Shown: positions 1 to 64,000 of the stretch, one piece after another
Layout of the letters: each line of letters starts with the position of its first letter
Position numbering within the stretch: the stretch's first letter is position 1
NCBI GenBank assembly: GCA_964016885.1
Contig: OZ024740.1
Coordinates: 151,652,001 to 151,716,000 of the forward strand
Length of the DNA: 64,000 nucleotides
Direction of reading: 5' to 3'
Source of the DNA: Eledone cirrhosa
Taxonomy: Eukaryota
Program-made: the position numbers and the translations under genes
The notes under the pieces: generated by a model
Seen by the model: the letters and a program-made list of their open reading frames with translations, nothing else
What the model was told of the DNA's origin: nothing
Database searches by the model: none

Positions 1-400
1 TGGCTCCATCGAGTCTTCTCCTCGGTGTGGGCGACGGAGCGGTTCTCTGGTGACTGGAGCGAGGCAACTCTCCTACCCTTCTTCAAAAAAGGCGACAGGA
101 AACTGTGTTCCAGCTACAGGGGTATCAGTTTAATTGACGTTGCTGCCAAAACCTTCGCAATTCTTCTGCTGAAGAGGTTCCAGGCCATCCGTCAGGGCGG
201 CTTCAGTCCGGGGAGGGGGTGCGATGATCAAATCTTCAATCTCCGGCGTGTCCTGGAGCAATGGTGGGCACATCAACAACCTACCGTCCTCTGCTTCATC
301 GACTTTGCAGCTGCCTTCGACTCGGTAGATCGGGAAGCCCTATGACCTATAATGCAGGCGGACGGCATCCCAGTGAAGCTGCTTCGTCTCATACAAGGCC
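1..400 (+). mobile_element. RTE-clade LINE reverse transcriptase fragment (pseudogenic)
   Basis: ORF 25..345 has non-LTR RT N-terminal motifs: LPFFKKGDRKLCSSYRGISL, QGGF..GRGCDDQIF, FIDFAAAFDSVDREAL. An in-frame stop follows, then PIMQADGIPVKLLRLI. Confidence 0.9.
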
Positions 401-1384
401 CTTAAAGATCACCCTATCATCAAGGAAAAGGATATATTGTTGTCCTGGTTATCCCTAAAAAAGATAGACATGTTTTTTATAACTTTGATTATAGTTCTAC
501 CCGATTCGAACCGACCTGGGGTTAAACAACAACAAACCTCAACAATTACATCTACTGTAAGAAATAAGTACATATAACAATATAAAAAGGAAAAACAATA
601 AAAAAGCTGAATCAACACTAGGCTCACACACACAGCTCATCACATATAGTCACACTCTATATATAATCACACAACACATGTACAAGAGAACACAAACACT
701 TCCACACATATCATTTGCACAACACAGTTTCCCAATTATATACACGCCACATGTATATACCACTCAATACATATATATATACATCACACATACACACACA
801 TCATATATATATATACACACAAAACACTTATAGACACAAAACATATATAGACAAAATAATACAACACCTCCATACATACCACATACACAATATAGTTTCA
901 CAACGTACATACATGCCATCCTAACCCACTACACATACGCGTGCGCACACACACATACTCACAACACAAAAGACCAAAAACACCTATACAGAGGCACCCA
1001 GCATATTAGGCTTACACAGCACATAGACACACGAACACATATACACAGACACATATATACACACAGACACACGCACACATATACACAGACACATATATAC
1101 ACACACACATACAGCCGTTAATACAAAAACGCACATAACATAAGCAAATGAAGACAAATCACCGCACACACACACATGTACACACCATACAAATTTAGCA
1201 CATACACACAGGCAAACATCTCATAAACACAAGAGAATACAATCTCACATAAATCCACCACTTACACACCAAACAACATTACACACCCATATTCGCATTG
1301 CGAACAAGCCACACATACAGACGATTCATATATACAAAGTTTCTGTACCTCCGTCTTTTACAACGATGTGTGTTCCAATTATTT

Positions 1385-1625
1385 GATGAACAAAACAGAT
1401 TTCTAGTGAAGTTAACGTGCAAAGTGATTGAGCCCTCCCTATACACATGTAGTCTCAACATAGGTTTTATGATGATTCAACCTCACACAGTGTGTGACAG
1501 GACTGGCCGTTTCAGTTTCAGGTTGAACACACATTTTAGAAAGCTGGATGGATTGCAATAAGGTAAAATAAGCTAGGAATCAAACTCATGACCTTACGAT
1601 CGTAAGCTCAACAGCCTAACCACGT
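1385..1625 (-). mobile_element. Degenerate tRNA-derived SINE (family S2)
   Basis: Resembles copies at 13760-14600, 39085-39330 and 58070-58380 (gtgaagttaacgtgcaa, gtgtgacaggactggcc, B-box-like ggaatcaaactc). Confidence 0.6.
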
Positions 1626-2069
1626 ATACACAAAAAACGGAAATATCTACATCAAAAACAAGAAATAACCAATACTCACCCACATGCGCATCACGAACAA
1701 GCCACCTATATAGACGACACATACACAATATACACGCAACGTACGAACACATATAAGCACACACCACATATATATAAAAGAAGACAAACACCGCCATCAA
1801 AATCACGAAAGAAGTATCCGGGTGTATGTTTGCTGAACATCAATACTTTAACAATGGCTAATGTATTATTTATTCATTGTTTGTATTAAACTAAGAATCA
1901 ATGGTCAGGATTGATAATTGAATTAAAGGAGGGGCTGGGATGGGGCTGTTATTGTATCATCATTGATTTCAACGTTGGAGATCGTGGAGTATGGGCAGGG
2001 CTATATAATGGGAAATGTGAGATGAAGATTTAAAATCTAAAATAAAGTTTAGGATAATTTATTGATTCC

Positions 2070-2121
<52 letters not shown>

Positions 2122-2351
2122 CACACATATATATATATATATTCATATATATATATATTTCTTTAGGTTTGTTGGTTCACCACCGGATAGAACTGGTCAT
2201 TCCGTATGGTCAATCCTGGTGTAATATTGTGAAGAGTACTCAACGCAGTGCAGTTCACCCATCTTCGTTTGTGTAGTTGGTGGTGCGAATACGGAGTTAA
2301 TTATAAATAAAATAAAATAACAGGAGGCTGTAAATCCTTGAAAGGTTTATT

Positions 2352-2410
2352 ATACTATGATCATTTCAATGACCGGGTTCCATATGAATCCGGTGATATC
2401 ATCAGGTATT
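2352..2410 (-). ncRNA. Type I hammerhead ribozyme, intact core
   Basis: Minus strand reads atac-CTGATGA-T..ACCGG..CCGGT..T-GAAA-TGATCA-TA-gtat. Stem III is palindromic (ATGATCAT); cleavage triplet AUA. Confidence 0.8.
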
Positions 2411-3723
2411 GGAATATAGCAAAGGAATATGTATAAAACCATGGGTCCGAAAACTAGCTTCTTGGTCAGTCGCCCTCAAAGTGTTGGCAACTGAATCTAC
2501 TAATGAATATCTGGTGAGGGGGCGAAGGCTTAGAATGCACTACCACCACTCCGTCAAATCTCTTTGAAGGGGAAGAAAGAAAGAAAGAAAGGGAGAAAGA
2601 AGTCAGTGTAAGGGTCATACTACATTCATGCTAGAAAATGCCGCGAAAAAATGCTACTCCAAAGAATCTATAATGGGTTTCTGTATGGTCTAATGTGTGA
2701 ACCGAAGATTGGAACGTTAAACTTATGTTGCGAGTTATAGGATGAAATTAAATTAAATTAAAAATATTAAATTGCAAAATGATAAATTGAAAAATAAGTT
2801 ATTAGAAAATTAAAGATTAAGGTAGCGAGATTTATTTATTTAATGAACTTACGGAGAGAGTCTTATATGAAAAAATTTATCTCGATAAGATATTAGGATG
2901 GGATATAGAGTAAAGATTTCGATTGAGAGTTCCTGTCAGCTCCCCCACCCCCACCACCACCACCACCATGGGTCAGCCAGTCTTCGGTGGTATCGTCCAG
3001 CGAAAGAAATGGAAATTAATTTTTCCGAGTACGCTAGCCCTCCCGGGGCTTAAGGTAGCTACGTTCCTAGAGTACTCTGAAAAATTAATTTCCATTTCTT
3101 TCGCTGGACGATACCACTCGAGCCTGGCTGACTCGTGGTGGTGGTGGGTGGGTGGGGGGGGGGGGTTGCTGACAGGAACTCTCAATCGAAATCTTTATTC
3201 TATATCCCATCCTAATATCTTATCGAGATAAATTTTTTCATATAAAACTCTCTCCGTAAGTTCATTAAATAAATCTCGCTACCTTAATCTTTAATTCTCT
3301 AATAACTTATTTTTCAATTTATCATTTTGCAATTTAATATTTTTAATTTAATTTAATTTCATCCTATAACTCGGAACATAAGTTTAACGTTCCAATCTTC
3401 GGTTCACACATTAGACCATACAGAAACCCATTATAGATTCTTTGGAGTAGCATTTTTTCGCGGCATTTTCTAGCATGAATGTAGTATGACCCTTACACTG
3501 ACTTCTTTCTCCCTTTCTTTCTTTCTTCCCCTTCAAAGAGATTTGACGGAGTGGTGGTAGTGCATTATAAGCCTTCGCCCCCTCACCAGATATTCATTAG
3601 TAGATTCAGTTGCCAACACTTTGAGGGCGACTGGCCGAGAAGCTAGTTGGTCAGTCGTCCTCTTTGTCTCTATCTTTGACTTTTCGGACCCATGGTTTTT
3701 TACATATTCCTTTGTTATATTCC

Positions 3724-3782
3724 AATACCTGATGATATCACCGGATTCATATGGAACCCGGTCATTGAAATGATCATAGTAA
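3724..3782 (+). ncRNA. Type I hammerhead ribozyme, intact core
   Basis: tac-CTGATGA(3729-3735)-tatcACCGGattcatatggaacCCGGTcatt-GAAA(3767)-TGATCA-TA-gta. Predicted cleavage after 3778. Confidence 0.8.
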
Positions 3783-3832
3783 AATAAACCTTTCAAGGAT
3801 TTACACCAGTCCAGCCTCCTGTTATTTTATTA

Positions 3833-4124
<292 letters not shown>

Positions 4125-4306
4125 AACGAAGGAAATGTGGTAAGGAACCATGTGGACCATAACGCACCAAAGTACTCAATACTTAGGGTAGTAGAGTGGG
4201 TAATAGCAACGAGTAGGACCCCGACGGCTGAGCTCAAGCCGTTTCGACGTCCAGAATTAGCCGTCGATACGGCTTGAGCTCAGCCGTCGGGGTCCTACTC
4301 GTTCCT
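4125..4306. mobile_element. Short fold-back element family B (hammerhead 3' half)
   Basis: Inverted arms about 4203-4249 / 4262-4306 carrying GAAAC-GGC-ttgagctca-GCC-GTC, inside (TA)n. Homologues at 9641, 21439, 35934, 36544, 41860 and 42888. Confidence 0.8.
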
Positions 4307-4308
4307 AA

Positions 4309-5984
<1,676 letters not shown>

Positions 5985-5985
<1 letters not shown>

Positions 5986-6331
5986 ACAAGGTCGAAATAA
6001 TCAAGAGAAAACCTTTATCAGACAATTCAAACCAAGATTAACCTCACTTGCAAAACAATGTTTCAACCATAAAGGAAGGTAGAGTTGCGCCCATTGTCAA
6101 AGTTTATAATTTTTCTTCACACAAGCGATAACGAAAGAATCAGTTGTATCCTTTACTTTAGCAAGAATCAATAAGCAGGTCTTTTAACGAGACAAAACAA
6201 TGTGTCCTAATAAATGTTTTCATAATCCAATACGGAGAAAGCAAGATTTGCTAAACATTACTTTTTGTATATGTTATAAAGATCCTTTATATAAGGTGCG
6301 CTTTTCAAACCCTTTTTTTTTAAATCAATTT

Positions 6332-6335
<4 letters not shown>
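5985..6335 (+). mobile_element. Probable PLE 3' remnant
   Basis: Reads EQGRNNQEKTFIRQFKPRL, like the C-terminal R..E..FI..F.P.LN of PLE GIY-YIG domains, then an AT-rich tail ending at (TA)n. Confidence 0.4.
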
Positions 6336-6416
<81 letters not shown>

Positions 6417-6417
<1 letters not shown>

Positions 6418-6601
6418 GTTATTTCGGGTTGAATCGGAGGTAACCACAGTAAGTAAGGTACTCAATACATAGCAGAGTATAAAGGTTTTAATATAGATGA
6501 GATTCTACAGGACTAGAACTGTTTCATTCTTTAGAAATCATCATGATTTCTAAAGAATGAAACAGTTCTAGTCCTGTAGAATCTCATCTATATTAAAACC
6601 T
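6417..6601. mobile_element. Short fold-back element family A
   Basis: Perfect inverted arms about 6484-6540 / 6544-6600 centred on aaatcatcatgattt. Carries TGATGA..GAAACAG..CTGTA; (TA)n on both sides. Confidence 0.85.
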
Positions 6602-6646
6602 ATATATATATATATATATGCGCGCACACACACACTCTCTCTCTCT

Positions 6647-6735
<89 letters not shown>

Positions 6736-7233
6736 ACATAAACAGAGAAAGCCTTAAGCGATACTCCGACCAACTCCATCTCACTCAACAAACATTAGGA
6801 TATGTATGTGTGTGTGAGTGTGTGTGTGTGGGTGTCTGGGTGCGTGTGTGTGTGTTTATGTACATATTATATATGAATACATATGTGTGTGTGGTAGTGT
6901 GTATAATTGCAATTCTTAGTGAATAAACCAATAATAATATTACAGCCTCGAGATGGAACGTTACAGAACCGGTCATTGCATTGAAAACTGCATCCTTTGC
7001 TTTTATTATACACTGCGATTGCATGTTCCAAAGTACAGGATCAAATTGTAATCCTGGATTTACGGTATTTGTGGATTATATAGGAATAGTCGCTGACTGC
7101 ACAGTATGTCCTTCTTATCTATAAACCAGGTGATCGCATCGTTTGCTGAATATGCTTTGCGCTCAGATTATCTAAAGCCATCAAACCTTAACTATACATA
7201 CATATACATACATATACATACACAGACACGCAT

Positions 7234-7264
<31 letters not shown>

Positions 7265-7520
7265 TGCACACACACACACACACTCACACACACACATATA
7301 TATATGAGTGTGTGTGTGCGTGTGTTTGTGCGTGTTTGTGTCTGTATATGTATACATACATATATATATATATATACATACATACATATATATAGTTATA
7401 AATACTTACATACATACTTGCATACATAAATTTATATATATATATATAGAGAGAGAGAGAGGGTGAGAGGGATAGATAAATAGATAGTTAGATAGATAAA
7501 TATATAGATAGATAGATATG

Positions 7521-8120
7521 TTTCTTTATTAGCCACAGGGGCACAAAAGAAAGAGACAAATACAAAGGGGGAAGTTTACATACAATAAAAACGTGTAAAA
7601 TACTATCACAAATGCAATTTAAAAATTAATCGATTTTCCCCAATAGGGGAGACATTTCATATGGGTAACACATACCCCAGCAAAAAGGTGCAACCCTCAT
7701 CTCAAGGAGTACGAAGAGTTTGTACCCCTTTCCTCTCTTCCTCTTTTTCCTCAACCTACAGGCTCAGGCTGATATAGAAAGAAGGCCCATTCACTCGGGC
7801 CATTCTCGCCACTTTCACCCACCTTTCATAAAACTTACTGGGGTACAGCACCTCTATCTCCACCCTGATTCTTCTTCCAAAGTGGTATTTGAAAAAAAGA
7901 ATCAGTTGTTGGCCGGAGAGAAAGGTGTCTGACCTCAGTCCTTTTAACCTCATCCACCATACAACCTCTTTCGCCATAGCTATCACACAAAGGAAAACCG
8001 CCTCTCCCTCGTTGTTGAAGGAGGGTGGCCGTTTGATCATGACAATGGACTCGGTGGTCAACCGGATTGGTCCCACCCGTGACAATAGTCGTTCTACATA
8101 GCCCCACAGATCGGTAACTA
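7521..8120 (-). mobile_element. Tx1/L1-type LINE 3' fragment
   Basis: ORF 7756..8238 ([34 protein letters not shown]) matches the ORF2 C-terminus at about 47700-48000. The 3' end reads gtggctaataaagaaa. Confidence 0.85.
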
Positions 8121-8358
8121 AACACACAACACACACAAAAACAATATGGCGTAGGACAGAACAAAGGAGAGGCACAAAACAAAGAAAAGAATCCCAGTCA
8201 CTAAAGACGTGACATAATGTGTGGAACCAACCAACCAACCGGAAATTTATAAATTTAATTTATAATAAATTGGAGTGAAAGCAACTGGTGCGTGTGTTTC
8301 TTATTGGCAACATGACCCTCCCAAAGTATAACAATATATATATATATATTTATATATA

Positions 8359-8434
<76 letters not shown>

Positions 8435-8442
8435 TATATGTA

Positions 8443-9190
8443 TTGGATAATCCTGTCGCCCATCATTTCTGTTCTCCTGGTCATTCCTCCCTACATGTTT
8501 CAGTCCTGGGTGTCCTTTTACATCATGGATCACAGGCCTCGCGCACCAGGACTGAACAAAGTCTGAATCACCACCTTGGGTCCTATTCCCCTTTTGGACT
8601 CAACTCACCTCCCCAATTTCACTAATAGCCAGTCCATTATCACACTCCTAGATTCCTATGGCTTTCTCTTGATCCTTAACATCTTCTCTTACAACTAATA
8701 CAGGCCGACTGTATATGCTCACTCCACTTTTCCCTTCACTACTCTCTATACACACACATATGCACCCTTATATTAACATACTTTTGCTCATAGCTTCGTA
8801 CTTACATGCACACACTCTTTTACTCACATATACACGCACATTTCTTCTTAGCTTCCTACGGACGCATAATAAGACACACACACACATGCTTACGCACGTG
8901 CACAAGTATAGCTCTTTTTACCAAACGTTTTTTTTTCATTTCAGGTAGACGCGCTCCATCATCAACTTTTCTAAAAAAACAAATCATACACAAAATGCCA
9001 GCACCAACAGTTTGCAAGAGATGTCAACATAATGTTATTTTTATCTAAAGACATTTTTTCCAATTCCATCCCGCCCGTCCCTCAATCTATCTTATTTCTC
9101 ATTTTTCTTCTGATGAAGGACTAGCGTCCAAAACGTTGAGACACTCTTCCTGCTATATCAAGCATTAACCTAATATATCCCTTCCATATA
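8443..9190 (+). mobile_element. Penelope-like element 3' end (GIY-YIG C-terminus plus pseudo-LTR)
   Basis: [43 protein letters not shown] matches the typical PLE C-terminus PVA.HF...GH...EQ....LG...P.GLN. An HHR-like motif follows at 9105. Confidence 0.75.
9105..9141 (+). ncRNA. Minimal hammerhead, one core mutation (G12A)
   Basis: tctt-CTGATGA-a-GGAC-tagc-GTCC-aAAAC-GTT-gaga; palindromic AACGTT stem III. Confidence 0.6.
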
Positions 9191-9278
9191 CGAAGGACCG
9201 TGACAAGTGGGGAGATGTTGTGCTGAATAAGACCCGTCCAAGCCTTACAAGCAGGGAAAAGCCGACGTAAAGTGATGA

Positions 9279-9338
<60 letters not shown>

Positions 9339-9339
9339 T

Positions 9340-9630
9340 AAGGCGGGTAAAATTCTCAAGATCCATGGACGAATCCTCTCCAGCGGTCTCTGTCCCTCAT
9401 TATCGCTGCCATGTCCTGCGTCTCCAACAGACCAGTGTCTGTCCTTAGGGCATCAACATACGTTAACCTTGGTGTTCCTCTTCTAGTGTGTCCATGTAGG
9501 GGCTCCCAAAAGAGCACTGAGTGCAATGTCAACTCTGGATGTCGGTGAGCATGTCCAGCTAACCTCAGTCTCCTCTGTGTCACTTTTGAGCTGACTTTTG
9601 GGATGCTCCCATACAGCTCTGAGTTTTTCA
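9340..9630 (-). mobile_element. RTE-clade LINE 3' end
   Basis: NSELYG..RRLRLAGHAHRHPE..VLFWEPLHGHTRRGTPRLTYVDAL..MRDRDRWR is a typical RTE C-terminus. Confidence 0.85.
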
Positions 9631-9640
9631 TATATATATA

Positions 9641-9764
9641 GGGTGAGGTAAAATACTAGATGAACCATAACCCACCAGAATACTCGATACTTGGAATAGT
9701 AGAGTGGGTAATATGAATCTAGCTATTGAAACGGCCGGAGCTCAGCCGTCGGAATCCTGAATCT

Positions 9765-9767
<3 letters not shown>
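9641..9767. mobile_element. Family B fragment with internal inversion
   Basis: The left part matches 4130-4205. The right part (gaaacggccggagctcagccgtc) is in the opposite orientation. Confidence 0.65.
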
Positions 9768-9848
<81 letters not shown>

Positions 9849-9903
9849 TTATATATGTGTGTGTGTGTGTGTTTGTGTGTGTGTATATATATCTGTGTGT
9901 GTG

Positions 9904-9950
<47 letters not shown>

Positions 9951-9953
<3 letters not shown>

Positions 9954-10545
9954 GTAAATTCGGATATTTAAAGCCCAGATAAGGTATACCCCATATCCAG
10001 ATTAGCGAAATGTATTTCAATGATAAATCCATTTGGTATACTTCCGGTCACCTTAGATTTATAACCGCAGAGCATATATCAACACAAGAAATGGATCACC
10101 AAGGTTCAATAGTTAATACATTATTTATTTTATCGACATATGTTTCATTCTTTAAAAATATTCTTCACAATACTTTTATAGAAAAATCATCAGGATCAAT
10201 TATATACAACATATAAAAAGTGTTTAATTACCGACCGATGTATGTGCGTACTATCTTGGTTGAAGCGATACAAGTTTTTGTTAGGTTATGGAAGGTAGGA
10301 ATTGCTAGAATTATCTAACAATACTGTTTTTAACAGTTATTCTGTCAGGTATTTCCAGCACTCGTATTTTGATTTTAATATAATCTATTCCAGTAGTTAG
10401 TACAAACAGTGTAGTATTTATTCACTGATTCAAATTTAACATCAGTGAACGGTATAATGACCGTTAACATTTATAAATGTTTATGGTAGCAAGTATTGGC
10501 TAAAATTGTCTAGGTGCTATCGGCGTTTATTTAGCTTATTAATAT
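9951..10545 (-). mobile_element. PLE 3' end (ORF terminus plus pseudo-LTR with hammerhead)
   Basis: Minus strand reads NKLNKR...NTCYHK (LNKR..L.S.C.H-type PLE terminus), followed by an intact HHR. Confidence 0.6.
10129..10199 (-). ncRNA. Type I hammerhead ribozyme, intact core
   Basis: atc-CTGATGA-T-tttTCT..TAAAAGTATT-gtgaag-AATATTTTTA..AGAA-T-GAAA-CATATG-TC-gat. Palindromic stem III ACATATGT; GUC site. Confidence 0.8.
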
Positions 10546-10814
10546 GTACCACTTTGTTTTACTTTGTACATATCGCCACAAACTACCTCTATCTCTACAT
10601 GTAGCACCATTATACATTTATATAGACCCTCACGTACATGTATACTCACATTCATTTATCCATATATACACACATGCACTCGACGGTGGACCACATGATT
10701 ATGTAAATATACCCAAATATACAGACATACATATACAGATCCCATCATACCTAATTTCCGCTAACACTCATTGAACACACATACATACAAACGTCACATA
10801 CACACACACACACA

Positions 10815-10936
<122 letters not shown>

Positions 10937-11019
10937 CATACATAGGCATACACACACACATATATATATATATATGTGTGTCTGTGTGTGTATGGATGTG
11001 TCTGTGTGTGTGTCTATGA

Positions 11020-11056
<37 letters not shown>

Positions 11057-11077
11057 TGTGTATATATATATATATAT

Positions 11078-12135
11078 ATGAAAAAAGTGTGTCCTTCATC
11101 AGTGATCTTCCAACCATCATAGGCATTTTATCGCTTTAAAGACCATATACCTCCGGTTGGTGTGCGCAACGGCTAAAAAAAGTTGTTGGGACACGTAAAT
11201 AAAGGGGACGCGAGGGTAAACAAACAAAATGGTGAAGCAACAGAAAGTGCGGAAGAAAGAGACAAGTCCCAGATTTCTATGAATTTAAGTTCGGTGAAAT
11301 TGTCTCTTTCTTCCTCACTTTCTGTTGCTTCACCATTTTGTTTGTTTACCCTCGCGTTCCCTTTATTTACGTGTCCCAACGACTTTTTTTAGCCGTTGCT
11401 CGCACCAACCGGAGGTATATGGTCTTTAAAGCGATGAAATGCCTATGATGGTTGGAAGATCACTGATGAAGGACAAACTTTTTTCATATGTAACCCATTT
11501 GCAACTCCGCAGCGCCCTTATCATATTTACACATATTTTTTCCTCTGCTGCTACACCGTCTTTTTCGTTCTATGTATCTTTACCCTTTCTAGCAGTCTCT
11601 CTCTCTGTTAGCCTTTTCCTCACCCTTCACTCACTCATTCTCTATCACTACCTCTCCTCCTCCTCTTTCTTTCCGTTTGACCTGTGAGTAATTCTTTTCT
11701 CTCACATTCTCGGCCAAGCTGGTCGGAATTTTTTCTCTCTCTCGTCTACCATTTCACATAACTTATGTTTACCGAATTCGCAGACCAGACCCCTTCTTCC
11801 TCCCGTTAGACCTGTGCGAAATTCCTTCCTTGCTCACATTTCAACCAGGTTTGATGGTCTTTATTCTCTCGTTCACGATTTCACCGAACTTAAATTCATA
11901 GAAATCTGGGACTTGTCTCTTTCTTCCTCACTTTCTGTTGCTTCACCATTTTGTTTGTTTACCCTCGCGTCCCCTTTATTTACGTGTCCCAACGACTTTT
12001 TTTAGCCGTTGCTCGCACCAACCGGAGGTATATGGTCTTTAAAGCGATGAAATGCCTATGATGGTTGGATGATCACTGATGAAGGACAAACTTTTTTCAT
12101 ACGTAACCCATTTGCAACTCCGCAGCGCCCTTATT

Positions 12136-12138
<3 letters not shown>
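11078..12138 (+). mobile_element. Non-autonomous PLE-like element family D: inverted repeat, then repeat, spacer, repeat
   Basis: 11078-11300 is the reverse complement of the repeat at 11301-11525 and 11878-12138. Direct-repeat period is 613 bp (CTGATGA at 11463 and 12076). (TA)n at both ends. Confidence 0.85.
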
Positions 12139-12181
<43 letters not shown>

Positions 12182-12536
12182 GTTCAAGAATAACCAATGT
12201 TAAAGAGAGAGATGGAGATAATAGAGGAGATATGAGAGGAGAGATTGGTGAGTTAGTTAGAAGCCAAAGCGTAAAGGCATGTGCTCAATGTGCAAATTTC
12301 AGTAGAAAGCAGCTAGGTGGCTGGGTTCATGCAGAATTTAGGTGCGCAGAGCTGGAAATATTCATTAGTTAAGCAAAACAAGACCACAAACTTCACAAGG
12401 AAGACATTATTAAAAGATTGTCAACATATTTTAGTTTGATCTGAACCAGATCAATTATGATATATAGTCATCTGATCCAGAAATATTATATGGAGTAGCG
12501 AAACAATTGTAAACGGACATTATTATTATTAATATT

Positions 12537-12695
12537 GCGGTGGATTGGCAGTATCGGTAGAGGGTCGGACGCCATGCTTGTAAGGATGAAAGGCAAATTC
12601 AACCTCGGCGGGATTTGAACTCAGATCGTAAAGGGACGTAACTATGCTGGGAAGCATGGCGTCCGACCCTCTGCCGATACTGCCAATCCACCACC
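12537..12695 (-). mobile_element. tRNA-derived SINE S1 with inverted duplication of its head
   Basis: ggtggattggcagtatcggtagagggtcggacgccatgctt at the left, its reverse complement at the right; B-box-like gagttcaaatccc on the minus strand. Confidence 0.8.
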
Positions 12696-12845
12696 GGTAT
12701 CAATAAAAATAATACTTTCAATAGCTTTTTCTCGCGGGCGAGATCCACTGATAAGTGACATAGGTAAGGGTGTCTCCAGTATGTCTGGTATGCAAACAAC
12801 AGATACACACAGTCACACAGTAGCAAGCACAGGCGCTCGCACACA

Positions 12846-12895
<50 letters not shown>

Positions 12896-12920
12896 ATGTA
12901 TGTATATATATATAAATACT

Positions 12921-12952
<32 letters not shown>

Positions 12953-12956
12953 AATA

Positions 12957-13034
<78 letters not shown>

Positions 13035-13054
13035 GATATACATATATACATATA

Positions 13055-13107
<53 letters not shown>

Positions 13108-13759
13108 GCATACATATTGCGCACAAATAAGCCATATATATGAGAGAACATATATACTAACACATCCTGACACAAACCTTTAATGCCTTAACACACAGAC
13201 ATAGGAATATGGTTATCACGTACATTTAACAATAAACATCGGTCAAGCGAACACATACATACAGATACAAACACATGAACACACAAACACACACGTACAT
13301 ACAGCCACACGCGCACACATACACATACGTAGACCTAAACGAAAGCACACATACATTTACACATATACACCATTCATTAGACCTGTCAAAAATGAATTAT
13401 AACATTATAACATTGAAAAGCGCCGAAGCGAACTGAGATATGAAGAGAGAGAAAAACTCAAAGTAAAACAATTAATTAACAAAACACACACACACACGCA
13501 CACACACACATACACGTACGCATATATATATATATATATACATATGCGTATGCATATACACACAAATACATGCGCCTCCGTATACTTTCTCTGAAACAAA
13601 CATACACTGTGGAAAATACATAAATGGAAGGGGGATATAGAAAGTAAACGAAAGAATAAAACATAACAAAACACAAGCGAACCATAAATATAAAATATAA
13701 CAACAAAGCAATAGAAATGTACACCATAGTGGACAACAGTCAGTTTCGACGACATGTGT

Positions 13760-14600
13760 TCCGTTTTTTCGAACAACGCAACAGCCTGCTCGCGAAATTA
13801 GCGTACAAGTGACTGAGCATTCTACAGACACGTCTACATTTAATTTAGTTATCAGGGTGATTCAGTGTGACCCAATGTATGACACAATGCGTGACACAAT
13901 ACGTGATATGACTGGCCCTGTGAGTCATAGGTATCACCCATTATATATTAGAGTGAAAGTGGCTGAGCATCCCACAGATCTATGTAATCCTAATGAAAAT
14001 ATCAAGTAGATTTGGTGTGAGATATTGTTTAACAAGTGTAACCCTTTGAAATCCAGATACTACTAAGCATTCCACGGACAGTTATAATCTTAACATACAT
14101 TTAAATTAGATTGAGTGTGACACAGTATGTGACAAAGCTGTCTTTTAAAATATAGGTGCAACTTATTTTTACCAGCTGAGTGGACCGAAGCAAGGTAAAA
14201 TAAAGCGTCGTACTTTAAGACGTGCATGGGCAACCTTTTTCGAGAAGCGGGCCGCATGAGATATGGTTCATCATCAGGCGGGCCGCAAGCGCTAATTTAC
14301 ATCCATGCTCACATTAAAAAAGAAGGGCGCTAACTCAGATTGTTTTAATTTGTTTCTTCAGAATTCGTACACGTTGTTTTCCTCGATCGTAAAAATAATA
14401 GAAAGATAAATTACGACTGAGAAGTTGGGATAAAAAAATCAGAAAGATTTCACTTAGGTGACTTGGGCGGGCCATTCAGAAAGCTTCGCGGGTCGCAGGT
14501 TGGCCATGACTGCTTTAAGACAATATGGTACCTGGACCGGGAATAGAATTTAAAGTATTGCGATATTAGGTCAAATACTCTAGCCTCTAAGCCACGCGTT
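13760..14600 (-). mobile_element. SINE S2 copies (internally duplicated) interrupted by a hAT MITE
   Basis: Body cagcctgctcgcgaaattagcgtacaagtgactgagc, core ccagctgagtggacc..aaataaag, head ccgggaatagaa..ctctaagccac; split at 14221-14512. Confidence 0.7.
14221..14512. mobile_element. hAT-type MITE with 8-bp TSD
   Basis: Imperfect TIRs cgtgcatgggcaacct / aggttggccatgactg, subterminal gcgggcc motifs, TSD CTTTAAGA at 14213-14220 and 14513-14520. Confidence 0.85.
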
Positions 14601-14654
14601 CATAAAACATACTGAAAGAAAAGGTCTCTGATTAATATTACTTTTATTTCCAAT

Positions 14655-14693
<39 letters not shown>

Positions 14694-15220
14694 TTGATTT
14701 TGCTTTTCGTCATTCATTATGTTTTGGTTGATTTAGCATGTAAAAAGCTTTCCGTTTTGTATACGTGTTCGTGTGTTTGAATGTGTCGTATAAGTGTGTT
14801 TATAATTTAGTGTGTAAGGGTGAGAGAAGCTTTGTTGTGAAGTCAGGTTGTTTGTGTGTTTGTGTCAGTATGTGCGCGTGTGTGTGTAAGTGATTGAGTG
14901 TGTAGTTGTGGGAAAGTGAAAGAGCGTCTGTGTGGGTGGCATGAGTGGTGTGCTGTGAAAAGTGAATAATGGAAATATATTTTTTAATAATTTGGATACA
15001 TTATATATATATATATATACAGTATATATATATGCATATGTGTGTGTGTGAGTGCGTGTCTGTGTGTTTGTGTGTGTATGTATAAATGAATGTATGTAAA
15101 TATTATACTTATATATAAAGGGTCGTCAAGTATGGAATTTGTAGAAATTTGTTCTTTTTCTACAAAATTCTACAAATTATATAGTTTATTATATGAAGAT
15201 TATATATATATATATAAATA

Positions 15221-15311
<91 letters not shown>

Positions 15312-15479
15312 TATATATAATCTTCATATAATGTCGCCATTTTGGGAGTCACAACTACCTTTTCATTTGTCGGTTTTAACACACACGCACAACTTGATTG
15401 TCGCTATTTTGTCTCGTCATTACAAGCCCACACATACACATACATGAATACATGAACATATATATATATATATATGTAC

Positions 15480-15549
<70 letters not shown>

Positions 15550-16299
15550 CTCTGTGTGTATATATATATATATATATATTGATATATATATTGATATATA
15601 TGTATATGTATATATTAAATTTTGTGTGTGTAAGAGTGTGTGTGTGTGTGTACGAGAATCATCTCTTTCTTTTTTTGTCATTCTGATGTTATAGAGATCA
15701 AAAGAAGCGACGTTTAAGCAATATCTGTTACTTCAGCAGCTTTCAATTTTCTCTGACTCACTCTCTTTCCCTTTTTACTCTCTCTCACCCTCTCTTTTCG
15801 TTTTTTCTAACTCGTTTGTTTGAGCATTTTAGTTTTTCATTAGATTTCAAGGACGCCATCTTTGATTTTTAATGTTCTTGTCAACTACTTATTTATAGAC
15901 TTTCTATTTTCTATATCTACTTTGTTTTGAAAGCTGATTTTTTTTTTCTTTTCAGTTGTTTTCGTGTTTGTTTTCCTTTTTGTTCGTTAGTTATATTTCT
16001 CTATCTTTACATATTTCCCTGTCAATCTCACATCTGCCCGAAATTTCTTTTCTTTTCTTTTCAGTCTATCTATATATCGTGTTTGTATCACCTGCCTTCT
16101 TTCTTTTTCTTCAAACACTACCTATGTTCTCATGCTTGTTTTGATTTTCGTTCTTTTTCTGGTCTTGTAGTTATTTTTGTTATTGTTGTTGATCTTGTAG
16201 TCGTCGTCGTCGTCATTACTGTTGTTCTTCTTCATTTTCGTCTTCTAATTTATCTTTTTTTTTTCATTATTTTTCTTTTCTTCATTTTCTTCCAAGTCG

Positions 16300-17150
16300 G
16301 GATTTTATATGCAGACCTCAGACAGAAGACCAACCACAGCAAGATATTTCTTTCCCCTATAACCATCTGCTGCCATCCGTATTTTAGCTGCTGTTATTGG
16401 CTTTTCACAGTACTCTGTATCCTCTGCTGAGAGTCACAATAAATCGTCCAGGTATTACTAAATTCACCACCGTTTCCGGTTTACCGCTCACACCAAACAT
16501 TGTTGATAAGCCGCAAACAGCTTTCCGGGTTCTTCTATGACCTAATCGTGGCTTTGTTGCTACGTCGTGCCGCTTCCCATGGACTCGCTGAAAGCTTTCC
16601 TTCCGTCATGTTTCAGCGGACGAGTTTTTGCGTAGCAAAATTGGCCGAGGGCCATTCTACTCGCTGCGCTGCCTTTTTTAATCCTCACTAACTAGTTCTC
16701 CCTCTAATCTATTTTCTCTATCTGAACTTCTTTTACTATAACTTATCGACTGTAATTTAGTCGCACTTTTCAGAATGTCCCAGAGATGGTTGTTAACTAT
16801 CTTGTTGGCTAATCCATTCTCTGGGGGTCGCGTGCCAGTATCAATGCGTTTAACTTCCAGAGAGTCCCAGTTCTTGTAGTGGATTGTACAGATCAACATT
16901 TTTTAAACTGTGTAGTCTAGAAGTTGATGCCAGTAGTTGCTCCATATCGGCACTGTCATCGAATCTAGTTGCTATATATCAAACCGTTGAAAGTCTCTGA
17001 GCATCTGTGTGAGGCTTTTCCACTAGACCATTCTGTGCTATCGTATAGCTTCACAAAACCCATCTACTATGTCATTCTAATCTTCCACTTGTAAAAAATA
17101 ACTGAAGGTACCCAAAAAGGCTTCTAGTATTTAATCTCAATCCAGCAAAC
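16300..17150 (-). mobile_element. Highly degraded RLE-type non-LTR element (Hero/R2-group-like)
   Basis: Broken minus frames resemble Hero-like segments (EKP..YL, DSLEVKRIDTG, R.RMA...Q...RW...ERKL). Similarity is weak and judged by eye. Confidence 0.3.
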
Positions 17151-17623
17151 TACGTTTAAAAATGTAATCGTTTTAGGTACGGTAAGGAACATTTTAAAAG
17201 CGCTCCAGATAACCAACAACTTCAGCAATGCAAATAATTACAAAGATAACAAGCACAATAGATATAGAGTGAGACAAATGACTCAATCAATAATTTCACT
17301 CGTTCAGTTGGTTGGCTGAACGCCTGACAAATTAATTAAGCAACCATAATAATAGCTATTGAGTGACTTTCTTTGCCCCATACATTTGGCATACATGAAC
17401 CGCTTACAATTCCCCATGACTGAAAACACATGACACATAGCAATTATTTGAACATGCATTTCAGCTTTGCTTAATATAGTTCTGAATCGAATTTTGTACA
17501 ATTGTAAATCAAATATTGTCCAGTATGTTTACGTTTTGTGTTAAATACTACATGCGCTTACGTGATAGACGAGGTTAAAAGACTTAAAACATTCATAAAA
17601 TGTTTAAAATAGACATAAAAAAT

Positions 17624-17878
17624 CAGGGGTACTTAAATAAGGGTGGGGGGTCAGACCTCCCCCCTCCTCCAATAATAACATTTTTTCTCGCCAAGCTGCT
17701 AAAACACACATCTATTTCTATATGCGCTACAATTTATGTACATGTTGTTTATCGCATATCGAAGTTTTTTTTATATCTTGGTTCACATTTAATAACAGCT
17801 AAACTAATCACTACAAATAATCCCCCCCCCCCTCACCCACCCACCACCACCAATTCAGAAATGCTTCCGCCGCCCCTG
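17624..17878. mobile_element. Possible hAT-like MITE remnant
   Basis: Ends cagggg../..ccgcccctg with G-rich and C-rich subterminal blocks; no clear TSD. Confidence 0.35.
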
Positions 17879-18456
17879 CAAATGATTCAGACTCAGAGAA
17901 TATTAAACACTGGGTCATGGGACTTGATTCAAATATTTGTGCTGCGCGGAAACGTCCTTAAAATAAGCCCAGATGATGAACGTTTCAACCCAACACAATG
18001 AGAGCAACTGAAAGTAGAACTGCGCGGTCTTTTGGCAATACTATTTATTTATTAACTATTTTTTTAATTTATTAACTAGCTAGCTCAGATCATATTAGTG
18101 AGATCAAGACGCGACCCATGAAATCAATAAAAGACAGTGAAATTGAAATGACAAAGTAAGATTAATACATGTATAGAGTATCTTTCTTGCCTTTATAAGC
18201 ATGTTTATATATATATATATATATATATAGATATATCAACAAATATCATATATACGTAACCAATCTCTCGGACTTTTTCCGAATAGCTAAGAGGATAAAG
18301 GTAATTTAAAGAGTGGTCTGCTCTGCATCAAGATCCCATAAATTAGCATATAAAAGAGGGTGAAGAACCATACAGATGGACAAAGAAGCTGCCATTGGCC
18401 GTTACTATAAATCGAACCCCTCACGAACACACCACCCTTAATATTATATATGTGTG

Positions 18457-18562
<106 letters not shown>

Positions 18563-18573
18563 TGTGTGTGTAT

Positions 18574-19042
18574 AAGTTTATCCCGAGTTCAATCGCGGGT
18601 AACCACAGTAAGTAAGGTACTCAATACATACCAGAGTATAAATATTTAATATAGAAATGGCTTCTACAGGACTAGAACTGTTTCATTCGGGAGAAATCAC
18701 CCGAATAAAACAGTTCTAGTTGTGTAGAAGCCATTTAAATATTTATACTCTGCTATGTATTGAGTACCTTACTTACTGCGGTTACCCCCGATTGAACCTG
18801 GAGAAACTTATATTTTGACACTTACTGTACCCCTCTTAACCAAAGCTGCCGAATGAAACAGTTCTAGTCCTGTAGAAGCCATTTCTGTATTAAATATTTA
18901 TACTCCGCTATGTATTGAGTACCTTACTTACTGTGGTAACCCCCGATTGAACCCGGGATAAACTTATCTTTTAACACTTACTGTGCCCCTCTTAACCAAA
19001 GGCTCCCGAATGAAACAGTTCTAGTCCTGTAGAAGCCATTTC
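18574..19042 (+). mobile_element. Family A: inverted arm plus about 2.2 tandem monomers (148-157 bp)
   Basis: gaat(g/a)aaacagttctagt recurs at 18703, 18851 and 19008. 18574-18697 is an inverted copy. Confidence 0.85.
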
Positions 19043-19184
19043 TCTCTCTCTATATATATATATATGTAAGTATGTATGTATGTACGTATACATACATACA
19101 TACTTACATATAAGTAAGTGCAGTACTAAGAGTGAGAAACGAAATTTCGTTTCATTCTATTCCATTCTATATATATATATATAT

Positions 19185-20096
19185 ACTATAAAGTAAAGTA
19201 TGTCCATAGAATCATTTGATAATATAGATACATCATTTCTTCTCCTAATTAGCATAATTAACCACACAAAAAATCAATTAGACCAGGCTATAAGATTAAA
19301 AGGCACCTATGGACATATTTTACTTTATAGTATATTCCTCTGATTATTTAATTTATTAATTCTTCATTGAGCCATCGTTAATGGTTGCCAAAACACATAT
19401 ATATATCTGTGACTTTGTTTAATTGGTGTATATGTAAATATTTATATTTAATAATCTCCCATAACGTTGAGATGCAATTTGGGCAATATTGGGCTGCGCT
19501 TTCTAGCAACCAACCTACTCGCCGTAAGCAACCAATCACACTCTTTCTGACTTGACCACTGCCACGTCACAGTTCTCAGCCATTTTGAATTCGTGTTTGG
19601 CGGGGGCCACTTCAGAAAATAATCTGTCCTAGCGAGTTTGTCCCCTGAAGAGTTCGAAACTCGAGATTTATCCTTATTAGGATATCTCAAAATGAGAACG
19701 GGACTTAATCCTGGTATGTATATAAGCATTTCTAACTTTAATTTTATACCTAATTATGTATGGTTGACCGTATATTTAATTAATTTCCACGTGCTGTTGA
19801 AATGTTGGGTAAATATTCTACAGCGGTTGGCCGCGAAGACGCTGCTATCGTATATTTACTGTTTCTTCATAGGTGCCTTTTGATCTTATAGCCTGGTCTA
19901 ATTGATTTTTTGTGTGGTTAATTATGCTAATTGGGAGAAGAAATGATGTATATATATTATCAAATGATTCTAGGGACATATTTTACTTTATAGTATATTG
20001 CTCTGATTATTTAATTTATTAATTCTTCATTGAGCCACATCGTGAATGGTTGCCAAAACACATATATATCTGTAACTTTTTTAATTGGTGTATATG

Positions 20097-20105
<9 letters not shown>
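19185..20105 (+). mobile_element. Non-autonomous PLE-like element: inverted arm plus ~665-bp permuted unit with degenerate hammerhead
   Basis: 19185-19310 is the reverse complement of 19869-19995; 19311-19445 repeats directly at 19975-20105. Contains gtccc-CTGAAGA-GttC-GAAAC at 19640-19660 with a later gggac. Confidence 0.75.
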
Positions 20106-20145
<40 letters not shown>

Positions 20146-20214
20146 GTATTAGAGTGTGTCTGTGTGTGTATGCTTGAGTGTATGTGCGTATGTGCGTGAG
20201 AATGTGTGTGTGCG

Positions 20215-20321
<107 letters not shown>

Positions 20322-20757
20322 CGCGAGCGCACTAGTGTATTTATGTGTGTGATTTTGTATTTGTTTTGCAGGATTCCTAGACTGAAATCGTGTATTGAAA
20401 CAGATTTTATACTTAGAGAGAGTAAAACTGCCAATGAAAACCACATGCACTTAGTGGTATTTCATCTCAGTTTTATTAATCAATTACATAATTATTTCAT
20501 TAAGCAGTTGATTAATTGTTTCATCAAAATTCTTTCGTCACAGCTTGGGATTTTTTCGATGACTTTGTGGCCTTGTGCACAACCTTTTTCAATTTTATTT
20601 CATACTCTCTGGTCGCCTTTCAAGCGATCTTCCATTGAAATGTGCTGTGTACGTGTATGTACATATACACGAGTAGCATTTGTTTGTGTTGAACTTCCTT
20701 TACTTTGAGTTTTGAGTGTCATTTCACTTACACCTACATATACATACATATATGTGT

Positions 20758-20800
<43 letters not shown>

Positions 20801-20804
<4 letters not shown>

Positions 20805-21020
20805 TTAAAATAACAGATTAAAGTTTAAGCAAAGAATCGCTGCTTTCACCCTTAACGGGATCTTCTGAAGATCCCGTTAAGGGTGAAAGCAGCGATTCTT
20901 TGCTTAAACTTTAATCTGTTATTTTAATAAATATTTGCTCTACGGTTCTTATTTATTTGATATATATTTATCCTTATCGAGCCCTCTTTGGATTTTAGTC
21001 TTCAAATTTATTATTATTAC
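20801..21020 (+). mobile_element. Short fold-back element family E with hammerhead core
   Basis: Perfect palindrome about 20803-20929 centred on T20866. Plus strand reads CTGAAGA-T-CCC-gttaa-GGG-T-GAAA-GCA..TGC-TT. Further copies at 35801-35890 and 59817-59872. Confidence 0.8.
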
Positions 21021-21083
21021 TATATATATATATATATATGTACACACAAACATATATATATATATATAATATATATATAATAT

Positions 21084-21342
21084 AGAAGTGCAAATAGCTT
21101 CTACAGGACTAGAACTCTTTCATTCGAAGGAAATCATCAAAAAATGAATGAATGAAACAGTTCTAATCCTGTAGATGGCATTTCTATATTTAAAAAAATG
21201 TATACTCTGCTATCTATTGAGCACCTTACTTACTGTGGTTAGTCCCGATTGAACCCGGGATACACATGCATATATATATGTATAATATGCATATATATAC
21301 ATATATATATATATATTATATATATTGAACCCGGGATACACA
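21084..21342. mobile_element. Family A fold-back copy
   Basis: ttctacaggactagaactctttcattc...gaatgaaacagttctaatcctgtag, plus the tail tactgtggtt..gattgaacccggg. Confidence 0.8.
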
Positions 21343-21344
21343 TG

Positions 21345-21438
<94 letters not shown>

Positions 21439-21439
<1 letters not shown>

Positions 21440-21628
21440 TCAGGACCCGATGGCTGAGCTCCGGCCGTTTCGACAGAGCTAGACCCGAACTGTTCGGATC
21501 TAGCTGTCGAAACGGCCGGAGCTCAGCCCTCGGGGTCCTTCTTTTCCTATTACCCACTCTACTACCCTAAGTAGTGAGTACTCTGGTTCGTTATTGTCCA
21601 CCTGGTATCTTACCACACCCTCTTTGTT
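21439..21628. mobile_element. Family B fold-back copy
   Basis: gctgagctccggccgtttcgac / gtcgaaacggccggagctcagc arms, plus the tail tattacccactctactacc. Confidence 0.8.
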
Positions 21629-22145
21629 ATATGTGTATATATATATATATATACATTCGCACGCTCACACACACAAACACAAATATATATATCATGTCAT
21701 TATATGTCGGAAACTTTCTGATTTACTGGTACGATGTAGACTTACGGAAGAGCTTGACTGGAGTTTAAAACTCACATAGCTTTTTGTGTAGGCACCCAAC
21801 CTAGTCGTTACGGTGTTAACCGACATATATGTATATGTATGTACGTACATACGTATGTATGTGTGCATTCATGTAGGTAGGTATTCATGGAGGATAGAAT
21901 TAATTAATAATTATTAATAATGTTATTTTGTGCATTGGTCATACTCGATAACGAGGGGCTAGCCATGTATGTATGTGTGTTTCGGTTTTATAATTTTATA
22001 AATTTATACCGGGAGACGAAGACCCTTTCATAGAAAAATGCATATATATGCATGTGTGTGCGTGTGTGTGAGTGTGTGTGTCTGTGTATGTGTGTGTGTG
22101 TGTGTATGTATGTGTGTGTTTATGTGTGTGTTTATGTGTGTGTGT

Positions 22146-22220
<75 letters not shown>

Positions 22221-22929
22221 CGCGCGCGCGTGTGAATCTATTTCTGTCCATATATGCAGTTATTACATGCTGGATTTCTAAAATGTTTTTCATATTTTTA
22301 CAGTTTCATTAATTGATTATACTTGCAACTTCCTAGGTAACCGTACCCATTCTGGTTCTACGAAGTCCATTTTCTCAAGATTTAGTAACAGATACCAAAG
22401 CCTATCGCAGGCATGAATCTAAAAGTATAATCAAGATGGAGTATCTTAAGATTTCTCATTAGTTTATCATAAATGTTCTCCTTTTAGCATTATATTGACA
22501 TCTGCTGGGCAGTTAATTTCCATTACTCTGCATGCCCTTTTTCTTCTGTCTCATATGCCTATGTCTGATCTCTTATGTTAGCAATATATTAGTATTTTGA
22601 CTGGGATATTCCACCAGTATTCTTCATATTATGCATGCGTATCTCTTCCACATCACTGTACGTTTATATGTTTATGTTCAGCGGAATCCTTTCTAGGGAT
22701 TACATTGTAGTGTTTTGTTTTCTGCCTCATAGGTATATAGTATCGGGATGCCATCTTAGGATATTGCTGATGATGGTTAGAATGTAAAACGTTGTAATCA
22801 GTGTGGGGTTAGTAGCTAAATTAGATGAGGGGATTAGGAGTGACATTGAAACTGATGTGCTAGCTGTGAGAATAGCACTCGACTATTTCTTCAATTCGAA
22901 ACCTGAAGGTTACATTGTCAGACGCGTGC

Positions 22930-23900
22930 TTTAAGAACCGAGGGATTGAAAGATGTTCAAAGGGTCCAAGTAGAAGAGGCGGAGTGAGACAATAGAACCC
23001 AATTTCCGTCTTTGACGGACGGATAAGTGTGGGTGCTGGAGATACGGTGATTGTAAATGCCATTCTAGTGCTCTACAAAGAACTAGTGAAGGGCATGTGC
23101 GACGCTGTTCTCGAAGATGCTCTTGGCATCTATGAAATTGAACTGACCAGTATTTTCCTGAGAACCTTAGAGCCGGAGACTATGGATAACTTCTAAAATT
23201 CCTTCGCATGACAGTACTACCGGGAGTCACTGCTGATTCGAGCTAAACGAAAGAACGGTCAGACGTACCTGCCCGAGATGCGCGCAGGGCAGCGAAACCT
23301 GTCTGCACGCACTTGTCCAGTGTTAGTGCATTACTGACGTATGGAGTTATTTTGAACAACGGTTATCGCGTGCGGGACGGATCCGGCTATCGACAGAGTC
23401 CATCGTCGCCCCGCCGCTTTATTTTGGTCAAGAATGGCAGGCAGGTTCCTCTGTCTGGTGACTGTAGTGAAAGGGGTTGTGTGGTGAATGAGGCTGAAAG
23501 AACTAAAGACAGACACTTTTATCTTCGGCCAATTTCTCAACTTTTTCAGGTTTCATTTAGAAAGGAAGGTGAGTTTGGAGAGGGAAGTGCTGCACCCCAG
23601 TGAATTTGCTAAAATATGGGTGAATGTGACGAGAATGGCTTGTGTGAATGGGCCTACTCTGACCTTGTACATGTAGGCTGGCTGATTTGGAGAGGAGAGG
23701 AGGGCCCTCCAAGTGTGCTCTTGAAGCCTATGGGGTTTGGTATCGGTGGGGTTCCTAAGGCACCCCTGGGGAATTTGTAATGTTATAACGTTATTGCTTT
23801 TTTATATTGTTTACTCGGTTTTTCTGTAAAACCTCCCACTGTCTCTGTCCTTTGTATTGTCCCCTTTGTATATGTCAGCCCTTGTGGCCAATAAAGAAAT
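22930..23900 (+). mobile_element. Tx1/L1-type LINE 3' fragment (degraded)
   Basis: Reads MDNF..S.AW.YYRE.L and WVNVTRMACVNGPTL; ends gtggccaataaagaaa. Confidence 0.8.
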
Positions 23901-24397
23901 TATCATTATTGTTGTTGTTGCTATATTATTATTATTTCTTTTGTTACCGTTGTCACTGATTGTTAAACATAGTACAAGTAACACATTGACTAATCGGCCA
24001 ACCTTATTACATGAACTGTAAACAGATGCCAGTATAAACAATTAGTTTAGAACGTAACACTTCAATTCATGGCACTGTGACGAACATAATTCAGCTCATA
24101 ACAACAGGAAATATGGCGGAAATAGTTCGAGCGAAAGTAACAAAATAATACTTCGTATTGCAGTGTTACTGCAGCGAAATGAGGATGGGGGCTTGTGGTA
24201 ATCATAACACAAAAGATTTCATTCACGTTCACAATTATAAAAACTGCAACTACCACTTCAACATCAATACACAATGATATTGATAATTATTAATAATAGT
24301 AACAATGATTTCTTTTTGGAATATTTATCTTTCTTCTCACAAACATTTTGCGCCATTAATATAGTTTTGTATCCTAATAATACTAATAATAATAATA

Positions 24398-25365
24398 CTT
24401 CTGTAGCCTTTTTAAGGTCTCCTCTTTTCAACCAGTTCCATGTCTGTGGATCTCTGAATTCAGTTTTTTTCTCAAAGAAGGTACTATGAAGGGATTTTTC
24501 AGAAAGAGCAGCCTTCATGAAAAATCCCTTTATAGTACCTTATTTGAGAAAACTGAATTCAGAGATCCACAGACATGGAACGGGTTGAAAAGAGGATACC
24601 TTCAAAAGGCTACAGAAGGAATGCTAATGACTGCGCAAAAGCAGGCCTTCAAAACGAAGTGGTTGAAACACCATATTTACAAGGAGGAGGCTAGCCCACT
24701 GTGCAGGATCTATGGAAAGAGAGAGGAGACTGTGATTCACATTGTATCCGAGTTAAAACACCTAGCCCAGACTCACTATAAGGGCTGGAGACATGATGTG
24801 ATGGGCAGGGTGATCCACTGGCACCTATGCAAAGTAAACAATTTACCACATTCTGAGAAGTAGTATGAGCATAAGCCAGAGTCGGTGATAGAAAACGATC
24901 AGGTGAAGGTGCTGTGGGATTTTAGGATACAGACGGACAAGAAACTGGAACACAATAGACCTGACCTGGTGGTTTTGGACAAGGAAAAAAGATCGTGCCT
25001 GATTGTGGATGTAGCCTGCCCATTCGACACGAGAGTGCAAGAGAAGGAGAGGGAGAAAATTAACCGATACCAGGACTTAAAGTGGGAGGTAAAAAGGATT
25101 TGGAACTGCCATGAAGTCAAAGTGGTCCCGATTGTCATAGGCGCACTAGGTACTATCTCAAAAAGTTTCCAGGGATGGTTAAAGAAAATTGGCCCCACCA
25201 CGGTTTTTGGAACGCTTCAAAAAGCATGCTTGCTGGCAACAGCAAGAACCCTCCGATACGTCCTGAATATCTGAGGCTGCAGGTAGTGGCTTGATATTCA
25301 TTTCAACAAACTTTCCAGTTAACTAATATCAATGACTGCGACTCAAAGAACAATAATAATAATAA
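24398..25365 (+). mobile_element. R4/Dong-clade non-LTR retrotransposon 3' end (degenerate CCHC finger and RLE), with 5' fold-back, in (TAA)n
   Basis: CR....EETV.HIVS, WRHD, LWDFRIQTD...HNRPDLVV...LIVDVACPFD...EKINRYQDL and VPIVIGALG form a PD-(D/E)xK restriction-like endonuclease; (AAT)n on both flanks. Confidence 0.9.
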
Positions 25366-25367
25366 TG

Positions 25368-26322
25368 CTTTCCTTATTAACCACAAGGGTTTACACAAAT
25401 GAGACATTAAGGACAGTACAGGACAATACAGGACGGTACAAATGGGCATTTCTGCGTGTAAAAAAAACAAATAACACAGGATGTAACAAAAAAGAACAAT
25501 CAAATATTCCCCAATAGGGGGGAGACATCTGAGGGCCATTGTGGAGAAAGCCCATTAAAAAAAACCCACGGTGACCCTGACCACCAGGGCAAGTGCCCTC
25601 TCCCAGTTTTCCACCTTCAATTTACAGGCATATACTCAGAGTAGGTCCATTCATTCGGGCCATACTTGCTTCTCTCACCCATCTTTCAACAAAATGCTGG
25701 GAGGAGAGCACTTCCCTCTCTACCCTGATTTTCCTTTTCAAATGAAATTTGAAAAAGTTAATCAGGGCATCACCGAAGAGGTAAGTGCTCGTCTTCAGCC
25801 CTTTCAAACGTGTTCACCATACTATCTCTTTCGCCATGGCCACCAGACAGATAAAAACTGCCTGTCTTTCCCGGCTAAAGGAGGAGGGCGGGGAAATCCT
25901 CACGATGGACTCAGCTGTTAGATGGATCCGTTCTACACGTGACAACAGGTGTTCGACATAAACCCACAAGTCAGCAATGCTCGGACACTGGACGAGTGCA
26001 TGCAGGACGGTTTCGTCGCCCTGCGTGCATCTCGAACATGCCCGGCTGACGGCACTTCCGTGCCTGTAGAGTTTATCCCGAACTGGCAAAGCTCCTCAGT
26101 AGCACTGCCAGGCCAGGGATTTCTGGAAATTGTCCATAGGTCCCGGCCCAAAAGTTCTTCCGAAGAGATTGGCTAGTTGATTTTCGTCGACGCCTAGAGT
26201 TTGCCCAAGTACATCGTCGCTCTTCCCCTCCACTAATCCTCTATAGAACGCCAAGGTGGAGTTTCCACCGAGCACATTGCCCGACTGGTCGAGGGCCGTG
26301 AGCGCCTGAAGACATTCCAGTC
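25368..26322 (-). mobile_element. Tx1/L1-type LINE 3' fragment
   Basis: ORFs 26096..26338 and 25814..26089 (CSRCTQGDETVLHALVQC zinc knuckle) are homologous to 47700-48350. Confidence 0.9.
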
Positions 26323-26641
26323 TTTCTTTAATAAACACAACGGTTTACACAAAGTGAGACATTAAGGACAATACAGGACAATACAGGACGATACAAATGG
26401 GCATTTCTGCCTGTAAAAAAAAACAGAAACAGAGGATGTAACAAAAAACAATGAAAAATTCCCCATTAGGGGGAGACTTCCTAGGGCCATCGTGGAGTAA
26501 GCCCATTAAAAAAGGCACGGTGACCCTGACCACCAGGGCAAGTGCCCTCTCCCAGTTTTCCACCTTCAATTTACAGGCATATACTCAGATTAGGTCCATG
26601 CACTCGGGCCATTCTTTGCCTCTCTCACCCATCTTTCAACA
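26323..26641 (-). mobile_element. Second tandem Tx1 3' fragment
   Basis: Near-identical to 25370-25690 and directly abuts the previous copy. Confidence 0.85.
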
Positions 26642-26654
26642 ATAATAATAATAA

Positions 26655-26834
26655 TTGTTTCTAGTTTAGGCACAAGGCCAGCAATTACCCAGTGCATTAC
26701 TGGTACTTTATTTTATCGACCCCGTAAGGATGAAAGGCAAAGTCAGCCTCGGCAGGATTTGAACTCAGATCGTAAAGGGACGTAACTAGGCTGGAAAGCA
26801 TGGCGTCCGACGCTCTACCAATACTGCCAATCCA
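26655..26834 (-). mobile_element. tRNA-derived SINE S1
   Basis: ggcacaaggccagcaatt..tttatcgaccccgtaaggatgaaaggcaaag..gatttgaactcag..tactgccaatcc. Confidence 0.85.
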
Positions 26835-26865
26835 ATGATAACAATGATAATAATGATGATGATGA

Positions 26866-27560
26866 TTTTTTATTAGCCACACAGGGCTTACACGAAGAAA
26901 AATCATTAAGGACGGTACAGAGAGAACAGGACGGAAAAAGTGTGGGTTCAAGCGTGTAAAAAGTTCAGATAACGAGATGTAGAAAACAGATTCAAACAAA
27001 GTAAATTCCCCAATACGATGGGATATTCGCGCGTTACTCATGGAAAAGGACACAAAAGCCATGGTCAACCTGGCCACCAGGGCAAGTACCTTCTCCCAGT
27101 TCTTCACCTCCAATTTACAGGTACTTATTTAGAGCAGGCCCATTCACTCGGGCTATGCCCGCCACTCTCGCCAATCTATCTACAAGCTGCTTGGAAGGTA
27201 CCACTTCCCTCTCCACTCTGATATTCCTCTTCAAATGAAACCTGAAAAAGTTAATCAGCGCTTGGCCGAAGAAAAATGTGCTTGTCTTCAAACGTGTCCA
27301 TCACACGATCTTTTTCACCATGGTCATCAGGCAGATAACAGCCTGCCTTCTAGGTTAAAACAAGGTGATGGGGCACGTCCTACATGTGACAAATGGCGCT
27401 CTACATCAACCCGCAATTTAGCAATGCTCAGACACTGACTGGGTGTGTATAGGACGGCATGATTGTGCTGCGCGCTACTCGGACAAGCTCGGCTGACGGT
27501 ACTTTCATGGCTGTAGAGTTTACCTCGAACTGGTAATGCATCTCGGTGAGTTGCTCCAAT
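26866..27560 (-). mobile_element. Third, older Tx1 3' fragment
   Basis: Reads DALPVRGKLYSHESTVSRACP; 3' end gtggctaataaaaaa followed by (ATC)n. Confidence 0.8.
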
Positions 27561-28526
27561 TGTATGGGATGTTACTGTACAATATTGCACGTTTTCCAGT
27601 ATGTCGTGTGGAGGTGTGAGACTGAAACAGTGACCCCTCCAATATAACATTTGATTGGCCTCTCTTAATTGATTTTCATTAACTTGTATGATTTCCTTAT
27701 TTCTCGTTGTCCCTGCGAAGGAAACGGCTCTTTTGGTGGGATTCTGTGGTATTGTTTTGGGAAGGGTCACATATGGCTCTGCGTTTCATTGCTGATATTT
27801 TTGTTGTTGTTATTTCTATTGTTACTGTTGCTGTTGTTATTATTGTTCATGTTATTGCTGTTGCCATTTGTGTTGTCTCTAGTTTCTGTTAAATTTATTG
27901 TTGCATTGTTTGTAGTGTAGTTGTTATTGACATTGTTGTTCATGTTGTTGTAACTGTTATCCTTGTCCATGTTCTTATTATTTGTGTTCTCATGATTGTC
28001 CGTGTTGGTTTTAATTTTGTTTTCTGTTTCAGTTGTAATTGTGGAGATGATGATGTTAGTGATGTTGAGTGTGCTTGCCATCTTTGTGGACGGTATGGTG
28101 GCGGTCACTTGCGTAAACATTGAAAAGGTGTAAATTCTATTTCGTTTACTGTTGCTGTACGAGATAAATTTTGGTTACTGTTGTTGTTGTTGTCGGCGAC
28201 GCTGCCTATAGTTGTGGTAATAGTAACACTGTTCATATGGTTGGGGGGGGGGGGGGGGTATCACCTCTCAACGTTTGAGCTGCTGTCACGTGACAGCTGT
28301 TTCAAAGTGAGGGAGCGTATTCCGTTCTTTTTTTTTCCAGAAAAAAGGTTAAAGATTTGGCCCAAATATTAAGAGGCCTCGCTTCCTCGGGACACAGACG
28401 GCTGCTTTATGTCTCCATTACAACACAATCTTTTAACAAAATACCAATATAAACAAGTTAAATCCATCAGTCTAGTGAAGCTCAGAGTCGTACGTCTTAC
28501 ACGTTCGTTACCAATAATTATAATAA

Positions 28527-28940
28527 TTGTTTCTACTTTTTGACACAAGGCCAGCACATACCCAGTGCATTACTGGTACTTTATTTTATCGACCCCGTAA
28601 GGATAAAAGGCAAAGTTAACCTCGGCAGGATTCGAACTCAGAATGGCAAGGGCCGTAACTCTGTGCGTCAAAGCATAGCGTCCAACCCTCTACCGATACT
28701 GCCAATCCACCGATAATAATGGTTTCTTATATAGGCACAAGGCCAGAAATTCTGGGGGAGGGGAAAGTCGATTAAATCGACCTCAGTGCGTGACCGGTAC
28801 TTTATTTTATCGACCCAGTAAGGATGAAAGGTAAAGTTAACCTTGGCGGTATTTGAACTTCGAAATTAAAGAGCCACACACTTTATGCTGCAACCCATGG
28901 CGTCCGGCGCTCTACCGATACTGCCAATCCATCGCCCTTA
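28527..28940 (-). mobile_element. Two tandem SINE S1 copies (28527-28712, 28722-28940)
   Basis: Same consensus as 26655-26834. Confidence 0.85.
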
Positions 28941-29323
28941 ATAACAATTTATAATAAACTCAAAAAGTGAGCGGTAACATCGATGGAGGTCTACTGCTTA
29001 AACTTAGATCAATATAATAACGATCAGATTAACAATTATCACCTGTCCCCATAGATTTAGAATAGTACCGCCCTCTATCATTGTTTAAGATAACACTGTT
29101 ACGAGGCGCCAAAAATTGTGCATTTCGTTTCTCTCATTCCATGTTTCTTGAGATAACATCTATTGTATCTAAGAATATCTTGATTTTCTTTGTATGTTAT
29201 TTATCTATTTCTGCGGTGGCAAATAAAAGAGATTATTTTCATCGTCATCATCGTCTTCATCATCACCATTATCACCATCACCATCACCATCACCATCACC
29301 ATCACCATCACCATCACCATCGC

Positions 29324-29362
<39 letters not shown>

Positions 29363-29399
29363 AACTACAGCTTATTCATTCCTTGTTTCACGTGTTCTT

Positions 29400-29725
29400 C
29401 GTAGTAACGTACTCGATAGTGCTTAGCTCAAGGATGAGAGAGTCACTCCAGATAGAGCCGCTACTTCTCCGAGAATATTGGCATGGGGTTAGAATGTTTC
29501 AGGAAAGAATCGTTAGGCAGATTTTAAGGGCAACGACAACCGGCAGAACACCTAGGTGTAGACCCGAGCAAGGTGGTTGGATAACATCCATGAACTTGGC
29601 TTGTCTCGCTTCTGACAGGACCCTCTGACCCCACGAAAGAAGAAGAAGAAGAAGAAGAAGAAGAAGAAGAAGAAGAAGAAGAAGAAGAAGAAGAAGAAGA
29701 AGAAGAAGAAGAAGAAGAAGAAGAA
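29400..29725 (+). mobile_element. RTE (Rex3/Expander-like) LINE 3' end with (GAA)n tail
   Basis: Reads SS.MRESLQIEPLLL..GRTPRCRP..RW.D; ends gaccc..(GAA)n. Confidence 0.7.
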
Positions 29726-31099
29726 ATGCGTTACAACGACCGGGTCCAGAAAGTGTGGTGGTTTACATGAAAATTGGATGAGAATACAATATGAGTTATG
29801 CACAGTATACATGATCATGATGATGCGAATGATGATGATAATAAGAAGTATCTTTATTTGCCACAAGAGAGGTAAAGGAGTAAAAGGTGACTACAGACAT
29901 TTATTTATATTTGTTCAATGTCTATTTACATAGACTTAGTTTACATTCATACACATTTAAAAGGGAGTAGCTTTGTAATGCAGTTCACTGCGCTCGTACT
30001 AAAATACTAATAAACTGATATGAAAGAATTTTTATTAAATACACAGATGTCTAAGTACAACACATACACCACACACACTCGCTCACACATATACACATAC
30101 ATACAAACACAATTACACACACAAACTCATACGCATATACACTCATCTATAGAATACTTACATGTATGCATACTTACATGCATACATACATACATACATA
30201 CATACATGCATACATTCATACATACATAAACGCATACATGCATACATGCATACATACATAGATACATACACAGACACATACATACATATATACACAGACA
30301 CATACATACATACTCACAGAATCTTGTTCCTATGTTAGAAAACGTTATAAAATAATATAACCAGAAGAATATACATACATACATACATACATACATACAT
30401 ACATACATACATACATACATACATACATACATACATACATACATACATACATTATCACGGCTGCCCCCTCGTTATCCTGTATGGCCATTGCACGATTTAC
30501 CATTATTAATAATTATTAATTAATGCTATCGTGCAATGCCTGTGCGTAAAGATATTTTTTAAAGTGAGGAAAGACTGTGTACTGAGCTAATCCCACTCTC
30601 TGAGCGACAGTAGCTATAACCCGAAAAGAAGAAAATATCAACATCATCGGTAACTACTGAGCCGCAGGTCTTATATCGGAGTTATCCCAGTTTACTGAGT
30701 TGCCTTCTCCTAGAAGAATGCCCTGACAAAGGCTAGAGGTCCTTCACTCCTAGTGGTTTAACCACGCGATCGGGTGTCCAGCCCGACTATTTCTATGTCC
30801 CCGTGCATATACATACACATGCACACATGTACATACATATGTACATGTGTATATACATATTTACACACATTTGAATGGCCGTTGACTCTTATGAGTTCTT
30901 CTGCCCTTTGTCAGGTTTTTTTTTTGTCCTGCAGGGTGTCTAAAATCACGCTTCTCACCAAGTCAACTTGGTGGGGTTGCCGGTTTAGTCGCCGACGACC
31001 CGACAATGTGACATGTTGAACTGGGTTACATGTTACCAGTAGCACTCAAGAGTGACCCGACATACATACATACATACATACTTACACAGACCATAGAGG

Positions 31100-33195
31100 G
31101 GATAAATCATTCAAAAAGCCTGGCATGGAATTCCGACAAGTTTATGACATCCTACCTTGAAGGTTATCTGTAATCAATACAGGAAGAAGAAAGTCCTACC
31201 AAATATCTGCTACACAAAAGAGGAGAGCCATCAGTCGACAATAAATGTAGTGTTTGTAAAACATTCTTGCGATTCAAAGGATGAAAATTACTTTTATTTT
31301 TACAACCTTGCCACCAGGAAGGTGGCCGGTCAAAAATGTACTCGAAGAAGTGAAGAAGACCTCCGTCAATCTGGTGTTGATTTTATTATTAGATCCCTAA
31401 CATCATTCCCCAAAGCTGTCAGTGATAGTATCGTGACTCTTTCTATGGATCTAATAAACGACAACTCTGCAACATTATTAAGCTCTTACGCCCCAACAAT
31501 TTATTCATCTGAGCAGGATAGCATAACATTTTATTATCAGCTTCACACAATGGTCTCCGCTGTTCTAGACAAGAACAAGCTTGAAATAGGGGAGATGTTA
31601 ATGTTAAAGTTGGAAATTGGTATCAAACATGGCATGATAGCCATGGAGTCGGAGCTACGAACTCAAATGGGCTTAGGCTGCTTTCATCTTGCAAGAAATT
31701 CCATCTTAGCATCACTAATAGCTTTTTTAAGAACTTGCAAACCATACGGCAACATGAATGCATCCTAGATCCAAGGATTGGTATATGATTGACAACGTCA
31801 TCACATACACGTGTCACCTAAAATATTTCAAAATTACTAGTTCTTTTCACTCTTCTTGCTATCATGCACTGTTGCGCAGTAAAGTTCCATTCAATCTTCA
31901 CTGCCCACTAAAAAGCTACCTATCTCCCCCAAGGTTGATGTCGGTGCTTTGAGATACATTGATAGGCGACTGCAACTTTCTGATAAACGATTCATCCCTC
32001 GACAAGAAAGTGCTCAAGGATGCCACCTATGAAGCCTCCATACATGTCTTCGTATTTCCTATGAGAAAACCACAGAATTGGTTTGATGAAAGCAACTCAG
32101 ATGTCCAGAGCCTTACAAGCAAGATGCATAACACACATGGGCTTTGGAATAGAGATTGAATTTCAACAACAGAAATGAAAGCCTATAAAGACTGTAAGCA
32201 ACAAGAAAAGCCCTTTAGAAAGACGAAGGATGTCTGGTGGGCAGTTAAATCAGCTAATCGACAAAAGGCTGTCGATAAAAAGGATTCAGGAGCATTTTAT
32301 AATGGTTAAGAGGCGGTCTATGATCAGAGGAAGAGCAGGTCAAATCTAGTCATGTATTCTAATGGTATGACCCTATACACAGACAAAGCTGAGATATTCT
32401 CCCGATGGAGGGTAAACTTTGAAAAGGTCCTAAATACTGAGTCAATTGTTGATGAAGATGGGATACAATCTATTCCACAAAGGCCAGAGATACCTGAAGT
32501 AGCATTCAACCCAAGCCTGAATGAAGATCAAACACCTATGAAGCAAATGTCACCCAATAAAGTTCCTGGGAAGATTCAAATATGGTGGTCAGAAACGGGT
32601 TCGTAAGGTTCTTCGCGTATCTCTGGAAATCTTGAAAGTCGACCATGTTCCTCAAGACTTCAGAGATGTATCTAAAATTTATCTCTTCAAGAACAAAGGT
32701 AACAAATCTATCTGTGACAACTCTTCTGACATCTCACTTAACTGTATTGTTGCTAGGGTACTTGCCCATGTCATTCTCAACAGAATTACAGCCAGACTCG
32801 TTGATATCTACCCTGAAAACCAATGTGGTTTCCCTAGAGATCGGAGTACTATTAAAATGATATTCTCCTTTAACTTTGTTGTAGAGAAGGTTCATGAAGA
32901 GAACCAAAAACAGTGTATGGTCTTTGTCGACATGACCAAAGCCTTTGACACTGTCAAACGCAAATCTTTCTGGAAACTCTTCAAAAAGATTGGCATATCT
33001 CACAATATGCTAAATGTTATCATTTCTTTTCACGGGGTCATTGAAGCACCAATTATGTCAAATGGTGTCACACATTGTACGAAGCAGGGTTGTAACATGG
33101 CTCCTGTTCTCTTTGCTTTGTTTCTCTCTGAAATACTTCAGTATGCATTTGGCGAATTAGACGCTGGCATCAGATTTGAATGTAAACTTACACAC
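31100..33195 (+). mobile_element. Degraded RTE-BovB-like LINE (APE to RT)
   Basis: ATLLSSYAPT, WQHEC/HPRSKDWYMIDNVI, VPQDFRD..FKNKGNKSICDN..ISL, PENQCGF, VFVDMTKAFDTV and KQGCNMAPVLF. Truncated at (TA)n before YADD. Confidence 0.88.
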
Positions 33196-33210
33196 CAATA
33201 TCTATATATA

Positions 33211-33570
<360 letters not shown>

Positions 33571-33583
33571 CACAATATATAAA

Positions 33584-33880
33584 CAATGGAACTTCGGTTC
33601 ACGACTTAATTCGTCCCCGAGTGCCGTTAATCATCCGAAATGTTCGTAAACCGAAGCTATTTTTCCGATACGATATGTTGAGTGATAGATGCAGTGCATA
33701 AGAGACTGGATGTGAAAGCAGATGTTAGTTATCATCATAGTAACTAACTATACACCAAGTGACGCTTTCCCGCCGATAGTCCAGGCTTTTGTCAACCGTT
33801 GTTGCCGGCTTGCATGTTCGTTACTCGAGACACTGTTCGGAAAAATTGTTCGTGAGGCGAGGCGCACGCCATTATTGTAT
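33584..33880. mobile_element. Tigger/pogo-like MITE remnant
   Basis: 5' caatggaacttcggttcacga..ttaattcgt; 3' ttcgtgaggcgagg..cattattg (degenerate inverted ends). Confidence 0.5.
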
Positions 33881-33904
33881 ATATATATATATATCCATAT
33901 AGAT

Positions 33905-34112
33905 ATGTGAGTCCCGGGTTCAATCGAGGGTAACCACAGTAAAGTACTCACTACATTAGTAGAGTGTATACACAAATTTAATACAAAAATGGCTTCTACA
34001 GGAACAGAACTGTTACATTCGAAGGAAATCATCAAGCATTCCTGATGATTTTCTTCGAATGAAACAGTTCTAGTCCTGTAGAAGCCATTTCTATAGTAAA
34101 TGTTATTCTATA
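33905..34112. mobile_element. Family A fold-back copy
   Basis: Arms about 33975-34034 / 34043-34100; contains a complete HHR on the plus strand. Confidence 0.85.
34036..34086 (+). ncRNA. Type I hammerhead ribozyme, intact core
   Basis: gcattc-CTGATGA(34042)-T-tTTC-ttc-GAA-T-GAAA-CAG-ttctagtc-CTG-TA-gaagcc; GUA site after 34080. Confidence 0.7.
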
Positions 34113-34113
34113 T

Positions 34114-34149
<36 letters not shown>

Positions 34150-34204
34150 GAGTTCAAGGCGTTGATACTGCATTTGTATTTAGTCGTGTTATTGTTACTA
34201 CTAC

Positions 34205-34258
<54 letters not shown>

Positions 34259-34500
34259 AGCTTTTGATGGTGGCGTCGTCGCCATCTTCGACATCACTGT
34301 TGTGACTGTGCGTCGATGCATGGAGAAATACTTGCAATATAACCAAGTCAACAAGTAATTTGATGCAATCGGTACGCTTCATTAATGGAGGGAGATCAAA
34401 TCCATGAAGCGTGACCCTTCTTGCTCTAACCAAACTGATGTGGCACGAATGACAGAGTGAGCAAAAGAGAGATAGAAGGAGATAAAGAAGTTAGAAAGAC

Positions 34501-34591
<91 letters not shown>

Positions 34592-34811
34592 GTCTAGACG
34601 AAAGAGGAAAGGTATGATGGGGATGATGATGTTGATGATGATGACGACGATGTTGCTGTTGGTGAACATGGTGATGTACAAAAATTAGAAATAATGTGGG
34701 GGATATCGAGTGGAGAAAAAGGGTTGTGCGGACAGAGAAAGGAAAGAAAAACTAAAGAATGGGAAAAAGAAAACAGAGAAGAGAAGATAGAAAAGGGAAG
34801 AATTTGTGAGT

Positions 34812-34873
<62 letters not shown>

Positions 34874-35078
34874 TGAGACGGTGTGAGAAAGTGTGACATA
34901 CGTTAAATTTTGATTAGGTTCTGTCTGAGTGCAATGATTGAATGTGTAAGAGGGTGACGATCTTATGTATCACCGATCTAACACATAGATGCACAGAACA
35001 CACATATATGCATAAGTATGCATACATAAAAGGTGTATGTCTATATACACTACACGTATGAATGAAGACGTAAAATGT

Positions 35079-35120
<42 letters not shown>

Positions 35121-35160
35121 TTCCAAATATTAACAAAATAGATATTCTTGTGATCAATTA

Positions 35161-35227
35161 TATTTTATTATACATATTTCAGAGGTACTGAATTAAGTTC
35201 AACAGTACGTCCTCATCAGATAAAATA
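35161..35227 (-). ncRNA. Type I hammerhead ribozyme, intact
   Basis: TATTTTAT-CTGATGA-ggac-GTACTG..CAGTAC-ctct-GAAA-TATGTA-TA-ATAAAATA; 8-bp stem I. Confidence 0.85.
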
Positions 35228-35552
35228 AAATGATACATGACATACCCTGACATGGTAGATGGTTTAAGATTTATTCAACTACCTTGAGTGCTTCCAATCT
35301 ATTGTAAAACACATTCTTTGATGTACTCATTGAATCTTGTTTAACTCATAAATATATATATATATATATATATGTGTCTATGTGTGTATGTATGTATATA
35401 TATACATATATATATATATATATGAATGTATATATAGTGTATTTTGCAATAGACTGTATGCTTAATTAAAAGCATTTCGAAGACCTTACGCTATTGTTTT
35501 AGAGTAGTGACAGTCTCACTTACTTTAAATTTTCAGAAAACAAGGGGAGATC

Positions 35553-35599
35553 AAGCTCACAGTGCTCTGTTTCGTACTTGTTGGTACTTATCAAAGCTA
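35553..35599 (-). ncRNA. Decayed hammerhead
   Basis: AGCT-tTGATaA-GTAC-caacaa-GTAC-GAAA-CAG-agca-CTG-Tg-AGCT: all three stems perfect, three core substitutions. Confidence 0.55.
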
Positions 35600-35891
35600 A
35601 GTACTCCACCTGTTTGCTGAAAATCATGAATGTTTGATTCTTATAGAATTCTAGTAAAAATATATGTATAATATATGTATGTATACATATATGTATGTAC
35701 GTGTACATACTTATATTTAAGTAACAGCCGTACTAAGAGTGGGAAATGAAATTTTATTTCATTTTTTCCATATGTATGTATATATATACATATATATATA
35801 GTAATAATAATAAATTTGAAGACTAAGATTCCGTTAAGGGTGTAAGCAGCGATTATTTGCTTAAACTTTAATCTGTTATTTTAATAAATAT

Positions 35892-35933
<42 letters not shown>

Positions 35934-35934
<1 letters not shown>

Positions 35935-36153
35935 ACGAAGGAAATGTGGTAAGGAACCAGGTGGACCAAAACGCACCAAAGTACTCAATACTTGAGGTAG
36001 TAGAGTGGGTAATAGGAACCAGTAAGACCCCGACAGCTGAGCTCAAGCCGTTTCGACGGCTAATTCTGGACTAAAAAAAAAATCTTTTTTTTTTTAGTCC
36101 AGAATTAGCCGTCGAAACGGCTTGAGCTCAGCTGTCGGGGTCTTACTGGTTCC

Positions 36154-36155
<2 letters not shown>
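35934..36155. mobile_element. Family B fold-back copy (longest hairpin)
   Basis: Essentially perfect arms about 36012-36082 / 36085-36156 around an A10/T11 centre. Confidence 0.88.
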
Positions 36156-36177
<22 letters not shown>

Positions 36178-36184
<7 letters not shown>

Positions 36185-36420
36185 AAGATAAACACAGATA
36201 TATACATATATGTGTTCAAATCGTAAGGGACCAGATTTTTTCACCTTAGCGAATCTTGTCCCTTACGCTTTGAAAACATATATGTATATATCTATGTGTA
36301 TCTTTCTTTTATATTCAATTTTAATATACGGCTCGGAAAATTCTCTTTCCTAGAGCTATTTTATTGTAAGAGACTATTTTGAGTTTCTAACCCAATATAT
36401 ACCTTTGATATATATTATGT
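36178..36420. mobile_element. Fold-back element family H
   Basis: Inverted arms about 36178-36237 / 36251-36312; the right arm has GAAAA-CATATATG-TA (HHR 3' half with palindromic stem III). Confidence 0.6.
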
Positions 36421-37272
36421 ATATATATATATCAGTGCCATGATAGACTTTTCTGTGTCCACTACAAATTTTGACCAATCCTCTTGACAACTACAATCTT
36501 CTCATATAAGGAAGTACGCCTTGAAAAGTTCGGCTATCTATTTACCAGACTAAAAAAACACTTACTTTAGTCCAGAAATAGCCGTTGAAACGGCTTGCGC
36601 TCTGCCGTCGTGGTCATACTTTCTCCTATGTATATATATATATATATATAATGATGAACGTAGGAAAATTAACAAAGAAAACAAGAGAACGAGTGAAAAC
36701 AAGGTAAAATGTGTTGTACTTCTTAGAGTACGAAAGTCCCAGGGAATAAAAATAAAGAAAAGAAGAAAAAATGAAAGGGAGAATAAAAGCAAGAAGAAAG
36801 TAAGATTTCATGTTAAAAATGTAAGCAATTGAAATTAAAGGCGGGGGGGAGATATAATCGTTCGTCACAGATTATTAATGATGAACTTAGGAAAATTAAC
36901 AAAGAGATGACAAGACAACGAACGAAAACAAGGCAAATATATATATATATATATATAGAAACTTAAGAAAATTAACAAAGAGAGGACTACGCAACGAAGG
37001 AAAAACAATTTTTTAAGGGGAAATCTTAAAAAAATAAATCTTAAAAAAATAAAAATACTAACGAAGGACCAGAGAACTCCAATATCATCGGCCGTTGAGG
37101 TGGACATGAGTTGCAATATAAACAGCAAAGTTGGCATGGCCCACCGGTTGCGTTCCTGGATTCTCAGAACTATCCAGTTCAGAGATACCCACACCATTAT
37201 CAAGGTTATCAAAGGCATATAGTGGTACGTGGTACTCTTCTATGTTTCGGCTGCGTAGGTTGTCAGGTTGTC

Positions 37273-37309
<37 letters not shown>

Positions 37310-37471
37310 GGAGGTGAGTTTTATTGTAGTACAATAAAGCAATGCAGATATCGGATAAGAACCACTCTACAATTTGTAGGGCTAGAGTATACATAATATA
37401 TAAGATCAAAATATGTTGATTTAAAACTGCACTATTCACAAGTGTTTTTTAACCTTCATATCATGTCTTCT

Positions 37472-37542
37472 TATTTTATCTGATGAAAACACAAATGTTA
37501 TTGCATGATGATATTTGTTTTTGAAATGCGCATAATAAAATA
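37472..37542 (+). ncRNA. Type I hammerhead ribozyme, intact
   Basis: TATTTTAT-CTGATGA(37480)-aaacACAAAT..ATTTGTtttt-GAAA-TGCGCA-TA-ATAAAATA; cleavage after 37534. Bounded by a short IR at 37394-37411 / 37563-37582. Confidence 0.85.
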
Positions 37543-37594
37543 CATGGAACTCTTTTAACCATCTTTTGATCTTATATATTATATATATATATAG

Positions 37595-37733
37595 ATAGAT
37601 GAAATTCTACAGGACTAGAACTGTTTCCTGAAGATTTCTAAAGAATGAAACAGTTCTAGTCTTGTAGAATCTCATCTATATTAAAACATGTATTGAGTAC
37701 CTTACTTACTGTGGTTACCTCCGATTCAATCCG

Positions 37734-37736
<3 letters not shown>
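37595..37736 (+). mobile_element. Family A fold-back copy with CTGAAGA hammerhead core
   Basis: ttc-CTGAAGA(37628)-T-TTCT-aa-AGAA-T-GAAA-CAG..TTG-TA-gaa. Confidence 0.8.
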
Positions 37737-37821
<85 letters not shown>

Positions 37822-38022
37822 ATATATATATATACAGTATATAAGGCTCTGATACCATCAACAATATAAACACAGAGCTCTCATATCTAAGAACTGACTA
37901 ACTGCCTGAAATATATATAGCAGTAAATAAAGGATTATTTGACTTATGTTTCGTCACTATATATATATATATATATATATGCAATATATTAAAAATGGAA
38001 ACTATATTTATAAAACCATATT

Positions 38023-38087
38023 TATTTCATTATATATATTTCAAGGACACCAAACCAAATTATGGTTTGCTTTCATCAGATAAAATA
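38023..38087 (-). ncRNA. Type I hammerhead ribozyme, intact
   Basis: Reverse-complement copy of 38143-38207; stem III ATATATAT. Confidence 0.85.
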
Positions 38088-38142
38088 TAATATAGATCAG
38101 TTTTATAAACAAATATTGACATACCCTTAAAGAATGCGACTA

Positions 38143-38207
38143 TATTTTATCTGATGAAAGCAAACCATAATTTGGTTTGGTGTCCTTGAAATATGTATAA
38201 TGAAATA
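38143..38207 (+). ncRNA. Type I hammerhead ribozyme, intact
   Basis: TATTTTAT-CTGATGA(38151)-AAG-CAAACCA-taatt-TGGTTTG-gtgtc-CTT-GAAA-TATGTA-TA-ATGAAATA. Confidence 0.85.
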
Positions 38208-38245
38208 AATATGGTTTTATAAATATAGTTTCCATTTGTTAATAT

Positions 38246-38306
<61 letters not shown>

Positions 38307-38408
38307 GTTTATCCCAGGTTCAATCGGGGGTAACCACAGTAAATAAGGTACTCCCACGCACACACAGACACACAGTAAGTAAGGTACACACACACTCACA
38401 CACACACA

Positions 38409-38480
<72 letters not shown>

Positions 38481-39084
38481 GTATATATATATATATATAT
38501 ATATATTTGCATCAATATACACATTCTTTCTTTATTAACATTTGTACAGAGAAGCATTCATACTAGCATCCACCATACATACATACACACAAAGACAGAT
38601 ACATCCGCGTGTCGTTGAGTGTAGCCCTATAATGAGGAATAAAGATCCTTTGTCATCTCACTGTTCATATCTAGCACGCTTTTAAACAAAACCTTGCAGC
38701 TATTTATGCAGAAAGCAAACAAGAATTTGTATCGTTGTGGAGGGTAAAATATTATTTTTATAATGTTTGCAGATATTTGACTGGCAAAGGGATGCTTGAG
38801 TCATTAAGTCACATAAATATTATCATTGTGCATCACCCTGAGTACGTGATCTGGTATCATTTTAAATATTTGTTCCGTTTACATTTGTACATAAATTCGG
38901 TCATCAACGAGTTTCATTCCGGATAATTAAAGATAATTCATAATCTACGGCTCCAGCTGTTCATGGTCTTGCCTCGTCATTTATTGTCTAGATAGCGCTA
39001 TCATTTGAATCATGTTATTTGAACTGCTGGAAAATGAATCAGTTTATATTGTTTATTAATGCCATTGTTACCAACAATGAATAC

Positions 39085-39330
39085 TCGTGGTTAGTATATT
39101 CAAGTAACGAGTGTATAATCGCGAGTTAGATTCCCGGCAGCGCGATGAGTCGTTGAGCAGGGCACTTTCGTTTACGTTACTACCGTCCCCACAGCTGGCA
39201 GAAATATGTTGTACCTGTAATTCAAAGGGCCAACTTTATCATAACGGTTTCACACTCAATCTCCCTGAGAGCTATGATATGGGTGCACGGGTATATGGTA
39301 TGCGCAGCCACTTACATTGATCAAACAAGT
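39085..39330 (+). mobile_element. SINE S2 (further copies about 41470-41590, 46170-46320, 46468-46660, 58070-58380)
   Basis: A-box-like gtggttag, B-box-like gagttagattcc, core ttgagcagggcacttt..cagctggcagaaat..gtaattcaaagggcc. Confidence 0.7.
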
Positions 39331-40027
39331 GAAATACTTGTCATCGGAAACGAGGGAGATCCAACACATGGTACCATCAACACGAACAATAACATCACAA
39401 ACCTCACTACTTACACAATCTATACGATCACCACCTATACAGCTACTACCAGCAAATATATTGTAATAACAGTTCATACCATCCACACTAACATTAGCAC
39501 CTCATACACTGTAAACATTCACAGCAAAAATAATTACAACCATCACTCGCAATTAGTTATGTCTTGGTAGTATAAACCATACTTTCACTGAGAGCTTTAG
39601 GTTCTTATTCAGTTATAAGGAGAAAGACGTCCTCTCGTTTCTCCCTTCTTTGATCCAGCGGAATATTCCAAGGTGTGACATATGGAAGGAAAGAGGGCTT
39701 CACCAGTACTGGGTTGATATTTTAATTATCGAGCCCGAAATGTTAGAAAACAAAGTGGTCCATACCGGAAATTGAACTCAGAACACAGAAATCCGGAAGA
39801 AATATTCTATGACCCAACGATTCGACAGCCTTAAATATTCTCAACAACAGATTCATTAAGTGTAGTCATGGCTGAAATGCCTTTGATAATGGGTTTGCTC
39901 GATAATCGTATTTTAGGATTAAACATCAGTAACTATAACCACACTACCAAATACCATCCAGATCAACGACTGTAATATCATGGACTGTATACCATCAACA
40001 ACACAGTAACACCACCAAAATTATTAT

Positions 40028-40205
40028 CTGGCAGTATCGGTAGAGGGTCGGACACCATGCTTTGACGCATAGAGTTACGGCCCTTGCCATTCTGAGTTCA
40101 AATCCCGCCGAGGTTGACTTTGCCTTTCATCCTTACGGGGTTGATAAAATAAAGTACCAGTAATACACTGGGTAATTGCTGGCCTTGTGCCTAAAGTAGG
40201 AACAA
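40028..40205 (+). mobile_element. SINE S1 (degenerate copies also at about 39700-39830 and 40450-40560, minus)
   Basis: tggcagtatcggtagagggtcggac..gagttcaaatcccgcc..ccttgtgcctaaagtag. Confidence 0.85.
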
Positions 40206-40564
40206 TTATTATCAACAGTACTATCAACACTGCTACCAACAACGCCGTCAGTGCCACCACCAGCATCACTATCAAAACTCCCGTTAACACTTCTACCAAC
40301 AATACCATAAAAACCGCCATCGACACTAGCACTGGTACGACCAGTAACAACAACTCTCCTAGTACCAACATCAGCATAGTTATTATCATCAATGACTCTA
40401 TCAATATTAATTTACAATACGTTCTAACATCGGCACTAAATCCGAAATTTGGGGGAAGGATGAAAAGCAATGATGACGGCGGCGGGATTTTAATTCAGAA
40501 CTAGAGTCAGCAAAGAAATGTGTTCGACGCTCTACCAATACTCCTAATCAATCACCCTCAATAT

Positions 40565-41203
40565 GATACGGTCGCTGAACCGCTTGCCAGTCATAAGTCT
40601 CATGAAGTGGTTCTGGAATGTAGAAAGCTTCTGAAGTGACCTTGTCGTCCAATTAACACAGTCAAGACCATATAACACAACTGGTAAGATGTAAGTAACA
40701 AAGATCTTAGCCTTCTAATGATAGGAAACTCGTTTTGATGTTAGTACTTCCTTGTTCTTGTTGAAAGCTGCCCAACCTAGAGCGATGCGATACTGCACAG
40801 CAACCATTCCATTGTTGTTTGATGATAGTTTGGGACCAAGATATACAAACTCCGTAACTTGAGTAATTTGCTGTTTGTAGATTGTGAGATGGAGATTGGT
40901 ATTGTTTTTATCAGTTGTCATACATTTTGTTTTGGAGATGTTGATCTGTAAGCCAGATTCCAGCGAATATTTGGTCAGTAGATTCATAAAGTCTTGCAGA
41001 TCAGTTCTAGAGTAACTCATCATGGCCAGATCGTCTGCATAGCTATAATTTGATAGCATTTTACCTCCTATTTGATAGCCAGAGGAGCATTCTTCTTCAG
41101 TTTGGTAGATAAGTGCAGCTATAACTATACAAAAAAGAAGTGCTGATAGTACATCCTCCTGCTTAACTCCCTTCAACTTGTCTATACAGCATGTAGTTCC
41201 CAA
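40565..41203 (-). mobile_element. LINE RT fragment (RTE-like)
   Basis: GVKQEDVLSALLF, YADD, GLQINISKTK, EFVYLG, RIALGWAAF. Confidence 0.85.
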
Positions 41204-41587
41204 GTGTCTTTTGATATATGCATCATCGTAACTACAGCTTATTCATTCACTATTTCACCAGGTATAAGTGGGCGAAGAAGAAGAAGAAAAAGAAAAAGAA
41301 AAAGAAAAAGAAAAAGAAAAAGAAAAAGAAAAAGAAAAAGAAGACGACGACGACGACATCTGAAAGAGCTGATAGTATTTATAATCAGGAAAACGGCTGG
41401 TAATGTTACACTATGCGTTGATTGCTTATTTCTTTCGTTTATACCCAAACATTGTACCATATTGTATATGTGTGCGTGGATGAATATGAAATTGTCTTCC
41501 TTGGTGTTCGGTTTACATGTATTGTCTTTGAGCAAGACACTTCAATTGCCGTTAGTCCAGTCCATTCAGCTTGCAAAAATGAGATGA

Positions 41588-41775
41588 ATATGTGATTCAA
41601 AGAATGATCCTTGCCAAACACTTTTTCGCGCTGAATCTTTATGTAATGTCAGCCACTTGCACGGTAATTTTAAAAACAAGATATTCCGTCAATTGAACAA
41701 GGGCAACACTCATCGTCAAAACCGAAGTAGGTCCATTCTATTCCATTTCATACATTTCCATATATATATATATGT

Positions 41776-41840
<65 letters not shown>

Positions 41841-42342
41841 GAGAGAGAGAGAGAGAGATTTAACGAGTATTAAACTAGTACTCGATACTTGGGATAGTGG
41901 AGTGTGACTATATTAGAAGACCTGGAATTAGCTGTCAAAACGGGCAAGAGCTCAGCCGTCGGGCCCTGGCGCTTTTTAAGGATTTCAGTTACATATACTT
42001 ATATGTATAAAGAGATAGATAGAGGTAGGTATATATTTATATATATTTTAATACCACCGCACTGAAAGTGCATCATTGATTCGATGTCCTAAGGATAGTT
42101 TTCACACAAGTAAAATTGGTTACCATGTTTTTATGTGGTGACTGTCAGTCTTTGGAATAAAATAAATGTTGTAGAAATATGTAATGGAATAGAATGGACC
42201 TACTTCGGTTTTGACGATGCGTGTTCCACTTATTCAATCGACGGAATATCTTGCTTATAAAATTACCGTGCAAGTGGGTGACATTACATAAAGATTCAGC
42301 GCGAAAAAGTGTTTAGCAAGGATGATTCTTTGAATCACATAT
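41588..42342. mobile_element. Element with ~165-bp inverted arms enclosing microsatellite and a family B fragment
   Basis: 41588-41758 is approximately the reverse complement of 42174-42342. Confidence 0.75.
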
Positions 42343-42349
42343 ATATATA

Positions 42350-42396
<47 letters not shown>

Positions 42397-42525
42397 GTGT
42401 GTGTATGTGTGTGTGCGTGTGTGCGTGTGTGTGTGTGAGCGCGCGCACAAACACATACACACTTATATATAGTTACATACACACAAACTTATAAATATAT
42501 ATATATTTATATATGTGTGAGTGAA

Positions 42526-42564
<39 letters not shown>

Positions 42565-42607
42565 CATGTATATATATATATATATCATGTATATATATAT
42601 ATATATC

Positions 42608-42643
<36 letters not shown>

Positions 42644-42665
42644 TGTGTATATATATATATATATC

Positions 42666-42703
<38 letters not shown>

Positions 42704-42887
42704 TGTATATATATATATATATCATGTATATATATATCATGTATATATATATCATATATATTTATATATCATATATATATATATATATATCATGTATATA
42801 TATATATATCATGTATATATATATATATATATATATCATGTATATATATATATATCATGTATATATATATATATATATCATGTATAT

Positions 42888-43021
42888 AACGAAGGAAATG
42901 TGGTAAGGAACCAGGTGGACCATAACGCACCAAAGTACTCAATACTTGAGGTAGTAGAGTGGGTAATAGGAACCAGTAAGACCCCGACAGCTGAGCTCAA
43001 GCCGTTTCGACGGCTAATTCT
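42888..43021 (-). mobile_element. Family B single arm
   Basis: Near-identical to 35934-36067; ends at the same gacggctaattct position. Confidence 0.85.
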
Positions 43022-43043
43022 ATCATGTATATATATATATATC

Positions 43044-43187
<144 letters not shown>

Positions 43188-43199
43188 CATATATATATA

Positions 43200-43307
43200 C
43201 ATGATGTCCCAAAAAATGTATACACTAAGGCTATTCATTCTGATAAATATGATAAATAGTGCCTGTAGAAATAATCAAAGTGTATATACATTTTTGGGGA
43301 CACCCTG
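43200..43307. mobile_element. Small Tc1/mariner-type MITE
   Basis: TIRs catgatgtcccaaaaaatgtatacact / agtgtatatacatttttggggacaccctg. Confidence 0.7.
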
Positions 43308-43323
43308 AATGTATCTCTCTCTC

Positions 43324-43464
<141 letters not shown>

Positions 43465-43779
43465 TGTATAGGTACAGTTAGCTGATAGTTTTATTACGTT
43501 CAGACATTAGTGAGTTACGAGAAACTATAAACACTGTCTCATTGGGCTTCAGAATATCGAAAATTATTCAATTATTATTTTTGTGTATTTACGACATACA
43601 ATGCAACTAGCGTCATAATGGAAAATGTTGGAAAACGTTCGAAATTCGTTCGAAAATATATAATTATTGTATTGAAGAAGCAGTCGATCATATAATTGGC
43701 AGAGCGTTATGCTTATATAAAATCCCGCTGTGTTTCTTGTTACTGGATTCTAGCTATGTAAAAAAATATACAATCTTAA

Positions 43780-44420
43780 GCATTATGGGTAGAATTTAAT
43801 TGCTAATCCGCTTCTTCGAAGGGGTTTATTTCTAGATACGCAGCCAAACGATCCTTCTACTGTTTAATGTACTTCTGGAAAACATCCTCCGGAATGAATC
43901 TCAGCTCTGCCGTCGCATCCACATGTTGTCCTCTCGGCTTTCAAACTGATATCCTTTCAGTGGCATTAATATTTTGGGAGAATAACAAGGTCAGAAAGAT
44001 CTATTTCTGAAGAGTAAAGAGCCTGATAAATGAATGGAATGCCTTTTTTTATTCATAAATCTTGGATTAGTGGCCACAAATGAGCTGTGGCGTTGTCATG
44101 ATGAAAATACTAGTTTTGCGAGGCCTAGTGATCTGATCTCTTGCACTAACCTCTACCCCGAAGACGTTGGATGACTTTCTTTAGTCCTTTATAAATGTTT
44201 GTTCTTCTGGTGCGTATTTGTGATGCACAACGCTTCTGTAGTCGAAGACAACAGTCAGAATCATCTTGATTTTTGCTCTGCAACTGACGTACTGTATGGG
44301 GCTTTAGTGGCATGATGACTGAGCTTTGGTTTTCGGGTCATATCGATACAGCCATACCTCATCTCCAGTTATTACACTTTTTAGACACTCAATATCCTTG
44401 ATTGCAGTATCGTACTAGAT
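43780..44420 (-). pseudogene. Mariner transposase remnant (DD34D region)
   Basis: Minus frames read LKSVITGDEVWLYRYDPKTKAQSS, KIKMILTVVFDYRSVVHH, FHHDNATAH and a degenerate DL...DL.ILPK. Confidence 0.85.
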
Positions 44421-44610
44421 GAGAAAAAATACATGTGTATGAATGTATGTGGCGAAACTCTGCCAACATGTTTACTTAACATCATTACTTCTCACGAGGC
44501 ATCTTATACGTGCTAGTTAGGGGTGGTGTTTAATCGACTTCTGCCTCTCCCAAGTTCGTAGCCTATTGAATATATAAAAAAATTAATATCCATATGATGA
44601 TTTTGTAATA

Positions 44611-44800
44611 ATTGTTTCTACTTTTGGCACAAGGCCAGCAATTACCCAGTGCATTACTGGTACTTTATTTTATCGACCGCGTAAGGATGAAAGGCAAAGT
44701 TAACCTCGGCGGGATTTGAACTCAGAATGGCAAGGGCCGTAACTCTATGCGTCAAAGCATGGCGTCCGACCCTCTACCGATACTGCCAATCCACCACCAT
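44611..44800 (-). mobile_element. SINE S1
   Basis: Same consensus as 26655-26834 and 28527-28712. Confidence 0.88.
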
Positions 44801-46434
44801 TTAATAATGATAAAGGTAAATGAATAATATAATCTATGTGTATGTGTATGTGTATGTGTGTGTGTATGTATGTGTGTACGTGTATATGAGAGTGTGTATG
44901 TGTGTGTGTGTGAAGGTGTTTTTGTGTGTTTGTGTTGAACATCTTTTGGTTCTGACGATTTGTGTGATCAGCGGAACTGTCTGATCATGAAAAATATACG
45001 TGAAGCCGTCTGTAGAATGCTCAGTCACTTACACGTTACTTCCATAGAAGATTGTTCTGTTGATCGAACAACTGGAACACTCTTCGACAAAATCGACACG
45101 AGTGTATTCAATGTTGTGACATTTATAACCTCTCAAGAATCGAACTCTTCAGAAAAAATACAATTTCAAATAAAATTATGTTGATCGTGGTTCTGTATGA
45201 ATTTCCATCAATCTTATAGTTTACAAAACAGACATAGAAATTTCAAGAGCATTGTAAGTATATATTATACGTTAACTTTACAAACACACACATAGTCTCT
45301 TGTCAAAAAGCACATATATTACTCTACGCCTCGCCAACTTACATATATTATACATATTTTCTCATAGGCCTACTCGATCAGAGCAAGACGACAACAACAT
45401 TCTAACAACAACATGAATGTCTCTCAATAGAATACCAAAGAATACAAACAAGCAAACAAACAAAAATACCCTCAAAAGTGGAAGAGCGGAGAAATCTATC
45501 TGCTTCCGGTAAGTAATGTTGGTTGGTATAAAATTTTCTGTTGCTTGTTACCATCCACTTCACTGCCATTTTCTTTTGTTTTCTTTATATTTATTTGTTG
45601 TTCTATGGGGAGGGGGGATTTAAATTACTAGACGAGTAAATGTGAAATAATAAAACATCACTTTGTGACATCAGCAACGAAGTTTTATTGCTTGCAAATG
45701 GTTTACAGGAGATTTGATTTGATTAGGAAATTTACTAACTAGATTAATGGAAGGATGTAAGAACGAAGTATCAATAATAGTGTGCCAAAGAGAAGATAAG
45801 TCGAAAGCTATAGGAGGCGTGAAAGGAAAGGAGTGGGTATGAACAAGAGAAAGGGAATGAAGTAGAAGTGGACTTGCTTGATGTTAAGAAAGCAGTTTAT
45901 TATATGATGGCATTTTGAGAAGTGGTTGGTGAGAGTGCTTAAACTGGTGGTGCTGGTATTGCTGGTGTATGGGTGTGACTGATTGCCTTATTGTTTTACA
46001 GTGTGGGCGTAGTGTGTGTGTTTCTATTGTTTTGTGTGTGTAGTAGTATGCACAGTGTGTCTATATAAGTCAAAGAAGAGGTGACAGCATGTTTATGAGT
46101 GTGTTTGGAGGCAGGTCAACGGATTGTGCATGCGTTTGTGTACTTTTATTTGTGTTTTTGTGTAGTGTGCACGATCGTAATGTCACGACTTCGCTTCCCG
46201 GTGGCTACTTAAATCTTGAGCAAGACTGCTACAGTTCATTCAGCTGACGAAAATAAATTGTAATTCTAACTAAAAGCGCTAGTCTTGTCACGCTGAATCT
46301 TCAAGAGGACGTCTGTGTGTGTGTGTGTGCGCATGTGGATATATGTGTATCGTAACAGTCCATGTAAGTGTGTACGCGTGCAGTAAGTGTATTATATGGG
46401 CGGAGCAGTGTTTCTGTATTTGTGAGTGACAACC

Positions 46435-46466
<32 letters not shown>

Positions 46467-46689
46467 GTTAGAGAATTGGATTGGCAATCGTGAGGTTGTG
46501 AGTTCGATTCATGGACCAGGCTATGCGTTATATCCTTGAGTAAGAGACTTTATTTCACGTTGCTCCTTCTACCTGGAGTGCGACCGATAGATAGAATTAG
46601 CAATTGGAAAGACCAACGGAAACATTGTTTCCTCGGTCCGATTTGACGAAAGTCGATCGTTCCTATATATATATATATATATATATATA

Positions 46690-47359
46690 TGACGATAGCT
46701 AATAAGCTTGAAACTAGTACATCGTTCCTTTGTCAGTGTTGAACAAAAGGGCAACGATGGTTGCTAAACACTGCACGGCTTAATTCGGGATGTTTGTTTA
46801 CAAATACACTGTGCATTGTAATAAATGTTCGGTAAATCCATACGTACATATATATATATATATATGTGTGCATACAAGTATATATATACATACTACTGTT
46901 CGTCTGTATGCATATGTGTATGTACGTATACATACTTATATTTAAGTAACAGCCGTACTAAGAGTGAGAAATGAAACTTCGTTTCATTTTTCCGTTTATC
47001 GTTTTCGGTGCGCCCGGCCGATTAACTTACTCGATATGCAAATTAGGCTGCTCAGCCGTTAATATGCATAAGGAAAGTATATACTTTCAGACGTTCAATC
47101 ATCTGGCAGGAAGGTATACGGTGCTGACGATAGCTAATAAGCTTGAAAATAGTACATGGTTCCTTTGCCAGTGTTGAACAAAAGGTCAACGATGGTTGCT
47201 AAACACTGTACGGCTTAATTCGGGATGTTTGTTTACAAACACACCGAGCATTATAATAAATGTTCGGTAAATCCATACGTACATATATATGTGTGCATGT
47301 ATGTATATATATTCATACTACTGTACGTCTGTATACATATGTGTATGTACGTATACATA

Positions 47360-47362
<3 letters not shown>
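46690..47362 (+). mobile_element. Retrozyme/pLTR-like element family I: 435-bp monomer plus partial repeat, hammerhead at each junction
   Basis: 46691-46940 repeats at 47126-47362. Consensus acggtg-CTGACGA-T-AGCT-aata-AGCT-T-GAAA-CTAG-TA-catcgt; (TA)n on both sides. Confidence 0.85.
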
Positions 47363-47450
<88 letters not shown>

Positions 47451-47680
47451 CTATTTATTTGCCACGCGGGCCCAAAAGAAGGGGATAAATACACAGGGGG
47501 GAGTTTACATAAATGCGAGTAAAGAAAAAAGGAATAACAATAAGAATAATATAATAATAAAAAGTCCCCAAAAGGGAGGGGGCGTGTTGGGGATTGCACA
47601 TACCCCCGAAAAGTGTGCAACCCTTTTCCCGGGGGAAGCCCAGAGAGGAGGTGCTCCCCCTTTCCTCTTCACTTCTTCAC

Positions 47681-50600
47681 CTACAGAACAATGTAGAGAG
47701 AAGGCCCATTTACACGAGCCATTCTCGCCATTTTCACCCACCTTTCATAAAACTGTCTGGGGCCAAGCATTTCTCTCTCCATCCTGATCCTTCTTCCGAA
47801 GTGGTATCGGAAGAAGTAACCAGGTGTTGGTTGGAGAGAAAGTCACCCGACCTCAGACCTTTCAGGCGCGTCCACCGAAAGACCGCCTCTGCTTCATTTC
47901 TGAAGGGAGGAGGCGGCTTGATGTTCACCACGGACTCGGCGGCCAATCGAATCGGCGCCACACTCGACAGCAGTCGTTCGACGTAGCCCCACAGATCGGC
48001 AACGCCCGGGCAGTGTACCAGTGCGTGCGCAACGGTTTTCTCGTCGCGCACGCATCTGGGACAGATCTTTTTCTCGCGGGATCCCTGCCCGGGCGCCCGT
48101 GTCTGCAGAGCTTTTCTCGAACAGGCAGAGTCCCCCGGTAGCACTGCCAGGCTAGGGACCTCTGGAAGTTGTCCATGGGTCCCGGGCCGAAAGTTCTACC
48201 GAACAGGCTGGCCAGTTTGTCCTCCTCCATGCCTAGAGACTCTCCAAGGGTGTCGTCGCCCCTGCTAGCCACCAGCCCTCTATAGAATGTCGAGATGGAT
48301 TCTCCACTGATAATTGGGTCCGCTTGCCAGAGAGCCGTGAGCGCCTGGGCACACTCGGTGTGCCAGTTGCCCAGTTTTCTCGGTCTTTGCTTCACCCAGG
48401 ATTGTAGCTCGGTGAGCGAGACGAGCTGTGGAAAGGCTCGCTTCACAAACGAGGCCCACACCGGCTGACCGGTGAGGAATACCTGTAGATGCCGTAGCCT
48501 CAATGCGTGCCTACGGAACAACAGGCACGGCATACCCAGCCCTCCTTTCGAAGGGTGCTGGCAGCAGATGAATCTCCTCACCATGGGAGGCCGCTTCTTC
48601 CAGAGGAACTGGAAGAGCATGTGCTCCATGATGGTGAGCGTTTCCTTAGGGCAAGGCACGACGGTCAGGCGGTAGTAGATGACGGACGCTATGTAAGCGT
48701 TCGCCACCTCCGCCCGACCTTTCAGTGATAGTTTGCACTTGGCCCACTTCTGGGTCAGCGCAAACACCCTGCTCGTCACCTCGCCCCAATTCTTCTCCAC
48801 CTGGAGGTCCGGTCCGAACCAGACCCCGAGCAGCTTCACCGGGCCCTCCGTCCACCGTCCGACGACACCGTCTAACGGCATCGGTTTGCCCCCCCCCCCC
48901 CGTTCCGACTTGCAAACCGACTGACTTGTCCCGGTTCAGCCTAGCCCCCATCAGCCTTTCGTATTCCTCCAGTAGGGTGGCGATCGCCACGATTTCCGAG
49001 GCGTCCGCCACCATTACTGTTACGTCGTCGGCATAGGCCGAGACCGCTTTGTGCAATCCCGGTTCCAGGGGTATGCCCCGCAGCAACTCCAACTTCCGCA
49101 GCAGTGGCTCGAGAGCCAATACGTACAGAATGGAGGAGAGGGGGCACCCCTGCCTGATGGACCGGCTGATTTGAAACGGCTCCGAGAGGTAGCCGTTTAA
49201 CCCTAGAGCAGACGTTGCCACTGTGCATGGCAGAAATCCCCCCCCCCTGAAAACGGGTCCGAAGCCCGCCGCCGCTAGCACCGCATCCAGGTAACCATGG
49301 TCGACCCTATCGAACGTCTTAGATTGATCCAAGTTGATCAGGGCCCCACCAAAGCCGGGTTCGTTCCCAACCCTCTCTACGATGTATCGCATGAGGTGGA
49401 GGTTGTCGTGAATGGACCTGGACGGGATAGCGCATGACTGCGCGTCTCCCACCAAGCAATCCACCACAAGCGCCAACCTCTTCGCTAACACCTTGGCCAA
49501 AATCTGTAACTCTGCATTCAGCAGAGTTATGGGCCTAAAGTTACTTAAGTCGTCCCCCTTGCTCTCGTCCTTCCTCACTAGCGTGACTACGCCCTTGGTC
49601 ACAGAACAGGGAATTCTCCCGTTCTGTTGCCAGTTGCAATAGACAGCCTCGAGGAGTTTGGAGAACAAGATCGGCATAGCTAAATAAAGTTCGTATGGTA
49701 GACCATCGAGACCCGGAGATTTGCGCCTGCTGCATTGGCTGAGCGCTTCCCCGATTTCAGTGGCTGTGATTGGCTTTTCGCAGCACTCCGCTTCGCCGCT
49801 CGAAAGACGCGGTAGACCGTCGAGGTATGGACCGAAGTCAACATCCCCGCCGCCTCCGAACGGTCGAGCAAAGTGCCTTTAAAAGGCCTCGCACATCCGC
49901 TCAAGTTCAAGGATCACCCGTCCATCCTGGTCTCGCAAAGACCGAATGGTGGATTTAATCCCACTCTTGGCTTCTGTCACGCGGGCCCTAAACAGCTTTG
50001 GTCCCCTCGTTTCCTAAAGCACGTATTTTACTTCGGACAACGCAGCCTTCGTGCTTCGCGTCAAAGAACTGGCACAACGCCGTTCTCGACGCTAACACTC
50101 TGGCCACGTCTCCGCTCATAATCGCCTCTTCTAGTTTATCTGTCAACTCCCTTTCCCTCCTATTTTTATTCGCCGCTAGTTCCTTACTGTAATCTATCGA
50201 ACTTACTCTAATCTCTCTCTTTAGAGATACCCACCACCTGCTGTTGACGATCGCACCCGTCACCGCATCTTAACTAAGCTACTAATCCGGTTCCTGTAAG
50301 CTTCCTTTGCCGGCAAGGACAAGTTCATCTTCCAGTAACCGGGACCCTGTCTATGCGTTCTATCAAGGTTGACCACGCAGGTCACTAATTTGTGATCTGA
50401 ATAGCCAACCATGAGCAATTCTGGACAACTAAATATGTCCCTATCCTTACTCCTAACCAAAAACCTATCTAGGTACGATCTAGATTGACCACTGCGGTTT
50501 GCCCAGGTCCAGGTTGGCACAGTTGGAAAATCTAGTCGAAATCTATCGACCAGGTCGTATCGATCGAGTAACCCCTTGAGGCTGCTACACCCCCCCCCCC

Positions 50601-51076
50601 CTATCGGGACATGCCCCTGCATAGTCCCAACGCGCATCTAGGATTCCATTCCAGTCCCCCACTAAAAGCAGGGAACGCGACGTTCCTAGAAAAGTCTCCA
50701 GACGCTGGAAGAAGTCGGCTCTTTCAGCCCCGAAGGGGGCATAAAGACTGACCAGTCTGAAAGCCCCGCCTTCACCGCCTCCGACGTCCAGCACCAGTAA
50801 TCGACCCCCGGGTCCGAGTGAACAATCTGTACGTTTATCCAGCCAGACGTTTATCCAGCAGTACGGCAACCCCACCCCGCCTCCGGGTTGACAGAGAAAT
50901 GCGTGCATCTCAAAGTCATCGAAGGCGGGAGCCAGCTGTCGCACGCTGCTGATCCGACTCTCGCAAACAACCATCACATCTATACTTCGTTACCGGAGGT
51001 CACTTAGAAGCTTTGCTTGCTTCCAAGCTGAGCCCAGGCCACGCGCATTCAAACAACCAACTCTCAGTTGATCTAT
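47681..51076 (-). pseudogene. ORF2: AP endonuclease, reverse transcriptase, C-terminal zinc knuckle (frameshifted)
   Basis: CLNARGL, VSLYAP, LVGDWN, SYLDRF, GYSDH, PGLDGLPYELY, NFRPITLLN, LDQSKTFDRV, IRQGCPLS, YADD (49024-49035), KLLGVWFG, GGLG and CPRC..E.TVAHALVHC. Confidence 0.93.
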
Positions 51077-53075
51077 TTTGGTGTTGAAAGTGAAGAAAGA
51101 AAAGCACCTACCTCTCCGGGTTGTGTAATTTCCATGGGGTCGGGTGTGTTGGGTGGAGGGATATTTTGTGGTGGTGTGGGTGTATCCGAGTGTGGTAGGG
51201 TTGGGGTATTTGGAGTTGTGTCAGGGAGAGAGGAGGTTATGGGGAAATCTTTCAAGAGGACGCGATTTAACGGTTTTAAAAAGGGGGGGGCTCACGTCCT
51301 GTTTAAATTATTCTTTTAAGGAACGATAAAGGTCCAGAGGGACGTTTATCATTTTTAAATGGGTGAAGTTCTCTGTTGAGATAAAGTTTGGCCCTTCGGT
51401 CTGCACCAAAGTTTATTAATTTAAACAGTTTTTTGTTTTCTTTATTTATATATGTATATGTGTTTTGTAAAGTCTTTTTTTTGTGATGCTGTCAATGTTT
51501 CGAAGGGGGGAGGCGCACATTTATTTTTGTTTGTCGTGGGTGGGGTGTTTTTGATTGGAGTTGGTGTTTGTGTGTGGGTTATTTGTTTTGTGGTGTGCCG
51601 GGTGGGTGCTTTCGTTTTTTCCTTTTAACTTGTCTGAAGGCTTCTCCTCCTTCTTCTTCAGAAGTTGGGGGAAAACTCTTCAGCGCTAGGTGGGAGGGAC
51701 GTGGTGTCTGGTTGTTGTTTTTTGCGGGAGGGGTAGAATTGTTGCTGTTTTTTTTATTTTTTGTTTGGAATGTGTTTTATGGTGGTGGTGGTGATGTTTG
51801 TGTCGTGCTTGTGGTTGGTGATGGTGGTGGTGATGTTTGTGTTGTGCTTGTGGTTGGTGATGGTGGTGGTGATTTTTGTGTAGTGCTTGTGTTTTGTGGT
51901 GTCTGTATTTTGTTTGCTGTGTGTGTTGATGGTGTTAGTGTATTTTTGGAGGTGGGTGGTGTTGGTGTACTGTTTGTGGTGGGTGTGGGCAATAGTCCTT
52001 TTTGGGGGATACGATTCGGGCAGTTAGCCTTAACGTGTCCCCTTCCATGCATGAATAGCATGCTGGTCTTCTCCCCTCTACAATTATATATATTGGGGTG
52101 AGGTCATCCAACCAGATGCGATCCGGGATTTGCGCTATTCTTTCGGGCCTCATTTGTACTAGTAGGTCGAGGCCCATTCCCAGGAACGCATCTCCAGATG
52201 CCTTCCCCATTGACAGCACTGTGTCCTCGCCCATGTCTATGAAGCCAGCAATAGCCCACCAGAAGTCGATTATGGGCAGCATTGTCTGTATTTTGATTCT
52301 CTGAGTTCTTCTACCCATGTAGGAGGGATAGAAGCTGTATGCTGTTGATGTGAGTGGGCTTACGGAAAGCCTCTGTGCTGTTTCTTTGTCTTTTGTTAAA
52401 CAGAAATGCTGCCATAGAGTCGGTCCTTTCGTATGAAGAGAATATTCTTCATATGGTCTTTTAGGACCAACTCTATCTCCCTTTGGGTGGGCTGTGCTGG
52501 CTTCCTTGTGTTGTTTAGGATTGTTCTAAACAGAACAGTCTTTTCTTGTCTCGTTTTCTTGAATTCTGGGGGGGAATTAATGGAAAACATTCCGTTCTCC
52601 CCCAAGACTATGTGCTTTTTTGCTTCTGCCAGTTTCTCTCTGGCGGCAGTTAAGTCAATAGGTGTATATGTGATTGATTTTTTTGTTGTCTGGGCGAAAG
52701 TTGTTTTTGTTGTGTTTGTGTTATTCATGTTGGTGTATTCGTTCACATTTTTTTCCCTTTGGGGTTAGACTCCATTTTTTCAAAGTCTTCACTTATATTT
52801 TCATTATCCAAGAGACTTGTAGTCACAGCTACTACTTCTCTTTCACCTTTGCTGGTGGGCGTGGCGCCGTGAAAAGTCGAAACGGCATCCATTAATTTTG
52901 GCAATTTCTCCGAGTTAATTTTTTTTCACATTTTTTCATTAGGGTTAGGTTCCATTTTTTCAATGTTTCTAATAAGCATTATTCTTTCAGTAGGGTGGCT
53001 TGTTGCCTCAGCTACCCGCTCTCCTTCAGTTTGTGTAGTGGGCGTGTCATCGTTACCTGTGGTAATGGCTTCCAT
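51073..53075 (-). pseudogene. ORF1: gag-like protein with CCHC knuckle and Pro/Thr-rich tail (frameshifted)
   Basis: Joining frames gives VEGRRPACYSC/HGRGHVKANCP (CX2CX4HX4C), a 39-bp repeat SPPPSPTTSTTQT, and an ATG at 53075. Confidence 0.8.
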
Positions 53076-53699
53076 TACCACTAGCGTAGAGACAATTGCA
53101 AGATTTTTAGGATGAAAAATTTCACCCCAAAAGGGGTAAAATAAATTAACCCTAATGTCCGAAAACCCAGGCAAGGGGGTTAATTAACACAATAACGCAA
53201 GAATACAGACAAACACTTACTGTTAACAGGTAATATCTCCAATATTCGCGGAGTCGATGTGAAGAACGTCTATGCCATCCGGAGATAGATAGATAGATAT
53301 GTGTGTGTTGGTTGCGGGGGGAATTTGTGGGTGTTTGTGTTTCGAGAATGTGTATGTGGATGCAGTAATAAAAATGAAATTGTTTCCGGAAAACGTAAAT
53401 AGTTTCGATGAGGTAGTCAACTTTGAATACAGAATTAATATATCAGTAACAATGCTAATAAACAACAGAAGCACAAACACAGCGTGCTTCATAATAGAAA
53501 TGTATACGGAACCGTATAGAATATGTTTATATATAATAAGACTACATAAGTTTCGCTGTGAGTGTTTTAAACTGTGATCATGCCACAGCTATCCCAGTGT
53601 GAAGGCACGAAATACTAGTTACATCCATCTTCAGTGACGTTCATACACTTGGTATTGAGGTAAAATAAGCTTATGGCTTTTTTTCTGCTACTGCTAATT

Positions 53700-53835
53700 A
53701 ATTGTTTCTACTTTTGGCACAAGGCCAGCAATTATCTCAGTGTATTACTGGTACTTTATTTTATCGACCCCGTACGGATGTGGATAAAATAAAGTACCAG
53801 TAATGTACTAGATAATTGCTGGCCTTGTGCCAATT
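53700..53835. mobile_element. SINE S1 3' end with fold-back duplication
   Basis: ttggcacaaggccagcaattatct..actggtactttattttatc, then its reverse complement. Confidence 0.8.
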
Positions 53836-54708
53836 AATACCAGCTCGTCAAGTTCACAATATATGCAAATGAGCATCGCCATACTTTCTTCTTCTTCTTC
53901 TTCTTCTTCTTCTTCTTCTAAACATATTAATATGTAGAAGTTGTAACTCAAGTAGCACAGGTGAAATTCCCAGTTCTTCATTCCTGACGTGCTGACTAAT
54001 CCCGTCGACAGTAATGCACATTTCGATCCCGGCTGTCCGACAGGTACAAGAAGCAGGAAAACCTCGTGTAGCCCTTTTAATTTAAAATGATCCAGTTATT
54101 CTTGATTTATTTTACGTCATAAAAGAGGATTTTTCAATATTCTTAGCATCCATTTGGTCTTCACATCCAACCTCTTTCATTGAGAATATTGTAAAAACAT
54201 AGACATTACAAATATGTGTTATATCTACATTAACACCTCTCTCATTATAGGTTGTCACATTAAGAATAATCCAAGACATTCTTAAAAGACAAATAGAAAT
54301 ACTCGATGTAGTGCAATTTACATTACATTTCTGTAAATTTTGTATATCTTGTAGATCAAAATCTAGATGTGATGAAACAAACCTGACTCCATATTCAGAT
54401 AGAGCACTCTAGAATTAGCTACAATCACCTTAATTACCTATTGCTAAAGAAACTTTATTGAATTTTGTCATGCAGTATAATTAGCCGAACACAGTAATCC
54501 CCAAGCAATGCGCCTTCATCGTGAATATATACACGCTATCAAACACACACTAATATAAACACACCTATATAAATACGCTCTGAAACTTTCACAGACACCT
54601 ATATAATCACTTTCATATGCACACCTACATACATATATACATGCCCACCCACACTTAAACACACATACGTACATTTATACATACCCTTATATACACCTGT
54701 ACACATCG

Positions 54709-54777
<69 letters not shown>

Positions 54778-55662
54778 TGTGTGTATGTATGTATACGTAA
54801 TTACAGTGGAGTAATCCATTATTATGTCTGGTAAATATACTTATACACACGTATATAAACACACAAGTATTCACTTATATGTACACTCAGCTGTAAATAC
54901 AAAATATTAATCCTGAGAAGATTATTCGTTCTATAACAATATTTATGCAGGGGAAACTTCTGCTAGTCTCTTATAATATCTGCCTCACAGATTTCTAAAT
55001 AATTTAGATTTAGTAAATAATTCAAGGAATACCTATATGTTCATCAATCTAAATTAGTTGCTCAAACTGCTTGAAATAGCTGCTGAATATTTGCTTCAAT
55101 AAGGGATAAGCACATTGGATAATGTAGTTCTAGAAATACTATAGTCGTCAGTCGCAATCGACTATAACTTAGTAGAATGTACCTTGGTTTCGCTAATGGG
55201 TCTTAGGTACCCATTTATTCATGAACAGACACATACGTATTCTCGACATTTTCTCCTTGATCCTGCAAAATCTCCAAGATATAACATCTGAAAGAAGAGG
55301 GGACGGCACCAGCCTTGGATTGGCTGAAATAGAAATGGAACTTGGTGGGATTTGAACCCAGAACAAATATCAAATGCTCTAACGCTCAATCAATATACGA
55401 TGTATGGAAATATGACAGATTCTGATCATAAGCCAGCTTCATCAGAGAAGTCGCAGGGCTAAAATCAAACTACAACAGCTAGCTTGGTCGAACAAATTGG
55501 TAATGTGTTCAGTACGAGAAGGAAGAGCCGTTTTCTTTGAACTACTTGAAATATATAGAAACTTTATACGATGGTATATAGCGGTTGGTGTTGTATGTGG
55601 ACGTGGATGTGTTTCTGAATATTCATTTTCTAATTATATTAGACTTCATACGTATACTTTTA

Positions 55663-55735
<73 letters not shown>

Positions 55736-55736
55736 G

Positions 55737-55793
<57 letters not shown>

Positions 55794-55814
55794 CATATAT
55801 ATATATACATATAC

Positions 55815-55904
<90 letters not shown>

Positions 55905-55969
55905 AATAAAAGTATATATATATATATAGGGAGAGAGTGGGGGAGAAAGAGCGAAAGAGAGATTGATAT

Positions 55970-56700
55970 ATAGATTATTAAATTTAATACTACAAGGAAG
56001 ACATAACACGATAAAACTCAAGGACAGGTGTTTCGTTGAAAAACTGCAAGTTGAATAATTTGAATTACATCAACGAAATGTGCGTCCTTGCGTTTTTCAG
56101 TGTTTTGTCTACATTGCAGTTTTGAATTTAATAATATATTAAAACTCGTACCATTGACTGAGTGCTCTACGCCTTGGATATGTTACCAAATTAATACTAA
56201 AATGTTGAAGGGAGTCGACGCTAGGACGCAACTCTGCTTTACCTCGTTTCGTATTGGGAATAATGGATTTCTTAGACAGAATCTGTATAGAAGCCCGTCG
56301 ACCAGGTTTTACCTGTGCTTCAAAGGGCCAGCTTTGTTGAATCTTCCTGAGAATTAACACGTATCTCGGTACGGTTAGTTTCAAGAGCAGGCTCTTCCCT
56401 TGATCAAGTGGTTGGAATACTCATCGTCGAAATCGACCGAAATCCAACCCATTCCATTTGAAATTGCTTTAAGAGTTCTGTGCTGTGTGTAAGCAAACTG
56501 TACCGAAGTATCTGGATGACGAATTTGAGTAATTTGGGAGTCACTCTAGTCATTGCGTGATTTTCCACATCTTTCTTGCACGCAGCGTTGAACCTTTTGG
56601 TAACTTCACATACAGTCTCTTGTTCCGTTTCCTTCATTTCCTTTATTAAAAGAGTCCTCCGTCACATTCGACGTTAAATGTTCCAGTTGTTTGATCAACA
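55970..56700. mobile_element. Old fold-back element (55970-56140) with adjacent possible PLE sequence
   Basis: Diverged IR; the right arm has GAAATGTGCGTC (HHR 3' half-like). The neighbouring minus frame RVTPKLLKF weakly resembles PLE N-termini. Confidence 0.4.
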
Positions 56701-57198
56701 GAAGAGCCTGCTCTTGACATTTACGTTTACGTGTCTGAGTATTCCACTGGACAATTAAGACAACAATCGTGATAACTATTGTGTTCTTATTGTTATCTAG
56801 AGGCTTATTCCAACATCCAGCAACCTTTTGACTTATATCCTAGGATAATACAAAATATTAGAGTGGGTATATATACTGGATTCAGTAGACTCATGTTTCT
56901 AACTGATGCATATTGTATCCAAACCGGAATTATGAATGGGAAAGTCTAGCCCAACAGAGAACACTGAAACATAACAGCAACTAAAACAGAAGCAATAGCA
57001 AAAACAACAGTAATGATAAAAGCAAGTAAAAAAGCAATATCTTAGTGTAAGTATAGCAGAGATTACCATATGACCTATCTATATTATTATGTACCCTTCA
57101 TTATAGCCATTATACACAAATAATACAAGCACTGTCTGCCAGTATAAACAATGCGAAAGAAATCGCATTATTTTTTACCAGAAATAAATCCTATTTGT

Positions 57199-57295
<97 letters not shown>

Positions 57296-57352
57296 CGTGT
57301 ATACATATATATATTATATATGTGTGTATGTATGTATATATATATACATATA

Positions 57353-57393
<41 letters not shown>

Positions 57394-57397
57394 ACAT

Positions 57398-57442
<45 letters not shown>

Positions 57443-57451
57443 GTGTGTGTG

Positions 57452-57497
<46 letters not shown>

Positions 57498-57506
57498 GTG
57501 TGTGTG

Positions 57507-57582
<76 letters not shown>

Positions 57583-59002
57583 CACTGGTGCCGATTTTGT
57601 TAGTTTCACACACGCACGCACACACTCTCACACACACACAGATAGTAAGAAAATAGATGGGAAGAGAACAAAACAGTGTTTTAGTTAAAGATATGTACTT
57701 ATATATGGGTTATTGTGTTATTTTCTAAAACAAAAAAATATCTATTCACACACAGGCATACACAAATACACGAACATATAGGTGAGTACATCAGCCCATA
57801 CTTATACATACATAAGTCCATACTTATACATATATCAGTACTTATTTATATAAAGAGAGAGATAAAGGAGAGATATGTCATAATATGATCATCTGATCAT
57901 GCCAATGTTTTCTTTAGCCCTTACAATATCAACTTTCTCTTCGGTAAATATTATTCCTTAATCCGCAGTTAATTTCGGATTACTTTGTATATAAAACAGA
58001 CAGCTTTGGATTTATGGATTTATACATATATGAATAGCAAAAGAATCTATTTACAATAAATATGAACGCAGCATGGCCGAAAAGTTAAGAAGATCGCATC
58101 GTAATCATACGTTTCCCGGGTTCGATCCTACTGCCAGGCCTCTCGGACGAGTGACATTTGCCATAGACTCGTGTTGACCTATGCATTGTGAATGACATAT
58201 ATTAGAAAAAAATGGTATGGAAATCCGTCTCATAGACTGTACCAGTAATTCAAAGGGTGGTCCTTGTCACGCACTCTGTTAGACTAAATCTCGTCAAGAA
58301 TTACGTTAGCTGCATACGTGTCTATGGAATGCTAAGACACTTATAAGTTAATTTCATGTGTAGGAACATTTATCTTCAATGGTTCATTTCATTTGCAATA
58401 CGTGCGCAGACACTACGGCTCATATCACACACCTGCAGAGAAATAAGAGAGGGAGAGAGGTGGAGATAGAACGTCCAATTACCACAAAACATTATCATTT
58501 TACAAATGTATTGAGTTCTTTCTTTATTTTATATGGTCTTACGCAATACAGTATAATTATATGCATGCTTCTATACATAAATGCACACACACACACACAC
58601 ACACACACAGGCACCGTGACCTATTAAACTATTCATTATAATTATTAACTATTCCTATGATTATTATGATTATCTGCATTGTGGCAACTTTGAAACCTTA
58701 GGTAGCGTGCAGTTATTTTGAGAATATATACATATCTAATATATATTTGTGAAATGGGCGGTGGTTGAAATTCAGATGTGCACGGTTAAATAGTAGTAGA
58801 CGTGGTCGGACTGACATGAACATTTACACACCTATGGAAAAAGTGCCACCGAAGCAAATAAACTTGAAAAATGTGGTCCCTGGGCCCCAAAACTATCGTG
58901 TTCGGTGAGTTATTTCCCCTGTTCGAATACTTTTGTCTTATTTACAGTTTGATACACATTTTTAAACTCATCAACCTTCTTTCGCTGTTAACATACAGTA
59001 CC

Positions 59003-59243
59003 AATAATTTGAAAAATATTATTGAAAGTTTATTATAAAGAAGCAGTTTCAGGAAAAAGTGTAAACTATCATACAAACCTTCATAATATGCATTTTTAAA
59101 CTTGCATATCATCGACATTGCTATTTCGCTGTTAATAAACTATCACCCTTCTACATTTAACGATCATACAGTACTGTTTTATGAAATCGATTCTGCAGTA
59201 CGGTCACATAATAAACTTTCAATAATATTTTTCAAATTATTAA
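59003..59243. repeat. Element with ~33-bp inverted termini
   Basis: aataatttgaaaaatattattgaaagtttattat / ataataaactttcaataatatttttcaaattatt. Confidence 0.65.
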
Positions 59244-59255
59244 CTTAATAAAAAG

Positions 59256-59288
59256 TGGCCCGGGTGCAACCGAGCTCGGCTGCTAGTA
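59256..59288 (+). mobile_element. Possible Helitron 3' terminus
   Basis: GC-rich imperfect hairpin gcccgg-gtgcaa-ccgagc followed shortly by CTAG|T. Confidence 0.4.
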
Positions 59289-59620
59289 TACATATATAAT
59301 TAAAAAAAAATAAATAATAATACACATGTGCGTGTGTGTGTGTCTGTGTGTGTGTGTCTGTGTGTGTGTGTGTGTGTCTGTGTGTGTGTGTGTCTGTGTG
59401 TGTGTGTATGTGTGTGTGTACCAGGAACAATTTTCTGTAATGTTAGCATATAGGCAGACGATATATGGCAGTGTTGAGTTCGAGACCCAAGGTTGACGTT
59501 ATCCACTTTTTCCCGCCTTGAGCTTTTATGCACTACCATTTTTCATAGTAAAAAAAAAGAATGTGAGTTTAAGATACTATCTCTAAGTTAGATATAATTT
59601 TAAAAAATCGTAACTATATA

Positions 59621-59794
59621 CAGCTAAAATTCCGTTATATTGTGAATACCACTATGAATAATTTTTCAGTATAACGAAATTTTTTTCAATTCCGGCTACA
59701 CGCTCGATGTGTTAAATCGATCTCGTTATAAAGAATTTGTCGTTACAACGAATTTTTTATAACCCGTGAATTTTCTTATAACGGAATTTCACTG
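59621..59794. mobile_element. Tc1/pogo-type MITE
   Basis: TA|cagctaaaattccgttata ... tataacggaatttcactg|TG, with internal ttataacg repeats. Confidence 0.75.
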
Positions 59795-61069
59795 TGTATA
59801 TGTATATATATGTGTGTATAAGGGTGAAAGCAGCGATTCTTTGCTTAAACTTTAATCTGTTATTTTAATAAATATATATATATATACAGACACACATATA
59901 TATATTCCTCTAACTGCAGTTTCCCAAGCTAAAATCACAGAAAACTCTCCCCCATGATCAAACAAGTTTCTGGCAGAAGTTAACTATCTGAATTAATTGA
60001 GATAAAGAACGTTTGTGATATTAGCTTGTGAAAATGCAGTTATATAGGAAAGAACTCGCTAAGCCCTAGATATTTAGATTGCTTGACAATAAATTTGACC
60101 TCTGGGATGATACGCATATAGGGTTCCCTTTTTTTAGGTACCCTTATGTGAATTCTAAGCCTTATTTGAGATAGATCAATATTTATATTTATAAGCTTCT
60201 CTGAATTATGTTCTAAGCGATATTAGCCATTGAGATGTAATGTATATTACTGACTAGTTTTTGTTATATTGTATATATAACAAAAACACACACATATATA
60301 ATATGTGTGTGTGTGTGTGTGTTCTAGCGCCGACCCATATATAGATATTACACATCAAGTGGGATTCTATAGAGTTAAAGCAAATGATCAAGTTTTAATA
60401 ATCTTCTGACTCTGTGGCAGGAATCTCGTATTTGTTGATATATCTGAGTTTTCCGGGTATACGTGTACCCATTGCAGCAGATTTGCAAATGTTATTTTTA
60501 TATTTCACTTTACCACAGTGTACCATCAGAGATATGACCGTTTGAAGTAGTAGTAGTAGTAGCAGCAGCACCATCCCCACCACCACCAACACCAGCAGTC
60601 GTGACATTCTTCTCGGATACTCACTTTGATTACCTACTTAAATATTTTCTTCGTAACAGATCATCTATTAACCATTTTGAAACTGTCCCTGATTCTACAA
60701 TACAAAACCATTCATTTTAAAGCGTTCATATTTATTTAAAACTTTCTATCATAATTCTCTGTAAGTCCCGTCGTTAATTTATATTCAAAATAGTGTCTTA
60801 ACCAGAAAGTTAGTTTTATTACGAAATCGTTTTATGTTGTTGAGTATTTTCACCGTGCAATGAAATTTATATTCAATGTCTCATGAGGAATATGGTCGCA
60901 AACAGGTTAATAGTGGTTTTGTTGTCGTTGCTGATTTTTGAGAGGGTGGAGGCGTTTCCTGCCAAAATAGAACTAGGACATTACATGTGGGAAGGGCCAG
61001 CGAGTTCAACGAAAACTAAATTCCTAGTAATAACGTTTGTTCCTTGAGAGCCATTTAATTGAAATAAAA

Positions 61070-61690
61070 AACATTAGGTGGGCGCGGGATGGCAGAAGGA
61101 GCTTTGGTTCAATCAAGAGGTCAAAGACGCCATCCGAGTAAAGAAGGGGGTTTGCAAGCTTGGCTTGGAAATAAATCCTCCTTCTTGCACTTGCGGCACA
61201 AGCTGGCACGAAGAATCGTAACAGAGGCAGTAAAGACATCAAAAATTAAGTCATGAGAGGACTTTGGGGTTAAGCTGAAATCCGACTTCAGATCAGCAAA
61301 AAAAGTGTTGTGGCAGACAATCCGCCGATTTCATAATAAGAAGCCCGCTTCCACACCAGCTAACAGGGTTATTTCTGGGTTTCTCTTTTCTTCAGAAAGG
61401 TGCATCTTTGCGAAAATACTTTGCTGATCTTCTAAACCCAATCACAACAGCATCTTCTGATATACACGAGGTGCATCTGGGAGCGATGACTAATCTCTCG
61501 GAGGCTAAGGTTACCACAGCAATTAAATAGCTCAAATATGGCAAGGCCGCAGGGAAGAATAAAATTCGGCCTGTGATGCTGACTCGTGTGTGCTGGGTGG
61601 CCTGAAACTCTGGAACAGTACCTAAGCAATGGGAGGGATAATCCCAATTTTTAAAACGGGGAACAAGAGAGATTTTTAGAGTAACGTAAC
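61070..61690 (+). mobile_element. RTE (Rex3/Expander-like) internal fragment
   Basis: VKDAIRVKK..AWLGNK, EDFG.KL.SDFRSA..V.WQTIRR, YFADLLNP, GKAAG...IRP and SGTVPKQW..IIPIFK.G. Confidence 0.75.
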
Positions 61691-61779
61691 CCCTCAATAA
61701 TTATAGTTTTCTCCCCAAAATACCAAAACACATCTATTTGTATATGCGCTACTATTTATGTACATGTTATGTAGAGACA

Positions 61780-62760
61780 GATGGGAGAGATAGATACAGA
61801 AATAGAGATCTGGACGGTTTCGTGGTAACTGATATAGAGAGGAAGGTTGGGAAAGTGTGTTGTATATTAGATACATAGAAGGGGAGAGATTGGGGGAGAG
61901 ATTGATGTTTATTGATGTAAAGAGGGGGGTTGGAAAAAAGATACATGTAGTAAATATATAGAGGGGAAAGTTTGGTGTTAATTGAAATAGAAAGGGAGGT
62001 GGAAAGAGAGTTTCGTGTAGTAGATATAGAGAGGGGAAGATTTTGGTGGTAATTGATAGAGATAAGTATTGATAGATATAGAGAGGGAGAGAGTTTGGTA
62101 GTAATGGTTAGAGTGAGAGGGAATGAGAGAGAGTGTTGTATGGTAGATATAGTGAGGGGGATAGTTTGGTGGTAATTGATATAGTGGGGGGAGTGTGTTG
62201 TATATTAGATATAGAGAGGGGGAGAGATTGATGTTTATTGCTATAGAGAGTGGGATTGGGAGAGTATGTTGTATGGATCATGTAGAGAGGGGGCGAGTTT
62301 AGTGGTAATAAATAGAGTGAGAGGATTGATGGAGATAGGTATTGATAAATATAGAGAAGGGGAGAGTTTGGTAGTCATGGATAGAGTGAGAGAGCATGAG
62401 AGAGAGTGTAGTATGTTAGATATACATGCATGTTAGAAGGATAGTTTGGTGATAATTGATAGAGGGGGGTTGGGAGAGATAAATATTGCTAAATATATAA
62501 AGGAGGATTGGGAGAGACAATATCGCAAAATATTTAGAGGGAGAGTTTATGATGGATAGAGAGAGAACGATTACTAGTGAGTGTAGTAGAGATGGCGAGG
62601 GGGAGAGTTTTTGAGTGATTGATATGAAGAGGGGTATTGGAAGAATGTTTGGTATGTTAGATCAAGAGAGGGGGGAAATTTTGTGGTTGTAGATATAGAG
62701 AAAAGATAATGGGAGAGTGTCGTGTAGTAGACATAGAGAGGGTCCCAAATTATAGGTTGG
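61780..62760. repeat. Degenerate G/A-rich, C-poor tandem satellite
   Basis: Recurrent agatatagagaggggg, gagagtttggtggtaattgatag and gagagtgttgtat units. Confidence 0.8.
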
Positions 62761-63089
62761 GTGAGAGTAAGTGGGAGGGCTTGGGAAATCGGTAATTGTA
62801 TAGTTTACGTTCGTAAGTATGGGATTTCTTGTAATGTTCTTCTTTTGTCGTATATAATGTTTTTTTTATGTAAAATAAATTAATTAGCTCTGAGAGTACA
62901 TGAATTACTGACTGACGTAAGAATGAAAACTCAATACTGAAGTAGAGTTCAAATTATTATGGCAAAGTGATGAGACTTGTTATTCTAGAGTTGCACCTGT
63001 GTACTCACAGGGTCATCAGACAGGACTGGTGATCCAGTGAGTGTGCAGGTAAACCTTTAGAGTAACACAGCCATCAATGTATATATCAA

Positions 63090-63139
<50 letters not shown>

Positions 63140-63143
<4 letters not shown>

Positions 63144-63965
63144 GAAGTTATAGTTCACTTGAAGCATTGTGTAATGACGTATACACTTTTTTATTTGTAA
63201 AGCCAAAACAATGCAGGTATGGACGTAAAATATAAATGTAAATGAAAAAGATATTGTTGACAATTAGTCTTTTACCTTAAATTTATTTAAATGTCCTTAA
63301 TTTTCGAGATAATATCTCTTCTTCGGAGGGAAGTAAAGCGGTTGAACCAGCGTTCTAAATAGCTTGCCAAGTCATGCTGACAGGAAATGGTATAGAGTAT
63401 CTGTTCTATCTCTAATTTCAAAGAGTGAAGGTTAGGTGTATAAAGAGTAGTCACCCCTTTAAAAGGGGTTTTGTACATGTATGTTTAAGTGTGTGGGAGA
63501 ATGCGTGAAGGTGTAAGTATGTGTGTGAGTGTGAGAAGATATGTCTATACGTAAATGTGAGGGATAGATGCTCTCTCGTGTTAGAACTGGTCTTTGTGTG
63601 TGTATGTGTGTGTGAGAGAGAATAAGTGGAGGTGTAAGCTTGTGTGTGTGTGTGTGTATGTGTGTGCGTGTGTGTGGGAGGGGGTGGGGTGTAAGTATGG
63701 GGCTAGATGCGCTATCATGTTAAAAATTGGGTGTTGAGTTCTAGTCTATTATTGATTGGTGGTTGTGTTTTGTCTATAATCAGTGCTTCCTTAATTCTAA
63801 GATTGCCGAGATTTATTTTCTTAGTTTCTATCCTAACTGTTATGGTTTTGTCGGTGTTTTTGCATTTCACTAGGTGTTTCTTAAATGAGGAAGCGTTAGT
63901 ATTGAGGTGTTCTTTTATTCTTATGTGAAGTGGTCTGGTGGTGCTACCTACGTAGACACACACAT
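63140..63965 (-). mobile_element. Penelope-like element 3' end: GIY-YIG endonuclease fragment plus pseudo-LTR
   Basis: ORF 63715..63963 reads YVGSTTRPLHIRIKEH..KHL..LRIKEALII...QPPINNRLE (YIG, R..EH and catalytic E motifs). Confidence 0.85.
63294..63330 (-). ncRNA. Minimal hammerhead (U4C variant)
   Basis: cct-CcGAAGA-a-GAGAT-att-ATCTC-GAAA-ATT-A-agg, downstream of the GIY-YIG ORF. Confidence 0.6.
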
Positions 63966-64000
63966 TTCAGATCGGCCCTCCCAGCCGGCGCTAAATTCGG

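What the first reader, a model, noticed from the sequence alone, without database searches (positions are those of the whole stretch)
18574..19042. Tandem ~157-bp multimer whose monomers have lost the catalytic box
Seen: monomers join head to tail, and both junctions read (g)gct.ccgaatgaaac. Intact family A copies (34036) imply ggcttc-CTGATGA-tttctcccgaatgaaac, so about 14 nt are deleted and the full monomer is about 170 nt. Known: non-LTR retrozymes are monomers of a few hundred nt or less that occur in tandem and form circRNA. Inference: rolling reverse transcription of a circle, or insertion of an uncleaved multimer from a ribozyme-dead template.
Basis: partly seen in the sequence, partly recalled or inferred. 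Interest (0 to 1): 0.7.

Follow-up and report, generated by a model that had tools for sequence, protein, structure and literature searches.

The report
Penelope end-stub with doubled unit
This 470-base insert is a scrap of the ribozyme-bearing start of a common Penelope-type jumping gene, with one mirror-image arm and two head-to-tail units that share a 14-base loss found nowhere else in the genome; it was likely copied from an ordinary capped, uncut RNA and then doubled once, rather than rolled off an RNA circle.

Summary
Partly confirmed. There are two direct units (periods 148 and 157) and a 39-nt partial. Both junctions lack the same 14 nt of a type I hammerhead core. The first 128 nt, however, are an inverted arm that keeps part of the 'lost' stretch. 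The unit is the pLTR/5'UTR of a Hydra-clade Penelope-like element (at least 1,292 intact-core copies). The layout is the family's usual stub: the two ends of inverted inserts pair in a fixed way (38 of 44), and 22 other loci carry the same re-entry junction once. A non-native G precedes the ribozyme's first base (10 of 15 junctions; 76 of 100 listed sister copies), 30 nt after a TATA-like box. This points to a capped, uncleaved linear RNA, not a circle. The dead junction is unique to this locus, and no source copy turned up. The units share only one common variant, so doubling came early: a DNA slip (about 0.5) or a second RT jump (about 0.33). A circle is about 0.08. Earlier scan notes describe similar Penelope stutters in other genomes. 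The locus is ordinary; the family's cap-to-site-C jump is a testable route to PLE tandems and retrozyme birth.

The parts
18473..18571 (.). (TG)n microsatellite, preceded by (AT)n; left flank and target region
   Evidence: Tandem Repeats Finder; flanks printed. No target-site duplication can be defined in the microsatellite.
18572..18699 (-). Inverted arm: pLTR positions +11..+138, outer end at family end-site B; keeps TGA of the CUGAUGA box and stem II
   Evidence: I1, 94% over 122 nt; 3 substitutions against the family majority
18700..18842 (+). Direct unit M1: +19..+169 (site C), with a 7-nt and a 1-nt deletion and 11 substitutions
   Evidence: its start is bridged by an X1 contig
18843..18848 (+). 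Junction 1: aa + gct (+2..+4) + g, then +20; core +5..+18 missing
   Evidence: the same aa-gct join with an intact core is at L131
18849..18998 (+). Direct unit M2: +20..+169, 4 substitutions
18999..19004 (+). Junction 2: aa + ggct (+1..+4), then +19; 14-nt core deletion between CT microhomologies
   Evidence: bridged by an X1 contig; the same aa-ggct join with a different core deletion is at L101
19005..19043 (+). Partial unit M3: +19..+57 (GAAA, stem III, GUA cleavage triplet, 3' strand of stem I); outer end at family end-site A
   Evidence: (0 of 38 differences from M2)
19044..19066 (.). (CT)n(AT)n right flank
33901..34104 (.).

Best explanation
The insert is a non-coding stub of a Hydra-clade Penelope-like element (one inverted arm, two direct units, one partial), likely written into an AT/TG microsatellite by the element's reverse transcriptase from a linear, capped, uncleaved RNA, and its second unit was most likely added by an early DNA-level slip. 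Steps: (1) The RNA likely starts at the first G of hammerhead stem I, 30 nt after a TATA-like box (position shown; start site inferred from the extra G). (2) Both strands of the target are likely primed, one at site A (about +57..+73) and one at site B (about +138) (end pairing shown; priming inferred from Frangieh 2024). (3) The A-primed cDNA crosses the uncut cleavage site (shown). Here it likely skipped +18..+5 by a CT microhomology, reached +1, jumped to site C (+169), copied one unit and was joined head-to-head to the B arm (junction geometry shown at 22 other loci; the jump is inferred). (4) The unit plus its dead junction was then likely doubled between the two 39-nt direct repeats (+19..+57), at or soon after insertion (inferred). 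The locus has no catalytic box and would not self-cleave. Confidence in steps 1-3 is about 0.85-0.9; in step 4 about 0.5.
For: PLE identity: family copies run on into an ORF at +183. A sister element with an 83%-identical pLTR region (448 nt) has a 745-aa ORF with YRDD, DKT, RWR, CxCX5C, VYK..YIG and C-terminal CxxC/CxH, matching the Hydra description in PMC8557442 section 11. Fixed ends: 38 of 44 inverted inserts pair an A end with a B end; in the subset chosen only on the core motif, 13 of 17 do. Cap-like G: native -1 is C; G is at -1 in 9 of 12 and 10 of 15 site-C junctions. In the sister subfamily (+1 = A), 76 of the first 100 listed of 2,298 non-C copies have G. All 20 G loci of 30 fetched are junction copies, 12 of 20 without microhomology to explain the G (my reading). 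An extra G marks capped full-length L1 cDNA (PMC11702581, passage). Site C: in 22 of 22 other C-junction loci the downstream piece ends at +45..+79, never at B, and none has a second junction. Single origin of the deletion: 2 of 2 genome matches are here; no promoter-bearing deleted copy was found; GG before +17 is not enriched (3 of 30); a different core deletion occurs at the single junction of L101. HHR cleavage is not needed for insertion in vitro (PMC11167929).
Against: M1 and M2 share only one non-junction variant (+145 G>A, also in 5 of 30 other copies), against 10 and 3 private ones. A DNA duplication must therefore be early (estimate 13% of the locus age, upper 95% bound 46%), which fits a second RT pass equally well. 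The two junctions differ by one G and one base, and each form occurs on its own elsewhere (L131, L101), as two separate jumps would give. M1 begins at +19, exactly the deletion breakpoint; only 2 of 22 comparable pieces start at +17..+19. No other full-unit locus has duplicated. The source search needed 19 exact bases, so a diverged source could be missed. The Pfam GIY-YIG match is below its cut-off (E 0.014), and no RT family was hit. Start site, capping and ribozyme activity were not tested.
Confidence: 0.5

Rival explanations
1. Pseudo-rolling on a linear RNA: the same RT jumped twice from the capped 5' end back to site C of one short RNA that already lacked the core (or was skipped the same way twice). 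All direct units would then be one cDNA, with the B arm made from an intact RNA.
For: The units share almost no derived change, so they date from about the time of insertion. The two junction forms match independent joins at L131 and L101. M1 starts at the deletion breakpoint. A-rich inserts at site C (AA here; six A's in L037) could be a tailed RNA 3' end. Repeated jumping on a linear RNA is established for DRT2 (PMC12039810, passages).
Against: It needs a core-deleted template: none was found with its promoter (0 matches) and there is no sibling excess (3 of 30). 0 of 22 other C-junction loci show a second jump. Two RNAs of different type are needed because the inverted arm keeps +11..+18.
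Confidence: 0.33
2. One reading: rolling reverse transcription of a covalent 157-171-nt RNA circle (non-LTR retrozyme cycle).
For: There are more than two unit lengths with a repeated junction, and the unit size is in the retrozyme range (about 170-400 nt, PMC7229834 passage). Circles were proposed as the source of PLE tandems (PMC4209133). One intact junction sequence recurs at 4 loci.
Against: The unit has no catalytic box on either strand, so it cannot cut itself out. The junction lies at +169/+1, not at the cleavage site (+45/+46), and has no GT donor for back-splicing (native bases after C are TCACC). Family junctions are heterogeneous and mostly carry an extra G. No other array of 2 or more full units appeared among the 40 best-scored candidates or the 22 junction loci. 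The 4 identical-junction loci share no variant across all four, and theirs is the simplest possible join (C end + G + +1).
Confidence: 0.08
3. Late unequal crossing-over (an incipient minisatellite), or an assembly error that created M1 and junction 1.
For: Junction 1 is not covered by X1 or X3 contigs. Local amplification of pLTR ends is proposed in bioRxiv 10.64898/2026.07.22.740005.
Against: M1 and M2 differ at 15 of 148 aligned sites, too many for a recent duplication or a collapse error. An X1 contig carries M1's private start with 0 differences. A hole in the contigs proves nothing according to the tool.
Confidence: 0.09

Closest known systems
Hydra clade of C-terminal EN+ Penelope-like elements (Craig et al. 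2021, PMC8557442; section 11, passages and supplement rows read)
   Same: Short single ORF with DKT, RW[K/R], CxCX5C linker and C-terminal CxxC/CxH (sister element L120); canonical hammerhead; (TA)n targets; partial tandem plus inverted 5'-truncated copy plus optional tail.
   Different: This insert has no ORF. Its hammerhead differs from that listed for Hydra-1_Obim, and the family motif is absent from the stored, cut supplement, so it is another family. The tail (A to B) is about 65-80 nt rather than 30-40. No tree was built.
Poseidon element PAc of Anolis: internal two-site RT initiation (Frangieh et al. 2024, PMC11167929; main text read)
   Same: Two fixed end-sites, both target strands extended, AT-rich targets, uncleaved RNA as template.
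   Different: Here the two sites lie upstream of the ORF. There is a third re-entry site (C) seen only on the A-ended arm, and a G-marked 5' end at the first base of stem I. Neither is in the text I read.
Metazoan non-LTR retrozymes (Cervera and de la Pena 2020, PMC7229834, passages; Li et al. 2026, bioRxiv 10.64898/2026.07.22.740005, abstract to discussion)
   Same: Head-to-tail units of about 170 nt derived from a PLE pLTR with a type I hammerhead motif.
   Different: [quoted passage not shown] The junction is private to one locus, there is no dispersed family of arrays, and no circle is shown.
Inverted and palindromic pLTR inserts of Adineta Penelope elements (PMC3846280, passages) and D. 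virilis tandems (PMC2377424, passages)
   Same: Two direct pLTRs plus one inverted pLTR, head-to-head palindromes, TATA plus Inr-like motif in the pLTR.
   Different: Those papers invoke self-priming or leave tandem formation unexplained. Here the end pairing and extra G favour two cDNAs run to a capped 5' end.
DRT2 concatemer synthesis and telomerase repeat addition (PMC12039810, passages)
   Same: Tandem cDNA from a linear RNA by a jump from the template's 5' side back to a fixed 3' site.
   Different: Those are precise, processive and functional. Here the jump is imprecise, rare (about 22 loci against more than 1,292 copies) and nearly always single. This is an analogy only.

Membership tests
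EN+ Penelope-like element (Hydra clade) insertion stub | Unit is the pLTR/5'UTR of an element with a single RT plus C-terminal GIY-YIG ORF | tested here: met
   Copies continue into the ORF at +183. Sister L120 has an 83%-identical pLTR region and a 745-aa ORF. Pfam GIY-YIG is only E 0.014, below its cut-off, so identity rests on motifs.
EN+ Penelope-like element (Hydra clade) insertion stub | Hydra motifs: DKT, RWK-like, CxCX5C linker, CxxC and CxH around the conserved E and N | tested here: met
   All are present in L120 (RWR in place of RWK). RWR or DKT is also seen in own-family fragments.
EN+ Penelope-like element (Hydra clade) insertion stub | Phylogenetic placement of the RT in the Hydra clade | not tested
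   No reference proteins were in hand and no tree was built.
EN+ Penelope-like element (Hydra clade) insertion stub | Partial tandem plus adjacent inverted 5'-truncated copy, tail at one end only | tested here: met
   Window layout <[11..138] >[19..169] >[20..169] >[19..57]; A+B end pairing in 38 of 44 inverted inserts.
EN+ Penelope-like element (Hydra clade) insertion stub | Insertion into (TA)n-type microsatellite | tested here: met
   Flanks; same context at most fetched loci.
Type I hammerhead ribozyme (intact family copies) | CUGANGA and GAAA boxes, NUH triplet, stems I and III | tested here: met
   Stem I 6 bp, stem III 4 bp, GUA triplet. The hammerhead fold is -8.3 against an MFE of -9.3 kcal/mol.
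Type I hammerhead ribozyme (intact family copies) | Stem II closed by G10.1-C11.1 | tested here: not met
   Stem II is 3 bp, closed by U.U. A U.U at the base of helix II is described for axolotl HHR_Amex2 (PMC7229834 passage). No hammerhead family appears among the 150 best Rfam rows listed of 211.
Type I hammerhead ribozyme (intact family copies) | Self-cleavage activity | not testable with these tools
   Needs an in vitro assay.
Non-LTR retrozyme | [quoted passage not shown] | tested here: not met
   0 CTGANGA boxes in 18561-19060 on either strand; criterion from bioRxiv 10.64898/2026.07.22.740005.
Non-LTR retrozyme | Unit spreads as a dispersed family of tandem arrays with a shared junction | tested here: not met
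   The junction is unique to this locus; no other two-unit array among 40 scored candidates or 22 junction loci. These searches are exact or capped, so they are lower bounds.
Non-LTR retrozyme | Monomeric linear and circular RNA | not testable with these tools
   No RNA run was on offer.

The most novel reading that the evidence does not exclude
Hydra-clade Penelope RT re-uses one short capped RNA in cycles: it runs to the cap at the foot of the hammerhead, jumps back to a fixed site just before the start codon and copies again. This would be a telomerase/DRT2-like repeat addition on a linear template by the sister group of telomerase RT. It would build PLE tandems and give birth to two-hammerhead, retrozyme-sized units de novo without any RNA circle, and this locus would be a preserved two-cycle product.
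Probability: 0.3. Interest if true: 0.7.

Novelty: new member of a known kind. Interest (0 to 1): 0.38.

Why it matters
The locus itself is a decayed, ribozyme-dead by-product. The family evidence gathered to explain it bears on two open questions: why PLEs form tandems (left open in PMC2377424) and how non-LTR retrozymes arise from pLTRs (bioRxiv 10.64898/2026.07.22.740005). Genomic footprints place the RNA's likely capped 5' end at the first base of hammerhead stem I. They show cDNA crossing the uncut cleavage site, and a repeatable jump from that end to one site that yields units of about 170 nt. L008 and L043 hold two full-length hammerhead motifs 167-171 nt apart, each now with a point change in one core. 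This argues against circles as the usual template in this family and gives exact coordinates for a biochemical test. Young intact sister ORFs are present in the genome (many 758-aa open frames). Two-site priming, inverted tandems and the extra-G signature are each known. I did not find the site-C jump or the stem-I start in literature searches (open-access full text only). Similar Penelope stutters were noted earlier in this scan.

Tried and rejected
tRNA-derived SINE: the minus strand has A/B-box-like stretches (judged by eye and recall; no tRNA scan was run). Rejected because copies are continuous with a PLE ORF and upstream pLTR on the plus strand. MITE or miRNA hairpin: Rfam hits at the family copies and microsatellites are all below gathering score. 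A core-deleted master subfamily: L046 and L047 carry the same 18-mer at inversion junctions, and L047 shares the +58 variant with M2 (4 of 127 copies do). But GG is 3 of 30 among copies breaking at +17, as chance gives, and there is no promoter-bearing deleted copy (exact search, weak absence). Back-splicing: no GT after site C. M1 from a different subfamily than M2: M1's variants are scattered singly over other copies, with no linked haplotype except +40/+41 in L034. Expression: no RNA holder listed; this is no evidence either way. A one-unit allele: searches list 'skip' joints, but these come from other family copies; other samples (X6, X21, X22) and the other species (X4) do not cover the locus usefully. 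PDB sequence search gave nothing at E below 0.17. The ESM Atlas gave no result. A direct count of three-hammerhead arrays could not be run; a DNA query stood in and scores only 40 candidates. Site-C jumps were seen in 0 of 30 sister-subfamily loci, too few to test a roughly 1-2% event. Dropped before counts: loci overlapping the window's own insert, and duplicates (101 to 75 loci; 116 to 76; L054). The TATA offset printed (-153) is an upstream copy; the adjacent one reads at -30 in the printed sequence. bioRxiv supplements were not seen, and the Craig et al. supplement is cut, so a prior listing of this family is not excluded.

Full report
1. What is there. The stretch lies between a (TG)n tract (18473-18571) and a (CT)n(AT)n tract. 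Self-comparison gives four pieces: an inverted arm 18572-18699, direct units M1 (18700-18842) and M2 (18849-18998), and a 39-nt partial M3 (19005-19043). Spacings are 148 and 157 nt. The junctions read cttaacca-aa-gct-g-ccgaat and cttaacca-aa-ggct-cccgaat. With +1 at the first G of the intact motif, the pieces are +11..+138 (inverted), +19..+169, +20..+169 and +19..+57. Both junctions lack +5..+18 (14 nt, including CTGATGA); the inverted arm keeps +11..+18. No CTGANGA occurs on either strand. Contigs of run X1 bridge the inversion junction and junction 2 without differences; junction 1 is uncovered (X1 may be the source sample).

2. What the unit is. The window is G000:C1:151652001-151716000 in a 3.0-Gb assembly. 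The intact 28-nt core has 1,292 exact copies. In longer copies the unit is preceded by about 175 nt or more of pLTR with TATAAATA at -30 and followed by an ORF at +183. A sister element (L120; pLTR region 83% identical over 448 nt) has a 745-aa ORF with YRDD, RWR, DKT, CxCX5C, VYK..YIG and CxxC/CxH motifs, matching the Hydra clade as described in PMC8557442 section 11. Pfam gives only GIY-YIG at E 0.014, below cut-off; PDB gives nothing; no tree was made. Hydra-1_Obim in that paper's supplement has a different hammerhead. The intact motif folds as a type I hammerhead: stem I +1..6/+46..51, CUGAUGA, a weak 3-bp stem II closed by U.U, GAAA, a 4-bp stem III and cleavage triplet GUA at +43..45 (-8.3 against MFE -9.3 kcal/mol). 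Activity is untested.

3. How the family inserts. Outer ends fall at A (+50..+85) or B (+125..+146). Of 44 inverted inserts (75 distinct loci plus the window examined), 38 pair A with B; in the 29 loci chosen only on the core motif, 13 of 17 do. This matches the two-site, two-strand priming shown in vitro for an Anolis Poseidon element, where ribozyme mutants insert normally (PMC11167929). It also matches the tandem/inverted/tail layout in PMC8557442. Inner ends pile up at +1 (53 of the pieces starting at or before +30; that query began at +1, so native-upstream copies are included). In the unselected set, 12 of 21 junction copies keep +1/+2 and 9 of these have G at -1, several explicable by microhomology. 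The sister subfamily is a cleaner test because its +1 is A and native -1 is C. Of 2,298 copies with another base at -1, the first 100 listed are 76 G, 13 T and 11 A (counted from the listing). All 20 G loci among 30 fetched are junction copies, and in 12 of the 20 the neighbouring sequence does not supply the G. An extra G is the mark of capped full-length L1 cDNA (PMC11702581). I infer a capped RNA that starts at stem I, 30 nt after the TATA-like box, and is copied uncut.

4. The tandem junction. A join of site C (+169..+173, just before the ATG) to +1/+2 with an intact core occurs at 12 loci or 15 (looser pattern). With L002, L005, L008, L012 and L094, L101, L109 this makes 22. Junction fills vary (G, TA, TCAG, TAAAAAAG, TCAA and others); G is at -1 in 9 of 12 and 10 of 15. 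In 22 of 22 the downstream piece ends at +45..+79, never at B, and most have an inverted B arm, exactly as in the window. None has a second junction, and a two-unit DNA query found no other full two-unit match among 40 scored candidates. The join is not at the cleavage site and has no splice donor, so it is not a ribozyme or back-splice ligation point. It is best read as an RT jump from the RNA's 5' end to C (inference).

5. The dead junction. It is unique: 2 of 2 genome matches are here. Its 18-mer occurs at two other loci, both inversion joins, but GG is 3 of 30 among copies breaking at +17. No promoter-bearing copy with a core deletion was found (exact match only). L101 has the same aa-ggct join with a different core deletion at a single junction, and L131 has the aa-gct join with an intact core. 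Core loss therefore does not need an array, and array length cannot be tested against HHR loss with one array.

6. When the doubling happened. Against the family majority the inverted arm has 3 substitutions, M2 has 4, M1 has 11 plus two deletions, and M3 has none. M1 and M2 share only +145 G>A, which 5 of 30 other copies also have. The share of the locus's age before doubling is estimated at 13%, with an upper 95% bound of 46%. A deletion with one origin followed by an early slip between the 39-nt repeats (best, 0.5) and two RT jumps on one core-less RNA (0.33) both fit. The first needs no missing source locus, and L101 is a precedent for the skip. The second explains the early date, the small junction difference and M1's start at the breakpoint. 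A covalent circle (0.08) has no way to form and no family footprint.

7. Comparison and verdict. It works like a known PLE insertion and fails the retrozyme test (no complete HHR in any unit; criterion in bioRxiv 10.64898/2026.07.22.740005). That paper derives retrozymes from pLTRs; PMC4209133 proposed circles for PLE tandems; PMC2377424 left tandem formation open. I did not find the stem-I start or the site-C jump in searches. Earlier scan notes on other DNA reached similar 'Penelope stutter' readings (unchecked AI notes); no look-alike sequence or nearby note was listed. Papers seen: parts 1-3 of 5 of the bioRxiv text; parts 1-2 of 4 of PMC11167929 and PMC4209133; passages of PMC7229834, PMC3846280, PMC2377424, PMC11702581 and PMC12039810; passages, section 11 and supplement rows of PMC8557442. 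Verdict: new member of a known kind; interest 0.38, carried by the family-level footprints rather than by this locus.

Noticed in passing
G000 genome-wide; L140-L169; window 6412-6597 and 37605-37738: A younger sister subfamily (stem I begins AGAUUC) has at least 2,298 copies with a non-native base at -1, mostly G, including near-perfect head-to-head palindromes of two arms. Many intact 758-aa frames of related elements exist.
   Followed up: partly
L008 1473-1745; L043 1346-1587: Inserts holding two full-length hammerhead motifs 167-171 nt apart, made by the site-C junction; each now has a point change in one core. Candidate newborn retrozyme dimers.
   Followed up: partly
L037 about 1500-1533: Site-C junction with six A's before the extra G, possibly the remnant of a tailed RNA 3' end at about +170.
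   Followed up: no
window 21069-21265, 33901-34104, 38301-38390: Further two-arm stubs or fragments of the same PLE family.
   Followed up: partly
window 19181-19335 (high depth to 19380): Another high-copy repeat right of the finding, with 29-nt inverted ends 97 nt apart; MITE-like or another palindromic stub.
   Followed up: no
window 2880-3228 and 24398-24618: Long near-perfect hairpins (86-96% complementary arms) that give sub-threshold Rfam miRNA hits; the second overlaps a LINE-like reading frame (24396-24863, family recalled, not tested).
   Followed up: no
window 19645-19672: CTGAAGA followed 4 nt later by GAAAC: hammerhead-like boxes with too short a stem II, probably chance.
   Followed up: no
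window 47925-49878 (-), 32542-33351 (+), 40715-41242 (-): Broken non-LTR reverse-transcriptase-like reading frames (identity recalled from motifs, not scanned).
   Followed up: no
family pLTR +1..+51: If the RNA starts at +1, self-cleavage at +45 would remove the cap from the element's own mRNA 137 nt before the ATG, so the ribozyme could act as a translation or stability switch (inference).
   Followed up: no

What the first reader, a model, noticed from the sequence alone, without database searches (positions are those of the whole stretch)
35161..38207. Three ribozymes share an identical stem I but have unrelated stem II
Seen: 35161(-), 37472(+) and 38023/38143 all have TATTTTAT-CTGATGA...GAAA-T(4 nt)A-TA-AT(A/G)AAATA. 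Each stem II differs entirely yet folds, and stem III stays (near-)palindromic (ATGCGCAT, ATATATAT, ATATGTAT). This amounts to natural covariation supporting function. Known: palindromic stem III allows dimeric HHR folding. These are the best candidates for activity assays.
Basis: partly seen in the sequence, partly recalled or inferred. Interest (0 to 1): 0.75.

Follow-up and report, generated by a model that had tools for sequence, protein, structure and literature searches.

The report
Transposon hammerheads overlapping a poly(A) signal
These hammerhead RNA motifs are end pieces of three related, very abundant jumping-gene families of a known kind, and the helix they share spells AAUAAA, likely a polyadenylation signal, at or just after the predicted self-cut, so one short stretch would decide between a tailed message and a cut RNA.

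Summary
The four motifs are real type I hammerheads, but they are truncated end fragments of three paralogous Hydra-clade Penelope-like retrotransposon families (at least 83,000 related copies genome-wide). 38023/38143 are two arms of one insertion. Stem II is not unrelated: all families keep 3 pairs, a C·C/C·U mismatch, then a helix. Stem III's palindrome covaries at positions that can pair only between two copies, fitting the known dimer model.

New here is why stem I is frozen although synonymous sites are saturated. Its 3' strand spells AAUAAA, and the predicted cut is A^AUAAA. Families B and C, with no spare hexamer, keep it (98 and 92 of 100 copies). Family A/D, with a spare 5 nt on, lost it in 79 of 100. 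Sister lineages with other stems carry A(A/U)UAAA just downstream (10 of 11 clusters, 0.94 expected).

It likely acts as a poly(A) signal (about 50%). No RNA data were found, and the ORF is not depleted of hexamers. The scan already noted the Hydra identity, mismatch, palindrome and tail hairpins elsewhere in this genome, and a hexamer in a Hydra hammerhead of another genome. 37472 is the best assay candidate, 38023/38143 the worst.

The parts
35112..35277 (-). Family C pLTR fragment, short-end arm, ending in (TA)n
   Evidence: 92% to the pLTR of tandem element L108; L108 = hammerhead, Hydra-type ORF, hammerhead, unit 4543 nt
35161..35227 (-). Type I hammerhead, family C; predicted cut between 35169 and 35168
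35164..35169 (-). AATAAA spanning the predicted cut (A^AUAAA)
   Evidence: sequence; kept in 92 of 100 listed family-C copies (hand count)
35284..35350 (+). Family C long-tail arm in the opposite orientation, ending in (TA)n
   Evidence: 92-93% to the L108 tail
37305..37415 (-). Family B long-tail arm
   Evidence: 95% to the L065 tail
37411..37587 (+). Family B pLTR fragment, short-end arm, ending in (TA)n
   Evidence: 97% to L065; L065 = hammerhead, intact 798-aa Hydra-type ORF, hammerhead, unit 3709 nt
37472..37542 (+). Type I hammerhead, family B; predicted cut between 37534 and 37535; best predicted double hammerhead
37534..37539 (+). AATAAA spanning the predicted cut
   Evidence: sequence; kept in 98 of 100 listed family-B copies (hand count)
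37981..38140 (-). Family A pLTR fragment, minus arm of an inverted two-armed insertion
   Evidence: 81% to L064; inverted repeat I1; L064 = hammerhead, broken Hydra-type ORF, hammerhead, unit 3676 nt
38023..38087 (-). Type I hammerhead, family A, mis-registered stem II; spare AATAAA at 38021-38026
38141..38250 (+). Family A pLTR fragment, plus arm, ending in (TA)n
   Evidence: 85% to L064, 93% to L026
38143..38207 (+). Type I hammerhead, family A; predicted cut between 38199 and 38200; first hexamer lost, spare AATAAA at 38204-38209
37843..37960 (+). Remnant of sister family E (different stem I) whose stem II is deleted; AATAAA kept just after stem I
   Evidence: 71% to L153 with gaps, sequence read

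Best explanation
The motifs are the hammerheads in the terminal repeats of three paralogous Hydra-clade Penelope-like retrotransposon families, left here as truncated two-armed insertions in TA repeats, and their stem I is likely frozen because its 3' strand also spells AAUAAA, likely the element's polyadenylation signal, which the predicted cut would split. Shown: the element context, the common stem II plan, the hexamer and its pattern of keeping and loss. Predicted: a lone ribozyme cannot close its 2-pair stem III, so a transcript would mostly stay uncut and could be polyadenylated and translated. Inferred: when two copies meet (the two ends of a tandem transcript), stems I and III would form between them, likely helped by the element's own protein as in PAc. 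Cutting at A^AUAAA would then remove the signal and give a unit-length, tail-less RNA. Inferred: copying starts about 40-55 or 130-150 nt past the cut site, so the template would be read-through or circular RNA, not the polyadenylated message. Odds by step: Hydra-PLE hammerheads 0.97; cleavage needs a dimer and/or protein 0.7; the hexamer is a functional signal that froze stem I 0.75; that signal is a poly(A) signal 0.5.
For: Context: each family has its own hammerhead-ORF-hammerhead element (A L064, B L065, C L108; C also L109, L110, L121). RT-core identity is A-B 216/354, A-C 225/347, B-C 205/353; family E, with another stem I, is outside at 50-53% (tree split 0.973). Four-fold sites are saturated (38/100, 35/91, 28/100), yet the main A, B and C forms share 16 of 16 stem I bases and identity stops at the stem edges. 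Hexamer: B 98/100 and C 92/100 keep the first AATAAA. A/D, with a spare 5 nt on, lost it in 79/100 but keeps at least one in 94/100 (hand counts). The true G-C swap in stem I occurs in A/D (3 copies); B's common variant is on the 5' strand and C's at pair 8, both outside the hexamer. A(A/T)TAAA lies within 20 nt of the cut in 10 of 11 mismatch-class clusters (0.94 expected by shuffling), at offsets 0-14 and as both AATAAA and ATTAAA, against 5 of 20 other hammerhead clusters (1.1 expected; four of the five are one related group). In 25 held-out copies it was found in 14 of 17 flagged mismatch-class and 1 of 8 others. Dimer: closing stem III costs about 3 kcal/mol in the monomer (P<=0.001); the family-B double hammerhead is -32.7 against -21.2 for two monomers and is nearly the cofold minimum. 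96 of 100 listed loops are self-complementary (hand count). Two 3' ends per family.
Against: No cleavage, expression or poly(A) data. The element body is not depleted of hexamers: the intact B ORF holds 7 AATAAA against 5.9 expected, and no UTR shows depletion. No poly(A)-ended A/D copies (2 against 2 control; low power). Six of 100 A/D copies lack both hexamers, four of them as ATGAAATAGAT, possibly a subfamily. A/D is more diverse than B or C, so more changes are expected there anyway. The lineages are related, so 10 of 11 is not 11 independent trials. In the E group the hexamer travels with a downstream block and sits up to 20 nt away. Only 3 of 25 published Hydra hammerheads show the hexamer in the listed 3' flank (by eye). 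The double hammerhead is only marginally favoured for C (-21.6 vs -20.2) and A (-24.2 vs -21.6) and is not their cofold minimum. How the upstream repeat's hexamer avoids early polyadenylation is unexplained.
Confidence: 0.5

Rival explanations
1. The hexamer or the AU helix is a binding site for the element's RT-endonuclease protein (or a contact for the unpaired C in stem II), not a poly(A) signal; the protein would load here, switch the ribozyme on and start copying just downstream.
For: The PAc hammerhead cuts only with its protein, and RT starts downstream of it (PMC11167929). The hexamer and the C.Y mismatch occur in the same lineages. Hexamers are not avoided in the ORF. The signal lies within about 50 nt of the short 3' end.
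Against: The hexamer is base-paired inside stem I in B and C but 5-20 nt outside it in E, G, H, I and K, which is hard to square with a fixed tertiary contact. The two forms seen, AATAAA and ATTAAA, are the two commonest metazoan poly(A) hexamers (recalled, established knowledge), while the bases on both sides vary.
Confidence: 0.25
2. Stem I is simply ancestral and slow to change because a short helix next to the core tolerates no mismatch; AATAAA is an accident of AT-rich sequence.
For: A, B, C and D form one clade. Most stem I changes are single A-to-G steps to G.U. Local A+T is about 70-75%. No hexamer depletion elsewhere.
Against: Most stem II pairs next to the same core changed between A, B and C (pairs 1-3, 5, 6, 8, 9), while stem I pairs did not. 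Lineages with wholly different stems I still carry the hexamer, at shifted offsets, ten times above the shuffle expectation. Hexamer positions vary at subfamily level only where a spare exists.
Confidence: 0.15
3. Stem I is shared so that ribozymes of different families can form mixed dimers (stems I and III are swapped between partners in a double hammerhead).
For: A/C stem III palindromes cross-pair 8 of 8, and the A-C dimer scores -22.9 against -20.9 for the monomers.
Against: Family B keeps the same stem I, but its GCGC palindrome pairs only 7 of 8 with A or C, for a gain under 1 kcal/mol. A/D subfamilies change stem I freely.
Confidence: 0.06
4. The four copies are host-domesticated ribozymes acting at this locus, with stem II independently evolved.
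For: Cores are intact in 4 of 4. Two lie on each strand within 3 kb.
Against: They match multi-thousand-copy families at 81-97% and end at the families' fixed ends in (TA)n. One such motif is expected every 36 kb. The A pair is mis-folded and self-annealing.
Confidence: 0.03

Closest known systems
Hydra clade of C-terminal EN+ Penelope-like elements (Craig et al. 2021, PMC8557442), including Hydra-1_Obim
   Same: Single RT-EN ORF with DKT, YRDDG, CxCX5C, CxxC and CxH motifs; hammerhead near the 3' end; (TA)n targets; partial tandems, inverted truncated copies and a one-sided tail.
   Different: Units are 3.7-4.5 kb against under 3 kb. The hammerhead has a 26-36-nt stem II with a fixed C.Y mismatch, no extra base between 9 and 10.1, an 8-nt stem III palindrome and AAUAAA at the cut. 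None of the 25 listed Hydra hammerheads is given with such a stem II. The tail is about 90-100 nt, not 30-40.
PLE minimal/palindromic-helix-III hammerheads acting as dimers (Cervera and de la Pena 2014, PMC4209133; Lunse et al., known only through the review PMC6765202)
   Same: Type I, in both terminal repeats, long helix II, short palindromic helix III, many families per genome with compensatory changes.
   Different: Helix I has 8 pairs and is conserved in sequence rather than 4-5 variable pairs; G10.1-C11.1 is usually replaced by A-U or G.U; overlap with a poly(A) hexamer is not mentioned in the parts read.
PAc (Poseidon, Anolis) protein-assisted hammerhead (Frangieh et al. 2024, PMC11167929)
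   Same: Copying starts at two sites downstream of the hammerhead, giving two 3' ends.
   Different: Another clade; there the ORF starts inside the hammerhead, here 195-220 nt past the cut; protein dependence is untested here.
CLEC2 3'-UTR hammerhead (as described in review PMC6765202)
   Same: A hammerhead cut that separates the message from its polyadenylation signal.
   Different: A split type III motif (type recalled) in a host gene that cuts upstream of the signal; here the signal is part of the ribozyme helix of a retrotransposon and would be cut through.
Animal non-LTR retrozymes (PMC7229834; bioRxiv 10.64898/2026.07.22.740005)
   Same: Type I hammerheads, dimer-dependent in amphibians, very high copy number.
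   Different: Retrozymes are short non-coding tandem units; families A, B and C belong to multi-kb protein-coding elements.

Membership tests
Type I hammerhead ribozyme | Core CUGANGA...GAAA with NUH triplet | tested here: met
   AUA triplet in all four
Type I hammerhead ribozyme | Three helices, open at stem I, supported by covariation | tested here: met
   slid registers pair 37-45% against 93%
Type I hammerhead ribozyme | Match to an Rfam hammerhead model | tested here: not met
   no hit at E<=10 on the four motifs (a model limit is the likely cause)
Type I hammerhead ribozyme | Loop I-loop II tertiary contact of canonical type I motifs | tested here: inconclusive
   no shared loop II sequence or fixed stem I bulge seen; only the C.Y mismatch is conserved
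Type I hammerhead ribozyme | Self-cleavage | not testable with these tools
   needs an assay
Dimeric PLE hammerhead | Short self-complementary helix III, unstable as monomer | tested here: met
Dimeric PLE hammerhead | Two copies on one transcript | tested here: met
   in tandem parents L064, L065, L108; not met for the window remnants
Hydra-clade PLE | RT with DKT motif and C-terminal GIY-YIG-type EN with CxCX5C, CxxC, CxH and no CCHH | tested here: met
   motifs read in the L065 ORF against the paper's section and alignment; Pfam and PDB give no hit
Hydra-clade PLE | Placement in the clade by a tree with reference PLEs | not tested
   tree built only from this genome's elements
Hydra-clade PLE | pLTRs, inverted truncated copies, tail, (TA)n target | tested here: met
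Non-LTR retrozyme | Short non-coding tandem unit | tested here: not met
   A, B and C units are 3.7-4.5 kb with an ORF
Metazoan polyadenylation signal | A(A/U)UAAA hexamer conserved beyond chance | tested here: met
Metazoan polyadenylation signal | Poly(A) added 10-30 nt downstream | not testable with these tools
   no RNA reads; genomic proxy negative
Metazoan polyadenylation signal | U/GU-rich downstream element; avoidance of upstream signals | tested here: inconclusive
   U-rich stretches seen by eye, not scored; no depletion upstream

The most novel reading that the evidence does not exclude
A retrotransposon ribozyme whose scissile bond lies inside its own poly(A) signal acts as a fate switch. 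Unfolded or alone, the RNA is polyadenylated and translated. Once two ends pair (or the protein binds), stem I hides AAUAAA and the cut destroys it, committing the RNA to the tail-less or circular template route. This would give PLE hammerheads a concrete job.
Probability: 0.3. Interest if true: 0.8.

Novelty: new variant of a known kind. Interest (0 to 1): 0.5.

Why it matters
What hammerheads do in Penelope-like elements is open: Craig et al. call it unclear, and Frangieh et al. found cleavage dispensable for insertion in vitro. A poly(A) hexamer at the cut, kept under a 'lose it only if there is a spare' pattern across tens of thousands of copies, points to a testable role in 3'-end choice rather than in integration. 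The families also form a natural mutant series (hexamer in or out of the stem, strong or weak palindrome, fixed C.Y mismatch) for dimeric hammerhead work. The window's copies themselves are ordinary dead remnants.

Tried and rejected
Rfam at gathering score and at E<=10: no hammerhead hit on the four motifs. Pfam and PDB sequences: no informative hit for the ORF. Poly(A)-ended genomic copies: 2 against 2 control. Hexamer depletion in ORFs and UTRs: none. ORFs downstream of family-C hammerheads in L112 and L024, and of a family-E one in L135, proved to be other elements beyond a (TA)n tract and were dropped as family links. Family G could not be tied to an ORF: the 3.1-kb tandem L188 has no hit, and the EN in L163 is A-like. 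Mixed-family dimers as the cause of the shared stem I: rejected because B is insulated. 'Stem I must stay weak, never G-C': rejected by the G-C swap in three D copies. Gene conversion between families: rejected because identity stops at both stem edges and skips stem II. Pairing of the hexamer with loop II or upstream U-tracts: no consistent partner by eye. A splice donor-like GGGTATGT upstream in A, C and D is not seen in B or E, so an intronic-ribozyme model was not pursued. Lunse et al. (PMC5785218) is not held. Rows dropped: one mis-parsed cluster and all 1-copy clusters before the 23-subfamily table; family D copies were filtered out by a Watson-Crick filter.

Full report
Observation. The 15-mer TATTTTATCTGATGA occurs 4 times in the window against 0.02 expected, and 45,251 times in the 3.0-Gb genome against 7 for the control. 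The 3' half with a free 4-nt loop occurs 83,205 times against 67. Rfam misses all four. 38023 and 38143 are the arms of one inverted repeat. The host is an animal with a microsatellite-rich genome; 'octopus-like' is my inference and was not tested.

What they belong to. Each motif type was traced to a tandem element with the ribozyme at both ends. Family B (37472): L065, intact 798-aa ORF, unit 3709 nt. Family A (38023/38143): L064, broken ORF, 3676 nt. Family C (35161): L108, broken ORF, 4543 nt, with matching ORF pieces upstream of C ribozymes in L109, L110 and L121. The ORF carries DKT, YRDDG, CxCX5C, CxxC and CxH, the marks of the Hydra clade. The top 122 scored genomic matches to its C-terminal part are 94-100% identical, so B is young. 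Copies end at two places per family: about +48-52 and +137-146 (A/D), +38-46 and +129-136 (B), +51-55 and +147-151 (C) after the predicted cut. The window holds a C short arm with an opposed tail arm, a B tail arm with an opposed short arm, and two opposed A short arms, all bounded by (TA)n. Exact-anchor counts are 50,418 (A/D), 21,762 (B) and 8,723 (C).

Stem II is homologous. In 23 subfamily consensuses (clusters of 2 or more among 274 copies; one mis-parse and the singletons left out), pair 4 is never paired (CC 21, CT 2). Pairs 1-3 and 5-8 are paired in 149 of 161 cells, against 107 +/- 6 when 3' strands are shuffled and 37-45% in slid registers. At copy level pair 4 is pyrimidine-pyrimidine in 270 of 274. 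On a 20-row alignment, 13 of 19 pairs change on both sides and column 21/54 is unpaired in 20 of 20. The rows are related, and families C, E and G were sampled with patterns that include part of stem II, so these counts show the pattern but are not p-values. I saw this before querying earlier notes; two notes report the same mismatch.

Stem III fits the dimer model. A hairpin can form only two A-U pairs, costing about 3 kcal/mol, with pairing probability at most 0.001. The inner four bases are still self-complementary: 96 of 100 listed copies (hand count), with A-U/G-C at one pair and U-A, U.G, A-U or C-G at the other. That is only three or four independent states. The double hammerhead is strongly favoured for B (-32.7 against -21.2 kcal/mol), marginal for C and typical A, and disfavoured for the window's A copy (-14.0 against -23.2), which would also anneal to its own antisense arm. 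Dimer dependence and low in vitro activity of PLE hammerheads are published (PMC4209133, parts 1-2 of 4 read; review PMC6765202, passages). PAc cuts only with its protein, and its cut is not needed for insertion in vitro (PMC11167929, parts 1-2 of 4).

Why stem I is the same. A, B and C share 58-65% of RT-core residues and 28-38% of four-fold sites, yet their main forms share all 16 stem I bases, with unlike sequence just outside. The last base before the cut plus the next five read AATAAA. B and C have no second hexamer nearby and keep it in 98 and 92 of 100 listed copies; their common stem I variants lie outside it. A/D has a spare five bases on. It lost the first hexamer in 79 of 100, by at least four different changes including a true G-C swap, and keeps at least one hexamer in 94 of 100 (hand counts). 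Sister lineages with other stems I carry AATAAA or ATTAAA 5-14 nt after the cut: 10 of 11 mismatch-class clusters against 0.94 expected, and 5 of 20 other clusters against 1.1. Among 25 held-out copies the figures were 14 of 17 and 1 of 8. That one, and one miss among the 8, belong to the mismatch class by eye. Two E-group copies (one from each group) have the hexamer at +20, past my window.

Against this. The ORF and UTRs are not depleted of hexamers. No poly(A)-ended copies were found. Six of 100 A/D copies lack both hexamers. A/D is the more diverse group. Only 3 of 25 published Hydra hammerheads show the hexamer in 20 nt of flank (by eye, supplement part 2). A protein-binding role fits the same data, so I give the poly(A) reading 0.5.

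Likely working. Shown: context, structure, conservation pattern. Predicted: poor monomer folding. Inferred: uncut RNA is polyadenylated and translated; pairing of two repeats, probably with the protein, cuts A^AUAAA; copying starts beyond the cut on read-through or circular RNA, since both insertion ends lie past any poly(A) site. Small RCTC...GAGY hairpins start 6-12 nt beyond the short ends in A, B and C and beyond the long ends in A and C; the second was not found intact in the B copy examined.

In print. 'hammerhead, Penelope, octopus' and 'hammerhead ribozyme, octopus' gave only Craig et al. as relevant. 'hammerhead ribozyme, stem II, C-C mismatch' gave 0 papers. 'Penelope, polyadenylation signal, hammerhead', 'hammerhead, AAUAAA, retrotransposon' and 'Penelope-like, polyadenylat, pLTR' gave nothing on this overlap (listings only, apart from the review). 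The nearest case is CLEC2 (passage). Also read: PMC8557442 (passages, section 11, supplement searches and part 2), PMC7229834 (passages), PMC2377424 (passages, no mention of polyadenylation), bioRxiv 2026.07.22.740005 (parts 1-2 of 5; its supplements are closed). Lunse et al. and most subscription papers could not be read and may bear on the dimer and mismatch claims. One unreviewed note of this scan proposes a poly(A) hexamer inside stem II of a Hydra hammerhead in another genome; I found it after forming the idea and did not test it.

Verdict. A new variant of a known kind. The copies here are dead remnants. The lead worth testing is the hexamer at the cut site.

Noticed in passing
window 2352-2409 (-); also 3681-3834 (+) and 33308-33476 (-): Family G hammerhead (4-pair stem I, same C.C mismatch, TGATCA loop, AATAAA right after the stem); 4,394 exact copies of its anchor; a 3.1-kb tandem unit (L188) gave no Hydra ORF hit, so it may be non-autonomous.
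   Followed up: partly
window 35535-35612 (-): Decayed hammerhead-like motif with a short perfect stem II, weak HH9 hit (21.4 bits, E 0.054); first core box mutated.
   Followed up: no
window 37843-37960 (+): Family E copy in which stem II is cleanly deleted between the GA of the core and GAAA; family E has at least 3,771 copies.
   Followed up: partly
L114:1253-1410 (G000:C1 about 63,697,750-63,697,900): Three head-to-tail 65-nt repeats holding only the 5' half of the family C hammerhead, restarting at a shared AAC; looks like repeated template slippage.
   Followed up: no
25-45 nt upstream of stem I in families A, C, D (e.g. window 35240-35248, -): Conserved GGGTATGTC, like a splice donor; not seen in B or E.
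   Followed up: no
window 36012-36156 and 36552-36629: Perfect 71-nt inverted repeat of another abundant element end (shared with 42,900-43,000), GC-rich, no intact hammerhead core.
   Followed up: no
window 47925-52764 (-): Fragmented non-LTR retrotransposon with endonuclease-like, RT-like and ORF1-like frames (labels by eye).
   Followed up: no
L076:2065-2320: The inversion junction of a full-length B insertion falls at the GAAA of the upstream ribozyme; several 'no core' copies also break there.
   Followed up: no
L118, L225, L277, L281: Further lineages with the same stem I and other stem II sequences, also carrying the hexamer (first or spare).
   Followed up: partly
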